From an uncultured delta proteobacterium (GTDB lineage: Bacteria; Myxococcota_A; Polyangia; Palsa-1104), in contig CAWAWS010000014.1 in the NCBI GenBank assembly GCA_963785725.1, positions 192,001 to 256,000 on the forward strand: a DNA stretch of 64,000 nt, read 5' to 3'. Of the stretch, positions 1 through 64,000 are shown piece after piece. Below the pieces are notes generated by a model that did no database searches, had not been told where the DNA came from, and saw only the letters and a program-made list of their open reading frames with translations. The position numbers and the translations under genes are program-made. Numbering within the stretch: the stretch's first letter is position 1; every line of letters begins with the position of its first letter.

Positions 1-37
1 TTGACGCGGAGCGAATCCGCATACGAGGAGAACGAAG

Positions 38-1216
38 ATGGGCAAGGTGCACCTGAATGTCGGAACCATCGGCCACGTCGACCACGGCAAGACCACGCTC
101 ACCGCCGCGCTGACCAAAGTCATGGCGGCGCGTCACGGCGGTCGCGGGCTCGCGCTTCGACGAGATCGACCGCGCGCCCGAAGAGCGTGCGCGCGGCATC
201 ACGATCAACCTTGCTCACGTCGAGTACGAGTCGGCGACGCGGCACTACGCGCACGTCGATTGCCCGGGGCACGCCGATTACGTGAAGAACATGATCACCG
301 GCGCGTCGCAGATGGACGGCGCGATTCTGCTCGTCGACGGCTCGCAGGGCGCGCAGCATCAGACGCGCGAGCACGTGCTTGTTGGCCAGGCAGGTCGGCG
401 TGCAGCGGCTGGTCGTGTTCGTGAACAAGGTCGACGTGGCCGATCCCGAGCTGCTCGATCTGGTCGTGCTCGAGGTGCAGGAGCTGCTGGCGGCGCAGGG
501 TTACGTCGACGTCCCGATCGTGCGCGGCTCGGCGCTGCGGGCGCTGCAGGCCGTCGACGCCGGGCGCGCGAGCGACCCGTCGTGCGACTGCATCGTGCAG
601 CTGGTCGAGGCGCTCGATCGCCATCTGCCCGATCCCGAGCGCGACTTCGCGGCGCCGTTCTTGATGCCGATCGAGGACGTCGTGACCATCCCGGGTCGTG
701 GCACGGTCGTGACCGGCCGCGTGCAGCGCGGCGTGCTCGCCGTCGGTGCGCCGATCGAAGTGGTCGGGCTCGCCGACGGCGAGCGCCCGCGCACGGTCGT
801 GGTGAGCGGCATTCAGTCGTTTCACCGCGACTGTCCGGCAGGCGCGCGCCGGCGACAGCGTCGGCCTGCTCTTGCGCGGCGTCGGTCGCGACGAGGTCGT
901 GCGTGGTCAGGTCGTGACGCAGCCCGGGGTCGTCAAGCAGTTCGCGCATGGCGAGGCCGAGCTCTACGTGCTCGGGGCCAACGAAGGCGGGCGGCACACG
1001 CCGTTCGGCAGCGGTTACACGCCGCAGTTCTTCTTCGGCGCCACCGACGTCCCGGGCGCGCTCGACGTCGGCGAGGGCGCGCTCGTCCATCCGGGCGATC
1101 GCGCGCACGTGCGGTTCGCGCTGCGGCGGCCGGTCGGCATCGAGCCCGGCGTGCGCTTCGCGCTGCGTGAAGGCGGCCGCACGATCGGCGCCGGCATCAT
1201 CACCAAAGTCGGCTGA
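38..1216 (+). CDS. tuf: Elongation factor Tu, divergent stand-alone paralog (three apparent +1 frameshifts near 156, 378, 838)
   Basis: Joined frames give [80 protein letters not shown] before ATG 38. Confidence 0.93.
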
Positions 1217-1255
1217 ATGGAACCAAGGACAGGAGCATCGCGTCCTGCCACGTCA

Positions 1256-1287
1256 AGGCCCGCGCTCGTAAAGGCGGGCCTCCTTTG
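1256..1287 (+). terminator. Intrinsic terminator-like hairpin between convergent tuf and GT2
   Basis: AGGCCCGC/GCGGGCCT 8-bp stem followed by CCTTTGT. Confidence 0.55.
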
Positions 1288-1295
1288 TCTGTCTG

Positions 1296-2428
1296 TTACC
1301 AGGTGATCTTCTGGCTACCGCGCACGAAGCGCCATAACCCGACCAACGCTGCGAAGTTCAGCACTAAGAACGTGCGATAGACGACGCCGGCGCGACCCGC
1401 GCGCGTCCCGGCAGCGGCCATGAGCAGCAGAAACAGCTGACCCAACGCGAAGGCGCGCATGAGCCACACGCCGTCGAGCGCGAACGCGCCCATCGACCAC
1501 GGCTGCGCCGCCCACGCCGAGGCGACGAAGAACACGAGCAACAGCCACGGGCAGACCAAACGCATCACTTTATGCGACAGCAGCTCGAACCACGACGGAT
1601 TGACGAACGGCACGAGCAAGCGCCGGCATGCGCGCGAACAGCTGATAGTTGCCGGCCAGCGTGCGCACTTTGCGGCCGAACTCGCGCTCGTCGCCGAAGG
1701 CTTCGTCGAGCGCCACGGCCTCCTCGCAAAACAGCAGTCGCCGTCGCTGCAGGCGCAGCTGCATCGGGATCCACATGTCGTCGAGGATGACGTCGGTCGG
1801 CACGTGCGGTAAGTCGCTCTTGCGAATGACGTAGATCGGGCCGGTCACACCCAACATGCTGCGAAAGCGCGCTTCCGACTTACGAATCCAGTTCTCGTAC
1901 TTCCAATAGACGCCCGCGCCGGCGCTGCTCGGCAGCGTCAGGTTTCCGGAGACACAAGCGACATTCGGATCGGCGAGGCGCGTGACCATCGCCCTCAGTG
2001 CGGTCGGCGCCAAAGGCTGTCGAATGTCAGTCAGCAGTAGGACTTCGCCTTTGGCTTCGGCGCGCATGAGGTTCAGCGCCGTCGGCTTGCCGCTGCGCGC
2101 CGGCGCGCGAATGAGCCGCACGCGCCCGTCGCTGCGCGCGACATAGTCGCTCACGATCGCTTCGCTCTCGTCCGTCGATCCATCGGACAGGATCAAGATC
2201 TCCAGCTTGTCGGCCGGATAGTCGAGCGCCAATAGACTGTCGAGCTTGGGAGCGACATAGCGGGCGGCGTTGAACACCGGAATACAGACGGTTACGGTTG
2301 GTGACCAGCGCTCGTCCGGCTGCGTGCGCAGCGGCGACAGTCGCGCCAACAGGGCGACGACGATCGGATAAGCGACATAAGTATAAATCAGGAGACTGAA
2401 GGCGATCAGCGCGATCGCGGATCGCCAC
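1296..2428 (-). CDS. Glycosyltransferase family 2 (PgaC/IcaA/SypQ-like, membrane), frameshifted near 2419 and 1620
   Basis: PVFNAA, ILSDGSTD, GKPTALN, LLTDIRQ, YWKYE, ILDDM, EFGRKVRTLAGNYQ, C-terminal TM helices ending QKITW. Confidence 0.88.
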
Positions 2429-2431
2429 GGC

Positions 2432-3139
2432 TTAGCGCGGCGCCTTGACGAAGCGCGCCGGCACACCCATGGCGAGCGCGCCTTCGGGCACGTCATTGGT
2501 GACCACGCTGCCGGACGCGACGACGGCGCCGCGCCCGATGGTAACGCCTTTCATGACCTGCACGCCGCGCCCGAGCCAGACATAGTCGGACAAGGTCGTG
2601 GGCGCGATCTCCTCGACGCGCATGAGCTCGTCGCGCTCGCGCCGATCGGGATCCGACGGGTGACTGTCGGAGTCCGAGATGACACAACGCGCGGCGCAAC
2701 CGACATGACTGCCGATCTTGATGCGCTGATTGACGGAGAAGATGATGTCGCTCGAGAAATAGCAGTCGTCGCCGATGATCAGCTCGGGCTCGTCGACGAA
2801 GCGGCCGCTATCGACCTTGAAGTAGTTGAAGACACAATCGTCGCCGATCGTGATCTTCGTATGGCCGGTGATATAGGGCAGCGCATGAAAGCGCACGCGC
2901 TCGCCGAGCGAATGAATGCGCGCCCGCACCATCGGCTCGTAGAGCAGCTTGCCGGCGACGAGCTCGCGCCCGCCTTCGTAAGCGTCGTGCGCATAATAGA
3001 GCGTCTTATAGAACGCTTTGGTTATGTCAGTCTGCGGAACTTTCCAGCGCTCGAGCCAGCGATAGACATCATGCGCCGCTTTGGCGGCGGGATTGTCTTG
3101 TCGCTTGACCGACAGAACCAGCTTGTCGACGAGATTCAC
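2432..3139 (-). CDS. Left-handed beta-helix (hexapeptide repeat) acyltransferase, WcaF/Maa-like
   Basis: ITIGDDC, LIIGDDC, IKIGSHV, DSDSH, VWLGRGVQVMKGVTIGRGAVVASGSVVTNDVP..GVPARF. Confidence 0.9.
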   Translation of the reverse strand: MNLVDKLVLSVKRQDNPAAKAAHDVYRWLERWKVPQTDITKAFYKTLYYAHDAYEGGRELVAGKLLYEPMVRARIHSLGERVRFHALPYITGHTKITIGDDCVFNYFKVDSGRFVDEPELIIGDDCYFSSDIIFSVNQRIKIGSHVGCAARCVISDSDSHPSDPDRRERDELMRVEEIAPTTLSDYVWLGRGVQVMKGVTIGRGAVVASGSVVTNDVPEGALAMGVPARFVKAPR

Positions 3140-3154
3140 GGCCGGTGACCGACT

Positions 3155-4340
3155 TTAGGCCCAGACGTCGCCGCGCAGCGACTCGCGGCCAGCGTGCTTT
3201 GTCGAACCCATGCTGCGTAAACAGCGCCAGCACTAGGCGTTCGAGGCCCCAGGCCGCGCAGCCCGTCGACACCGGATTGCCGTCGCTGCCACCGATGTCG
3301 AACGTCTTGCCGAAGAAGTTCTCGTGCAGGTTCGCCGACGCGCAGGCGATGGTGCGCGCCGCGCCGTCCGCTCCCGGCTCGACGTTCAAGCGCATCTCGA
3401 ACTTCAAGTCGTTACGCACCTGCCAATAGGTCTTCGTGGCGTAAGCGGCGCTGAAGAACGGATCATTGGCGGTCTCGAAGACACAATCGAGGTCCCACTC
3501 TTTGACCTGTTGCAGCTGCGCTTCCATGCCCTTTTGTCTGTTCGTGGTGACAAAGGATTCGGTGCCGACGAAGATGATCTCGCGCATCGTGAAGTCCCAC
3601 GCGCGATCGAGACCGACGATGTTCTTCGACTCGTAGCGGAAGCAGCGGCCGACGGCGGTGACGCAGCGCCCTTCGGTCGTCATCTTCGTGTTCTCCATCG
3701 CCTGATAGCAATGGTAACAAACGGCCGGATTCAAGCAGACTTTGGGCGTCTCGAACGCCTTCCAATCGGGCACGTCCAAGTGCGTGCCGTGATCGTTGAC
3801 GCGGCGAAACTCGTCGATTTTGTCGTAATCCTCGACGAGGTGCACGACCATCGACACCGTGTGCGGGAAATACTTGAAGTAGTTGCAGCGCGCCAACACC
3901 TCCGACGGCATCAGCGCCGGATAGTTCTCGTCGACGGCGCCGAAGTCTTTGATACCCAATGTGCGGCACTGACTGTCGATGGCGCGCATGCACGCCAAAG
4001 CGGGACCGGCCAAGCCGACTTGACCGTGGCCTAATTCGAGCACCCAGCGCCGTTTCTTCAGCTCGCCATAGACGTCGTGTCCGTAAGCGCCTTTGTCGCT
4101 TCGCTTGTTCTCGGCGAAGATCTTCTTAGGCAACTTGCGAAAGCGCGAGACCATGGCGTCGACATAGCGCTCGACCTTGTCTTTGGCCTCGGGATCTTTG
4201 TCGTCGACCATGTCGACGTCGATGGCGTCACGCGCGGCATTGACGCGCACGCCGCGCACCGACGGACTGACATAGACCGACTGCTTCTCCAGGTCGGCGG
4301 CCAGATCTTCGTCGACCGCTTTCGGCAGCTGAATGTGCAT
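3155..4340 (-). CDS. Class II aaRS-like protein: amino acid:[carrier protein] ligase / methanogen-type SerRS homolog (likely frameshift near 3186)
   Basis: LNPAVCYHCY, motif 2 GRCFRYE..FTMREIIFVG, ANDPFF, ACASANLHENFFG, motif 3 STGCAAWGLERL; adjacent ACP gene. Confidence 0.85.
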
Positions 4341-4345
4341 TGGGC

Positions 4346-4591
4346 TTAGCCCCCTTGGAGCTGTCCGATGAGCTCCGTCATCTTGCGCACGGTACGGGCC
4401 GACGAATAGGCCTCGTCGGGAACGCTGACGCCGAACTCGTCCTCGAGCGCGAACAAGAGGTCGAGCGCGGCCGTCGATTCCACGCCCAGCTCGCGGAAGA
4501 TGTCGGCGTCGAGCGGGAGCGCGCCGTCCTCTTTCCGCTTGCTGACGCGGCGAATGATGTCGCAAATGCGCGTTTCGATGTTGTCAGTCAT
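4346..4591 (-). CDS. Acyl/aminoacyl carrier protein
   Basis: 81 aa acidic protein, DIFRELGVES*TAALDLLFALEDEFGVSVP (candidate phosphopantetheine Ser marked). Confidence 0.88.
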   Translation of the reverse strand: MTDNIETRICDIIRRVSKRKEDGALPLDADIFRELGVESTAALDLLFALEDEFGVSVPDEAYSSARTVRKMTELIGQLQGG

Positions 4592-4609
4592 GATGAGTAG
4601 TCGTCATTG

Positions 4610-5737
4610 TCAGTGGCGGCGTTGAATGCGTTCGTAAACGGCGAAGTAGTCGTCGACCATGCGCTGCGCGGAGTAGCGAGCGAGCGCGCGCCGACGACCC
4701 TCCTCGCCCCATGATACGCCGAGCGCCCGAGCGCTCGCAAGCTGCCACAATCGGCTACCCAACGCGGCCGCGTCGCCGCGCGGGACGAGCGCGCCGGTCG
4801 CCGCCGCCGCGCCGCCACTGCCGTCGACGACGACGGCCGGAATGCCGCCCACCGCCGTCGACACGACCGGCAGCGACGCCGCCATCGCCTCGACGATGAC
4901 CAAAGGTAAGCCCTCGGAGTCGCTGGAGAGCGCGAACACATCGAGCGCGTGCAGGAGCCGCGGCACGTCGCCGCGCGCGCCGAGCGGCAACACCCAACGC
5001 GCGCGCTCGCCCAGCGTCGCCAGCGCCGCATCCAGCGCCGGCTTTTCCGGGCCGTCGCCGACGATGACGAGCCGCAGCCGCTCCGACAAATGCGGCGCCA
5101 GCGCCTGCACCAGTAGCGGCTGATTCTTCTCGCGCACGAGCCGCCCGACGGTCCCGACGACGAACGCGTCCGCCGGCAAGCCCAGCTCCTCGCGCACCGT
5201 CGCCCGCAGCGTCGCCGACGGCGAAAATCGCGAGAGATCGATCCCGTTCTCGATCGTCGTCAGCTTGCGCAAGGCGACGTCGCCGTTGGCGCGCGCCTGC
5301 GCCGCCGTCGTCGCCGACACGGCCACGAACGCGTCACAACACAGCGCCGCCGCCCGCGCCAATAGTCGCCGCCGCCCCCGCATCTCGTTCGCGCCATGCT
5401 TCGTATGCACGCAGCGCGCGCCCGCCAGTCGCGCGGCCGGCGCGCCATAGATCAGCGGCGGCGGATTGTGCGTATGCACAATTTCGATCCGGCGCCGCCG
5501 CAGCGCCAGCGCCAGCTTGCCCACGAGCGTCACGTCGATCCCGCCCGCGCGCTTGCCGAGGCGCACGATGGGAATGCCGTGCGCCGCATATTCCGCCGCC
5601 ATCGGCCCGCCCGCCGGCTCCTCCAGTGACACGACGATGACCTCGGCGCCGCGCGCGCGCTGCCCCGCCGCCAGGTCGAGCGCCACTCGCTCGCCACCGC
5701 CGACCCCGAACGACCCGATCACATGCGCAATGCGCAT
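4610..5737 (-). CDS. Glycosyltransferase family 4 (GT-B)
   Basis: GGGERV, VHTH, ENGID, VGRLVREKN, SDSEGLPLVIVEAMA, VGGIP. Confidence 0.92.
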   Translation of the reverse strand: MRIAHVIGSFGVGGGERVALDLAAGQRARGAEVIVVSLEEPAGGPMAAEYAAHGIPIVRLGKRAGGIDVTLVGKLALALRRRRIEIVHTHNPPPLIYGAPAARLAGARCVHTKHGANEMRGRRRLLARAAALCCDAFVAVSATTAAQARANGDVALRKLTTIENGIDLSRFSPSATLRATVREELGLPADAFVVGTVGRLVREKNQPLLVQALAPHLSERLRLVIVGDGPEKPALDAALATLGERARWVLPLGARGDVPRLLHALDVFALSSDSEGLPLVIVEAMAASLPVVSTAVGGIPAVVVDGSGGAAAATGALVPRGDAAALGSRLWQLASARALGVSWGEEGRRRALARYSAQRMVDDYFAVYERIQRRH

Positions 5738-5750
5738 CGATCGCCCGACG

Positions 5751-6479
5751 CTACCGACCCAAACCCTTCAGCATGACCAGCGGCGTCTTGGCGATGATGT
5801 CCAGCTCCGTCGACAAGAACGTCGAGAAGCGCTCCAAATTCGCCGAGTAGGCCAGGTCGAACAGCATCTTCATGCGCATGTCGTCGGCCTCCGAATCGTC
5901 GGCGCCTTCGAGCTGAAATGGGTTGGTCAGCTGCTCCTTGAACTCGCTGATGGGGCTGCCGTTCGGCGCGCGCCCCGAATAGCCGAGCGAGATCTGCGCC
6001 AGCCCCGTGATCCCCGGCTTGACGTTGCGCATGCGCTCCTCGAAGAACGGGATCGCCAGCGCCAGATTCGACAGCAGCTCCGGTCGCTCCGGCCGCGGTC
6101 CGACCAGGCTCATGTCGCCGCGCAAGACGTTCCAGAACTGCGGCAGCTCATCCAGCCGCGTCTTGCGCAAGAAGCGACCCACGCGCGTGACCCGCGGATC
6201 GCCCTCTTTCGCGAGCACGGCGCCGGTATTTCTCTCCGCGTCCGGCCGCATCGTGCGGAACTTCAGCATGTGAAACTCGCGGAAGCGGAAGCCGGTCGTG
6301 CCGTTGCCGTCGGCGCCGAGCAGCTCACCGGCGCGCTTTTGCCGATAGAACAGCGGCCCCGGCGAGTCGAAATAAATGGCCGCGCCGATCAGCGGATAGA
6401 GCGGCACCGTCACCGCCAATCCCACGGCGCCCGCCGCCAGGTCCAGCAATCGCTTGGCGATTCTCACCGACGACGTCAC
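5751..6479 (-). CDS. Priming sugar (phosphoglycosyl) transferase, small Bac_transf type
   Basis: KRLLD, SPGPLFYRQKR, KFRTM, DPRVTRVGRFLRKTRLDELPQFWNVLRGDMSLVGPRPE, KPGITGLAQ. Confidence 0.93.
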   Translation of the reverse strand: MTSSVRIAKRLLDLAAGAVGLAVTVPLYPLIGAAIYFDSPGPLFYRQKRAGELLGADGNGTTGFRFREFHMLKFRTMRPDAERNTGAVLAKEGDPRVTRVGRFLRKTRLDELPQFWNVLRGDMSLVGPRPERPELLSNLALAIPFFEERMRNVKPGITGLAQISLGYSGRAPNGSPISEFKEQLTNPFQLEGADDSEADDMRMKMLFDLAYSANLERFSTFLSTELDIIAKTPLVMLKGLGR

Positions 6480-6523
6480 TGGCTTTTCACCCCCAACATG
6501 AACCGGCAGTGTATCATGTGGAC

Positions 6524-7012
6524 GTGATCCATCTCCGGGTCCCAGGCACCTTGCGCTACCGCGATCTGGCGGTGCGTGTCGTGGGCGCCGCGTGCAAGCT
6601 GGTCGGTAGCGCGGCCGGCGACTCCGGTCCGCTCCGCTTCAACAACGAGTTCGATCACCAGGTCGTCTCCGCGTTCGGTGAGGCTTTCAACAACGCCGCC
6701 ATCCACAGCTATCGGGGCGAGAGCGGCGATGTCGACATGGAGATCGACGTCGGTGAAGATCGCATCACCATTCACATGCGCGACTGGGGTCCCAGCTTTT
6801 TGCTCGATGACGTGCCCACGCCCGACCTGGATGCGCTGCCGGAGTCGGGGCTGGGGCTGTTCATCATTCGCTCTTTCATGGACGACGTGCAGTACCGTCC
6901 CGGCTCGCCAAACGTGCTCTCCATGACCAAACACCTCGATTCCGCGAGCCGGGCAGTAACCGATCCGGCCGATTCTCTCGATGACAGCGCTGGGGGCAAG
7001 AGTCGCCAATGA
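6524..7012 (+). CDS. RsbW/SpoIIAB-like anti-sigma serine kinase (HATPase_c)
   Basis: EAFNNAAIHSY, DWG, ESGLGLFIIRSFMDDVQY; start placed at GTG 6524, 6 nt after TATCAT. Confidence 0.85.
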   Translation: MIHLRVPGTLRYRDLAVRVVGAACKLVGSAAGDSGPLRFNNEFDHQVVSAFGEAFNNAAIHSYRGESGDVDMEIDVGEDRITIHMRDWGPSFLLDDVPTPDLDALPESGLGLFIIRSFMDDVQYRPGSPNVLSMTKHLDSASRAVTDPADSLDDSAGGKSRQ

Positions 7013-7308
7013 ACTTCAACAGGACGGATAGCGCGGACCTAACAGTTCTCCGCATTTCCGGCTCATTGGACGCCCTATCGACGCCCGAGCTGCGGCCCAT
7101 GATCGAAACGCTGGTGGCCGAGAAGCGAGCCGAGATCACGGTAGATCTCTCGGAATTACGCATAATTGACAGCTCGGGCGTGGGCGCGATTGTTTCGCTG
7201 TACAAACGAATGAGGGCAGTGGGGTCCAAGGTGGAGGTTGTAGGCCTCAAGGATCAGCCGCTCGCCATCTTTCGACTGCTTAGACTCGACCGAATTTTTA
7301 CGGTATAA
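7009..7308 (+). CDS. STAS-domain anti-anti-sigma (RsbV/SpoIIAA-like)
   Basis: SGSLD, VDLSELRIIDSSGVG with phospho-Ser motif; ATGA overlap with upstream gene. Confidence 0.9.
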   Translation: MNFNRTDSADLTVLRISGSLDALSTPELRPMIETLVAEKRAEITVDLSELRIIDSSGVGAIVSLYKRMRAVGSKVEVVGLKDQPLAIFRLLRLDRIFTV

Positions 7309-7343
7309 CCCTCATAGATTTCGTACGCCAGCTGGCGAAATAA

Positions 7344-8718
7344 ATGTCCGACACTCCTGAACCGCACGACCGACCAGCACCTGGCACGGATGCAGCAGAG
7401 TCCGCGGCGGGTGAATTGCGTGCGAATCTACGAGGGGCGGCATTGATGAACTCGGCTCTGAAGATCTCCAGCTCGTCTTCGACTTCGAATCGCTACGGCT
7501 CCGGCGAGTACCGCGACATGCACCGCCGGCTGGGCGCGCTCTCGCGCATCGCCAAGCGTCTGCCCGGTTTGACGAGCGAGCCCGAGCTGTTGGCCGAAGT
7601 CGTGGACTCGCTCTTGACCTATTTCGACACCGCCCGCTTCGTCGAGGTCTTCGTCGCCGATTCGGAGTGGCAGGAGTCGCGGCTCTATTGTCGTGAGCGC
7701 GGCGGCGACTTGCAGACGACCGATTGCGGCGGCATCGACGCGCTGCCCGAGGCCTATCGCGCCGACTTCTCGCTGCCGCGGCTCATCGCCAGCGACGGCG
7801 CGCGCGGCGCGATGATGTCGGCGCCGGTGCTCGAAGGCGTGACGCTGCTGGGCCTGTTGGTCGTCGAAGCGGTGCCCGGCAGCGCCGACTTCACCGACGG
7901 CGATCACGACGCGCTGGCCGGCGTCGCCGCGCAGGTGTCGATGGCGATTCAGCAGGTGCGCACCAAGCATCGTCGCTCGAAATCGAAGCAAATTCAACGT
8001 GATATGGAAGCGGCGCAGCGCATTCAGCGGAGCTTCCTGCCGCTGCTGGCGCCGTCGCTCAACGGCTTCCGCGTCGCCACCGAGTATCGGCCGGCGTTCG
8101 CCGTCGGCGGCGACTTCTACGACGTCATCACCACCGGTGCCGGCCAGCTCATGGGCGTCATCGGCGACGTCGCCGGCAAAGGTGTCGCCGGCGCGCTCAT
8201 GATGTCGCGGGTGTCGAGCGAGAATCCGCCGCTTGGTCGGCGCGCCCACGATTCAGCCGAGCGAAATCCTGAGCAAGCTCAACGACTCGTTCTCGGCGCT
8301 CGGCGTCGACGACAGCTTCATTACTGCCGCCGTCGTCAAGCTGGACCAGGAGTCGCGCCGCTTGACCGTCGCCAACGCCGGCCATGTGCTGCCGCTGGTG
8401 CGGCGCGCGTCGGGCGCGGTGTTGCCGCTCGGCCGCGCGTCCGGTCCGCCCGTCGGCATGCTGCCGAATCAGACCTACAGCGACGACGTGTTCCCGCTCG
8501 GCGTCGGCGACATCGTGCTGCTCATGACCGACGGCGTGCTCGACGCGCTCCATCGCGACGACGATCAGCTCGGGCTGTGGACGGTGATCGATCTGCTCGC
8601 CAACGCGCCGCGCGACCTGACCGAAATCAACAAGCGCATCGTCGCCCTCGTCGAAGAGCGCACCGGCGGCTCGCGCCCCGACGACCTGACCTTGCTCGGC
8701 CTCGAAGTCCTAGAGTAG
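7344..8718 (+). CDS. GAF + PP2C (SpoIIE/RsbU-like) phosphatase, frameshift near 8230
   Basis: AQRIQRSFLP, VGGDFYD, IGDVAGKG, ANAGHVLP, MTDGV, DDLT across two frames. Confidence 0.88.
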
Positions 8719-8795
8719 CTGACCTTTCGTTACTTTCCGTAAGCCGTCGCGCGCAAGCGCCCGCGACAACGCCGCGATTGGGGCGCGCAGCCGGT

Positions 8796-9869
8796 TTACA
8801 TGCCGCAGCCGAGGCCGATGTCGGTGACGTCGACGCCGATGACGAGCATGGTGTAGTCGCCGGTCGTCGTCATGACCTTGAGCTCGTGGTAACCCATCGG
8901 ATTTCCCGGGCGTTCGAGCCACAGCGAGACGACGCGGCCGTCGGGCAGCGCGCACGGCGAGTTGTCGTTGGTGAACGTGCTGGCGACTTGGGCGATCGAG
9001 CCGTTGCCGCTGCGGCGCCAGATCTGCTCGGCGGTCCAGTCGGCTTCGAAGACGAGGTTGCCGTCGGGCAGGAAGTCGCCGCTGTGGACTTCCGAGCCGT
9101 TGCCGACGCCGTTCGGGCCTTCGGCCAGCGTCACGAGCGGCTGCGTCGCGCCCACGCCGTCGATGCCGATGGTGCACAACGTCGTCTGCGGTCCGCAATC
9201 GGCGACGATCGTCTGCTCGTCGGCGCTGAGCGCGGGCAGATCGTGCGTGGGATAGGCGGAGTTGGCCGTCAGTTGCACGGGCGCGTCGAAGGTCATGCCG
9301 CCGCCGGCGCTGCGCCTGGCGAGCCACAAGTCGCGCGTGTGCGCGCCGCCTTCGGCGCTGAAGACGACGAAGGCCGCGTCGCGCGCCACCGCCGGCCGCC
9401 CTTCGGAGTGCACGACGGCGCCGCCGGCCATGACGAGCGTGCCCGTCGTGTCCGTCTTTCCCGTTGGCGACGTGGCGACGAGCGCCAAGCAGGACCACGA
9501 GCCGCAGCCGAAGCGCGTCGTCAAAATGCCGAGCCACAGGCCGTCGCGCGAGAGGCCGACGGCGCTGTCGTCGCCCGCCGACGTCAAGCCGGCGCTGACG
9601 TCTTCGGGCACGGCGCCGCTGACCGCCGCGACGCGATAAATATGCCCATCCTCGCTCAGCCGATAGGCGACGTGCGTCGTCGCGACGCCGGCCAGATCGA
9701 CGGGCGCGTTTCCGGCGTCGTCGGTCCCGGCGAGATCGAAGTTCGTGCCCGCGCCGCCGTCTCCGGTTGGCACGCCGACACGATCAGCCCCATTTCCACC
9801 GCATCCAGACGTGCACAAGAGAACGGCGAGAACGCATTTTCGGAACGTGGTTTCCAATTCGATAGTCAT
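8796..9869 (-). CDS. Hypothetical lipoprotein with TolB/PD40-like beta-propeller repeats
   Basis: Lipobox-like LLCTSGC; repeats LSRDG, PAVARD, PALSADE, FLPDG, ALPDG. Confidence 0.6.
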   Translation of the reverse strand: MTIELETTFRKCVLAVLLCTSGCGGNGADRVGVPTGDGGAGTNFDLAGTDDAGNAPVDLAGVATTHVAYRLSEDGHIYRVAAVSGAVPEDVSAGLTSAGDDSAVGLSRDGLWLGILTTRFGCGSWSCLALVATSPTGKTDTTGTLVMAGGAVVHSEGRPAVARDAAFVVFSAEGGAHTRDLWLARRSAGGGMTFDAPVQLTANSAYPTHDLPALSADEQTIVADCGPQTTLCTIGIDGVGATQPLVTLAEGPNGVGNGSEVHSGDFLPDGNLVFEADWTAEQIWRRSGNGSIAQVASTFTNDNSPCALPDGRVVSLWLERPGNPMGYHELKVMTTTGDYTMLVIGVDVTDIGLGCGM

Positions 9870-9959
9870 TGTAATCCAATTCTGTTTGGTGACCTTCGTA
9901 TCCTAAAATATTCAACGTTTGCGAGTAGATATGACGATTTGCGCGCCTATTTACCGGCT

Positions 9960-11066
9960 ATGGCTGCTGCAGTCTTGTTGCTGGTTGCGTTGGCGCTCAT
10001 CGGCTACGCCTACGTCGGCTATCCGGCGCTCGTCTTCTTGCGCGCGCGCTTCTCGCCGCGGCCGATCCGGCGGGCGCCGATTCGCCCGCACGTCACCGTC
10101 GTCATCGCGGCCTGGAACGAGGCGCGCAACATCTTGCACAAGCTGCAGGATCTGGCGCAGCAGTCGTATCCGCCCGAGCTGACCGAGGTCATCGTGGCCT
10201 GCGACGGCTCCAGCGACGGCACGCCGCTCATCGCCGAGCGCGCGCGGCCGCTTTGGGGTGAGCGGCTGCACGTCGTCAAGATCGCACAGCACTCGGGCAA
10301 GGCGACGGCGCTGAACGCGGCCATGCGGCGGGCGCGCGGCGAGATCGTCGTCTTTACCGACGCGCGCCAAGAGCTGACGCACAACGCGGTGGCGGCGCTG
10401 GTCGACAACTTCGCCGACGCCGAAGTGGGCGCGGTCGGTGGCGAGCTGGTGCTCGCGGGCGACGTGCCGGCGGGCGTGTACTGGAAATACGAGGCGGCGC
10501 TGCGCAAGTGGGAATCGGCGGCGGGCTCGACGATCGGCGTCTCGGGCGCGCTCTACGCCTTGCGCCGCGAGCTGTGGCAGCCGCTGCCGGAAGAGACGAT
10601 CTTGGACGACGTGCTGGTGCCGATGCGGGTGCGGCTGGCCGGCCGCCGCGTCGTGCTCGAGCCGCTGGCCAAGGCGTTCGACCTGGCCGGCGAGAGCTCG
10701 CGCGAGTTCATGCGCAAAGTACGCACGCTGTCGGGCAACTTCCAGCTGCTGGCGCTCGAGCCGCGGCTCCTGTCGCCGCTGGCCAATCCGTCGTGGTTCG
10801 GGCTCATGTCGCACAAGCTCATGCGCCTCGCGGTGCCGTACGCGATGTTGACGGCGCTCGTCGCCGCGGCGCTCTTGCCCGAGCCGTTCCGCGCGATCTT
10901 CTTGGGCGCGCAGCTGATCGCCTATGGCCTGGCGATGGCGCGCTGGCTCGGCGGCGGACAGGCGTCGCGGCTGGCCAAGCTGTGCGAGACCGTCGTCGTG
11001 CTCAACGCCGCGGCCGTCGTCGGTACCTTCCGCTTCTTGCGCTATGGCCGCCGCTTGCAGTGGTGA
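9960..11066 (+). CDS. Glycosyltransferase family 2, paralog of 1296-2428
   Basis: AAWNEA, CDGSSDGT, GKATALN, VFTDARQ, YWKYE, ILDDV, RKVRTLSGNFQ. Confidence 0.9.
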   Translation: MAAAVLLLVALALIGYAYVGYPALVFLRARFSPRPIRRAPIRPHVTVVIAAWNEARNILHKLQDLAQQSYPPELTEVIVACDGSSDGTPLIAERARPLWGERLHVVKIAQHSGKATALNAAMRRARGEIVVFTDARQELTHNAVAALVDNFADAEVGAVGGELVLAGDVPAGVYWKYEAALRKWESAAGSTIGVSGALYALRRELWQPLPEETILDDVLVPMRVRLAGRRVVLEPLAKAFDLAGESSREFMRKVRTLSGNFQLLALEPRLLSPLANPSWFGLMSHKLMRLAVPYAMLTALVAAALLPEPFRAIFLGAQLIAYGLAMARWLGGGQASRLAKLCETVVVLNAAAVVGTFRFLRYGRRLQW

Positions 11067-11104
11067 TTTTGTTTAAGGCCGTTCGTCGTCTATAACTGCG
11101 GCGC

Positions 11105-12152
11105 ATGTTGCGCGCCGTTCCCGATCGCCAGCTCGACGAGATTCTGTCGAAGGTTTCGCGATCGTTCTACTTGTCGCTGGCCATCTTGCCGCGCGCGATG
11201 CGGACGCAGCTGTCGGCGGCCTATCTCGTCGCGCGCGCGGCCGACACCATCGCCGACACGCGGCTCGTCAAACCCGCGCGGCGCATCGAGCTGCTCGACG
11301 GCATGCGCAAGACGCTGAGCGATCCGGCGCGCATCGCCGATTACGCGCGTGACGTCGGCGGCGAGCTGGTCGCGCCCGACGCCGCCGCCGACGACACCAG
11401 CGCCGCCGAGCGCCTCTTGTTGACGCGCTTGAGCGACTGCCTGACGCGCTTGTCGTCGTTCGCCGACGCCGACCGCGAGCGCGCCCGCAAAGTCATCGAC
11501 CTGCTCATCACCGGCATGGAGCGCGACCTCCAGCGCTTCGCCGATAGCAACCATTTGGTTGCGCTAGAGACGATGGCCGATCTCGACGAGTACACCTATC
11601 TCGCGGCCGGCTGCGTCGGCGAGTATTGGACGGTCATGACGGCGGCGCACGTGCCGACGGTGCGACGGCTTGGCGCGGCCCGACTTCGTGGCGCGCGGCG
11701 TGCGGCTCGGCAAGGCGCTGCAGCTGGTCAACGTCATCCGCGACGCGCCCGCCGATCTGTTGGCCGGGCGCTGCTACATTCCGCGCGAGCTGCTACAGCG
11801 ACACGGGCTCACGCCGGAAGATCTGCTGCACCCGCAGGCGCGGCGGCGGGCGAAGCCGGTGCTCGATGAGCTGCGCCGCTTGGCGTTGGCGCACGTCGAC
11901 GCGGCGTTTCCCTATGTGATGGCGGTGCCGCGTCGCGAGCCGCGCTTGCGGTTGGCGGCGCTGTGGCCGCTGTGGATCGGGCTCGGCACGCTGCACAAGA
12001 TCGCCATCGCCGACGATCCGCTCGATCCGGCGCGGCCGATCAAGATCAGCCGCAACGACGTCTATCGCATCATCGCCGAGTCGTCGTTGGTGGTGAGCGT
12101 CGACAGCGCGCTCGCGGCGCTGCAGCAGCGGCGGCGGCGGCAGGCCGAATGA
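11105..12152 (+). CDS. Squalene/phytoene synthase family protein, frameshift near 11670
   Basis: KVSRSF, YLVARAADTIAD, DEYTYLAAGCVG, GKALQLVNVIRD..DL..GRCYIP. Confidence 0.87.
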
Positions 12153-13189
12153 AACGCGCGGCGCTGTTGGCGTTGGCGGCGGCGGCGCTGTTCGGCGCCG
12201 GCGCGCCGCTGGCCAAGCGGCTGCTGGCGGAAGTCGCGCCGGCGATGTTGGCGGCGCTGTTGTACGCGGGCGCGGGCTTGATGGCGCTGCCGTTCGCGGC
12301 GCGGGCGTGGCGTCGGCGCGAGGCGCCGCTGCGGCGCGCCGACGTGCCGCTGTTGGCCGGCGTCATCGCGTTCGGCGGCGTCGCCGGTCCGTTGGCGTTG
12401 TTGTACGGGCTCGATCGCACGTCGGCCTCGTTGGCGTCGCTGCTGCTGAATTTGGAGGCGGTGTTCACCGTCGTCATCGCCGTCGTCGTCTTTCGCGAAT
12501 GGATCGGCGGGCGTGGTCTCGGCGCGCTCGTCGTCGTCGTCGCCGGCTGCGCGCTGTCGACGTTCGCCGGTGGCGCGCCGCTGACAGGCGCCGCCTCGGT
12601 CGGCCCGCTCGCCGTCGCCGGCGCCTGCGTCGCTTGGGCCGTCGACAACAACCTGACACAGCGCCTGTCGCTGCGCGATCCGCTGGCCGTGGTCGCGGTC
12701 AAAGGGCTGGGCGCGGCGCCGGTGGCGTTGGCGATCGCGCGGCTCACCGGCGCGCCCTGGCCGTCGCTGCGCGGCATGGCCGGCGGGCTCGTGCTCGGCG
12801 CGCTGTCGTATGGCGTGAGCTTGGCGCTCTATGTGCGCGCGACGCGGGCGCTGGGCGCGGCGCGCACGGGCACGCTGTTCGCGGCGGCGCCGTTCATCGG
12901 CGCGGCGCTGGCGATTCCGATCGCCGGCGAGCCGCCGTCGCTGCGACTGGCGGGCGCGGGGCTGCTCATCGCCGGCGGCGTGGCGCTGTTGCTGAGCGAG
13001 CAGCACGCGCATATGCATACCCACGAGCCCCTCGACCACGAGCATCTGCACACACACGACGACGCGCATCATCACCACGCGCATCACGGCGACGAAGGGC
13101 CGGCGCCGCACAGCCATCCGCATCGGCACGAGCCCGAGACGCACGCGCACGCGCACGCCTCGGACGCGCACCATCGCCACAAACATTAG
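12149..13189 (+). CDS. EamA/DMT family transporter with His-rich C-terminal tail
   Basis: About 10 hydrophobic segments, LLLNLEAVFT, WAVDNNLT; tail HAHMHTHEPLDHEHLHTHDDAHHHHAH..HHRHKH. Confidence 0.88.
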   Translation: MKRAALLALAAAALFGAGAPLAKRLLAEVAPAMLAALLYAGAGLMALPFAARAWRRREAPLRRADVPLLAGVIAFGGVAGPLALLYGLDRTSASLASLLLNLEAVFTVVIAVVVFREWIGGRGLGALVVVVAGCALSTFAGGAPLTGAASVGPLAVAGACVAWAVDNNLTQRLSLRDPLAVVAVKGLGAAPVALAIARLTGAPWPSLRGMAGGLVLGALSYGVSLALYVRATRALGAARTGTLFAAAPFIGAALAIPIAGEPPSLRLAGAGLLIAGGVALLLSEQHAHMHTHEPLDHEHLHTHDDAHHHHAHHGDEGPAPHSHPHRHEPETHAHAHASDAHHRHKH

Positions 13190-13385
13190 TCGCGCTAAGG
13201 GCCGGCGTTTCAGCCCGGCTGCGATGTGTCGGCGATGCTGGCTGGCTGCGTCGGTCCACGGCGACGGTCGTGCGGCTGTGAGCATCGCCAATTCTGTGGG
13301 TTTGCGCGGGCATTCGACGGTGTGCGAGCGTGTCGCGGCGGTCGGCCGCGACGCGCGGCGACGGTGCGCGTGACCGCGGCGCCGG

Positions 13386-13826
13386 CTATTTCGCGCGCAG
13401 CGTCGTCGTCGGGCGCGGCACGGTGTCGGGCGCGGCCTTCGTCAGCAGCTCGACGCGCACCACGCGCTTGACGCTCAGGCACAAGTTCTCGTGCGTCGGC
13501 AGGAGCAGGCGCAGCGGGCCGCCCTGCGCGTCGGGCAGCGGCACGCCGTCGAGCGCGTGGGCCAGCACGGCTGAGGCGTGCGCCTCGGCCAGCGTCAGGC
13601 AAGCGCGATAGTCGCCGTCGTCGTGGACCATGACGTGCGTGGCCGTGGGCAGCGGCTGTGCGCGATCGAGGAGCGCGGCGAGCCGCACGCCTTGGCCGCG
13701 CACCTTCGGGCTCAGCGCGGCCGTGTCGTCGACGCGCGCGGCGCCGGTGGCCAGCGCGTCGACGTCGTGCCAGTCGAGCGCGGCGGGATGGGCGCAGGCG
13801 CCGTCGATCGTCAGCTTCGCCGTCAT
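13386..13826 (-). CDS. Small molybdopterin oxidoreductase-domain protein (Oxidored_molyb-like)
   Basis: GVRLAALL, DGDY, LAHALDGVPLPDAQGGPLRL, SVKRVVRVE. Confidence 0.7.
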   Translation of the reverse strand: MTAKLTIDGACAHPAALDWHDVDALATGAARVDDTAALSPKVRGQGVRLAALLDRAQPLPTATHVMVHDDGDYRACLTLAEAHASAVLAHALDGVPLPDAQGGPLRLLLPTHENLCLSVKRVVRVELLTKAAPDTVPRPTTTLRAK

Positions 13827-13851
13827 GCGCGCATCGTACACCGAGGCGCGG

Positions 13852-14904
13852 TTACCCCGGCAGGCGGCCGACGTAGCGCGACGACGGGCGAATCAGCCGG
13901 CCGTGGGCGCGCTGCTCGGCGACGTGCGCGCACCAGCCGGCGCTGCGCGCGACCGCGAACGTCGGCGAGAAGAGCGGCCGCGGCAGCCCGACGGCGTCGA
14001 GGAGCACGGCCGTGTAGAACTCGACGTTGGCTTTGAGCGCGCGATCGGGATGGCGGCGCGCCAGCGCGCCCTCGGCCGCGGCTTCCACCGCGCGCGCCAG
14101 CGCCAGCCGCGGCGTCCGCACGCCCGCTGCCTCCAGTCGCTCCAGCGCCCGCTCCAGCACCGCCGCGCGCGGATCGCGTACGCGATAAATGCGGTGCCCC
14201 ATGCCCATCAAGCGCCGGCCGGCGGCGAGCTCGGCCTCGAGCCAGGCCGTGGCGCGCGCCGGCTCGGCGATGGCGTCGAGCATGTCGAGCACCGGGCCGG
14301 GCGCGCCGCCATGCAGCGGACCTTTGAGCGCGCCGATGGCGGCCGTCAACGCCGACACCAGGTCCGAGCCGGTCGAGGCCACGACCCGCGCCGTGAACGT
14401 CGAGGCGTTCATGCCGTGATCGATGACGGTGACGAGGTAGGCGTCGAGCGCGCGTGCTGCCGCCGCCGGCGCGTGGCCGGTCACCATGCGCAGATAGTCG
14501 GCGGCGTGATCGAGCGTGGCATCGGGCGGCGTGGGCGCGGCGCCGGCGCGTCGTCGCGACCAGGCCGCCGCCAGCGTCGCGAAGGCGCCGACGAGCTCGA
14601 GCGGCGGCGCGCTCGGCGGCAAGTGCGCGACGGCCGCGCGCAGCGCGTCCATGCCGTCGGCGGCGTCGAGCGCGTCGCCGATGCGCGCCAGCCGATCGAA
14701 CCCGAGCATGCGACCGCGCGCCAACGCCGCCGTCGCGTCGCTCGCCGACCCGCCGACCATGAGCGCGGCCGCATCGGCGAAGCGCGCCGACTCCGCCAGC
14801 GCTTCCACGTCGTGGCCGGCCAGGATCAGCCGGCCGCGCTCGCCGTCGACGTCGGACAGCCGCGTCTCGGCGGCGATTACACCCTCGAGCCCGTTGGTCA
14901 TCAT
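13852..14904 (-). CDS. Citrate synthase family protein
   Basis: GLEGV, DHGMNASTF, GPLHGGA, GMGHRIY..DPRA, NVEFY, R..GWCAH. Confidence 0.92.
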   Translation of the reverse strand: MMTNGLEGVIAAETRLSDVDGERGRLILAGHDVEALAESARFADAAALMVGGSASDATAALARGRMLGFDRLARIGDALDAADGMDALRAAVAHLPPSAPPLELVGAFATLAAAWSRRRAGAAPTPPDATLDHAADYLRMVTGHAPAAAARALDAYLVTVIDHGMNASTFTARVVASTGSDLVSALTAAIGALKGPLHGGAPGPVLDMLDAIAEPARATAWLEAELAAGRRLMGMGHRIYRVRDPRAAVLERALERLEAAGVRTPRLALARAVEAAAEGALARRHPDRALKANVEFYTAVLLDAVGLPRPLFSPTFAVARSAGWCAHVAEQRAHGRLIRPSSRYVGRLPG

Positions 14905-14921
14905 GCTGCTACCATGCGTTC

Positions 14922-16172
14922 GTGACCCAGGTTGATCAACGTGGATTCGACAATCAACCAGCGTGGCTCACGGCCGAGCAGGCAGCGCGTACGCTCGACG
15001 TGAAGCTGAAGACGCTCTACGCCTACGTCAGCCGCGGGCTCATTCGGCGCATGCAGGATCCCGACGGCAAGAAGCGTTACGCGCGCGACGACGTGGCGCG
15101 GCTGCGCGCTCGTCATGACGCGCGCTCCGGTCACGGCGCCGTCGCCGCCGGCGCGCTGCGTTGGGGTGAGCCGGTATTGGCGACGGCGATCAGCGCCATC
15201 GCGCCCGACGGCCCGCGCTATCGCGGCCAGCCGGCGCTGCGCCTGGCCGCCGAAGGCGCGCCCTTCGAGTCGGTGGCCGAGCTGTTGTGGACGGGCGCGA
15301 TGCTGCCGCTGCGTCCGGCGTGGCCGGCGTCGCTGCCCTTGCCGCGCGCCAAGCTGCAGGCGCTGTTGCCGAAGCGGGCGTCGCCGTTCTTGGTCCTGCA
15401 GCTGACCGTCGTCGCGTTGGCCGCGGCCGATCCGGCGCCGTTTCCGGCCGTGCTCGCGCAGGAGCTCGACCGCGCGCGGGCGCTCGTGCGCACGCTGGCG
15501 GCGGCGGCGGCGCTCGCCTTCGACGGCAAGCGCCACGAAGCCGCGGCGCGCGCGTCGTCGCTGGCCGAGACGGCGACGATCGCGCTCGGCGGTGACGGCG
15601 CGCGGCGCACGGTCGCGGCCGTCGAAGAGGCGCTCGTGCTCTCGGCCGATCACGAGCTCAACGTCTCCAGCTTCGCCGCGCGCGTGGCGGCGTCGACGGG
15701 CGCCGACCTGTACGCCTGTTTGACGTCCGCGCTGGCGACGATGAGCGGCCCGTTGCATGGCGGCGAGTCCGACCGCTTCGCCGCGTTCGTCGCCGAGGCG
15801 GGCACGCCGGCGCGCGCCGCTGCCGTCGTCGCAGCGCGGGCGCGCCGCGGCGATCGCTTTCCCGGCTTCGGCCACCGCCTCTATCCTGCTGCCGATCCGC
15901 GCGGCGCCCGCCTGCTCGCGCTCGCGCGACGCATCGCTCCACGCAGCCTGCGCACGATCGACGCCGTCATCGACGCCGTCGCCGCCAGCGGTGGCGAGCC
16001 GCCGTCGCTCGACGCCGGGCTGCACGCGCTCACCGTCGCGCTCGATCTGGCGCCCGGCGCCGGCGCCGCGCTCTTCGCGCTCGGTCGCACGGCGGGCTGG
16101 GTCGCGCACGTGCTCGAACAGCGCGCCGAGCCGTCGCTGCTGCGGCCGCGCGCTCGTTACGTCGGTGTGTGA
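14922..16172 (+). CDS. Helix-turn-helix + citrate synthase-like fusion protein
   Basis: N-terminal WLTAEQAARTLDVKLKTLYAYVSRG; C-terminal ADHELN, GPLHGG, GFGHRLY, GRTAGWVAH. Confidence 0.88.
   Translation: MTQVDQRGFDNQPAWLTAEQAARTLDVKLKTLYAYVSRGLIRRMQDPDGKKRYARDDVARLRARHDARSGHGAVAAGALRWGEPVLATAISAIAPDGPRYRGQPALRLAAEGAPFESVAELLWTGAMLPLRPAWPASLPLPRAKLQALLPKRASPFLVLQLTVVALAAADPAPFPAVLAQELDRARALVRTLAAAAALAFDGKRHEAAARASSLAETATIALGGDGARRTVAAVEEALVLSADHELNVSSFAARVAASTGADLYACLTSALATMSGPLHGGESDRFAAFVAEAGTPARAAAVVAARARRGDRFPGFGHRLYPAADPRGARLLALARRIAPRSLRTIDAVIDAVAASGGEPPSLDAGLHALTVALDLAPGAGAALFALGRTAGWVAHVLEQRAEPSLLRPRARYVGV
14930..14959. promoter_or_regulatory. Putative operator GGTTGAT-N16-ATCAACC at the citrate synthase divergon
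   Basis: Inverted repeat containing the perfect palindrome GTTGATCAAC (14931-14940). Confidence 0.5.
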
Positions 16173-16201
16173 TAGCGTCGCGCCCTCAACGGGAGGGACT
16201 C

Positions 16202-16864
16202 ATGAACAAGCTCGTCATTACCGCACTGATCCTCGGTGGATTCTCCGTCGCCCACGCGCAAGCTCCGGCCGCCGCGCCCGCTGCCAAAGCTGCGCCCGCG
16301 GCGCCTGCCGCCAAGGCTGCGCCCGCTGCGACCGCCGCGAAGCCGGGCGAGCCGCCGCCGGGCGTGCCGCCCGCGATGACGCCGCCCAAGCCCGGCGCCG
16401 AGACCGACGCGCTCAAGCCCTTCGCGCACTCGTCGACGATGGCCGGCACCGTCCCCGCCAACGCGATGGGCAACCCGGCCGAGCTGCCGACCAAGGCCAA
16501 GACCACGTGCAAGTGGGTCGCCGGCAACTTCTGGGTCTCGTGTGACATCGACGAGACCGTCGGCACCGGCAAGACCGCGATGCACTGGCAGGGCCACTGG
16601 ACGTTCGGCTACGACCTCGCGGCCAAGGCCTATCGCGGCGTGATGTTCTCGTCGGAGGGCCAGCACATGGCCATGAAGGGCACGCTCGACGGCACGAAGC
16701 TCGTGTGGGAATCGGCGCAGGAGATGAAGGCGACGAACATGCCGACGAAGCTGCGCATCACCGAGGACGCGACCGATCCGAAGGCAATCAAGTTCACCGA
16801 AGAGGGCTTGATGAACGGCAAGTGGATGCCGTTGACGAGCGCCGTCGAGAAGCCGACCAAGTAG
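16202..16864 (+). CDS. Secreted hypothetical protein (DUF1579-like beta-barrel)
   Basis: GGAGG RBS, signal peptide ..AHA, Ala/Pro linker, PKPGAE..LK, beta-rich domain. Confidence 0.65.
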   Translation: MNKLVITALILGGFSVAHAQAPAAAPAAKAAPAAPAAKAAPAATAAKPGEPPPGVPPAMTPPKPGAETDALKPFAHSSTMAGTVPANAMGNPAELPTKAKTTCKWVAGNFWVSCDIDETVGTGKTAMHWQGHWTFGYDLAAKAYRGVMFSSEGQHMAMKGTLDGTKLVWESAQEMKATNMPTKLRITEDATDPKAIKFTEEGLMNGKWMPLTSAVEKPTK

Positions 16865-16893
16865 CCGCTTCCCGACGGCGATTCGCGTTCTGC

Positions 16894-19192
<2,299 letters not shown>

Positions 19193-19213
19193 CGGCTGGC
19201 CCTCGTAAGCCGT

Positions 19214-19582
19214 TCACTGATCATCTTTTTTGCTTCCGCCTTCATCGTCGTCGTCCGGCTCCATCGTGCACTGCAGCGGGAACTCGGCCTTCTCGGCCAG
19301 CTCCATCACCATCGCCACCTTCGTCTCGGCGATCTCGTAGGTGTAAACACCGGCGATACCCACTCCGTTCTGGTGGATGTGCAGCATGATCGCCGACGCC
19401 GACGCCTCGTCGTGGTGGAACACGTGCGTCAGCAACGCCACGACGAACTCCATCGTCGTGTAGTCGTCGTTGAGCAGCAGCACCTTGTACAGCTTGGGCC
19501 GCTGCAGCTTCTGCTTGGTCTTCTTCTCCAGCTCGGTCGCGACGCCGCCGTCTTCGACCTTGGGTTTCTGCGGCTTGCTCAT
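19214..19582 (-). CDS. clpS: Clp protease adaptor ClpS
   Basis: YKVLLLNDDYTTMEFV, MLHIH..G, YEIAETK, FPLQCTME. Confidence 0.96.
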   Translation of the reverse strand: MSKPQKPKVEDGGVATELEKKTKQKLQRPKLYKVLLLNDDYTTMEFVVALLTHVFHHDEASASAIMLHIHQNGVGIAGVYTYEIAETKVAMVMELAEKAEFPLQCTMEPDDDDEGGSKKDDQ

Positions 19583-20788
19583 GCCTTCGCTCTCATGACC
19601 CTGTCGGTTCCAAAGCTTTGTCCGCCGCCGCGGCCGGTTTCAAGAATCGGCGTGTGCTCGCGCCAGTAGGCGAGCGCCCGCTCGCGCTCGCTGGCTTCGG
19701 CGCGGATGTGGTCGCGGATCGGCTTGTCCAGCCGCGCGTCCAAGAACAGGTGCGAGCTGAACGTCTCCGACGGCTCGAAGCCGCGCGGGATTTTGTGCTC
19801 GCCGCCCGCGCCGCCTTCGAAGACCTGCACCCGGCGCCGGATGCACTGATCTATCGAGTGATACATGCACACGTTGAAATGTAAGAAGCGGTGATCCTCG
19901 AAGCATCCCCAATAACGACCATAAAGGTGCGTTTGCGAAGCGACATTGAACGCGCCGGCGACGAGCTTGCCGTCGGACAGCCGCTCGGCCGCTACCAGCT
20001 CCACCTGACCCGGCATGTTGGCGACGATGCGGCGATAGAAGCGCGCGGTTGATCCAGCGCCGTCCCCACATCAGCTTGTCCACCGTCGAACGATGTAGAT
20101 CGAAGGCGGCGTCGGCCCAGCGCTCGGGCGCGGCGCGCAATTCTTCCTCACGCAAGGTGCGGATGCTGATGCCCTGCTTGGCCGCTTCATTGCGCTCGCG
20201 CTTGGCCTGGTTGCGCTTCTTGGAGTCGAAGCGGGCCAAAAAGTCGTCGAAGCTGGCGTAGTTGGCGTTGCGCCAGTGATATTGGTAGGAGACGCGCTTG
20301 GCCAGGCCCGCGGCGGCCAATTCGTCGGCTTCGTCGGGCTGCGGAAAGAGCACGTGCAGCGACGAAGCGCGCGCCCGTCGCGCCAGATCGACGGCGCCGG
20401 CGATGACGCGGCGCACGCAGTCGGCGCGATCTTCGCCGGCGCGCACCAAGATGCGCCGGCCCGTGCACGGCGTAAACGGCACCGTCAGCGACAGCTTCGG
20501 GTAATAGCGGATTCCCGCGTTCTCGACGCCCTGCGCCCAGCCCCAGTCGCGCGAAAAATCGCCGTCCGAGTCGGTCTTCAGATAGGCCGGCGCCGCCGCG
20601 ATCAGCTCTTTGCCGCGCCACAGCGACAAATGACACGCCTGCCAGCCGGTTTCACCCGTCGCGCAGCCCGACGTCTCCATCGCCTCGAGCCAATGCCAGC
20701 GCGTGAACGGGGTCGCGTTCTCGTCGAGGAGCGCGTCCCACGCCGGCTGGGGAATCTCGGCGATGCTGTCGTGTACTCGGAGCTCCAC
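19579..20788 (-). CDS. FemAB-like / DUF482 GNAT-fold protein, frameshift near 20045
   Basis: PFTRWHWLEAME.SGC, GW, PAYLK, DWGWA, YYPKL..VPFTPCTG, QYHW.N, LYGRYWG, EGGAGGEHK..RGF. Confidence 0.85.
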
Positions 20789-20872
20789 GGTGTCCGCGAT
20801 TGTACCTCGCTTCAAGGTGAGTCGCCCGTCGGCGCAGCGCAACGAAACCTTTTCTGCTAGATTCCCCGGCCC

Positions 20873-23201
<2,329 letters not shown>

Positions 23202-23254
23202 CAGTCGCCGGTTCGACCCGATAAGCGTCAAAAATCAATATGTTGTACCGAAGT

Positions 23255-23686
23255 CTAGCGGCCTGGTCGACGCGGCGGAAGCGCGCGGGCAGAACTTTCG
23301 GCCGTCGCTGCGCGTTCGATGAGGTCGCGCAGGAGCGTGCGATGGCAGCGGTTCTCGTCGGCGCAGGCGGAAGAGCAGAGCAGGGTGAGCGGCTCGCCGC
23401 CGGCGACCGAGCGCGCCAGCCACGCGATCTTGCGCGCCGGCGTCGGCGCGCGCATTTCGGCGTCGTACAGCTCTTCGTAGTCGCGCCAGGCGATGAGCGG
23501 CTGCCCGTCCTTGCCGTAGGCCGCAGCGTGCAACGCGACCGAAGGGCCCAGCTCTTTCCACCAGGCGTCCCATGTTTCCGCGTCCTTGGCGATGCCGCGA
23601 GGACGGTAGCGGCAAATGAGGAGGCGGAAGCCGTCGTCGCTCGCCCGCGGGTCGTCCCAGCGCTTGGTTTTGACGCGCAATATCAT
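23255..23686 (-). CDS. DUF488 (YeaO-like) family protein
   Basis: KRWDDP..DDGFRLLICRYRPRGI.K, WWKELGPS, LTLLC, CHR..L. Confidence 0.8.
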   Translation of the reverse strand: MILRVKTKRWDDPRASDDGFRLLICRYRPRGIAKDAETWDAWWKELGPSVALHAAAYGKDGQPLIAWRDYEELYDAEMRAPTPARKIAWLARSVAGGEPLTLLCSSACADENRCHRTLLRDLIERAATAESSARALPPRRPGR

Positions 23687-23759
23687 GTCGATATAAGTCG
23701 CTTGACGAGTATTACCCTGCATTCTAAGTTTCGCGTTCGCGGAAGGTGAGGTCCACCCG

Positions 23760-24461
<702 letters not shown>

Positions 24462-24544
24462 CGCGACGGCATTGGCGTCTGCCGCTGGCTCGTCAGGTTC
24501 GCCTGGCGGGCCAGTTTCATTTTCGGCCTGTACAATCGCGGCGC

Positions 24545-26755
24545 ATGAATCTGCCGAAGCGATCGTCGCGTTGGTTCGCAGCGCTCTTTTACGTCGGGTT
24601 CGTCGCGATCGGCGGGCGCGCGCAGGCGCAGCCGGCCGACCGCGCGGCCGATGACGCCGCGGCGCGCGCGCTCGTGGCGCAGGCGCGGACGCAAGATCCG
24701 GCGCGGCTACCGGATTGGCGGGCGCGCCTCGGCGCCGGCGGCGCGGCCGAGCGCGCGGCGGCGGCGTTCGCCATCGGGCAGCTCGGCGTCGCCTGGGATC
24801 CGCCGACGGCCGAGACGCGCGCCGCGGCCGAGACGGCGCTGTTGGCGGCGTGGACGAGCGAGCGCGACGCGGCGGTGCGCGATCGCCTCGTCGAAGCGCT
24901 GGGCAAAGTGGGCGGCGCGGCGGCGCTGCCGCGGCTGACGGCGGCGCTCGACGGGCCCGAGCGCATCCGGGCGGCGTTGGCGTTGGCGGCGTTGGCCAAG
25001 AGCGGGCAGCACGTCGCGGCCGCGACGACGGCGCGGCTGCAGGCGCGGCTCGTCGACGGCGATGCGAGCATGCGCTGGGCGGCGGCGCTGGCGCTGTTAC
25101 GGCTGAAGGATCCGAGCACGCGCGCGGCGCTGCACGGCTGTTTGCGCGACGCCGACGCCGTCGTGAGCGCGACGTGCGCCAAAGCGCTCGCCGACGTCGG
25201 TGGCGACGAGGACGCGGCGGCGCTGGCGGCGCTCGTCGGCGCGGCCGATTCGCGGCCGGCGGCGGAGGCGGCGCGCACGCTGGTGAAGCTGGCGATGAAG
25301 TGCTGCGGCGACGCGGCGTGCACGCCGTTGGCGGCGCTGGCGGCGACGCGCGGGCCGTGGGCGCCGCCGGTGATGCAGGCGGTGGCGTTCGAGCATTGGC
25401 AGGATCCGCGGGCGTTGCCGATGTTGCGTCAGCGCTACGAGGAGTATGCGCGGGCGAAGACGATGGAGCCGCGGGCGCGGGCGTTGGCAGGCTGCTTAGC
25501 GGCGCTGGCGCACGATCGTGTGCAGGCGCGGCTGCGCGGCCGGGTCGAGCTGCTGCGCGGCTGTGGCGGTCGGCACGTCGGCGAGCGCGAGCGGCAGGTG
25601 CGGATGGCCGAGGCGCTCGCCGAGTCGGCCGAGCCGGAAGCGCCCGGCGGCAACGGCGCGTCGGCAGCAGGCGCGGCGAACGCGGCGACGGCGACGGCCG
25701 CGACGGGCACGTCGCGCAGCGCGTCTGGATCGGCCGCTGCCGACGCGCGCGCGGCCGAGCTGACGCGGCTGGCGGCGAGCCGCTTTCCGGCGGTGCGCGC
25801 GGCGGCCGCCGCTGGCGCAGACGCGGCGACCACGCGCCGGCTGCTCGGCGATCACGAGGCCGAGGTCGTCGCGGCGGCGGCCGAGCGCGCGCAGACGTTG
25901 AAGCTGACGGCGGCCGAACCGGAGCTGGAGACGGCGCTGACGCGCCTCGATGGACCCGACGCGATCGAGGCGCGACAAGCGATCTTGGCGACCGCAGCGG
26001 AGCTCGGGCTGGCAGCGATCGTTCCGGCGGTGCAGCGGCTCCTCGATGTCGAGCCGTATGGTCTGCGGCTGTCGGTGGCGCAAGCGTTGACGAAACTGAC
26101 GGGCAAGCCCGTGCACGCACGGCTGCCTGCGCTCGATCCGGCCGATGAGGCCGCGGCCGCCGTCAGGCCCGCGCCGGCGCTGGCGAACGTGCGCTCGGAT
26201 CGAGGTGACAAGCCGGGCGCGCCCAGCAGCGCGCCGGCGATCGCGCGGCCCGAGCGAGCTGACCAGACCCCGCCCAACAGCGCACCGGCGAACGCGCGGC
26301 CGGATTTGGCCGACAAGCCGGCGGCCGTCAGCGTGCCGGCGATCGTGCGGCTGCGCACGACGCGCGGAATCATCCGCGTGCAGCTGTGGACCGCCGACGC
26401 GCCGCGCACGACGGCCAACTTCGTCACGCTCGTGCGGCGCCACTTTTACGACGGGCTGCCGTTTCACCGGGTCGTCCCCGACTTCGTGTCGCAGAGCGGC
26501 GACCCGCGCGGCGATGGCTCGGGCGGCCCCGGCTACGCCTTGCGCTGCGAGATCGGCATGCGCCGCTACGAAGAGGGCGTCATCGGCATGGCGTTGGCCG
26601 GTCGCGACACCGGCGGCAGCCAATTCTTCTTCACGCAATCGCCCCAGCCGCATCTCGACGGCCGCTACACCGCGTTCGGCGAGCTCCTCGCCGGCAGCGA
26701 CGTCGTTCGCAGCCTGATCGAGGGTGACGTCATCATCGAGGCCCGCATCGAATGA
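24545..26755 (+). CDS. HEAT-repeat + cyclophilin-type peptidyl-prolyl isomerase
   Basis: C-terminal APRTTANF, FYDGLPFHRVVPDFVSQSGDPRGDGSGGPG, GMALAGRDTGGSQFF, HLDGRYT. Confidence 0.88.
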   Translation: MNLPKRSSRWFAALFYVGFVAIGGRAQAQPADRAADDAAARALVAQARTQDPARLPDWRARLGAGGAAERAAAAFAIGQLGVAWDPPTAETRAAAETALLAAWTSERDAAVRDRLVEALGKVGGAAALPRLTAALDGPERIRAALALAALAKSGQHVAAATTARLQARLVDGDASMRWAAALALLRLKDPSTRAALHGCLRDADAVVSATCAKALADVGGDEDAAALAALVGAADSRPAAEAARTLVKLAMKCCGDAACTPLAALAATRGPWAPPVMQAVAFEHWQDPRALPMLRQRYEEYARAKTMEPRARALAGCLAALAHDRVQARLRGRVELLRGCGGRHVGERERQVRMAEALAESAEPEAPGGNGASAAGAANAATATAATGTSRSASGSAAADARAAELTRLAASRFPAVRAAAAAGADAATTRRLLGDHEAEVVAAAAERAQTLKLTAAEPELETALTRLDGPDAIEARQAILATAAELGLAAIVPAVQRLLDVEPYGLRLSVAQALTKLTGKPVHARLPALDPADEAAAAVRPAPALANVRSDRGDKPGAPSSAPAIARPERADQTPPNSAPANARPDLADKPAAVSVPAIVRLRTTRGIIRVQLWTADAPRTTANFVTLVRRHFYDGLPFHRVVPDFVSQSGDPRGDGSGGPGYALRCEIGMRRYEEGVIGMALAGRDTGGSQFFFTQSPQPHLDGRYTAFGELLAGSDVVRSLIEGDVIIEARIE

Positions 26756-26764
26756 TCGGCCGTC

Positions 26765-26947
26765 TCCGCTGCGGCGGATGTTTCCGTTGCAACGGACGCG
26801 ATCGATCTTCATCCGCTGAAACGGAGACGCCGATTATTGGCCGCCGAACGGCCATCGTTGGTCGCGCCAGCGACGAAGCCGAGCGTCCGTCTCAACGGAT
26901 GCGCCAGCGGTTTCGTCGAACGGGGCGGATCGTTCCGTTATTACGGA
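26765..26947. repeat. Cluster of five 14-bp palindromes TCCGY-N4-RCGGA
   Basis: Copies at 26765, 26783, 26812, 26886, 26934. Confidence 0.75.
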
Positions 26948-27198
26948 TGTCGCGCGGCGGCCGGCGTTGGTGGCTGGGCGGAGTCGGCCTCGGCGTTCCG
27001 GGCGCCATGCAGTAATAGGCCGCAGAAGGCGAGCATTGTCATCGCCGCAGCCGCCGTCATCCACAAGAGCGTCGCCGGCGGCTGCGCGATGGCGCTGCGT
27101 AACGCGGACAAGGCCGCCGCGTCTTCGTCGCGTTCATTCCAGACGGCCGTGGGGTCCAGTCGTGCCATGCGCGTCGCCCAAAGCAGCCGCCGTGCCAT
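26941..27198 (-). CDS. Small hypothetical membrane protein
   Basis: ORF with one hydrophobic segment LLWMTAAAAMTMLAFCGLLL; no recognised motif. Confidence 0.35.
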   Translation of the reverse strand: MARRLLWATRMARLDPTAVWNERDEDAAALSALRSAIAQPPATLLWMTAAAAMTMLAFCGLLLHGARNAEADSAQPPTPAAARHP

Positions 27199-27349
27199 GA
27201 GCGGACAGCGCGCAAAATGGCCAGAGCTGGGGGGCAATTGCCGGCGCACGCGCTCGCCGCTCTCCGGAAATCGGAGACTCGGTCTCTTGATTCGCGCGTC
27301 TACAGGCCCCATCCTGCGGGCGCGTCACTTGCAGCTGCTGGCACCCAAG

Positions 27350-27574
27350 ATGCGTGAGAACACCCGGCCCCTCGACAACTTCAAGATCCTCGCCGAAGGG
27401 TTGACGCACGCCACGGGCGCGAATTTTGCCGAGGCGGTTCAGACGCTGCGTTGGGTGCAGGCGTATGTTCGTCGCTGCGTGGAAGCGGGAATGGACAACG
27501 ACCTCCTGATCGCGATGGAGCGTTCGGGGCTGGGTGATCTGGCCGAGGCGCTGCTCGAGGTCGCGCGCCGCTGA
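27350..27574 (+). CDS. Small hypothetical protein
   Basis: 74-aa protein-like helical composition; stop overlaps start of the acyl-CoA synthetase (TGATG). Confidence 0.45.
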   Translation: MRENTRPLDNFKILAEGLTHATGANFAEAVQTLRWVQAYVRRCVEAGMDNDLLIAMERSGLGDLAEALLEVARR

Positions 27575-29166
27575 TGGTGGGTGCGCTGCTGGCGACGGCC
27601 GCAGCACGCTGGGGCGAGCGCGTCTTCGTCGTCGCCGACGACGGGCGCGCGTGGACGTTCGCGGCGATGTACGACTGGGCGCGCGGCGGCGCGTTGGCGC
27701 TGCGGGCGCGCGGCGTCGCGCCGGGCGATCGCGTGGCGCTGATGGCGCGCAATTCGGCGGAGTTCGTCGCGGCCTGGTTCGGCTGCGCGCTGGCGGGCGC
27801 GACGGTGGTGCCGATTCCGACGGTGTCAGCGCCGCCGGAGGTCGCGCATCGGCTGGCGCACGCGCGCTGCCGGCTGGCGATCGTCGACGACGATTTTGCG
27901 TCGCTGGCGCGCGCCGGCGGTGTCGCCGTGCTGGCGACGGGCGCGTGGCCGCCGGCGGCCGTCGCGATCGCGGCCGCGGCCGCGGATCGACCGAACGCGG
28001 CGAGCCGGCACGAGGCCGCGGACACGGAGTTACCGGACGAGGCCGCGGACACGGAGTTACCGGACGAGGCCGCGGACGCAGAGTTACCGGACGAGGCCGC
28101 GGACGCGGAGTTACCGGACGTCGACGCGGCGGCCGCAGGCCTCATCCTCTATACGTCGGGCACGACTGGCGTCGCCAAGGCCGCCGCCTTCTCGCACGCG
28201 TCGCTCGCTGCCCACGCGTGCAACGTCGCGGCGACGGTCGGGCTCGACGCGACCGACGTCATCCTCGGCGCGCTGCCGCTGACGCACTCTTTCGGCTGCC
28301 GCATGGTCCTGTTGCTGGCGACGGTGACGGGCGCGCGCATCGAGCTCCTCAGCCGATTCGACGGTCCGCGCGCGCTCGCCCGTCTCGCCGCCGCCGGCGT
28401 GACCTTCTGGCCGGCCGTGCCGACGATGCTCGCCGCCGTCAGTGCTGTCGCCGGCCCGGAGCTGCGGTCGCTGCGCTGGATCTTGTCGGCGGGCGCGCCG
28501 CTGCCCGACGCGCTCTGCCGTCGTGCCGAAGCCCGCCTCGGCTGCGCCGTCCGTCAAGGTTACGGCCTGACCGAAGCGTCGTTTTCGACGATCGACGCGC
28601 CTCCGGCCGCGCGCGTCGTCGGCTCGGTCGGGCGGCCGGTCGCCGGCGTCGAGCTGCGCCTCGGCAGCGACGGCGAAGTGCAGGTGCGCGGGCCGCACGT
28701 CATGCTCGGCTATGTCGACGACCCGGACGCGACGGCCGCGGCGCTCGGCGACGGCTGGCTGCGCACCGGCGACGTCGGCCGCATCGACGACGACGGCCGC
28801 TTGACCATCGTCGACCGCGCCAAGGATCTGATCATTCGCGGCGGCAATAACGTCTATCCGTCGGAAGTCGAAGCGGCGCTGGCGGCGCACACCGCGGTCG
28901 CCGAGGTCGCGGTCGTCGGCCGCCCGGACGAATATTACGGCGAGGAGGTGGTGGCGGTCGTCGTGCGGCGCGCAGGCGCGACCGTCGACGCCGAGGCGTT
29001 GTCGGTGTTCGCGCGCGAGCGCGTGGCGGCGACGAAGGTGCCGCGCGAGTATGCGTTCGTCGCCGCCATGCCGCTCGGCCCATCGGCCAAGATCCTCAAG
29101 CGCGAGCTGCGACGCCGACTCAGCGCCGGCGAGCTGCCGACGACGAAGCCGACGCGCGGCGGCTGA
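27574..29166 (+). CDS. AMP-binding acyl-CoA synthetase
   Basis: LYTSGTTG, QGYGLTE, WLRTGD, DRAKDLIIRGG.NVYPSEVE, SAKILK. Confidence 0.92.
   Translation: MVGALLATAAARWGERVFVVADDGRAWTFAAMYDWARGGALALRARGVAPGDRVALMARNSAEFVAAWFGCALAGATVVPIPTVSAPPEVAHRLAHARCRLAIVDDDFASLARAGGVAVLATGAWPPAAVAIAAAAADRPNAASRHEAADTELPDEAADTELPDEAADAELPDEAADAELPDVDAAAAGLILYTSGTTGVAKAAAFSHASLAAHACNVAATVGLDATDVILGALPLTHSFGCRMVLLLATVTGARIELLSRFDGPRALARLAAAGVTFWPAVPTMLAAVSAVAGPELRSLRWILSAGAPLPDALCRRAEARLGCAVRQGYGLTEASFSTIDAPPAARVVGSVGRPVAGVELRLGSDGEVQVRGPHVMLGYVDDPDATAAALGDGWLRTGDVGRIDDDGRLTIVDRAKDLIIRGGNNVYPSEVEAALAAHTAVAEVAVVGRPDEYYGEEVVAVVVRRAGATVDAEALSVFARERVAATKVPREYAFVAAMPLGPSAKILKRELRRRLSAGELPTTKPTRGG
28012..28119 (+). 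repeat. In-frame 27-bp tandem repeat x4 (EAAD[T/A]ELPD)
   Basis: GAGGCCGCGGACRCRGAGTTACCGGAC repeated four times. Confidence 0.95.
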
Positions 29167-29529
29167 GATCGCGCGCGGCACCGCCGACCGAGCGGCGTGC
29201 TTCGTCGTCGCCGGGCGCGCCGATACACCGTCGCCGAGCGGGAGAACGCCTGTCGCGTCAGCTCGTCTTGGGGGCGAACGTCGGCGCTGCGAGACCTAGC
29301 CCGCGATAAGCCTTCGGCGCCGTTGCGCGCTCGACCGATGGCCGGCGCGACGGAGCTCGGGCGCGCGCGCCCACCGGGCGCCCGCCGCGCCCGAGCCAGC
29401 CGGCAACATCCCGCGCCGCCGCCCGCCGCACCCGAGCCAGTCGCGACAGCCCACGCAGTTGGCGCGCCGGCGCCGTCGGGCCCGCCACCCGGCGTGGCAA
29501 GCGCGCCCGCGCCGCGGTACGCTTGCGCC

Positions 29530-30558
29530 GTGCCCACCCGCCACCTGCTCGTCGGCAACCCCACCGCGCAAAGCGGCAAGAACGCCGCCCGCATCACCGA
29601 AGCGCGCCGCCTGCTCGACCTCGCCGGCCTGCCGCACGCCTTCGTCGCCACCGCGCCCGCCGGCGGCACCGTTCGCCTCGTCGCCGACGCGCTCGCCGCC
29701 GATCCGGCGCTCGACGTCGCCGTCTACATGGGCGGCGACGGCACCTTCGCCGAGGTCGCCAAGGCCATCCTCGCGTCCGGCCGCGCCGCCGACGTCCGCC
29801 TCGGCATGCTCCCGACCGGCACCGCCAACGACCAAGGCAAGAGCTTCGGTCTCGACGCCGGCGACACCGATCTCGAACGCAACGTGCGCGTCCTCGCCGC
29901 CGGTCACGAAGCGCGCCTCGACGCCGGCCGCATCCGCGCCTACGACCACGCCGGCGCCACCCTCCGCGACGACTGGTTCTTCGACTCCGCCGGCTGGGGC
30001 ATCAGCCCGCGCGTCCTCGCCCTGCGCAACGAAGATCGCAAAGCCATCGCCGACATTCCGCTCGTGCGCGACGTCTGGCGCGACCAGCTCGTCTACGCGG
30101 GCGCGCTCTTGCGCACCTTCCTCGCCAGCTACGTCGACGACGGCAAGTTCGACGTCCGAGTCACCGCGGACGGCGTCACGCAGGAGTGGCGCGGCCTCAC
30201 CGATCTCGTCGTCAAAGGCACGCGCATTTACGGCGGCTTGTGGGTCTTCGACGCCGCGGCGCGCCCCGACGACGGCAAATTCGAGGTCGTCCCCTTCGTC
30301 GGCAAGCGCGACTGGGTGTCGAAGGCGATCGTCCACCTCGACGGCAGCGGCGTGGCGGCCGAAGCCTTGGCGGCCGTCGGTGTTCGTCAGTCGGCGAATT
30401 TGTCGGCGGCGACCATCGAGCTCGAGATCGACGAGCAGCCCGGCCAGCTCGTGCACGCGCAGATCGACGGCGAGGAATTCCCGTCGGCGGCGCGCATTCG
30501 CATCGATGTGTCGGCGTGCGCGCTGCGCCTCATCGTGCCCGCCGAAACGCCCGCCTGA
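29530..30558 (+). CDS. Diacylglycerol kinase family lipid kinase (YegS/DgkB-like)
   Basis: NPTAQSG, MGGDGTFAEV, LPTGTAND, PDDGKFEV, QIDGE. Confidence 0.9.
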   Translation: MPTRHLLVGNPTAQSGKNAARITEARRLLDLAGLPHAFVATAPAGGTVRLVADALAADPALDVAVYMGGDGTFAEVAKAILASGRAADVRLGMLPTGTANDQGKSFGLDAGDTDLERNVRVLAAGHEARLDAGRIRAYDHAGATLRDDWFFDSAGWGISPRVLALRNEDRKAIADIPLVRDVWRDQLVYAGALLRTFLASYVDDGKFDVRVTADGVTQEWRGLTDLVVKGTRIYGGLWVFDAAARPDDGKFEVVPFVGKRDWVSKAIVHLDGSGVAAEALAAVGVRQSANLSAATIELEIDEQPGQLVHAQIDGEEFPSAARIRIDVSACALRLIVPAETPA

Positions 30559-30668
30559 CCGGCTGCCGATTCGTCACGCCCGCCGGCCCGCTGCTCGTGC
30601 GCGCTCGCCCGTCGCCTTCGCCGGCGCGCCTGCGACGCGTTCGACGTGACGACGCCGATGCTTGCGCG

Positions 30669-31586
30669 TCAGACCCAGACGGCGCGCGGAATGTGCCGCC
30701 ACGCGTCCGCCGTCAGCGAAGGCACGAGCGGCGCCAGCATCGGCAGCGAATCGGGCCGCGCCACGCGCTCGCCCGCCAGCGTGAACGGCCACGGCTGCGC
30801 CCACAGCCGCACCTCGCCGAGCCCGAGCGCCGCCGCCGTTCGCCGCGCGGCCTGCACGAGCGCGTTCGCCTCGTCGCCGCGCGTCGTCGCCAGCAGCGTC
30901 ACCTTCAAGTTGCCCGTCTTCCAGTCGACCATCCAGCGGATCTGCCCGTTGCCGGCGCGCGCGCCCACGAACGGCAGCGACGGCCGCGTCAACAGCGCGC
31001 CGTACGTGCGCGTCCGCTCGACATGCCAATCGAGCTGCGCCGTCGTCGGCCACACGATGAAGTCTTCGTCGACCGGCGGCTCCGGCGCGTACGCCAGCGA
31101 ATCGGCATCGGCGATGAGCGCGTCGACTCCGTCGTCGATGGCGCCGGTCGCGGGCGTGAACAGCAGATCCTCGGCCGGCCGCGCGTCATAGCCGCTGCGC
31201 GCGTATTGTCGCTCGCCCACGTCGCTGTACAAGATCGACGCGACCACCCCTTCGGCGCGCGCCCGCTCGAGCAGCCGATCGATCATCGCCGTCGCATGGC
31301 CGCGCCCGCGCAGCGCCGCCTCGGTGAAGACGCTGGCCACGCCCCACACGTCGCCGCGCACGCCGCGCCGCCAGCCGTCCATGCGATAGGTCTCGCACGA
31401 CGCCAACAGCGCCTCGTCGTCGGCGAGCCAAAACCAGGTCTGCATCGCTTGTCGCGCCCACACCTGCCGGCGCAGCCGCTCTTCGCGCGCCACGTAGCCG
31501 TCGACGCTGAGCTGCGCGCCCCACGCGTCGTGCGCTTGGCGATCGCGCGCGCGCTTCTCGGCTTCGTCGGCGAGCCGCAGCTTCAT
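30669..31586 (-). CDS. GNAT N-acetyltransferase
   Basis: VASVFTEAALRGRGHA acetyl-CoA motif, SILYSDVG..Y. Confidence 0.8.
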   Translation of the reverse strand: MKLRLADEAEKRARDRQAHDAWGAQLSVDGYVAREERLRRQVWARQAMQTWFWLADDEALLASCETYRMDGWRRGVRGDVWGVASVFTEAALRGRGHATAMIDRLLERARAEGVVASILYSDVGERQYARSGYDARPAEDLLFTPATGAIDDGVDALIADADSLAYAPEPPVDEDFIVWPTTAQLDWHVERTRTYGALLTRPSLPFVGARAGNGQIRWMVDWKTGNLKVTLLATTRGDEANALVQAARRTAAALGLGEVRLWAQPWPFTLAGERVARPDSLPMLAPLVPSLTADAWRHIPRAVWV

Positions 31587-31633
31587 GCGCGCCAACGTAA
31601 CATCAGGCCCGCGACGCGGGTAGCGCCGCCGGC

Positions 31634-32119
31634 TTACTCGCCCTCGGGCGGCAGCGGCTGGTTCGGATGCATCGCCCGCCACGTCTGCTCGCGGACCTCT
31701 TTCTGCAGCTTGGGCGCCAGCACGAGCCCCTTGGCGAACTGCACCGCCGTCAACACGTGCCGCAGCTCCTCGGTCCGCTGCGCCTCCAGCTGCTGCACCT
31801 TGGCCTTGTTGCGCACGAGCGTATCGGCCAGCTGCGCCAACAGCGCCTCGTTCGGCGCCGGCGACGCCAGCTGCGCCTTGAGCTCCTTCATCGCCATGCC
31901 CTGCTCTTTGCGAATGCCCCACAGCTGCGGATCGTAGCGACTCCAAATCTCGCGAAAATGCGCCGTCTGCGTGGGATCGAGCGCCATCTGCTGCGCCGTC
32001 TGCTGCACGACGTAGTCGCTGATGTCCTGGCGCACGCGCGCCCGCTTTTGCGCCAGCGGCTGCGCGCCGGCCAGCGCCGGCACGACCAGCAGCAGCGTCG
32101 TCAACATCGCCCACTTCAT
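31634..32119 (-). CDS. Periplasmic Spy/CpxP-like helical protein
   Basis: Signal peptide, LDPTQ and VLTAVQ (LTxxQ-like) motifs. Confidence 0.7.
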   Translation of the reverse strand: MKWAMLTTLLLVVPALAGAQPLAQKRARVRQDISDYVVQQTAQQMALDPTQTAHFREIWSRYDPQLWGIRKEQGMAMKELKAQLASPAPNEALLAQLADTLVRNKAKVQQLEAQRTEELRHVLTAVQFAKGLVLAPKLQKEVREQTWRAMHPNQPLPPEGE

Positions 32120-32120
32120 G

Positions 32121-32504
32121 TCAGGCTCCTCCCTTCTTGAACGCCGAGTCGAGCTGCTCGAGCTGCGCGTCGCTCATCTCTTCCAGCTCGTCGCCGTCGA
32201 GCTCGTCGCCGAAGACGGTCATTTCGTCGATCTGCTCGCTCGCTTGCGGCGCCTTGACGACATGATGCGGCGGCCGCAGCCAGAACGTCAACGCCGCCGC
32301 CAACGCCAGCGCGCTCGTCGTCGCCGCGAACAGGCGCGTGCGCAGGCGCCGCCGCCGCCGCGCCAGCTGCTCGCGCGCGTAGCCGTCGCGGACGTTGGCC
32401 GCCATCGCCGTCCACAGCTCGGCCGGCGGCTCGGGCCAATCGTCTTCCAGCCGCAGCAGCTCGACCAAAAGTCGCGCATCGCCCTGGTCGCGGATGTCGC
32501 TCAT
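32121..32504 (-). CDS. Putative membrane anti-sigma factor
   Basis: Single TM after an Arg cluster; ATGA overlap with ECF sigma stop. Confidence 0.65.
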   Translation of the reverse strand: MSDIRDQGDARLLVELLRLEDDWPEPPAELWTAMAANVRDGYAREQLARRRRRLRTRLFAATTSALALAAALTFWLRPPHHVVKAPQASEQIDEMTVFGDELDGDELEEMSDAQLEQLDSAFKKGGA

Positions 32505-33100
32505 GATTCGTCCTCGTTCATGCGCTGGCGTAGCCGCTTGAGCGCGTAATGATAATTGACCCGCGCCGACTCCTCGCTGCACCCGGCCACTTCCGCGACC
32601 TCGGAGAACGGCAGCTCTTCGTAGACGCGCAGCTCGACCACCAGCCGCTGCTGTGGCGGGAGCGACGCCACCGCCGCGCGCAGCTGCTGCTGCCGCTCGC
32701 CGGCGACGAGCGGGTCGACTGCGGGCGCTGCCGGCGCGACCAGCGTGTCCTCGGCGAGCGGCGCTTGCGGCTTGCGATCGCGCAGCACGTTCAAGGCCAG
32801 ATTAGCCGCCGTCTTGTAGATCCAAAAGCGGAACGAACGCTGGTCGCGCAAAGCCCCCAGCTGCGTAAACGCTTGCACCAGCGCGCGTTGCGCCACGTCC
32901 TGGGCGTCGGCGTCGTTGCCGACGTAGCGGCGGGCGAGGAAATAGAGGGCGCGCTGGTGACGCTTGACCAACATGTCGAAGGCCGCCGCGTCGCCGCCGC
33001 GAAAGCGCGCCACGAGCTCGTCGTCGCCCGGCTCGGGAACGCCGGGCGCGGCCGGCGGCTTGGGCGGCTCGGGCGAGATGATGGGCGTGCGCGCGGTCAC
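32501..33100 (-). CDS. ECF RNA polymerase sigma factor
   Basis: DAQDVAQ, SFRFWIYKTA.N, LPPQQRLVVELR..ELPFSEVAE. Confidence 0.9.
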   Translation of the reverse strand: MTARTPIISPEPPKPPAAPGVPEPGDDELVARFRGGDAAAFDMLVKRHQRALYFLARRYVGNDADAQDVAQRALVQAFTQLGALRDQRSFRFWIYKTAANLALNVLRDRKPQAPLAEDTLVAPAAPAVDPLVAGERQQQLRAAVASLPPQQRLVVELRVYEELPFSEVAEVAGCSEESARVNYHYALKRLRQRMNEDES

Positions 33101-33156
33101 CACCTCTCCCAAGACACGCTGGCGCGAGCGACGTTAAATCGGGCTAGGATGCGCGC

Positions 33157-33993
33157 ATGCCCGCAAACGCCGCGATTCTCAAGGACATCCCACTGTTCGC
33201 GCCCATGGACGACATCGAGCGGGCGGCGCTCGCGTCCTACCTCGACGAGATCACCTTCAAGGCCGGCCAGCAGATGTTTCACGAGCGCGATCAAGGCGGC
33301 ATCTGCTACGTGCTGCGTTCGGGGCGGGTCGAGCTCAGCGTCATCGACGAGAGCGGCGAGCGCCTCATCCTCGACGTGCTCGAGCCCGGCGAATTGTGCG
33401 GCGAGCTCTCGCTGCTCGACGGCGGCAACCGCTCGGCGACGGCCGTCGCGCTCACCGACGTCGAGGCGCTGGTGCTCGAGCGCGCCGAGTTCATCGACTT
33501 TTTGCAGCATCAGCGCGACGCCGCGCTCGACGTCATGGCGGCGCTGGCCAAGCGCATCCGCCGCTCCGACAAGCTGCTCAAACAGCGCGTCCAAGATCCC
33601 AACGAGCTCATCGAAGTGCACGCGACCCTAGGCGATCGCGTGGCCGATATCGTGGCAGCGTTTGGCGGCTCGTGGCGCTTCATCTTCATGTTCGGCGCCT
33701 TCATGGCCGGCTGGATGCTGCTCAACGCGACGAAGATGAAATGGGACGTCTATCCCTACATCCTGCTGAATTTGATCTTGTCGTCGCTGGCCGCGCTGCA
33801 GGCGCCGGTGATCATGATGAGCCAGAATCGGCAGGACGCCAAAGATCGCGTGCGCTCCGAGGCCGATTATCGCGTCAATGTGCGCGCGATGGTCGATATC
33901 GCCGAGCTGCACGAGAAGCTCGATCGCTTGCGCGGCGAGCTGAAGTTGGCGCGCGACGGCAAGTCCGCCGCGACGTCCGATCTGAGCGGCTGA
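33157..33993 (+). CDS. Cyclic-nucleotide-binding + DUF1003 membrane protein
   Basis: GELSLLDGGNRSATA; GDRVAD.VAAFGGSW, DVYPYILLNL, QAPVIMMSQNRQ. Confidence 0.9.
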   Translation: MPANAAILKDIPLFAPMDDIERAALASYLDEITFKAGQQMFHERDQGGICYVLRSGRVELSVIDESGERLILDVLEPGELCGELSLLDGGNRSATAVALTDVEALVLERAEFIDFLQHQRDAALDVMAALAKRIRRSDKLLKQRVQDPNELIEVHATLGDRVADIVAAFGGSWRFIFMFGAFMAGWMLLNATKMKWDVYPYILLNLILSSLAALQAPVIMMSQNRQDAKDRVRSEADYRVNVRAMVDIAELHEKLDRLRGELKLARDGKSAATSDLSG

Positions 33994-33995
33994 GG

Positions 33996-35426
33996 CTACT
34001 TGACGACGCGGCCTTGCACGTCGCGATATTCGATCGACTTCACGAACGGCAGCTTGCGCAGCGGCGCGTCGATGGCCTTGCGATCGCCGACGACGAGGAT
34101 GATCAGCTGCTCGGGATGAAACAGCCGCGCCGCCGCCTGACCGAGCGAGGGCACGTCGAGCTTCTCCAGCTGCGCCGGCACATGGCTCCAGGCATCGACC
34201 GGCAGATCGTGCGTCGTCAGCTCGTCGAGGTAGTTGGCCGTCTGACCGTTGTCGGCGAAGGCTTCGACGATCGCGCTCAGCACGAGCGAGCGCCCTTTGA
34301 CGACCTCGCCCGGCGTCAGCGGCGTGCGCATCCGCTGCAGCTCGCCGACGGTCTCCTTGACCGACTCGGCGGTGACGTCGGTGCGCACGGCCGCCGACGC
34401 CGTGAACGGACCGGCCGCGCGCCGCAGATCGAAGTGCGCGCGGGCGCCGTAGGTATAGCCGTGCTTTTCGCGCAGGTTCTGGTTCAGCCGTGACGTGAAC
34501 GAGCCGCCGAGCACCGTCTCCAGCAGCAAGATAGGCGCGAAATCGGGCGTCTTGCGATCGCGGCCGACGTAGCCGACGCGCAGCTCCGACTGCGGCGCGC
34601 CCGGCCGATCGACGAGCACGAGGCGCGCCGTGCCCACCGGCGCCGGCGGTGGCACGGCCGGCGGCACGGCGTTCGACTTCCAGTCGCCGAGCGTCTTGCC
34701 CACCGCCGCCACCGTCGTGTCGAGCGCGGCGTCGCCGGCGAGCACGAACGCGACCGTCTTCGGCCCGTAATGCGCGGCCCAGAAGCCGCGCACGTCGTCG
34801 ATGGTCAACGCCGCCACCGACTCCGGCGTGCCCAGCGGCGGATGGCCGTACGGATGCTCGCCGTACAACACGCGCGCGAAGACCTCGTCGGCCACTTCGC
34901 GCGGCTCGTCTTGATGGCGGCGCAGCTCGTCGAGGCGGCGCGCCTGCGCGCGCGGCCACTCGGCGGCGTCGAAGCGCGGTCGCGCCAGGATGTCGCCGAG
35001 CAGCTGCAGCGCCGGCGTCAGATTGCGCGCCAGCACGATCAGCTGCAGCTTCACTTCGTCGCCCTCGACGCGCGTGCGCAGCTCGCCGCCGAGCGCCGCG
35101 ATCGCCTGCGCCAGCTCGGGCGCGCTCTTGCCGCCGGCGCCGCCGTCTTGCAGCATCATCGCCGTCGCTGCCGCCAGCCCGGGATGGGCCGCCGGATCGG
35201 ACGCGCTGCCCGCCGCCACCGACACGAGCACGCACACGAGCGGCAGCTCGTGCTCGGCCAACACGACCACGCGCGCGCCGTTGGCGGTCGTCGCGCTGCC
35301 CGGCGCCGGCGCCGTCCACGCCGGCGGCGGCGGCATCTTCGGCGGGTGCGACAAATCCGGCGGGGCCGGCGTCGCCGCCAGCGCCGTCGACGAGAACATC
35401 AGTGCCGCTAGCAGTTGCGCGCGCAT
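33996..35426 (-). CDS. M16 family peptidase, non-catalytic partner subunit
   Basis: HELPLV, GLAAATAMML (no HxxEH), LGGSFTSRLNQNLREKHGYTYG. Confidence 0.88.
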   Translation of the reverse strand: MRAQLLAALMFSSTALAATPAPPDLSHPPKMPPPPAWTAPAPGSATTANGARVVVLAEHELPLVCVLVSVAAGSASDPAAHPGLAAATAMMLQDGGAGGKSAPELAQAIAALGGELRTRVEGDEVKLQLIVLARNLTPALQLLGDILARPRFDAAEWPRAQARRLDELRRHQDEPREVADEVFARVLYGEHPYGHPPLGTPESVAALTIDDVRGFWAAHYGPKTVAFVLAGDAALDTTVAAVGKTLGDWKSNAVPPAVPPPAPVGTARLVLVDRPGAPQSELRVGYVGRDRKTPDFAPILLLETVLGGSFTSRLNQNLREKHGYTYGARAHFDLRRAAGPFTASAAVRTDVTAESVKETVGELQRMRTPLTPGEVVKGRSLVLSAIVEAFADNGQTANYLDELTTHDLPVDAWSHVPAQLEKLDVPSLGQAAARLFHPEQLIILVVGDRKAIDAPLRKLPFVKSIEYRDVQGRVVK

Positions 35427-36763
35427 CACTTGGCCGCCTCCGGCTCGACGACGATGGTCACGTGCGGCGCCTTGAGCACCCGCTTGGCCACCGTCTGCAG
35501 CTTCTTGACGTCGACCGCATCGAAGCGGCCCAAATAGAGCGACTCGATCTTGCTCGGATCGCCGAAGATGTACTCGAAGGTGTTGAGCGCGTCGGCCATG
35601 CGTTCCGGCGTCGAGATGAAGCGCAGCTGCTGCACCTCGACGAACGAGCGCGCGCGATCGAGCTCCGCCTGCGTCACCGGCTTCTTGGCCAGGAGCTTGC
35701 CAATCTCCTCGTCGATGGCCTTCTCCAGCTCCGCCGACGTGTGCCCGCTCTGCGCCGTCGCCGTCACCGTGAACGCCGACTGATAGCGCGTCGGCGACTG
35801 ATCCACCTCCACCGACTGCGCGATCTTGCGTTCGTAGACGAGCGACTGGTAGAGCCGCGACGACTTGCCGGCGCCGAGCAGCGCCGCCAGCAGCGTCGAC
35901 TCGGCATCGCCGGGCGCGTACCACGGCGGCGACAGCCAGGCGACGACGACGCGCGGCAGCTGCACGGCGTCCTTCAGCTCGACGCGCTTGGACGCCGTCA
36001 GCTTCACCGGCGGCGGCGCCGCGTGCGGCGGCTCGGGCGCCTTCGGCATCCAGGCGAAGTAGTGGTCGACCAGCTTCTTGGCGTCCTCGGTCGCGAAATC
36101 GCCATCGATCACCAAGGACGCATTGGACGGCACGTAGAACTGGTGGAAGAACGCCTTGACGTCCTCCGCCGTCGCTGCCGTCAGATCCTCGTGCGAGCCG
36201 ATGACCGGGTGATGATAGGGGTGGTCGGGCGGAAACAGGTTCTCCGGCAGCGCCAGCTCGATGTGGCCATAAGGCCGATTCTCGATCGACTGCCGGCGCT
36301 CGTTCTTGACGACGTCACGCTGCAGATCGACCTTCTCCTTGGTCATGTCGTCGGCGAGGGTCGAGAGCCGATCGGCCTCCAAGTACAAAAACGTCTCCAA
36401 CAAGTTGGCGGGACCGACTTCGAAATAATTCGTACGATCTTCGCTGGTCGAGGCGTTGTTGGTGCCGCCGGCGGCCTCCATGATCGTGTCGAAGCTGCCG
36501 TTGGGGACGTTGCGCGTGCCCATGAACATGAGGTGCTCGAAGAGGTGCGCGAAGCCGGTGCGGCCGCTGCGCTCGTCCTTGCTGCCGACGCGGAACCAGA
36601 CGTTCACAGCGACGGTAGGCAGGTGGTGATCCTCGTGCAGGATGACGGTCAGGCCGTTGGGCAAGACGTAGCGCGTCGCGGGCACATGCAGCGTCGTTCG
36701 TTCGCTCGCCCAGGCAGGGCTCAGGAGCGACGTAAGCAGCAGGAATGACGTCAGACCTCGCAT
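35426..36763 (-). CDS. M16 family zinc peptidase (pitrilysin-like)
   Basis: LPNGL, VGSKDE, GFAHLFEHLMF, NASTSEDRTNY, VVKNERR. Confidence 0.93.
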   Translation of the reverse strand: MRGLTSFLLLTSLLSPAWASERTTLHVPATRYVLPNGLTVILHEDHHLPTVAVNVWFRVGSKDERSGRTGFAHLFEHLMFMGTRNVPNGSFDTIMEAAGGTNNASTSEDRTNYFEVGPANLLETFLYLEADRLSTLADDMTKEKVDLQRDVVKNERRQSIENRPYGHIELALPENLFPPDHPYHHPVIGSHEDLTAATAEDVKAFFHQFYVPSNASLVIDGDFATEDAKKLVDHYFAWMPKAPEPPHAAPPPVKLTASKRVELKDAVQLPRVVVAWLSPPWYAPGDAESTLLAALLGAGKSSRLYQSLVYERKIAQSVEVDQSPTRYQSAFTVTATAQSGHTSAELEKAIDEEIGKLLAKKPVTQAELDRARSFVEVQQLRFISTPERMADALNTFEYIFGDPSKIESLYLGRFDAVDVKKLQTVAKRVLKAPHVTIVVEPEAAK

Positions 36764-36851
36764 GGTCGGCACCGTAGCACAACACCCCTTCGTGACATGG
36801 GTTCGACGCGCGCTTGTTTTTTTTCTTGAGCACCCGTGCTACATCGCGGTC

Positions 36852-37514
36852 ATGCCCGCCAAGACGCCCCCCAAAGGCAAGAAGGCAGCGGCGCCAAAAG
36901 CGCCCAAGAAAACGGTCGCCAAGGCGAAGAAGCCGCCGGTCGATGAGGATGACGAGGCGGCGGAGGCCGCCGAAGATCTCGCCGCCGACGACGCCGAGGA
37001 AGGTGACGACGAGGAATTCGATCTCGGCGCCGCCCCCGAAGGTGAAGGCGACGACGAGGACGACGACGAGGATGACGACGAGGACGACGACGACGAGGAT
37101 GACGACGACGAGGGCAAGGCGGCCAAGAAGGCAGCCAAGTCGGCGACGCCGGCCAAGCCTGCGGCGAAGAAGCCGGCCGCTCCGGCGCCGGCTGCCAAGG
37201 CCAAGTCGCTCACCAGCGACGACGCCCCGGCCGTCGTTCCGGCGCGCCGTCTGACGCCCGAGGCCAAGGCGCGCGTCAACGAGATGGTCAAAAAGGGCAT
37301 GAGCCTCTCGGACGCGCTCAAGCAGGCGGCGTCGTGGGAGACGTTCGTGGCGCCGGTCAAGGACGAGCCGGCCAAGCTGGTTCAAGGTCGCATGGGCCAG
37401 AACGATCGCGGCGGTGGTGAGCCGCGGCATTCGAACTTCGCCGGCGAGACCGAGCCCGAGGACGTGCCCGAGGCCGGCGACGACGACGAGCCCGCCTCCG
37501 CCGACGAAGACTAG
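36852..37514 (+). CDS. Low-complexity protein with alternating Lys/Ala/Pro and Asp/Glu blocks
   Basis: MPAKTPPKGKKAAAPK, long D/E run, small central helical segment; typical codon use. Confidence 0.7.
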   Translation: MPAKTPPKGKKAAAPKAPKKTVAKAKKPPVDEDDEAAEAAEDLAADDAEEGDDEEFDLGAAPEGEGDDEDDDEDDDEDDDDEDDDDEGKAAKKAAKSATPAKPAAKKPAAPAPAAKAKSLTSDDAPAVVPARRLTPEAKARVNEMVKKGMSLSDALKQAASWETFVAPVKDEPAKLVQGRMGQNDRGGGEPRHSNFAGETEPEDVPEAGDDDEPASADED

Positions 37515-37521
37515 CCCGCGC

Positions 37522-38292
37522 TTGTCCTGGGCCTGGGACGATCTCGACTACGCGTCGCGCTTGTGGGCGACGCTGGCCGGGATTGGCCTGACGGCGGCGG
37601 CCGCCTCGGCGCGGCTGCTGCTCGTGCCGCCGCTGACGGGGGTCAACCTCGTCGGCGCGCGGCTCGTGCAGGCGCAGCTGCAAGGGCTTCGGCTCGACGG
37701 CGCGCGGCTCGACGGCGCCGACCTGCGCAAGGCCGACCTCGACGGCGCCACGTTCGACGGCGCCATCCTCGCATACGCAAACCTGAGCTGGGTCGACGGC
37801 TGTGACGTCGCGTTGGCGGCGGCGTCGCTGGTGGCGGCCGATCTGACCGAGGCCTCGCTGCCGCGGGCGCGCGCCGACGGGGCCGACTTCGAAGGCGTCG
37901 TCGCCAACCGCGCCGGCTTGGCGGGCGCGTCGCTGCGCGCGGCGCGGCTCGTGGACGCTCTCTTCGAGAGCGCCGACTTGAGCGGCGCCGACCTGCGCGC
38001 CGCGTTCCTGACCGGCGCGCAGCTGCCGCTGGCCGATCTGCGCGGCGCCGACCTGCGGCAAGCGGTCTGCAAGCGCTGCGACTTCCGCGGCGCCGACTTC
38101 ACGGGCGCGCAGCTCGACGGCGCGCTGCTCGAGGGCGCGCGCTTCGGTGCCCCGGTCGATGATTTAGGATTGCCGCTGGCTTCTCGCTTGTCGACGCGAA
38201 CGGCGGCGCCGTTACCGACGCTGGAGCAGCTGGAATTGGCGCGTTGGAATCAGATCGTGATCGACGGCGCGATCAGATCGCGGAGGACGTAG
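37522..38292 (+). CDS. Pentapeptide repeat protein
   Basis: Tandem A[D/N/R]Lxx repeats (ARLDG ADLRK ADLDG; ADLSG ADLRA); start uncertain. Confidence 0.82.
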   Translation: MSWAWDDLDYASRLWATLAGIGLTAAAASARLLLVPPLTGVNLVGARLVQAQLQGLRLDGARLDGADLRKADLDGATFDGAILAYANLSWVDGCDVALAAASLVAADLTEASLPRARADGADFEGVVANRAGLAGASLRAARLVDALFESADLSGADLRAAFLTGAQLPLADLRGADLRQAVCKRCDFRGADFTGAQLDGALLEGARFGAPVDDLGLPLASRLSTRTAAPLPTLEQLELARWNQIVIDGAIRSRRT

Positions 38293-38304
38293 CTCGCGTC
38301 GGGC

Positions 38305-38775
38305 TTAGAGGCTGCCGTTGTCGCAGACGCCGAAGAGCGTGAAGCAGGTGAAGCCTTGGCTCGTGCAGCAGTCGCTGTCGGTCGTGCACGGGTCGAGCTC
38401 CACGCCGCACGCCGCGTTCTGCGAGAGGTCGGGGGACGACGACATCGCCATGTCGTGCACCACCGTGCCGCCGCCGCCGGAGCTGCCGCCGCCGCCGGAC
38501 GTGCCGCCACCACTGCCGCCGCCGCCACCGGCGTTTCCGCCGCCGCCGCCGCCGCCGGTGCCGCCCCCGCCGCCCGTCTCGACCATCGACAGATCAGCCG
38601 GCGTGCTCACGCCGGGCATGTTCTGGCACTTGTCGTTGACGCAGTAAAAACCACTGGGGCAAGTGTCGTCTTGTCCCTGAACGCAGGCGAAGCCTTCGTT
38701 CTTGATTTTGGGGTTGAAACAGCCGGCCGCCGCGAGGCCGATTACGCACGCAAAAGCAATGTTAAATCCGCGCAC
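38305..38775 (-). CDS. Cys/Gly-rich lipoprotein
   Basis: Lipobox LAAAGC, two Cys-rich knots separated by a poly-Gly linker. Confidence 0.72.
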   Translation of the reverse strand: MRGFNIAFACVIGLAAAGCFNPKIKNEGFACVQGQDDTCPSGFYCVNDKCQNMPGVSTPADLSMVETGGGGGTGGGGGGGNAGGGGGSGGGTSGGGGSSGGGGTVVHDMAMSSSPDLSQNAACGVELDPCTTDSDCCTSQGFTCFTLFGVCDNGSL

Positions 38776-38849
38776 AGGTCTTCATACGATCATTCAACCG
38801 AACCTTCAACAACATTGCATGACTAGCGTCACTACGGTATCTGAGCGGC

Positions 38850-39350
38850 ATGTCGGAAACGATGTTGGACGTGCGCGATCTGCCCAAAGCCGAAGCGTAT
38901 GAACAGCTTGAGCAGCAATTGAACGCCATTCTGGACGGCGTCGACGACGAGATTACGGCCATGGCGACCATCAGCTGTGTCGTACAAAACGGCTTCGGCC
39001 ACCTGTGGAGCGGCTTTTACCGCGTCGTGTCACCGGCGCTTTTGCGCGTCGGGCCCTACCAAGGCACGCTCGGCTGCCTCGAGATCGCCTTCGGACGCGG
39101 CGTGTGCGGGACGGCCGCCGCCGAGAAGCGCACCGTCGTCGTCGCCGATGTCGACGCCTTCCCCGGCCATATCAGCTGCGACGGCCGCTCCAAGAGCGAG
39201 ATCGTCGTGCCGGTTCTCGACGGCGACGGGAACTTATTGGCCGTCTTCGACGTCGACAGCGAGCGTGTGGCGACCTTCGACGACGAGGACGCGCGCGGGC
39301 TCGCCAAGCTGCTCGGCTGGTTCGCCCGCCGCCGCAATCGTGCTAACTAA
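38850..39350 (+). CDS. GAF-domain protein, free methionine-R-sulfoxide reductase (YebR/MsrC-like)
   Basis: WSGFY, GPYQG..GC, GRGVCGTAA, DVDAFPGHISCD..SKSEIVVP, DVDS. Confidence 0.88.
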   Translation: MSETMLDVRDLPKAEAYEQLEQQLNAILDGVDDEITAMATISCVVQNGFGHLWSGFYRVVSPALLRVGPYQGTLGCLEIAFGRGVCGTAAAEKRTVVVADVDAFPGHISCDGRSKSEIVVPVLDGDGNLLAVFDVDSERVATFDDEDARGLAKLLGWFARRRNRAN

Positions 39351-39356
39351 CCGCTC

Positions 39357-40336
39357 ATGAAGCTCGCCACTCTTCGCGACGGCGGCCGCGACGGCACGCT
39401 CATCGTCGTCAGCCGCGACGGCAGCCGCTACACGCCGGCGACAGGCATCGCGCCCACGCTGCAAGCCGCGCTCGACGACTGGGCCGACGTCGAGCCGCGC
39501 CTGCGCGCAGCTCGCCGAGCGGCTGCAGCATGAGCCCATTGGCGGCATGCCGCTCGACCCGACCAAGCTGCACGCGCCGTTGCCGCGCGCCTACGAGTGG
39601 GTCGACGGCTCGGCCTTCTTCAACCACGTCATCCTCGTGCGCAAAGCGCGCGACGCCGAGCCGCCCGCGACGCTGCGCACCGATCCGCTCGTCTATCAGG
39701 GCGGCTCCGGCGTGCTGCTCGGACCGACGCGACGACATCGTGCTCGCCGACGAGAGCTGGGGCCTCGACTTCGAGTCCGAGGTCTGCGTCATCCTCGGCG
39801 ACACGCCGCAAGGCACGCGCGCCGACGGCGCCGGCCGCCACGTCAAGCTGCTGCTGCTCGCCAACGACGTGACGCTGCGCAACCTGGTGCCCAACGAGCT
39901 GGCCAAGAGCTTCGGCTTCTTCCAGTCGAAGCCGGCGACCGCGTTCTCGCCGTTCGCGGTCACGCCCGACGAGCTCGGCGACGCCTGGCGCGGCGGCCGC
40001 GTGCACCTGCGCGCTGCGCACGACCTACAACGGCACGCTCGTCGGCGACTGCGACGCGGCGCCGAGATGCACTTCAGCTTCCACGAGCTCATCGCGCACA
40101 TCGCCAAGACGCGCGCGTTCACCGCCGGCACCATCGTCGGCAGCGGCACGGTGTCCAACGCCGACCGCGCGCGCGGCATCTCGCTGCCTCGCCGAGCGCC
40201 GCATGATCGAGACGATCGAGAGCGGCAAGCCGACGACGCCGTTCATGAAGGTCGGCGACTCGGTCGCCATCGAGATGCGCGCCGCCGACGGCTCCAGAGC
40301 TTGTTCGGCACCATCGCGCAGAAGGTCGTGTCATGA
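39357..40336 (+). CDS. Fumarylacetoacetate hydrolase family protein (multiple frameshifts)
   Basis: MKLATLRDGGRDG, PLPRAYEWVDGSAF, DFESEV, NDVTLRNL, GFFQSKP, GSGTVSN. Confidence 0.88.
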
Positions 40337-40991
40337 AGCTCGTCCTCACAGCTATTGGCGCTCGTCGGCCGTCGTGGCGCGTGCGCATCGGGCTGGCAGC
40401 TCAAGCGGCTCGCCTACGAGTACGTGCGCGGTGAACCTCGTGCGCGACGGCGGCGAGCAGCACAAGCCGGACTACGCGGCGCGCAATCCGATGGCGCAGG
40501 TGCCGACGCTCGAGCTCGACGACGGCGGCGGCCTCGCTCGCGCAGTCGCTGGCGATTCTCGAGTATCTCGAGGAGACGCATCGCGAATCCGCCGCTGTTG
40601 CCGCGCGATCCCTACTTGCGCGCGCGCTGCGCGGCAGCTGGCGGAGCTCGTCAACGCCGGCATCCAGCCGCTGCAAAACACCGGGCCGCAGCAGCGACTG
40701 AAGGCGCTCGGCGTCGACGAAGTGGCGTGGTCGCGCCACTTCATCGCGCAAGGCCTGACGGCGCTGGCGGCGACGGCGGAAGCGACGGCGGGCAGATTCC
40801 TCGTCGGTGACGCGCTCACGCTGGCCGACGTCTGCCTCGTGCCGCAGCTTTACAACGCGCGTCGCTTCGGTGTCGATTTGACGCAACCACCGTTTGCGCT
40901 CCTCGGCCGCGTCGAAGCGGCGTGCCTGGAGCTCGAGGCGTTCCAACTGGCTCAACCGGACCGGCAGCCGGACGCGGTCCAAGGAAAGTAA
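40333..40991 (+). CDS. maiA: Maleylacetoacetate isomerase, GST zeta (multiple frameshifts)
   Basis: SYWRSS, NPMAQVPTL, GIQPLQN, LADVCLVPQLYNARRF, PDRQPDA. Confidence 0.88.
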
Positions 40992-40994
40992 AAC

Positions 40995-42175
<1,181 letters not shown>

Positions 42176-42240
42176 CGCCGGCCCAACTCCGCGTCGAGCA
42201 ATGTGGCTCGGCGCGGCCAAATCGGGCGAAGATGGCGGCG

Positions 42241-42699
42241 ATGCCGAAGCCGCAGCGTCTTTCGCTCGATGACTTCCTGCCGTATCGCTTATCCGTCGCC
42301 GACAACGTCGTAAGCGCCGTCATCGAGCGCGCTTATGCCCGGCATGCGCTGTCGGTGCCGCAGTGGCGCGTCATCGCCGTCCTCGGCGAGGCCGACGCGC
42401 TCAGCCAGCGCGCCATCGTCGACCGCACGCGCATGGACAAGCTGGTGGTCAGCCGCGCCGCGCGCGCCCTCGAGTCGCGCCGGCTGGTCGCGCGCCGGCA
42501 AGACGCCGGCGATCGCCGCGCGCTCAGCCTGTCGCTGTCGGCGGCCGGGCGGCGCCTCTACGCGGCCGTGATTCCGGCGGCGCTGGCCGGGCAACGGCGC
42601 ATCGTCGAGCAGCTGGCGGCCGGCGAGCGCAAACAGCTGGAGCGGCTGCTGCGCAAAGTGGAGGCGGCGGCGCTGGCTTGCCGCGATAGTATCAAATGA
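42241..42699 (+). CDS. MarR family transcriptional regulator
   Basis: LDDFLPYRLS, QWRVIAVL, MDKLVVSRA, DRR..L.LS..G. Confidence 0.9.
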   Translation: MPKPQRLSLDDFLPYRLSVADNVVSAVIERAYARHALSVPQWRVIAVLGEADALSQRAIVDRTRMDKLVVSRAARALESRRLVARRQDAGDRRALSLSLSAAGRRLYAAVIPAALAGQRRIVEQLAAGERKQLERLLRKVEAAALACRDSIK

Positions 42700-42705
42700 T
42701 ACTAT
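42686..42705. promoter_or_regulatory. Putative MarR operator overlapping the hmgA -10 box
   Basis: Perfect IR ATAGTATCA-AA-TGATACTAT; TACTAT lies 6 nt before the hmgA ATG. Confidence 0.7.
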
Positions 42706-42711
42706 TAGCGC

Positions 42712-43992
42712 ATGAGCTACCAGCCCGGGTTCGGTAATCACTTCGTCACCGAGGCGGTCGCGGGCGCGCTGCCCGAAGGGCGCAACTCGCCGCAGCGCGT
42801 GCCCTTCGGCCTCTACGCCGAGCAGCTCTCGGGCGCGGCCTTCACGTCGCCGCGGCACGAGAACCGCCGCTCGTGGCTCTATCGGCTGCGGCCGTCGGCG
42901 GCGCACGCCAAGCTCGCGCCCATCGACGCCGGCCATATTCGCGGCGGGCCGTTCACCGAGGCGCCGCCGTCGCCCAATCGGCAGCGCTGGAGCCCATTTC
43001 CGCTGCCGACGCTGCCGACCGATTGGCTGCAGGGCCTCTTCACCATCGGCGGCAGCGGCGCGCCGGCGACGATGGCCGGCTCCGCGATCCACGTCTACGC
43101 CGCCAATCGCTCGATGGACGACGTCTTCTTCGACGCCGACGGCGAGCTCCTGATCGTGCCGCAGCTCGGCCCATTGCAAATCTTCACCGAGCTCGGCCGC
43201 CTCGAGCTCGCGCCCGGCGAATGCGCCGTCATCCCGCGCGGCGTGCGCTTTCGCGTCGCCGTCGACGGGCCGGTGCGCGGCTACGTCTGCGAAAATTACG
43301 GCGCGCCGTTTCGCCTGCCCGAGCTCGGGCCGATCGGATCGAACGGCCTCGCCAACGCGCGCGACTTCCTGACCCCGGTCGCGGCCTTCGAAGACGTGGC
43401 CAAGCCGACGCGGCTGGTCGAGAAATTCCAGAACGGCTTGTGGGCGACGACGCTCGACCATTCGCCGCTCGACGTCGTCGCCTGGCACGGCAATCTCGCG
43501 CCCTACAAGTACGATCTGGCGCGCTTCAACGTCATCAATACGGTGAGCTTCGACCATCCCGATCCGTCGATCTTCACGGTGCTGACGTCGCCGAGCGACA
43601 CGCCGGGCGTCGCCAATTGTGACTTCGTGATCTTTCCGCCGCGCTGGATGGTCGCCGAAGCGACGTTTCGTCCGCCCTGGTTTCATCGCAACGTCATGAG
43701 CGAGTTCATGGGTCTCGTGCACGGTGTGTATGACGCCAAGGCCGACGGGTTCGCGCCCGGCGGCGCGTCGCTGCACAACTGCATGAGCGCGCACGGCCCC
43801 GACGCGACGACCTACGACGGCGCGGTCGCCGCGCCGCTCGCGCCGCGGCAGATCGTCGACACCTTGGCGTTCATGTTCGAGACGCGCTGGGTGATCGCGC
43901 CGACGCGCGCGGCGTTGGAGAGCCCGGCGTTGCAGGCCGATTACGACGGCTGCTGGCGCGACCTGCGCCGCGTCGAGGCGCCGAAGATCTAG
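42712..43992 (+). CDS. hmgA: Homogentisate 1,2-dioxygenase
   Basis: [61 protein letters not shown]. Confidence 0.96.
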
Positions 43993-44011
43993 CGCGACTA
44001 ACGTTTATCGT

Positions 44012-44509
44012 TCAGCGCGTCGCTTGCGTCGGCAGCTGCGCGCGCAGCGCGGCGAGCGCGGCGTCGTCGAACACGCCGCCGCGATAGACGACGCGGCCTT
44101 TGCGATCGAGCACGAGCGTCGCCGGCACGCGCGACTGCCCGAGCGCGTCGGCCAAGCGGAACTGCTCGTCGACGAGCTGCGCGTACGGCAGGCCGCGGCT
44201 GCGTACGAAGTCGGCGACTTTGGCGCGCGGCTCGCCGACGGCGACGGCGATGACGGTCGCGCCCGCGCCGCGCGTGGCCGCGTCGAGCCGCGCCAGCGCC
44301 GCGAATTCGCCGGTGCACGCTTCGCACCACGTCGCCCACAAGCTGACGAGCGCGGGACGGCCGGCCGCGACTTCCACCAGCTGCGCCGGCTGGCCATCGA
44401 GCGTCGCGAGCGCGACCGGCGGCAGCGGCTGCGCGGTCGGCGGCGTAACCGGCGTGGCGAGCGTCGGCGCGCAGCCGAGCAGCAGGAGCAGCGGAAGCGA
44501 ACGAATCAC
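44012..44509 (-). CDS. TlpA-family thiol:disulfide oxidoreductase lipoprotein
   Basis: LLLGC lipobox, WATWCEAC, VPATLVLDRKG. Confidence 0.88.
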   Translation of the reverse strand: MIRSLPLLLLLGCAPTLATPVTPPTAQPLPPVALATLDGQPAQLVEVAAGRPALVSLWATWCEACTGEFAALARLDAATRGAGATVIAVAVGEPRAKVADFVRSRGLPYAQLVDEQFRLADALGQSRVPATLVLDRKGRVVYRGGVFDDAALAALRAQLPTQATR

Positions 44510-44526
44510 GCGCGCATCATACGTCA

Positions 44527-45702
44527 TCAGTAGAAGCGAAAGCCGAGGCCGCACGTGATCATGTCGGCGCGTAAGTCGTTCGTTCGCCAATAGTGCTCGT
44601 AGCCGACGTCGGCGTGCAGCTCGCGCAGCCGCCGCGTCGGTTTCAAGTCGACGCCGATGGCGCCGCCGACCGTCTGGGCGACGAACGGCGCCAAGTCGCT
44701 GTCGGCGGTGCGCGGCGTCTGCGTCGTGGTCGCGCGCGTCGTGTAAAACGCGACGCCGTTCTGCTGATAGACGCGATAGGTCGCGCGCAGCCACAGCCAC
44801 GGGCTCAGCCGTTGATAGAGCTGCGCCTCGGCCGTGTGCGCGAGCAAGCCCCAATCGTCGACGTAGAAGCGGTAATACAGATGCAGCGCCGCGCGCCACG
44901 GCAGCGCTTGCACGAGCCGGCCGACGAACGCGTGGCGCTGCCGAAAGCCGGGCATCAGCTCGCTTTCGAAGCCGCCGACGACCGCCGGCACCGCGTTCCA
45001 GGTGTTACTGAGCTCGCCCGATTGCAGCGTGAGGCCGTAGTCGAGGTGCGCGATCGTCGTCGGCGACAAGAGCTGCGTGATGCCGAAGTTGACGTTCGTC
45101 GACGAACGGCCGGCACGCCCCAGTCGATGGCCGAGAAAGTCGAAGCGATCGAACCAGTCCCAGTATTCGTTGATGCTGGCGGCGAGCGTCGTGTTGTCGT
45201 CGGCGAAGCTGCGCGCCCAGCCGAGCCCGACGTCCCACGAGCGATAGGGCTCCTCGAAGTGCAGGCCGCCGTGCACGGTCCACGTCGTCGCGCGATCGGC
45301 CAGATACGTCGTCGCCAGCTCGACGGTGCCCGATTCGTTGACGCGCGAGGCGTGGCTCATGGCGTCGACGTTCCAGCTGTCGACCGCGTCGGGCGACGCG
45401 GCCGTGATGATGTCGAGCGGCACCCACAGCGTGTGCGTGATGTGCTCGCCTTGATGCGCGACGATCTCCAGCTGCGCCTGCTCGACGCTCAAGTATTCGT
45501 CGCCGGGCGAGCCGAACGCTTGCGATTGATAGCCGTGGCCGCGCTGCTCGTAGTGCGTGTAGCGCGCCGTCATCGAGTCGATCGTCCACGGTCGCGGCGG
45601 GCCGAAGATGGCGTCGGCGCCGAGCGGCTCGTCGGCGTCGACGATGGTGGGCGCGACGGCGGCGGCCGCGCACGCGAGCGCGACCACGAGGCGCAGGTTC
45701 AT
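44527..45702 (-). CDS. DUF3570-like outer-membrane protein
   Basis: DIITAAS, DNTTL, YRFYVDDWG..AHT, RVYQQ, DSDL, terminal aromatic residues; context with DUF4266 and TlpA. Confidence 0.72.
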   Translation of the reverse strand: MNLRLVVALACAAAAVAPTIVDADEPLGADAIFGPPRPWTIDSMTARYTHYEQRGHGYQSQAFGSPGDEYLSVEQAQLEIVAHQGEHITHTLWVPLDIITAASPDAVDSWNVDAMSHASRVNESGTVELATTYLADRATTWTVHGGLHFEEPYRSWDVGLGWARSFADDNTTLAASINEYWDWFDRFDFLGHRLGRAGRSSTNVNFGITQLLSPTTIAHLDYGLTLQSGELSNTWNAVPAVVGGFESELMPGFRQRHAFVGRLVQALPWRAALHLYYRFYVDDWGLLAHTAEAQLYQRLSPWLWLRATYRVYQQNGVAFYTTRATTTQTPRTADSDLAPFVAQTVGGAIGVDLKPTRRLRELHADVGYEHYWRTNDLRADMITCGLGFRFY

Positions 45703-45917
45703 TGGCAGCCGCAGCCGCCGCCGGCGCTGGCGCCGTCGCCGCCGGCCGCTCCTTCGCGCACGCCGTAAAACTTCTGCTTGCGATAGGCCTCGGTCGGCTC
45801 GTCACCGAGCCGCATGATCGGATCGGCGAGCGCGGCGCGGCGATTCTGCGGCACGATCGCGCACGCCACGCTGCCGAGCGGCAGGCCGAGCAGCAGCACG
45901 AACAAGATCCGGCGCAT
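45699..45917 (-). CDS. DUF4266-like small lipoprotein
   Basis: Lipobox-like SVAC, LADPIM, REGAAGG..GGGCGCQ C-terminus. Confidence 0.8.
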   Translation of the reverse strand: MRRILFVLLLGLPLGSVACAIVPQNRRAALADPIMRLGDEPTEAYRKQKFYGVREGAAGGDGASAGGGCGCQ

Positions 45918-46432
45918 CAAAAGAGTCCATTGCTGCGCGAATCCGCTAGTGGCATTAGGCCTTGGCGGCGACGACGGCGCCAACGATCGCCGGCGCTCGC
46001 GCTGTCCGCGACGCCGACGATGGCGCCCAGGATCGCCGCGCTGATGCCGATTCCAAAGCCGACACGCATCGCCGGATGGCCGTGATCGAGCAGCTCGGGA
46101 TGCGATTCCAAGAGTGCTATCGCGAGGATGCTGCCGGCGAGCGGAGCGATGGTGAAGTAGAGCGCGCGGCGATACTCGCGACCGATCAGGTGTGACGCCA
46201 GCGGCGCCAGCGTCAGTCCCGTCAACGCCGTGTAGATCCCGGCCTTGCGCGTGTCGACGTCGTCGCGCGCGGCGAAAGTGGCGCCGCCCGCGGCCAGCGG
46301 TACGATGCTGACGGCGGCGCCGATCGCCAACGAGAGCGGCACGTTGGGCGGCTTGTCACGCCCATCGGCCTCGTCGGCCGCGGCGCGCGCGACGAACCCG
46401 GCCACGAGGATGGCTGCGCAGACGAAACGCAT
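45917..46432 (-). CDS. Hypothetical membrane protein
   Basis: Signal peptide plus about four TM segments; stop overlaps DUF4266 start. Confidence 0.6.
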   Translation of the reverse strand: MRFVCAAILVAGFVARAAADEADGRDKPPNVPLSLAIGAAVSIVPLAAGGATFAARDDVDTRKAGIYTALTGLTLAPLASHLIGREYRRALYFTIAPLAGSILAIALLESHPELLDHGHPAMRVGFGIGISAAILGAIVGVADSASAGDRWRRRRRQGLMPLADSRSNGLF

Positions 46433-46564
46433 GCGGCATGTTCGACCAGCGGTTCCGACGCGGCAACAAATCGACTAAATCGAGCGATTTGATCGACTTA
46501 TCAAATAACTTTTGTTTTCCTCGGCGCTGGAAAGAGGAATATGGGGGGCTGGGTGAGGCAGCAG

Positions 46565-48238
46565 ATGGCGACGGAACGAGAGGACGAAACGCCGCACGTC
46601 CCGTTGATCGTCATCCGCGTGCAGACGGCATCGCAGACCGAGGACGATTTCGTCGTCCATCATTGCCGCTACTTCGGGGTCGACGTCGTGTTCCTGCCGA
46701 CCGAAGGCGTGCAGCCGCCGGGTCGTCGCGTCCGCTTCGCGTTCGTGCTCGGCGACGGCAAGGAGGTCGTGAGCGGCGAAGGCGTCGTCCTGCGCATGCG
46801 CCGCGACAGCAACAGCCCGCAGCGACCGCCGGGCATGGAGCTGCGCTACCAATGTCTCGATGAGCCGAGCCAGCGCGTCGTCGATCGCATGCTGCTGTTG
46901 CGCACGCAGGGCGTCGTGCTGCGCAAGGCCGATCCGCCGCCGTACGTCTCGATGTGGCTCGAGGGCGACGAGAACACGCAGCAGACGACGACGCCGAAGC
47001 GACGTGCGAGCGCCGAGCCGTCGATGACGCTGCCGGCGAATCCGTTCGCCGAGGTGCCGCCGCAGGCGCTGAGCTACTTCGTGGACTGGGCGATCGAGCG
47101 CGCGACCGATGCGCGGCGGCGCGGGCCGTCGCGGACGTCGTTCGCGCGCGTGAAAATGCGGCCCAATCGGCGCGACTCGCCGCTGCGTCGGGCGCGCGTC
47201 GTCGTGGCGTTTTCGGGCGGTTTGGCGACGGGGCTCATCCTCTTGTTGTTCGCCGGGCCGCCCAAGCGCGCCGATGCGGTGGGCGTGCGCAACGATCGCT
47301 TGGCGACGCCGGCCGAGCTGGCGGCGCGCGTCGAGGCGGCGGCGCGGGCGCCCGGCGTCGGCGGTAACGCGGCGGCGCCGCGGCCGATCGCGGTCGAGCC
47401 GGCCGTCGCGCAAACGGCCGCGCCCGCCGCGATGACGCCGGCGACGACGAGCGCGCCGGCGACCGCCGAGCCGACACCGGTCGCGCCCAACGCGCTGTCG
47501 ACCCTGATCGCGCGCAACGCCGCGGCCGCGCAGTCGCAAGCGCCGGCCGCCAAGTCCGCGCCGAGCGTCGCGAGTCCGCCGCCGGTCGCGCCCAAGCCGA
47601 CGCTGCTGGCCTCGGCCGCGCCGACCATGCCGGCGACGACGTCGACGACCGCCGCGCCCGCCGAAAACAGCGCGCCGGCGACGACGAACAGCGATGGCGA
47701 CGGCGATCGCGACTCGCTCGATGCGCCCGCGCCGCCGGTTCGTCCCGTCGGCGCCAAGAAGGTGCCGCTCTTCGTGACCTCGTCGCCGCCCGGCTGGGTC
47801 GAAGTCGACGGCCGCCGCCGCGGACGCTCGCCGCTGACGACGGTCGTCGAGGCGGGCCCGCACGAAGTCGTCATCGAGCGGCCGCGTTATCTCTCGGCGC
47901 ACGAGCACGTCGACGGTCCGGGCAAGCTGGCCGTCGAGCTCTTGCGGCCGCCGGCGACGCTGCACGTGACGTCGTCGCCGTCGGGCGCGGTGGTGCGCGT
48001 CGATGGCCACGCCGCCGGAAATACGCCGGTGAATCTGACGTTGACCGGCTACGAGCAGCACAAAGTCGAGGTCGAGCTGAACGGAAAGACGCTGCGCCGT
48101 AAGGTCTACTTGCGGCCGCCGCTGGCCAGCGTCGACTTCGAGATCGCGGCGGCGGTGCTGCCGGTCAATCAATCAAGCCAGCTCGATAAGCATAGCGAAC
48201 GATCTCCGCGACCGAGTGTGCTCCTAGCTTCTCCTTGA
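46565..48238 (+). CDS. TIGR02266/PilZ-like domain + TM + Pro/Ala linker + two PEGA domains
   Basis: FLPT..PPG..VRF.F.L.DG..GEGVV..PGM; VTSSPPG.VEVDG..G.SPL; VTSSPSGAVVRVDG..GNTP. Confidence 0.75.
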   Translation: MATEREDETPHVPLIVIRVQTASQTEDDFVVHHCRYFGVDVVFLPTEGVQPPGRRVRFAFVLGDGKEVVSGEGVVLRMRRDSNSPQRPPGMELRYQCLDEPSQRVVDRMLLLRTQGVVLRKADPPPYVSMWLEGDENTQQTTTPKRRASAEPSMTLPANPFAEVPPQALSYFVDWAIERATDARRRGPSRTSFARVKMRPNRRDSPLRRARVVVAFSGGLATGLILLLFAGPPKRADAVGVRNDRLATPAELAARVEAAARAPGVGGNAAAPRPIAVEPAVAQTAAPAAMTPATTSAPATAEPTPVAPNALSTLIARNAAAAQSQAPAAKSAPSVASPPPVAPKPTLLASAAPTMPATTSTTAAPAENSAPATTNSDGDGDRDSLDAPAPPVRPVGAKKVPLFVTSSPPGWVEVDGRRRGRSPLTTVVEAGPHEVVIERPRYLSAHEHVDGPGKLAVELLRPPATLHVTSSPSGAVVRVDGHAAGNTPVNLTLTGYEQHKVEVELNGKTLRRKVYLRPPLASVDFEIAAAVLPVNQSSQLDKHSERSPRPSVLLASP

Positions 48239-48794
48239 TCTTGGCCAGGTGGTTCGACACCGTGCCTGCCGTCAAGTCGAGCTCGGCCGCGATCTCGGAG
48301 CTGGTGCGTCCCTGAATGATGAGCGTGAACACTTGATGCTCGCGCGCCGTCAGCTTGGCGTGCGGCGGCTCGTCGCTCTCGTGCTGCGTCGTCAGGAACT
48401 GCTGCGCGATCGTCTCGGTGAAATAGGTCTTGCCCGCGGCCACTTTGCGGATGGCCTCGAGCAGCTCGGTGCTCGGCCGATCTTTGCACAGGTAACCCGC
48501 GGCGCCCGATCGTAAGAGCGCGATCGCATACTGATCTTCGGGATACATCGAGAGCACGAGCACGGGCAGATTCGGCCGCATTTGGCGGACGCGCCGTAGC
48601 ACTTCCGGCCCGTTTACGCGCGGCAACGACAAGTCGAGGATGATGAGATCGCAGTCGAGCTGCGGCGCGGCGTTGAGGAGCTGCCGTCCATCGGACGCTT
48701 CGCCGACGACGGTCATGTCGGTCGTCGACGAGATGAGCTCGCGCAGGCCGTGTCTGACGATCGCGTGATCGTCGGCGATGAAGATGCGGATCAT
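48165..48794 (-). CDS. NarL/UvrY-family response regulator
   Basis: IADDHAIVRHGL, ILDLSLP, GAAGYL.K, LTAREHQV LuxR-type HTH. Confidence 0.95.
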   Translation of the reverse strand: MIRIFIADDHAIVRHGLRELISSTTDMTVVGEASDGRQLLNAAPQLDCDLIILDLSLPRVNGPEVLRRVRQMRPNLPVLVLSMYPEDQYAIALLRSGAAGYLCKDRPSTELLEAIRKVAAGKTYFTETIAQQFLTTQHESDEPPHAKLTAREHQVFTLIIQGRTSSEIAAELDLTAGTVSNHLAKIKEKLGAHSVAEIVRYAYRAGLID

Positions 48795-50083
48795 GACCTA
48801 GGCTCCGATCGAGTCTCGGGAACTGCGGGAATCGCGCTCGGCGCGAGCGGCAACAGCGCGGCCAGCGTCGTGCCGCCGCCGACGCGCGGACGCAGCTCGA
48901 GGCGGCCGGCCAACGCCGAGACGCGCTCGCCGATGCCGAGCAGGCCGAAGCCGTTGCGCCGCTGCTTGCCGCTCGGCGGTCCGATGCCGTCGTCGGACAC
49001 GGTGATCGACAGCTGCCCATCGCGCGTCGTGACTTCGACTTCGGCGCGGCTGGCGTGCGCGTGGCGAACGACGTTGGTGAGCGCCTCTTGCACGATGCGG
49101 AAGGTGACCGCGGCCGCCTCCATCGGCAAGCCGTCGGCGCCGTCGCTGACGACGTCACAGCTGACGCCGGCGCGGTCGGTCTGGCGCGCCAGCCAATCGA
49201 GCGCCGCCGGCAAGCCCATCTCGGCCAACATCGGCGGGCGCAGCTCGGTGACGAGGTTGCGTGTCGTTTGATGTGTGCGCTTCAGCAGCGCCTCCAGCTC
49301 CGTCAGGTTGCTCTTGATGGACTGCGGATCTTTGGCGAACCGCTGCTGCGCCAAGGCCAACGCCAAGTGCATCGCGGTCAATTCTTGGCCCAGCTCGTCA
49401 TGCAGCTCGCGGGCGATGCGCGTCCGCTCCTGCTCGCGCGTGCGCTCCAAATGATCGAGCGCCAGCGACTGGAAGAACGACTGCCGCAAGCTGCGAAAGG
49501 CGAGGTGGCCAACGGCGACGACCATCGCTCCCATGGAGATCACGAAGCTCATCATGACCAAAACGAGCGGATCATGCCAATGGGCCGGATGTGGAACCAA
49601 AAAGCCTACACACAGCGCGATCGTCATCGCCGAGACCAGCACGATGCGCTGCCGGCGTTCGAGCGGCGCCAGCACGCTGAAGAAGAGCGCGGGAAAGCCG
49701 AGGCTCATCCACGGCTGACCGGGACCGCCCATGTTTCCGAGCGTCCAGCCGATGATGATCATCGTGAACGTGCCGGCGGTGCCGAGGACGGCGATGGGAT
49801 GACGCGTGCCCAGCTGCGCGCGCAGCATCGCGTAGCTCGACAGCGAGATGCCGATGACGGCCAGTCGCAGCCAAAAGACGGTGTGGCGCACGTCGGGAAA
49901 TTTGCTGAAGACGAGCCAGTCGGTCGGCCACAGAAGCGCCGTGAAGCCGGCCAAGAACAGCACGCCGATGAGCCCCGAGCGCAAGCTGACGCGGCGCAAA
50001 TGCTCGTCGAGCTGCGCTTCGACGTTCGCGCGCTCGCCGCTGTCGACGAAGCGCGGTTCAAAATTTCTTGATGCTTCGGTCAA
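48791..50083 (-). CDS. Membrane sensor histidine kinase (HisKA_3)
   Basis: About six TM segments; ERTRIARELHDELGQ, FRIVQEALTNVVRHA, DDGIG, GFGLLGIGER. Confidence 0.93.
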   Translation of the reverse strand: MTEASRNFEPRFVDSGERANVEAQLDEHLRRVSLRSGLIGVLFLAGFTALLWPTDWLVFSKFPDVRHTVFWLRLAVIGISLSSYAMLRAQLGTRHPIAVLGTAGTFTMIIIGWTLGNMGGPGQPWMSLGFPALFFSVLAPLERRQRIVLVSAMTIALCVGFLVPHPAHWHDPLVLVMMSFVISMGAMVVAVGHLAFRSLRQSFFQSLALDHLERTREQERTRIARELHDELGQELTAMHLALALAQQRFAKDPQSIKSNLTELEALLKRTHQTTRNLVTELRPPMLAEMGLPAALDWLARQTDRAGVSCDVVSDGADGLPMEAAAVTFRIVQEALTNVVRHAHASRAEVEVTTRDGQLSITVSDDGIGPPSGKQRRNGFGLLGIGERVSALAGRLELRPRVGGGTTLAALLPLAPSAIPAVPETRSEPRS

Positions 50084-50161
50084 CGTTCACTCGGCGACTG
50101 CGCGAGCATGGAACCTTACCTTTGGCTTCGCAGACTAATCGTCCGAAGGGCCAGACGCAAC

Positions 50162-50524
50162 ATGGACCAGCGCGAGATCGAGGGCAATGCGACGGAACGG
50201 CTGGCCTGGCTGGCGCAAATGTGCCGGCTCAGCCCGCTCGGAGTCGCCCTCTTCGCGCTCGTCGCCGGTGTCGCCGAGGATCCCAACCTGCCGGTGGCGT
50301 GGTGGACGTTGGCGGCGGCGGCGACGCGGCTGGGCGTCGACGAGCCGCAGCTGCGACGGCAGCTGATGGTGGGCGCGCCGCTCATCGATTGGGGGCTCGT
50401 GCGCACAGCGCCACCGCCGCGCACACATTTACTGGGCGAGGCGCGCGTGGCCGTCAACGAGCGGATCGCGCGCTTCTTGTGGTCGCGGCGGACGCGGCCG
50501 GCCGAGTTCCGCCCCGCCTCGTAA
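50162..50524 (+). CDS. Hypothetical protein resembling the N-terminal winged-helix region of AAA ATPases
   Basis: RL..L....LS, L....PL..WGLV pattern; no ATPase domain follows. Confidence 0.45.
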   Translation: MDQREIEGNATERLAWLAQMCRLSPLGVALFALVAGVAEDPNLPVAWWTLAAAATRLGVDEPQLRRQLMVGAPLIDWGLVRTAPPPRTHLLGEARVAVNERIARFLWSRRTRPAEFRPAS

Positions 50525-50634
50525 GTCCGTCAGTCGCTGGCGCTTCAGTCGCTCATTGCGAAGGCTATGGTACGTGCGATAGCCGCGCTAAAGTCACTAC
50601 ACTTTAGGCGGCTAAAGCACGTGCGATAGCCGGA

Positions 50635-52021
50635 TCAGCCGTTGGCGACGAGCGCGGGCTCGACGTCGGCCGCCGGCAGCTCGGTCGCTTGACGCGTGGC
50701 GGCGGCGATCCTGCGCCAACCGCCGCGCACCAAGCGGTGCCAGATGATGAAGGCGCCGATGATCGTCTCGCCGCACAAGCCGATCCAGCCGCCGTAGGCG
50801 CCGAGCCCGGCGTGCCAGCCGAGCAGCCAGGTCAAGGGCGGCGTCATCAGCCACGCGGTCACGACGCCGACGACGGCCGCGAAGCGCACGTCGCCGACGC
50901 CGCGCAAGAATCGAGCGACCGACGATGTTGGCGCCGTCGAACAGCTGGAAGACGGCGGCGACGCGCAAGAGACGGACGGCGACCGTCGCCAGCGCCGCGT
51001 TGGACGTGAAGCCGGCGACGATCATGGGCCCGCCGAACCAGAAGATCGGCGACGCCAGCGCGGTGTAGCCGCCGGCCGTCCACAAGCCGAGGCGCGCCAC
51101 CGGCATGACGAGCGCCTCGCGGCGCGCGCCGATCGCTTGGCCGGCCATGACCGACGCCGCTTCCGCGACCGCCCACGCCGGCAGGAACGAGAACTGACAG
51201 ACCTGCAGCGCGATCTGATGCGCCGCCATCTGCGTCTCGCTCAGCGACGAGATCATCGACGCCAACAGCGTGAACGAGCCGATCTCCAGCATGAACTGCA
51301 GCGCCGTCGGCAAGCCGATGCGCCACAGCTCGCGCACGTGCACGAACGACGCGCGGCCGATGCGCACGCCGCGACGCGCGCTCAGCCACCACAAGATCGC
51401 CGTCTCGAGCACGCTGGCGATCGCCGTCGCCGTCGCCGCGCCGGCCACGCCGCGATGCAAGCCGAAGACGAACAGCACGGCCAGCGTGACGTTGACCAGG
51501 TTGGCGCCGATCGTCGCCAGCATCGGTGACTGCGAGTCGCCTTCGGCGTAGCCCACTTCGCGCAGCGCGACGCCGACGAGCACGATCGGCGCCACCAGGT
51601 TGCGGATGTGCAAATACGTGCGCGCCGCTTCGCCCGCCGCCGGCGTCGCCGACAGGTGCACGAGCAGCTCGGCTACGATCTGACCGACGCCGACGGTGAG
51701 GACGCCGAGGACGACGGCCGCGCCCAACGCCGCGGCGCGGTAGGCGTTCACGAGATCGGGCCGGCGCGCGCCGACCGCCTGCGACACCAGCGTCTTACAG
51801 CCGCGCAACAGGCCGATCGAGAAGCACAGCACCGCGAACGTCGCCGTGCCCGCGAGCCCGACGCCGGCCAGCGCCGACGGGCCGAGGTGACCGACGAGCA
51901 GCGTGTCGACGAGCGTCATGATGCTGTACGACAGCGTCGACACCGCGATGGGCCAGGTCAGTCGCAATAACTCGCGAAGGGGATGCGCTTGCCAACTCAA
52001 CTCTTGCTGCTCGGTGCTCAT
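50635..52021 (-). CDS. MATE family efflux transporter, frameshift near 50908
   Basis: LTWPI, VDTLLVGHLG..ALAGVG, LVSQAVGA, IGLP, MAAHQI, FQLFDG, RGVGD. Confidence 0.92.
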
Positions 52022-52053
52022 TCGTGTCAGTCCGTTCGAAATCGAGATTGGGC

Positions 52054-52093
52054 AAAAAAAAACCGCGGGACCCTTTGTGGGAACCCGCGGCTT
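52054..52093 (-). terminator. Intrinsic terminator within the MATE 5' leader (attenuator)
   Basis: Minus strand CCGCGGGTTCCC-ACAAA-GGGTCCCGCGG followed by T9, 32 nt upstream of the MATE ATG. Confidence 0.85.
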
Positions 52094-52116
52094 AAAGCGA
52101 CGATAAAACGGTCACG

Positions 52117-52224
52117 TCATCCGGGTCCCCGCACGCGCACGAGTCGCGTCATGGCGATGCCAGCCGCGATTCGCGGCTGCGTCGGCGACGGACGCTGGGT
52201 GCAGTATGTGTTGTGCGTTCGCAC
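52117..52224 (-). CDS. Putative leader peptide (35 aa from GTG 52224, or 11 aa MTRLVRVRGPG from ATG 52152)
   Basis: uORF between promoter and terminator; its last codons are complementary to the terminator 5' arm. Confidence 0.55.
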   Translation of the reverse strand: MRTHNTYCTQRPSPTQPRIAAGIAMTRLVRVRGPG

Positions 52225-52243
52225 GAAATGGGCCTGCCCGGTT

Positions 52244-52271
52244 AGGCTAGCCTGAAGCTGGCCGTTGTCAA
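52244..52271 (-). promoter_or_regulatory. Sigma70-like promoter for the MATE leader
   Basis: TTGACA-N16-TAGCCT on the minus strand. Confidence 0.6.
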
Positions 52272-52424
52272 ACGCGAGCTACTTTGTTCGCCCGCGGCGG
52301 CCTGCGGCGGCTCTGCGTCGCGGCGCGGGCGTCGCACTTTGGTCGCTGCGGCGCGGCATGGCCCAATCGATAAGTTACGAATAGTTGCCAACGACTACGC
52401 GTCCGCGATGTTACGGTGTGCGCG

Positions 52425-53798
52425 ATGCCGTCGACGCTGCGCCTCGTCCTCATCGCCACGACCGCTGCCATCGGCGGCTTCTTGTTCGGCTTCGACACCG
52501 CCGTCATCAACGGCGCGGTCGGCGCGCTGCAGAAGCAGTTTCACGCGAGCGAGCTCGGCATCGGCCTCACCGTGTCGTCGGCGCTGCTCGGCTCGGCGTT
52601 GGGCGCGTTCGTCGCCGGCAAGATCGCCGATCGCTACGGCCGCGCGCGCGCCATGATCGTGACCGCGCTGCTCTTCGTCGGCAGCGGCGTCTTGTCGGGC
52701 GCCGCGTTCTCGCTGTGGGACTTGAGCGTCTGGCGCTTCTTCGGCGGCATCGCCATCGGCATGGCCAGCGTCATCGCGCCCGCCTACATCGCCGAGATCG
52801 CGCCCGCCGAATTGCGCGGCCGGCTCGGCTCGTTGCAGCAGCTCGCCATCGTCGTCGGCATCTTCGCGGCGCTGCTCGGCGACTTCGGCATCGCCGCCGT
52901 CGCCGGCTCGGCCTCGGCCAACGCCTGGCTCGGCTTCCCCGCGTGGCGCTGGATGTTCTGGAGCGAGCTCATCCCGGCGATTGCTTACGGCTTGGGCGCA
53001 CTCTTCATCCCCGAGTCGCCGCGCTATCTGGCTGCGCGCGGTCGCGACGCCGAGGCGCTGCTGGTCCTGCGCTCGCTCATGGGCGACCGCGCCGACGCGA
53101 AATTGCGCGAAATCCGCGACACCGTCGAGCGCGAGCACGTCCCCGGCATGTCCGACCTGCTCGGCCGCCGCTACGGCCTCTTGCCGATCGTGTGGATCGG
53201 CATCGCGCTCTCGGTCTTGCAGCAGCTCGTCGGCATCAACGTCATCTTTTATTACTCGAGCGTCTTGTGGCAGGCGGTCGGCTTCTCGGAGCACGACGCG
53301 CTCGCCATCACCGTCATCACCAGCGTCACCAACATCGTCACCACGCTCATCGCCATCGCCGCCATCGATCGCTTTGGCCGCAAGCCGCTCTTGATCGCCG
53401 GCTCCATCGGCATGGCATTGACCTTGGGCGCGATGGCGTTCGTCTTCGCGCGCGCCGGCTTCGACGCCGCCGGCCACCCGCTCTTGCGCAGCGGCGACGG
53501 CGTCATCGCGCTCGTCGCCGCCAACGTCTACGTCTTCTGCTTCGGCTTTTCCTGGGGCCCGGTCGTGTGGGTCTTGCTCGGCGAGATGTTCAACAACCGC
53601 ATTCGCGCCAGCGCCTTGTCGCTCGCCGCCGCCGCGCAATGGATCGCCAACTTCGCCGTGTCGGCGACGTTCCCGCTGCTGCAAAAGGCCGGGCTCGGCT
53701 TCGCCTATGGCGCCTATGCGGCGGCGGCGCTGGTGTCGCTGTGGTTCGTGTTGCGCTGGGTCAAAGAGACGCGCGGCAAAGAGCTGGAGCAGATGTAA
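52425..53798 (+). CDS. Sugar porter family MFS transporter (GlcP-like)
   Basis: GGFLFGFDTAVINGA, DRYGR, YIAEIAP..RGRLGSLQQ, PESPR, QQLVGINVIFYY, DRFGRK, ETRGKELE. Confidence 0.95.
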   Translation: MPSTLRLVLIATTAAIGGFLFGFDTAVINGAVGALQKQFHASELGIGLTVSSALLGSALGAFVAGKIADRYGRARAMIVTALLFVGSGVLSGAAFSLWDLSVWRFFGGIAIGMASVIAPAYIAEIAPAELRGRLGSLQQLAIVVGIFAALLGDFGIAAVAGSASANAWLGFPAWRWMFWSELIPAIAYGLGALFIPESPRYLAARGRDAEALLVLRSLMGDRADAKLREIRDTVEREHVPGMSDLLGRRYGLLPIVWIGIALSVLQQLVGINVIFYYSSVLWQAVGFSEHDALAITVITSVTNIVTTLIAIAAIDRFGRKPLLIAGSIGMALTLGAMAFVFARAGFDAAGHPLLRSGDGVIALVAANVYVFCFGFSWGPVVWVLLGEMFNNRIRASALSLAAAAQWIANFAVSATFPLLQKAGLGFAYGAYAAAALVSLWFVLRWVKETRGKELEQM

Positions 53799-53817
53799 AC
53801 GCGACGACCGCTGCCGG

Positions 53818-55014
53818 TTACGCCAGCTGAACGCGCAGCAGATCGATCGAATCGGTGGCGCTGAGCGTGCGTTCGAAGCGCGGCGGCATCTCGGCGCGAT
53901 GGGTGATGCCGGCGTCGAGCTGGCGCAGGCCGCGCTTGGCGTCTTCGTAGCTGACGGTCTTGCGGCCGGCGTGCGCGGCTTCGGCGCGCGCCAAGAACGC
54001 GCCCACGCCCGCCGACACGACGAGCAGGTCGAGGCCGCTCGACAGCGACAAGCCGAACGACGGATCGCCGAAGAACGTGCACGACTCGATGGCGTCGATG
54101 AACCAGCGCGTGAAGAGCGCTTCGCCGTCGGCGCCGATGCCGGGCGCGACCGCTTCGACGTCGTTCCACGCCACGGCGCCGCCGGTGCGCAGCTCGACGT
54201 GACCGCCGCCGAACAGCGCCGAGAAGACGTTGCCGACGCGGCCCTTGGCGGTGCTGCCGAGGACGGTGACTTTGACGAGCGTGCGAAAGAGCGCGCGCGA
54301 CAGGCGCTCGACGTTGGGCGGCGCGGCCAAGGCCTCGTCGAGCAGCGCGCCGGCGCCGGCTTTGGCCTCGGCGAACGCCTCGGCGAACGCCACGCCTTCG
54401 GCCATCTTCGTCTCGACGAGCGCCATGAGCGCGCACGCCAAACCGGCGCGGCGCAACAGCGTCGTCTCGGTCGCGAAGGCGGCGGCCAGCTCGGCGAGCA
54501 GCGGCTGCGCGTCGCTCCACGGCAGCTTCACGCCTTCGGTCAGCGTCAGCTCCGCCGGGATGCGAATGAGATAATGCGTGTTTTGAATCGAGTTTTTATA
54601 GAGCGCCTCGATCTCGGCGCGCTGCTCGTCGAGCGGCGGCCCTTCGTTGTCGACGACCGCCGGGCACGCGAACGACAGCCCGACGCGCACTTCCGTCGGC
54701 GTGGCCACGAAGCGCATGGGAAAGATCTGGCAGACGTGCGGCTTGGCCTCGGCGCCGAATTGGCTGTGAATGCCGCACAACATGTCGTCTTTGCGCACCG
54801 GGCAGCTGGTGCCGACGAGCGCCAGCGTCTCGATCTGCTGCTCCCCGAGCCGCGATTTTCCGATCGCCTTCTTCAGCCGCTCGGGCGAGATCAGCTGCCC
54901 CGCATATTTGCGATATTGGTCGGCTTCACCCGGCTCCATCAGTGGAATCTGCCAGCCGGCGCAGCAGTCGCCGCAGGCCGTGCAGGTGTAACGCGCCTTG
55001 GACAGCGAGAGCAT
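53818..55014 (-). CDS. CxxCxxCC cysteine-cluster protein (YkgJ / FliB-like)
   Basis: CTACGDCCAGWQIP, CP..LCGIH..G...KPHVCQIFP, LSFACP. Confidence 0.78.
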   Translation of the reverse strand: MLSLSKARYTCTACGDCCAGWQIPLMEPGEADQYRKYAGQLISPERLKKAIGKSRLGEQQIETLALVGTSCPVRKDDMLCGIHSQFGAEAKPHVCQIFPMRFVATPTEVRVGLSFACPAVVDNEGPPLDEQRAEIEALYKNSIQNTHYLIRIPAELTLTEGVKLPWSDAQPLLAELAAAFATETTLLRRAGLACALMALVETKMAEGVAFAEAFAEAKAGAGALLDEALAAPPNVERLSRALFRTLVKVTVLGSTAKGRVGNVFSALFGGGHVELRTGGAVAWNDVEAVAPGIGADGEALFTRWFIDAIESCTFFGDPSFGLSLSSGLDLLVVSAGVGAFLARAEAAHAGRKTVSYEDAKRGLRQLDAGITHRAEMPPRFERTLSATDSIDLLRVQLA

Positions 55015-55076
55015 TGGCTAACGGTAACAGCGCGCCCAAAGTCGAACCAGGACTTTTACGCGTGCCGACTGACGCT

Positions 55077-55826
55077 CTAAATGACCAGCTCGTCGACGAC
55101 GAAGGCGAACGGCTGCGGCTTCGGACGCTTCTCGAAGATGAAGAAGCCTTTCCAGTCGTCGACCGGCTCTTTGACGACGACGCGCACGATGACGGTGGCC
55201 CGCGCCTTGGCCTCGCCGGCGGCGATGAGCGCGCGCGAATGGACGAGCGCGCGCGAAAACGCCGTCGCGTAGAAGGGCACACCGCGCGCGATGTTGCGCG
55301 CGAACAAGAAGCGCGCGCCGTGGCCGACGTCGACGCCGAGCGCCACCGCCGCGCGCGCCGGCAGCGCGCCATAATCCTCGACGACGCCGGCGATGGCGAA
55401 GCGCTGACCGTCGACGGCGGCGCAGGCGGCGTGACAGCGCTTGAGCAGCGTCGGGCCGACCAGCTCGTAGCGGCCGCTCGGCGTCTCGACCATCGCGCCG
55501 TCGCGGCCGAGCTCGCGCTCGCGTTGGGCGCGGCGGGCCAGCGTGCCCGGCTGCGGCAGCGCCAACACCGTCTCAATCGCGTCGTCGTCGTCGTCGCTCT
55601 TGCCGCGCGGACGCTGCACCCACGTCGCCAGCTCCTCGGGCGCGCACTGCAGGACGACGGCGAGCGCCTTCAAGCTGCTCGCGTACATCGTCCGCGGCGC
55701 GCGCTTCGACTCGAGCAGCCGCACCGTTCGCTCGGTCAGACCCGAGCGTTTGGCGAGCTCGCGCTGCTCCAATTTCGCCGCCTCGCGATGCTGTCGAACG
55801 GCGCCGCGAATGGGTACCCAAGTCAT
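55077..55826 (-). CDS. XRE-family HTH protein with unrecognised C-terminal domain
   Basis: VRQHREAAKLEQRELAKRSGLTERTVRLLES..LA.VL.C.PEEL. Confidence 0.75.
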   Translation of the reverse strand: MTWVPIRGAVRQHREAAKLEQRELAKRSGLTERTVRLLESKRAPRTMYASSLKALAVVLQCAPEELATWVQRPRGKSDDDDDAIETVLALPQPGTLARRAQRERELGRDGAMVETPSGRYELVGPTLLKRCHAACAAVDGQRFAIAGVVEDYGALPARAAVALGVDVGHGARFLFARNIARGVPFYATAFSRALVHSRALIAAGEAKARATVIVRVVVKEPVDDWKGFFIFEKRPKPQPFAFVVDELVI

Positions 55827-55932
55827 GTGAAATCCGTAGGAAAAGATCGCTTATAATGACACTAAAGTCAATGGGTTGGGTTTGCCTGTAGTGATCGGCG
55901 AGGAGGTGCGCGATCGGGCGGAAAATGCAGGC

Positions 55933-56325
55933 ATGACAAAGGACAGAGGCAAGGGTGGCGACGTGCGTTGGCTCGACGAGCGGGCCTTGCACGCGACGGT
56001 GTTGGCGGGCGATTCCGAGGCGTTCGCGGAGCTGATGCGGCGCTACGAATCGGTGGTGCGGCAGCAGCTCGGACGCGCGTTGGCCGGCGGTCAGGCGACG
56101 CCGAGCGACGCGGGCGACGAGCTCGTCGCCGAGTTCTGGTGCGCGCTGTTGCGCGACGATCGGCGGGCGCTGCGAGCGTGGGACGGCGAGCGTTACGGGC
56201 TGCTGGCGCCGTGGTTGGGCGCGCTGGCGATGCGCGCCGGTGCCGACGAGCTGCGGCGGCGCGTGCATGCGCGCGCCGTGCAGGCCGCGCGTCGCGATCG
56301 CGCGCCGCGCTCGACGACGGCGTGA
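55933..56325 (+). CDS. Sigma70 region-2-like protein lacking region 4
   Basis: DERAL..VLAGDSEAFAELMRRY, DELVAEFW..L, LRAWD, PWL..A..DELRR then stop. Confidence 0.55.
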   Translation: MTKDRGKGGDVRWLDERALHATVLAGDSEAFAELMRRYESVVRQQLGRALAGGQATPSDAGDELVAEFWCALLRDDRRALRAWDGERYGLLAPWLGALAMRAGADELRRRVHARAVQAARRDRAPRSTTA

Positions 56326-56473
56326 CGCGCGCGCGAAACGCCGGCACGGCCGCGTGAAACGGCCGCGCCGCGCGTGTTGAACAGTGTCGCCTAGCTCGTG
56401 AATCCATCGCGTCATCCAGCGTCAGCCGCTGCGGTGCCTGCTCACCTACCAAGACGAGCGCCGCGCGTTTCCC

Positions 56474-56700
56474 GTGCTGCTCGTCGCGGCCGCGCACGGC
56501 CATCGCTGCGTCATCCTCGGCGCGTGGGGCTGCGGCGTCTCCCGCAACGACGCCGTCGCGGTCGCCGCCGCCTTCGCGCGGGCGCTGGCCGACTCGCGGC
56601 TGCGCGGCGCCTTCGATCGCGTCGTGTTCGCCGTTTCGACCCCAGCGGCCGCAACGTGCGCGCGTTCGAGCGGCAATTCGGCGCCGTCCCCGATTCTGAG
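56474..56700 (+). pseudogene. C-terminal fragment of a TIGR02452/DUF2263 PARG-like macrodomain gene
   Basis: VILGAWGCGV.RND..VA..F..L..F.RVVFAV without the N-terminal part of the protein. Confidence 0.6.
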
Positions 56701-56729
56701 CGCGCGCCGTCGACGTCTGCCGATGAAGC

Positions 56730-56757
56730 TTGACAACCCGAGGCCGTTGGCTAGAGT
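56730..56757 (+). promoter_or_regulatory. Sigma70-like promoter of tRNA-Gly
   Basis: TTGACA-N16-TAGAGT, 12 nt before the tRNA. Confidence 0.7.
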
Positions 56758-56769
56758 TTTCACGAATTT

Positions 56770-56842
56770 GCGGGCGTAACTCAGTTGGTAGAGTACCTGC
56801 TTCCCAAGCAGGTTGTCGCCGGTTCGAGCCCGGTCGCCCGCT
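56770..56842 (+). tRNA. tRNA-Gly(CCC), CCA not encoded
   Basis: Acceptor GCGGGCG/CGCCCGC, D-arm ACTC/GAGT, anticodon arm CCTGC-TTCCCAA-GCAGG, T-loop TTCGAGC, discriminator T. Confidence 0.97.
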
Positions 56843-57180
56843 CTCCCTATCGCGCTTGTCCGTCCGACCGCGCCGCTCCTCGGCCAGCCGTTCGCTGGCG
56901 TCGCGCGCTTCTCGCTGCGCCCTCCTTCGCTAATCGTGTCGAATAGCGCCCGCAATCTGGTCGCGAACGGAAACGATCAACTCCTAGCGCGACCCATGAT
57001 TCATGGACGAGTCCAGTGCGGATCTTAGTGATCGTGAATATTGAGGATTCGCATTCGATTTACGTCCGTTGGTAATTGGTTTTCGCATTCTCGCCGCGTA
57101 CGAATCGGGCGCGGTCGGAGCCGCCGCGGAAGGTGAGCGCGAGCACGCGTTGGGGCCGCCGCCGATCGCTTGCGTCGGCT

Positions 57181-57259
57181 TCCGCGATCGAAAAACGATC
57201 GCCGAGCGATCGAAAACGATCGCCGAGCGATCGAAAAACGATCGCCGAGCGATCGCGGA
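57181..57259. repeat. Tandem palindromic repeat GCGATCG-A4/5-CGATCGC-CGA x3
   Basis: Units at 57184, 57206, 57227, enclosed by TCCGCGATCG/CGATCGCGGA. Confidence 0.9.
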
Positions 57260-57775
57260 CGGCGGTTCGTCACCCGCGGAGCGCATTTTGTGATCGCGTT
57301 GTGCACCGGCCGCTCCAGCGATCGAAAATGGCGTTTCTCGACGGTAAATCGGGCTACGAAGCGTGCACGGCCGGCGGCGAGACGGTAAATCTCGGGCAAA
57401 AATCGATCACGTCGCGCGAAAAGTGCGTTTTCTAGGCTTTTCGCGCCGATCTCGAGGTGCTAGGCTGACTGCGTCGGGTTGGTCGAGCGGAGGGGACATG
57501 TCGGATCGGATCGTGTTCCAGTCTTCGGCGCTCGGGCTTTCGCTCTGTGGAAAACCAAATCAGTCCTTAATGAGAACCGGGTACGGGAATGGATTTTCCC
57601 GCCGGTGAATGATCCGCGAACGGATCTGTTTTGCAGCTCGTACGCGTCCCGAGCAGTTGTCGGATGTTGGCGATCGGACGCATTGAATGATGGGTTTTTT
57701 GCTCACTCGGCGGCGCTTTTGGCGCAATCAGTGAAGCTTCGTAAGCCAACAACAACAGACAAGAGAGAACATCAA

Positions 57776-58117
57776 ATGGCGAAGGCAGGCAAAGCAGCAG
57801 CGGCTTCGGGCAAGGCGCCCACCAAGACGGAGATCTTCACGGCGATCGCGGAGCAGACCGAGCTCTCGCGCAAGCAGGTCGGCCTGGTTTTCGAGGCCCT
57901 CGGCGCGCAGATCGGCAAGAGCCTCGGCAACCGCGGCCCCGGCGTCATCGCGATCCCGGGCCTGGTGAAGATCGAGAAGAAGAGCGTCCCGGCCAAGCCG
58001 GCGCGCAAGAACGTTCCGAACCCGTTCAAGCCGGGCGAGTTCATGAACGTCGCCGCCAAGAAGGCGAGCACGAAGATCAAGGTCCGCGCGCTCAAGGGTC
58101 TCAAGGACCTCATCTGA
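57776..58117 (+). CDS. HU/IHF family DNA-binding protein
   Basis: TKTEI..IAEQTELSRKQV, IPGLVKI, PAR..PNPFKPGE, K.KVRALKGLKD. Confidence 0.92.
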   Translation: MAKAGKAAAASGKAPTKTEIFTAIAEQTELSRKQVGLVFEALGAQIGKSLGNRGPGVIAIPGLVKIEKKSVPAKPARKNVPNPFKPGEFMNVAAKKASTKIKVRALKGLKDLI

Positions 58118-58137
58118 TCTAGCAGTCGCTGTACAAG

Positions 58138-58184
58138 ATCGCCGCGCAGTCAGCCGTCCAGCGCTGACTGCGCGGCGATTTTTT
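58138..58184 (+). terminator. Intrinsic terminator after the HU gene
   Basis: 17-bp stem ATCGCCGCGCAGTCAGC/GCTGACTGCGCGGCGAT followed by a T tract. Confidence 0.92.
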
Positions 58185-58266
58185 ATTTCGTAATCACTTT
58201 AGTTTTTCGCGCTTCGATATCGTAAGCAATCGCGACAATTCCAACGCCGATGATAGATTCACGCCC

Positions 58267-59064
58267 ATGAAACGCGCGTGGCTCTTGGCGTTGGCGCTGC
58301 TCGGCGGCTGCGCGTCGGCGCGGGCGACACCCTCGCGACTGACGCTGACGTATCTCGGCGTCGCCGGCTGGTCCATCTCCGACGGTCGCCACACCGTCCT
58401 CGTCGATCCCTATTTTTCGCGGCCGGCCGACCTCGAGCACGCCGTCCCCGACGAAGCCGCCATCGCCGCGCATTCGCCGGCGCGCGCCGACGTCATCCTC
58501 GTCGGCCACGGCCACGTCGATCACGCGCTCGATGCGCCGGCGGTCGCGCTGCGCACCGGCGCCACCCTCATCGCGGGCGCCGCCGTCGCCGCCAAAGCCC
58601 ACGCCGCCGGCCTCGCCAATTCCCGTATCCGCACCGCCAAAGCCGGCGACACCCACACCTTCGACGGGCTCTCCATCCGCGTCATCGCCAGCCTGCATTC
58701 CCTCATCGGCGCCGGCCAAGACGTCGAGACGTTCGCCTACCTCCTGCGCATCGCCGACCGCCAAATCCTCATCTTCGACACCGCCAACTTCGTCGAGACC
58801 GCGCTCACCAACGTCCACCCCGACATCGCCATCCTCGCCACCGGCCTGCGCGAGCAGATCCCCGACTACGCCTGCCGCCTGATGCGCATCCTCCACCGCC
58901 CACCGCGCGTATTCCCCACCCACTTCGACGCCTGGCGCCAACCACCCGAAACGCCGCTCACCCCCGCCGACCGCGCCGACCTCGCCACTTTCACCGCCGA
59001 AATCCACCACTGCGCGCCCAACACCACCGTCACGATCCCCATCCCTTTCACGCCGATTCCCTAA
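58267..59064 (+). CDS. Metallo-beta-lactamase-fold lipoprotein (UlaG-like)
   Basis: LLGGC lipobox, YLGVAG, VLVDPYFS, GHGHVDH, SLHS, FDT, PTHFD. Confidence 0.88.
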   Translation: MKRAWLLALALLGGCASARATPSRLTLTYLGVAGWSISDGRHTVLVDPYFSRPADLEHAVPDEAAIAAHSPARADVILVGHGHVDHALDAPAVALRTGATLIAGAAVAAKAHAAGLANSRIRTAKAGDTHTFDGLSIRVIASLHSLIGAGQDVETFAYLLRIADRQILIFDTANFVETALTNVHPDIAILATGLREQIPDYACRLMRILHRPPRVFPTHFDAWRQPPETPLTPADRADLATFTAEIHHCAPNTTVTIPIPFTPIP

Positions 59065-59151
59065 AATCCAGGGGCGTGCCGCCCGCTCGCCGTCTGCCAC
59101 CCAAGACCCCCGCCAAGCCACGAGGGAATCGGACCCACCGCCGGGGTGGCG

Positions 59152-59287
59152 TCGCGACCTTCTTGTCCGCGCGCAGGCGGAGCGCGGCCCGCCTCAGCAT
59201 TCACCTACTCAATCCAATACCTTAGAAGCGACAGCGCCGACGTTCGCGCACTGGGCGCGCAGACGAGCACGGACAAGAAGGTCGCGA
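59152..59287. repeat. 136-bp element bounded by perfect 18-bp inverted repeats (MITE-like or structured RNA)
   Basis: TCGCGACCTTCTTGTCCG (59152-59169) and CGGACAAGAAGGTCGCGA (59270-59287). Confidence 0.75.
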
Positions 59288-59383
59288 TGACAGGACCCCG
59301 ACGCCGCGCCAGGGCCCCACGTGACTTGGCCTCCCAGCGAGCAGCGCCCTCGCGAAGCGCCCACCATGCGGTAACCTGAATGC

Positions 59384-60028
59384 GTGCCCTCGGGAACTTC
59401 CGGCGCGCGCGTCCGTTTACCGATCGTGTCTCGAGCCTCGTCAACCGCGCGCACCCCCGACGCGTCCAGCGATCTCGACGAAGTCACGCTCGCCCGCGCC
59501 AAAACCGGCGATCGCCGAGCGTTCCGCGCCCTCGTCGAGCGTTATCAGCGCCCGGTGTTCTCGCTCTTGAGCCGCATGTTGCTCCCCGCCGGCCGTGAAT
59601 CCCTGGTCGAAGATTTGGCCCAAGAGGCCTTCGTGCGCGTCTTTCGCGGGCTGCCAACCTTCGGCAGCGACGGGCGCACCAACCTGGCGGCGTGGATCCT
59701 GACGATCGCGGCGCGCCTCGCCATCGACGAGCTGCGCCGGCAACCGCAGCGTCACGAGTCGCTCGATCGGCAGGCGCTCGGCGTCGCCGGCGGCGCGTCG
59801 GCCGATCACGAGAGCGAGCGGCGCGGCGTCGCCAGCGCCATCGAGCGCGCCGTCGCCGAGTTGACGCCGGAGCAGCGCGCGGCGTTCCTGCTGCGCGAGG
59901 TGCACGAGATGGATTACGAGTCGATCGCCGACGCGCTGGCCGTCGACGTGGGCACGGTGAAATCGCGGCTTTCGCGCGCCCGAGCGGCGCTGCGACGGGC
60001 GCTGCAAGGAACCTACGATGAGCGATGA
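59384..60028 (+). CDS. ECF RNA polymerase sigma factor
   Basis: GDRRAFRALVERYQ, EDLAQEAFVRV, WILTIA..AIDELRR, YESIADAL..GTVKSRLSRAR. Confidence 0.93.
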   Translation: MPSGTSGARVRLPIVSRASSTARTPDASSDLDEVTLARAKTGDRRAFRALVERYQRPVFSLLSRMLLPAGRESLVEDLAQEAFVRVFRGLPTFGSDGRTNLAAWILTIAARLAIDELRRQPQRHESLDRQALGVAGGASADHESERRGVASAIERAVAELTPEQRAAFLLREVHEMDYESIADALAVDVGTVKSRLSRARAALRRALQGTYDER

Positions 60029-60440
60029 CCGCCGGTCGGCGAAGCGCCGACACAGAAACAAAGGGTCCGACGATTGGGGCGCGCTGTTCGAGCAGTGGGG
60101 CGACGCGCCACCGAGCGACGGCTTCGCCGAGCGCGTGCTCGCCGCGTGCGACGCCACGGCCGACGCCGGTGATTCGGTGCACGAGGCGCCGCGCGTCGTC
60201 GCCGCGCGCGCATCGTTGCCGCGCGACCTGCCGCGGATTCGCGAGCTGGCCTCGGCGCGGCTCGTGCGCGAAGCGGCGCCGCCACGTTCGCTGCGCGGCG
60301 GCGTGCTGCTCGTCGCTGCCGTGGCGGCGGCGCTGCTGCTCATTCCGCTCGCGCTCCGTCGCCAAGACCGTTCGCCGCCGCCGCAAATGACCGTCGCCGC
60401 CGGCCCGCCTTCGTACGACCTCGGCCCCACGCGGGATTAA
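60018..60440 (+). CDS. Putative membrane anti-sigma factor
   Basis: PPSDGFAERVL motif, single TM, overlaps sigma stop. Confidence 0.62.
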   Translation: MSDDRRSAKRRHRNKGSDDWGALFEQWGDAPPSDGFAERVLAACDATADAGDSVHEAPRVVAARASLPRDLPRIRELASARLVREAAPPRSLRGGVLLVAAVAAALLLIPLALRRQDRSPPPQMTVAAGPPSYDLGPTRD

Positions 60441-60446
60441 CCGAAC

Positions 60447-62429
60447 ATGCATACGCTTTTGAAGCGCCGCGCGCTGCCGGCGCTGCTGGTGGCGTGCGCG
60501 CTTTTGTACGGAATTCGCGCCGGCAGCTACGGCTTGTGGGATCCGTGGGAGACGCATTACGGCGAGATCGCGCGGCAGATGGCGATGACGGGCGACGTCG
60601 TGACGCCGCGCTGGCCGGGCTCGCCCATCGATCGCGTCGAGGTCTTCCACAAGCCGGTGCTGCATTTCTGGCTCCTGGCGGCGTCGCTGCGCAGCTTCGG
60701 CCTCGAGTCGGCGGGCGCGACACCGTCGCAGATGGTCGACGATTGGCGTCCCGAGTGGGCGCTCCGGCTGCCCAATATTCTGCTCTCGCTGCTGACGCTG
60801 GCCGTGCTCGCGTGGGCGGTCTCGCGGCTGGCCGGACGGCGCGCGGCGTGGCTGACGACGCTCGTGTTGGCGACGTCGTCGCAGTGGCTGCTGGTGACGC
60901 GACAGGCGATGACCGACATTCCCTTCGTCGCGCCGATGACCATCGCGCTCGCCTGCGCCGCCGTCGCGCTCCACGCCGCGGACGAAGCGGCCGCGCCGTC
61001 GCCGAAGGCCCGCCGCGCGGCGCTCTTCGGGCTCTTGATTTTGACGCTGCCGCAGCTCGTCGCCTTCTCGTTGCAGCTGCAAACGACGCTGCGAATCGGC
61101 GGTCACAGCTGGCGAATCTCGGGTTTCCTCGCGCTGCTGCCCTATTTCGCGCTGCTGGCGATTGCGATCATCTGGTGTCGAAGAGCGCGCACGCGACGCG
61201 AGCTGCACCTGCAGATCGCCTGGGTCGGCTGCGCGCTGGCGACGCTTGCCAAAGGCCCGGCCGGGATCGCGTTCCCGGCGATCATCATTGCGCTCTATCT
61301 TCTATTGTCCGGTCGCGCGCGCGAAATCCTAGTGGGACTGGACATTCCGCGCGGCCTGCTCTTATTCGTGCTGATCGCGTTCCCTTGGTATCACTGCATG
61401 CATATTCGCCACGGAATGGCCTTTTGGCGCGAGCTCATCGGCGACAATTACATCAATCGCGCCACCGGCCGCAGCGGCGATCGCGGCACTTTCGAATATT
61501 ACGTGCCGTGGATCGGCTATGGCACTTTCCCGTGGTGCGGCTTCGTCGTGCTCGGCCTCTTCCGCGGTCTCGGCGATTCCCGGCGCGCATTGGCCGCCTT
61601 CGCGCTCGTCTGGGCCAGCGTCGATATCGTCACCGTCACGTTGGTGACCACGAAGTTCCATCATTACATTCTGCCGGCGTTGCCGGCGCTGGCGATCTTG
61701 GCCGCGTTCACGATCGAAGATTGGCTCGACGGCAAGCTCCACGCGGCCGAGCTCGGCTTGGTGGCATTTCCCGTCATTGTCTTCTGTGGTCGCGATTTGC
61801 TGCTGCAGCCGGCCCGCTTGGTCTGGCTCTTCTGTTACGACTACGTCATTTCGCCGACGCTCGGTCGTCCTTGGCCGTCACCGACGCTCTATGGCACACG
61901 CTTCGAATACGCCACTACGATCACGATATTCGTGACACTCGCCGCGCTCATGGCGCTGCTCATGGCGCTCTTGTCGCAGCGCTGGCCGCGCGCGCGTTCT
62001 TACGTCTTCGCCGCATTCACGGCGCTGGCTCTTTCGTGGTCGATTTGGCTCGTCGACGACTTCTTGATCGCGCTGTCGCCGCATTGGAGTCAAAAGGCCG
62101 TCATCGCCGCTTATTATCGACAACGACACGATGCCAATGAGCCTTTGATCGCGTGGAATCTTTATTGGCGCGGCGAAAACTTCTATTCGCGCAACCAGAT
62201 CTCGAGCGCGAGCGACCCGCAAGAGCGGACTGCTTGGTGTTATATCGACGTGCCCAAGCGCTTACGCGAATATCTGCCGAAACATCGCGGTCACCGTCTC
62301 TTCTTTCTCGTCGATCGCACGCAATTGAACCAGCTGAAGTCTGCTTTGGGGACGCCGCTGGCCAATACCTTGCGAATCGTCGACGAGAGTAACTGCAAGC
62401 TCTATTTGACGGTCGTCGATAACCGTTAG
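60447..62429 (+). CDS. ArnT/PMT-like GT-C glycosyltransferase
   Basis: LWDPWETHYGEIARQM, HKPVLHFW, LRLP, RQAMTD, LAKGP, PWY, TKFHHYILP; many TM segments. Confidence 0.88.
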   Translation: MHTLLKRRALPALLVACALLYGIRAGSYGLWDPWETHYGEIARQMAMTGDVVTPRWPGSPIDRVEVFHKPVLHFWLLAASLRSFGLESAGATPSQMVDDWRPEWALRLPNILLSLLTLAVLAWAVSRLAGRRAAWLTTLVLATSSQWLLVTRQAMTDIPFVAPMTIALACAAVALHAADEAAAPSPKARRAALFGLLILTLPQLVAFSLQLQTTLRIGGHSWRISGFLALLPYFALLAIAIIWCRRARTRRELHLQIAWVGCALATLAKGPAGIAFPAIIIALYLLLSGRAREILVGLDIPRGLLLFVLIAFPWYHCMHIRHGMAFWRELIGDNYINRATGRSGDRGTFEYYVPWIGYGTFPWCGFVVLGLFRGLGDSRRALAAFALVWASVDIVTVTLVTTKFHHYILPALPALAILAAFTIEDWLDGKLHAAELGLVAFPVIVFCGRDLLLQPARLVWLFCYDYVISPTLGRPWPSPTLYGTRFEYATTITIFVTLAALMALLMALLSQRWPRARSYVFAAFTALALSWSIWLVDDFLIALSPHWSQKAVIAAYYRQRHDANEPLIAWNLYWRGENFYSRNQISSASDPQERTAWCYIDVPKRLREYLPKHRGHRLFFLVDRTQLNQLKSALGTPLANTLRIVDESNCKLYLTVVDNR

Positions 62430-62469
62430 ACGTGTCGATTAGGCGGGGCGATGCGAAGGCGAGCGATCG

Positions 62470-64000
62470 TTAGCCGTTGCGGCGACGACGGCGCCACGTG
62501 GCGAGCATCGCGAAGCCGACCGTCACGAGCCAGCCGCCGCCGGCCGTCTCGGCGCCGCCGAACGAGCAGCCGATGCCGCCGACGCCGCTCGACGACGTCG
62601 AGCCGCTGCCGCTGGTCGTGCCGCCGGTGTCGCCGTTGGTGCCGCCGGTCGATGTGCCGCTGCCGCCGCCCGTCGTGGCGCCGCCGCTGCCGCCGCTCGA
62701 CGACGCCGGCTCCATGTCGGGACCCGGCGTCATGTCGGGACCCATCGCCATGTCGGGCGTCGGCGTCGCCGTGCTCGACGCGAACATGGCGCCGTTGGGC
62801 GTGCCGACGCCGGTCGGGCCGTCCCACGCTTTGCCGGCGTTGCACAAGATGTTGCCGCAGGTGCCGTTGGTGCCGGACACGACATCGAAGAACGCGCCCG
62901 TGTTCGAGTACGGGAACGACGGCGCAGACGTGCCTTTGCCGTAGAGCGCGAACACGCCGGCGACGAACGGCGACGCCGCGCTGGTGCCGCCGACGACGAG
63001 GAAGCCGCCCGAGCCGGCGTTGTAGACGGCGACGCCGGTGGCCGGATCGCCGACCGCGGCGACGTCGGCCGACGCGCGGAAGGTGCAGGTGGTGTTGAGC
63101 GCGTTCTGGTACGCCGGCTTCGGGATCGAGATGCTGCACGAGCTGCCGCCGGCGCCTTTGGCCTTCGTGCTCGTCGACCACGCGGTCTCGCTCCAGCCGC
63201 GCGTCGTGCCCGCGGTCTTGGTGAGCGACGTGCCGCCGACGGCGATGACGAACGCCGAGACGCTCGGATAGTCGGGGCCGCTGCCGCCGTCGTCGAAGCC
63301 GTCGTCACCGGCGGCGACGAAGATGGCCAGCGGCTTGCCGACGTTCATGAAGTGCTCTTGGCTGGCGCCGGTCTGCGCCTTCGACTCGGGACCACCCCAG
63401 CTGTTGCTGATGACGCTGGCGCCGAGGCCGGCCGCGGTCGCCTGCGCGATCATGAGGCCGTCGCTGGTGTCGTCGTCGGCTTGCACGAGCAGCAGCTTGC
63501 AGTTCGGGCACGCGGCCGACGCCATGTCGAGATCGAGCGCGGTCTCGACGGTCCAGTCGTCGTTGGCGGGCGGCGCGGCGGGCAGCGGCGATGTCTTGCC
63601 CTCTTGGTTGACGATCGTGAGACAGCCGCTGGCGACGGTGCAGGCCGACAGCCCGTAGTTGGAGCGATATTTCGCCAAGTCGCTCTCGGCGTTGACGTAG
63701 CCGAACGCGTCGACGATGGCGATGGTGGCGTTGGGCTTGAGCGTGGGGTCGAGCGCGTAGGCCGACGCCAGATCGGCGGGACCGAACGCGGCGCCGGCGG
63801 CATCGGGCGAGAACGACGCGCGAATGTCGCTGCGAACATGTCCTTTGCAATGGAAGCGCTGCCCGTTGGCATTGCACGACATCGGCTCGCTCGGGTGCGC
63901 GACGTACGTGGACGCGGCCAGCGCGACGGCGGGCTCGTCCTCGGTCGCGCCGGTGTTGGCAGGCGGCGCGCCCACGCAAGCAGGCAGCGCCAAAGCCAAG
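62470..64000 (-). CDS. S53 (sedolisin-like) serine peptidase with MYXO-CTERM-like tail; 5' end outside the window
   Basis: ETALDLD, ISNSWG, AAGDDG, VGGTS, ADVAA, GGTSAASP, WDGPTG.GTP; tail GGIGCS-TM-RRRRR. Confidence 0.9.
   Translation of the reverse strand, partial: LALALPACVGAPPANTGATEDEPAVALAASTYVAHPSEPMSCNANGQRFHCKGHVRSDIRASFSPDAAGAAFGPADLASAYALDPTLKPNATIAIVDAFGYVNAESDLAKYRSNYGLSACTVASGCLTIVNQEGKTSPLPAAPPANDDWTVETALDLDMASAACPNCKLLLVQADDDTSDGLMIAQATAAGLGASVISNSWGGPESKAQTGASQEHFMNVGKPLAIFVAAGDDGFDDGGSGPDYPSVSAFVIAVGGTSLTKTAGTTRGWSETAWSTSTKAKGAGGSSCSISIPKPAYQNALNTTCTFRASADVAAVGDPATGVAVYNAGSGGFLVVGGTSAASPFVAGVFALYGKGTSAPSFPYSNTGAFFDVVSGTNGTCGNILCNAGKAWDGPTGVGTPNGAMFASSTATPTPDMAMGPDMTPGPDMEPASSSGGSGGATTGGGSGTSTGGTNGDTGGTTSGSGSTSSSGVGGIGCSFGGAETAGGGWLVTVGFAMLATWRRRRRNG

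Follow-up and report, generated by a model that had tools for sequence, protein, structure and literature searches.

Gene content and assembly of the locus

Six minus-strand genes lie in a single run within the window (the whole stretch of 64,000 nucleotides analysed here), in the order priming phosphoglycosyl transferase (PGT), GT4, ACP, ligase, LbH and GT2. An earlier note on this DNA had described them as tightly packed, and the positions it gave were confirmed: the intergenic gaps from the PGT to the LbH gene are 13, 18, 5 and 15 nt, and 3 nt separate the latter from the GT2 start (2428), giving a range of 3-18 nt. The features are as follows.

5751..6479, minus strand: priming phosphoglycosyl transferase, which starts the lipid-linked repeat unit (PF02397, 172 bits)
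4610..5737, minus strand: GT4 glycosyltransferase (top model TIGR03088, PEP-CTERM/XrtA type, under its cut-off)
4346..4591, minus strand: dedicated carrier protein, ACP (PF00550, 43 bits)
3155..4340, minus strand: long-type class II amino acid:carrier protein ligase of about 394 aa, assigned by homology, with predicted zinc ligands C208, E254 and C361
2432..3139, minus strand: LbH (hexapeptide) acyltransferase, the proposed aminoacyl transferase (PF00132)
1296..2428, minus strand: GT2 glycosyltransferase, a single gene (PF00535)
6509..7308, plus strand: divergent anti-sigma kinase-like (HATPase_c_2) and STAS genes, kept beside the priming transferase in relatives

The HATPase_c_2/STAS pair possibly encodes regulators that stand outside the transfer chemistry. 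Wzx, Wzy and Wza genes are found on the same contig, 8.5-12 kb before the window, and a promoter and terminator scan returned nothing useful (1 promoter-like site against 0.8 expected). The loci studied here are surface-polysaccharide genes of soil myxobacteria-like bacteria.

In the assembly, the ligase frame overruns its natural stop and the GT2 gene is split in two pieces, both 62-74% identical to an intact 376-aa relative. The contigs of close relatives lack the base at 3185 (3 of 4 runs), the base at 2422 or 2423 (3 of 4 runs) and the base at 1618 (4 of 4 runs). Since relatives do not carry these extra bases and the database proteins nearest to the ligase are 394 aa long, the three frameshifts are most probably assembly indels. 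A 638-aa database protein (P0086) that could be read as a ligase-LbH fusion was rejected as a frameshift artefact, its middle portion being out of frame.

The ligase and its carrier protein

Homology places the ligase with Bll0957 (3mey, E 7e-29), and in structural comparisons the seryl-tRNA synthetase (SerRS) of M. kandleri was the top match (Z 31.2, rmsd 2.8, 316 aligned), together with Bll0957 (Z 29.8, rmsd 2.8, 289 aligned). With the Bll0957/Atu2573 ligases (3mey, 4h2s, 4h2w; PRK07080) the window protein shares a class II core derived from type 2 SerRS, a Cys-Glu-Cys zinc site, and a carrier encoded alongside whose serine motif is not DS. Motifs 2 and 3, ANDPFF and the three candidate metal ligands, to which the earlier note had drawn attention, are all present: R235 (motif 2) and R368 (motif 3) are conserved across the aligned ligases, ANDPFF occupies residues 291-296, and C208 (PAVC), E254 (FTMRE) and C361 (STGC) align with Cys, Glu and Cys of Bll0957, which we take to be its zinc ligands. 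These three residues are kept in 169/169, 162/169 and 165/169 ligases, respectively.

The profile search proposed earlier related the ligase to both methanogen-type SerRS and Bll0957, under the cut-offs of both families (160 bits against 357 for PRK07080, and 115 against 611 for the type 2 SerRS profile). The long-type relatives score 129-177 bits with PRK07080, versus 401-413 bits for the classic ones. Compared with Bll0957, the N-terminus is about 90 aa longer and the ligase branches apart from the classic type, in an unrooted FastTree phylogeny of 79 sampled rows (type 2 SerRS sequences not included), with long-branch warnings, from which no sequence of events can be read. The complete N-terminal loss that characterizes the ~300-aa form of the Bll0957 family does not apply to this protein, in which a beta-alpha-beta-beta-alpha domain was modelled at residues 1-66; such a domain is found in 146 of 159 long-type rows versus 0 of 10 classic rows. 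It may be a remnant of the type 2 SerRS domain; in the structural comparison, one of the SerRS rows aligned from residue 40, with an rmsd of 5.2. The operon also differs from the classic Bll0957 one in lacking the acyl-CoA dehydrogenase, DUF1839, PPTase and GH2 genes, having an LbH gene instead.

The residues preceding the catalytic core, absent in Bll0957, would fit a ligase that is a second, methanogen-type SerRS or another tRNA-dependent enzyme whose short N-terminal domain binds tRNA, as would the start of the type 2 SerRS match at ligase residue 52-53 and the existence of solo relatives without ACP. Type 2 SerRS (3w3s, 2cj9) indeed has the same catalytic fold and zinc site, but most of its N-terminal tRNA-binding region finds no match in the 394-aa window protein, leaving about the first 156 of 518 profile positions unmatched, with the match starting at position 162. 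Moreover, the host genome encodes a canonical SerRS above cut-off, as do 5 of 5 genomes tested in the family that has solo ligases. Together with the carrier adjacency and the loader replacement described below, these data make a tRNA-dependent role highly improbable.

The ACP carries a predicted phosphopantetheine site at Ser39, where the context is ES instead of DS, and an alignment of 25 carriers showed this serine to be invariant in all 25. The gene adjoins the ligase gene, at 5 nt in the window, in 119 of 126 related loci (70/74 GTDB, 49/52 metagenome) when only loci with both flanks of at least 400 nt are counted; long ligases with no adjacent ACP are L131, L132, and those of G489 and G452 in family f80. 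The neighbourhood survey tied ligase-ACP pairs to glycan loci in other genomes, with a glycan gene undetected by the profiles used in 11/56 GTDB and 11/22 metagenome long loci, and with one pair (L086) in an NRPS-like cluster. From the Bll0957 homology, the intact active site and the gene linkage, the ligase very probably forms aminoacyl-S-ACP, and the proposal that it charges the ACP and not tRNA gains comparative support from the ACP neighbours, the separate canonical SerRS and the replacement of the ligase by an adenylation enzyme. The amino acid may vary among relatives, because the residue matching Ala281 of Bll0957 is Ala in the window ligase, while 18 of 49 close relatives have Gly; the A281G change in Bll0957 is presumably a rule of amino acid specificity.

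The LbH acyltransferase and an apparent exchange of the loader

The nearest solved relatives of the LbH protein are maltose, galactoside and polysialic-acid O-acetyltransferases, with which it shares the hexapeptide beta-helix and the His and Trp residues. The likeness to LpxA and LpxD suggested earlier found no support, as neither appears among 30 LbH matches at E 1e-12 and the sequence is nearer to acetyl-CoA LbH enzymes. Every one of 28 aligned rows has W188, and at least 90% of them have H160; the two residues lie within VWIG and HP segments, and both match active-site positions of the maltose/galactoside acetyltransferase class. All NCBIfam models scored far under cut-off (best 62 of 243 bits), an Atlas search retrieved hexapeptide clusters only, and a Vat/CatB resistance-model identity was discarded, the matches being weak and far below cut-off. 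Unlike the O-acetyltransferases and LpxA/LpxD, the protein carries a conserved N-terminal extension of ~70 aa, which is not a carrier-specific mark because related LbHs occur where no carrier was seen nearby (G125, G530, G390, G368 and a 31% paralogue in the host genome).

In the close clade, the LbH gene adjoins the ligase gene in 9/17 and 17/30 loci; where it does not, an orthologue (E about 1e-100) was found 10-15 kb off on the same contig in 5 of 5 tested genomes. That distance, the O-acetyltransferase-like sequence, the homologous LbHs of carrier-less polysaccharide loci (G125, G390) and the L086 pair favour an ordinary polysaccharide O-acetyltransferase inherited with the locus, the aminoacyl-ACP then serving another acceptor (lipid, small molecule or protein) via an enzyme encoded elsewhere. 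We consider this quite unlikely, given that an ACP lies within about 1.3 kb of 13 of 16 class-level LbH orthologues and that the ACP-LbH pair also stands apart from glycan genes or next to a different loader.

Indeed, ACP and LbH genes are side by side in six relatives (G473, G511, G556, G649, G409, G364) in which a search at E 1e-5 found no ligase, and all six encode one orthologous stand-alone NRPS-type adenylation enzyme. It adjoins the ACP-LbH pair in G473, G511, G556 and G649, and is found elsewhere in the genome, 50-51% identical, in G409 and G364. This enzyme is absent from 21 ligase-bearing genomes (best match at most 36%) and from 41 near relatives (best match at most 37%). As three of the six genomes fall in one genus, and G473 is 83% complete, they amount to about three or four independent cases. 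The adenylation codes, DILSIGLIYK and DILSVGIIYK, are glycine-like by comparison with what we take to be the glycine code; among single PDB domains, linear gramicidin synthetase A gave the best match with its second adenylation domain, which presumably takes glycine. In a quick tree search, the G409 and G364 LbHs nested within a 99-supported clade holding the window LbH, and in G409 the locus consists of ACP and LbH alone, at a distance from glycan genes. Thus, these sequence comparisons suggest that either of two unrelated loaders supplies one and the same ACP-LbH pair, in support of the earlier model of transfer from ligase to ACP to LbH.

Persistence of the pair across loader swaps is also accounted for if the LbH, being of the acetyl-CoA class, N-acetylates the carrier-bound glycine loaded by the ligase and another enzyme attaches N-acetyl-glycine to the glycan; GNAT (Acetyltransf_6) or Acyl_transf_3 genes after LbH in several relatives point the same way. 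Nevertheless, ACP-LbH has no further transferase conserved next to it, the G409 locus having those two genes only, and a module of a distant clade combines LbH with an NMT-like double GNAT, a likelier N-acylating enzyme, so that we regard N-acetylation as unlikely. Aminoacyl transfer by the LbH is further consistent with the distribution of transferases: LbH, MBOAT and AAC(3)-like genes shared a locus in 0/56 GTDB and 0/22 metagenome long loci, as expected if all fill one transferase slot.

A proposed aminoacylation route and its known counterparts

Judged by gene context, the LbH fairly probably passes the aminoacyl group from ACP to a sugar, and we lean, somewhat less firmly, towards a carrier-protein route that aminoacylates a Wzx/Wzy-type surface polysaccharide. 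The amino acid on the sugar coat is most likely a small one, probably glycine. A phosphopantetheinyl transferase encoded elsewhere, for which the genome holds two candidates, would prime Ser39 of the ACP; the zinc-dependent ligase would then use ATP to activate a small amino acid, most likely glycine, yielding aminoacyl-S-ACP. A cytoplasmic LbH trimer would take the aminoacyl group off the ACP and attach it, at a hydroxyl or amine, to a nucleotide sugar or to the lipid-linked repeat that the priming transferase, GT4 and GT2 assemble; Wzx, Wzy and Wza, whose genes are present, would export and polymerise the repeat. On a wider scale, we hold it an evenly balanced proposition that several bacterial phyla share a modular, tRNA-independent glycan aminoacylation system, in which loading falls to a zinc ligase of synthetase origin or to an adenylation enzyme of NRPS type, the terminal transferase is LbH, MBOAT or AAC(3)-like, and the window contains the LbH form.

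Loader, carrier and transferase place glycine on a surface glycoconjugate independently of tRNA in AlmEFG of Vibrio cholerae, as described in part of PMC4278540. By its gene context, the operon is comparable to this system and to the Gram-positive DltABCD (D-alanine), but their loaders are adenylation-domain enzymes, whereas here the loader is synthetase-like and swappable with such an enzyme, and their transferases are not LbH, which is the transferase proposed here with a Wzx/Wzy polysaccharide as acceptor. The absence of DltA-like and MBOAT genes from the operon, on which the earlier note had based a contrast with Dlt, was borne out: the operon holds no adenylation-domain loader, no orthologue of the swap enzyme was found in the host genome, LbH occupies the slot of an MBOAT or lipid A acyltransferase, and the MBOAT hits of the genome are on other contigs. 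The contrast itself is less sharp, since relatives use an adenylation loader and a sister ligase clade pairs with MBOAT.

No LbH with a demonstrated aminoacyl-carrier donor is known to us. Acyl-ACP can serve the fold as a donor, as the relevant part of PMC6286764 indicates for LpxA/LpxD, and a carrier-tethered donor is likewise accepted by a normally CoA-using fold in SbzI, a carrier-protein-dependent GNAT (PMC11685415), although this enzyme has a different fold and belongs to an antibiotic pathway.

For the short ligase family, the broad concept was already put forward as a prediction in 2010 (PMC2922099). In the literature searched, with most subscription journals outside it, we found no account of a glycan module that joins ACP and LbH to a ligase or to an adenylation enzyme, and the supplementary neighbourhoods of PMC2922099 may list such loci; neither the LbH version nor the loader swap was found described. 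Bll0957-type ligases load Gly or Ala on phosphopantetheine and have no assigned role in the relevant passages of two reviews (PMC9437257; PMC5370406), the former of which, from 2022, states that what amino acid:carrier protein ligases do biologically is still unknown. The locus offers a testable hypothesis for that role in the form of three soluble, reconstitutable proteins and, if true, would directly answer what these ligases are for, provide the first hexapeptide enzyme to hand glycine over to a sugar from a carrier protein, and give LbH enzymes an additional donor type and myxobacterial polysaccharides an additional route to amino groups. On one carrier-acyltransferase pair, a class II synthetase fold and an NRPS-type adenylation enzyme have repeatedly taken each other's place, a natural experiment that links ribosomal-type with non-ribosomal amino acid activation. 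Glycine is a possible component of the M. xanthus spore polysaccharide, according to parts of two reports (PMC12288465; bioRxiv 10.64898/2026.09.26.754727).

The polysaccharide operon and its assembly

The six-gene module is real and conserved, and very probably constitutes a carrier-based amino acid delivery system for polysaccharide. The best overall explanation, held with moderate confidence, is that the ligase loads a small amino acid onto the ACP and that the LbH protein transfers the aminoacyl group to a surface polysaccharide. Dlt and AlmEFG (the latter in PMC4278540) are working precedents, and the window's module would work alike, yet belongs to neither system.

All six genes described in the earlier note were found where it had placed them, with successive gaps of 13, 18, 5, 15 and 3 nt, and Pfam and NCBIfam profiles recognised their contents (window coordinates):

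5751-6479, minus strand: priming transferase (PGT)
4610-5737, minus strand: GT4
4346-4591, minus strand: carrier (ACP)
3155-4340, minus strand: ligase, class II synthetase core
2432-3139, minus strand: hexapeptide protein (LbH)
1296-2428, minus strand: GT2

As assembled, the ligase frame passes its own stop and the GT2 is in two pieces. Comparison with close relatives' contigs, taken from four soil runs in three studies, showed base 3185 and one base at 2422/2423 each to be absent in three of the four runs, and base 1618 in all four. The 15 closest full-length ligase proteins each comprise 394 aa, with a C-terminus that matches the window's other reading frame. On these comparisons, the three frameshifts are taken as assembly errors, not decay.

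Genes for Wzx, Wza and Wzy lie on the same contig, 8.5-12 kb before the window, in a block that also has another GT2, a GT4-like gene and a UDP-GlcNAc 2-epimerase. Between this block and the operon, an EF-Tu-like gene (38-1216, plus strand) was recognised by eye in several frameshifted pieces, and its breaks may be assembly errors. Divergent from the operon (6509-8718 and 9919-11066, plus strand) are anti-sigma kinase-like, STAS and GAF/SpoIIE-type phosphatase genes, the last frameshifted, and a second GT2. The anti-sigma kinase-like and STAS genes, which many relatives also have beside the priming transferase, may regulate the locus through partner switching. Two divergent citrate synthase-like genes occupy 13852-16172; PF00285 matches the first at 328 bits, and the second, judged by eye, has an N-terminal extension.

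A long type of probable amino acid:carrier protein ligase

Among solved structures, the ligase is closest to Bll0957 (E 7e-29) and to type 2 SerRS. Its predicted model (pLDDT 83.7) was superposed on M. kandleri SerRS (Z 31.2, rmsd 2.8, 316 aligned) and on Bll0957 (Z 29.8, rmsd 2.8, 289 aligned). Residues C208, E254 and C361, conserved in 169, 162 and 165 of 169 ligases, respectively, align with a Cys, Glu and Cys of Bll0957 that correspond, after a 20-residue tag offset, to its zinc ligands C131, E176 and C279. The window's ligase is outside both curated families: its aa:CP ligase score is 160 bits where 357 are required, its type 2 SerRS score is 115 against 611, and relatives' classic short ligases reach 401-413 bits on the former profile. 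It stands apart as a long relative of the Bll0957 family and defines a long type, marked by a small N-terminal domain that 146 of 159 long-type rows and none of 10 classic rows contain. The window's genome also encodes a canonical SerRS (above cut-off at 490 bits) and two phosphopantetheinyl transferases, and has a single ligase copy. The long type has a patchy distribution: 37 of 401 class genomes at E 1e-50, a count including the unpublished genome G667, on which alone no claim rests, and 6 of 401 phylum genomes at E 1e-60.

Two reviews describe aa:CP ligases and give their role as unknown (PMC9437257, PMC5370406), and a 2010 note in proof had already predicted attachment of an amino acid to an amine of a cell-surface sugar by the classic operon, via Atu2574 (PMC2922099). 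In three same-genus genomes (L025 in G003, L026 in G004 and L023 in G001), a classic short ligase operon (acyl-CoA dehydrogenase, ligase, DUF1839, PPTase, ACP, GH2) is found in polysaccharide loci in place of the long type. The gene after this operon in G004 is squalene/phytoene synthase-like, the same one that comes after the window's locus, at 11105. Long and classic ligases may take each other's place at a single locus. Long-type ligases are also present in 10 of 14 genomes of family f80, without an adjacent ACP at the two loci examined (L302:9065-10240 and L303:9178-10380) and after rpoD in genome G489; all five f80 genomes tested have a canonical SerRS. A tandem pair of long-type ligases within an NRPS-like cluster with acyl-CoA dehydrogenase, radical SAM and AMP-binding genes (L086:7992-10600) is a possible non-glycan use of the family.

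Partner enzymes and a probable exchange of the loading enzyme

Neighbourhoods were surveyed for the best 80 of 191 GTDB loci and, from metagenomes, the best 80 of at least 506; the profiles applied had been derived from these same loci. The ligase-ACP pairing proposed in the earlier note recurs elsewhere: once loci with less than 400 nt on either side had been dropped, an ACP adjoins the ligase in 70 of 74 GTDB and 49 of 52 metagenome cases. The proposed linkage to glycan genes is also supported: with profiles that do not span every glycan family, such a gene was found in 45 of 56 GTDB and 11 of 22 metagenome loci with 3 kb on both sides, and none was seen in the rest.

The ligase's partner enzyme varies by clade. 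It is an LbH protein in Polyangia loci; a distant clade has LbH in reversed order, often plus an NMT-like double GNAT; Anaerolineae loci carry GNAT, AAC(3)-like and DUF4910 genes beside NeuB and a capsule gene; and some Alphaproteobacteria and Kofleriaceae have an MBOAT and a possible SGNH protein. LbH, MBOAT and AAC(3)-like genes shared one locus in none of the 56 GTDB or 22 metagenome long loci. Among the former, LbH was found in 6, MBOAT in 5, AAC(3)-like in 38 and none of the three in 7; the corresponding metagenome counts were 6, 4, 0 and 12. The MBOAT-linked alphaproteobacterial ligases cluster with the window's ligase clade (support 99 in a tree without outgroup). Within the close clade, LbH adjoins the ligase in 9 of 17 GTDB and 17 of 30 metagenome loci, and whole-genome searches of five GTDB genomes without adjacent LbH (those other than L033, L040 and L042) each recovered an orthologue on the ligase's contig, at a distance of 10-15 kb. 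At locus L196, an FkbH domain protein, a second carrier, three LbH genes, an NMT-like GNAT and the ligase occur together, suggesting two carrier-borne acyl groups.

LbH orthologues were detected at E 1e-60 in 16 of 401 class genomes, seven of which have the long ligase. Among the other nine genomes, six (G409, G364, G473, G511, G556 and G649) have an ACP directly before LbH, and no ligase was found in these six at E 1e-5; the G409 assembly is a single contig, 98% complete. In four pairs compared with the window's, the ACPs are 35-47% and the LbHs 35-50% identical. All six encode one orthologous stand-alone adenylation enzyme, which adjoins ACP-LbH in G473, G511, G556 and G649 (with one internal stop in the last) and lies elsewhere in the genome in G409 and G364 (50-51% identical). 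The three enzymes scanned whole score 333-344 bits on TIGR01733, versus 317. The best match to the adenylation enzyme is at most 36% in 21 ligase-bearing genomes and at most 37% in 41 near relatives, the level of ordinary NRPS domains. Genome G703 has a different AMP-forming ligase, ACP and LbH together, and neither carrier nor loader was seen in G125 and G530. In a quick-search LbH tree, the G409 and G364 proteins are nested in the clade of the window's LbH (support 99), and on this tree at least three changes are required to explain the distribution of the adenylation label; three of the six genomes belong to one genus, giving about three or four independent cases. The simplest reading is that adenylation enzyme and ligase share one job, loading the ACP, whose client is LbH. 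No account of the LbH form or of the loader swap was found in the literature searched.

The probable amino acid and its proposed transfer

The adenylation enzymes retain the Asp that binds the alpha-amino group, and their codes, DILSIGLIYK (G364), DILSVGIIYK (G409), DIMAIGLIYK and DITSVGHIYK, read as close to the glycine code DILQLGLIWK. Among single PDB domains, their best match is to linear gramicidin synthetase A, in its second adenylation domain (E 8e-85), which takes glycine. Ala363 of the window's ligase matches Ala281 of the glycine ligase Bll0957, where Gly instead is assumed to admit alanine; of 49 close relatives, 28 have Ala at this position and 18 have Gly. The window's ligase most likely uses glycine, alanine or serine being possible.

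The parallel of LbH with LpxA and LpxD drawn in the earlier note found no support in sequence: neither was among 30 matches at E 1e-12. The protein resembles maltose, galactoside and polysialic-acid O-acetyltransferases, with their His and Trp kept, and related LbHs with the same N-terminal extension were found without a nearby carrier. One is a stand-alone paralogue in the window's own genome (L258, G000:C16:182479-183153; 31% identical), with similar proteins in all four same-genus genomes. Acetylation of the carrier-bound amino acid or of the glycan is therefore conceivable. The first would suit an O-acetyltransferase-like enzyme, but a separate NMT-like GNAT accompanies LbH in one clade; the second, independent of the carrier, would fit the relatives without a nearby carrier, but ACP-LbH persists as a bare pair in G409. 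Because of both observations, and because LbH occupies the slot filled elsewhere by MBOAT and AAC(3)-like proteins, gene context favours transfer of the aminoacyl group from the ACP by LbH. SbzI offers a precedent for a CoA-type fold taking a carrier donor (PMC11685415).

LbH and ACP genes were also observed with PLP-dependent decarboxylase, asparagine-synthetase-like and NadE-like genes (L251:6429-8990, L293:3285-8121 and L297:4509-10130), in sets that resemble, below cut-offs, the exosortase-associated TIGR03098/TIGR03099 set.
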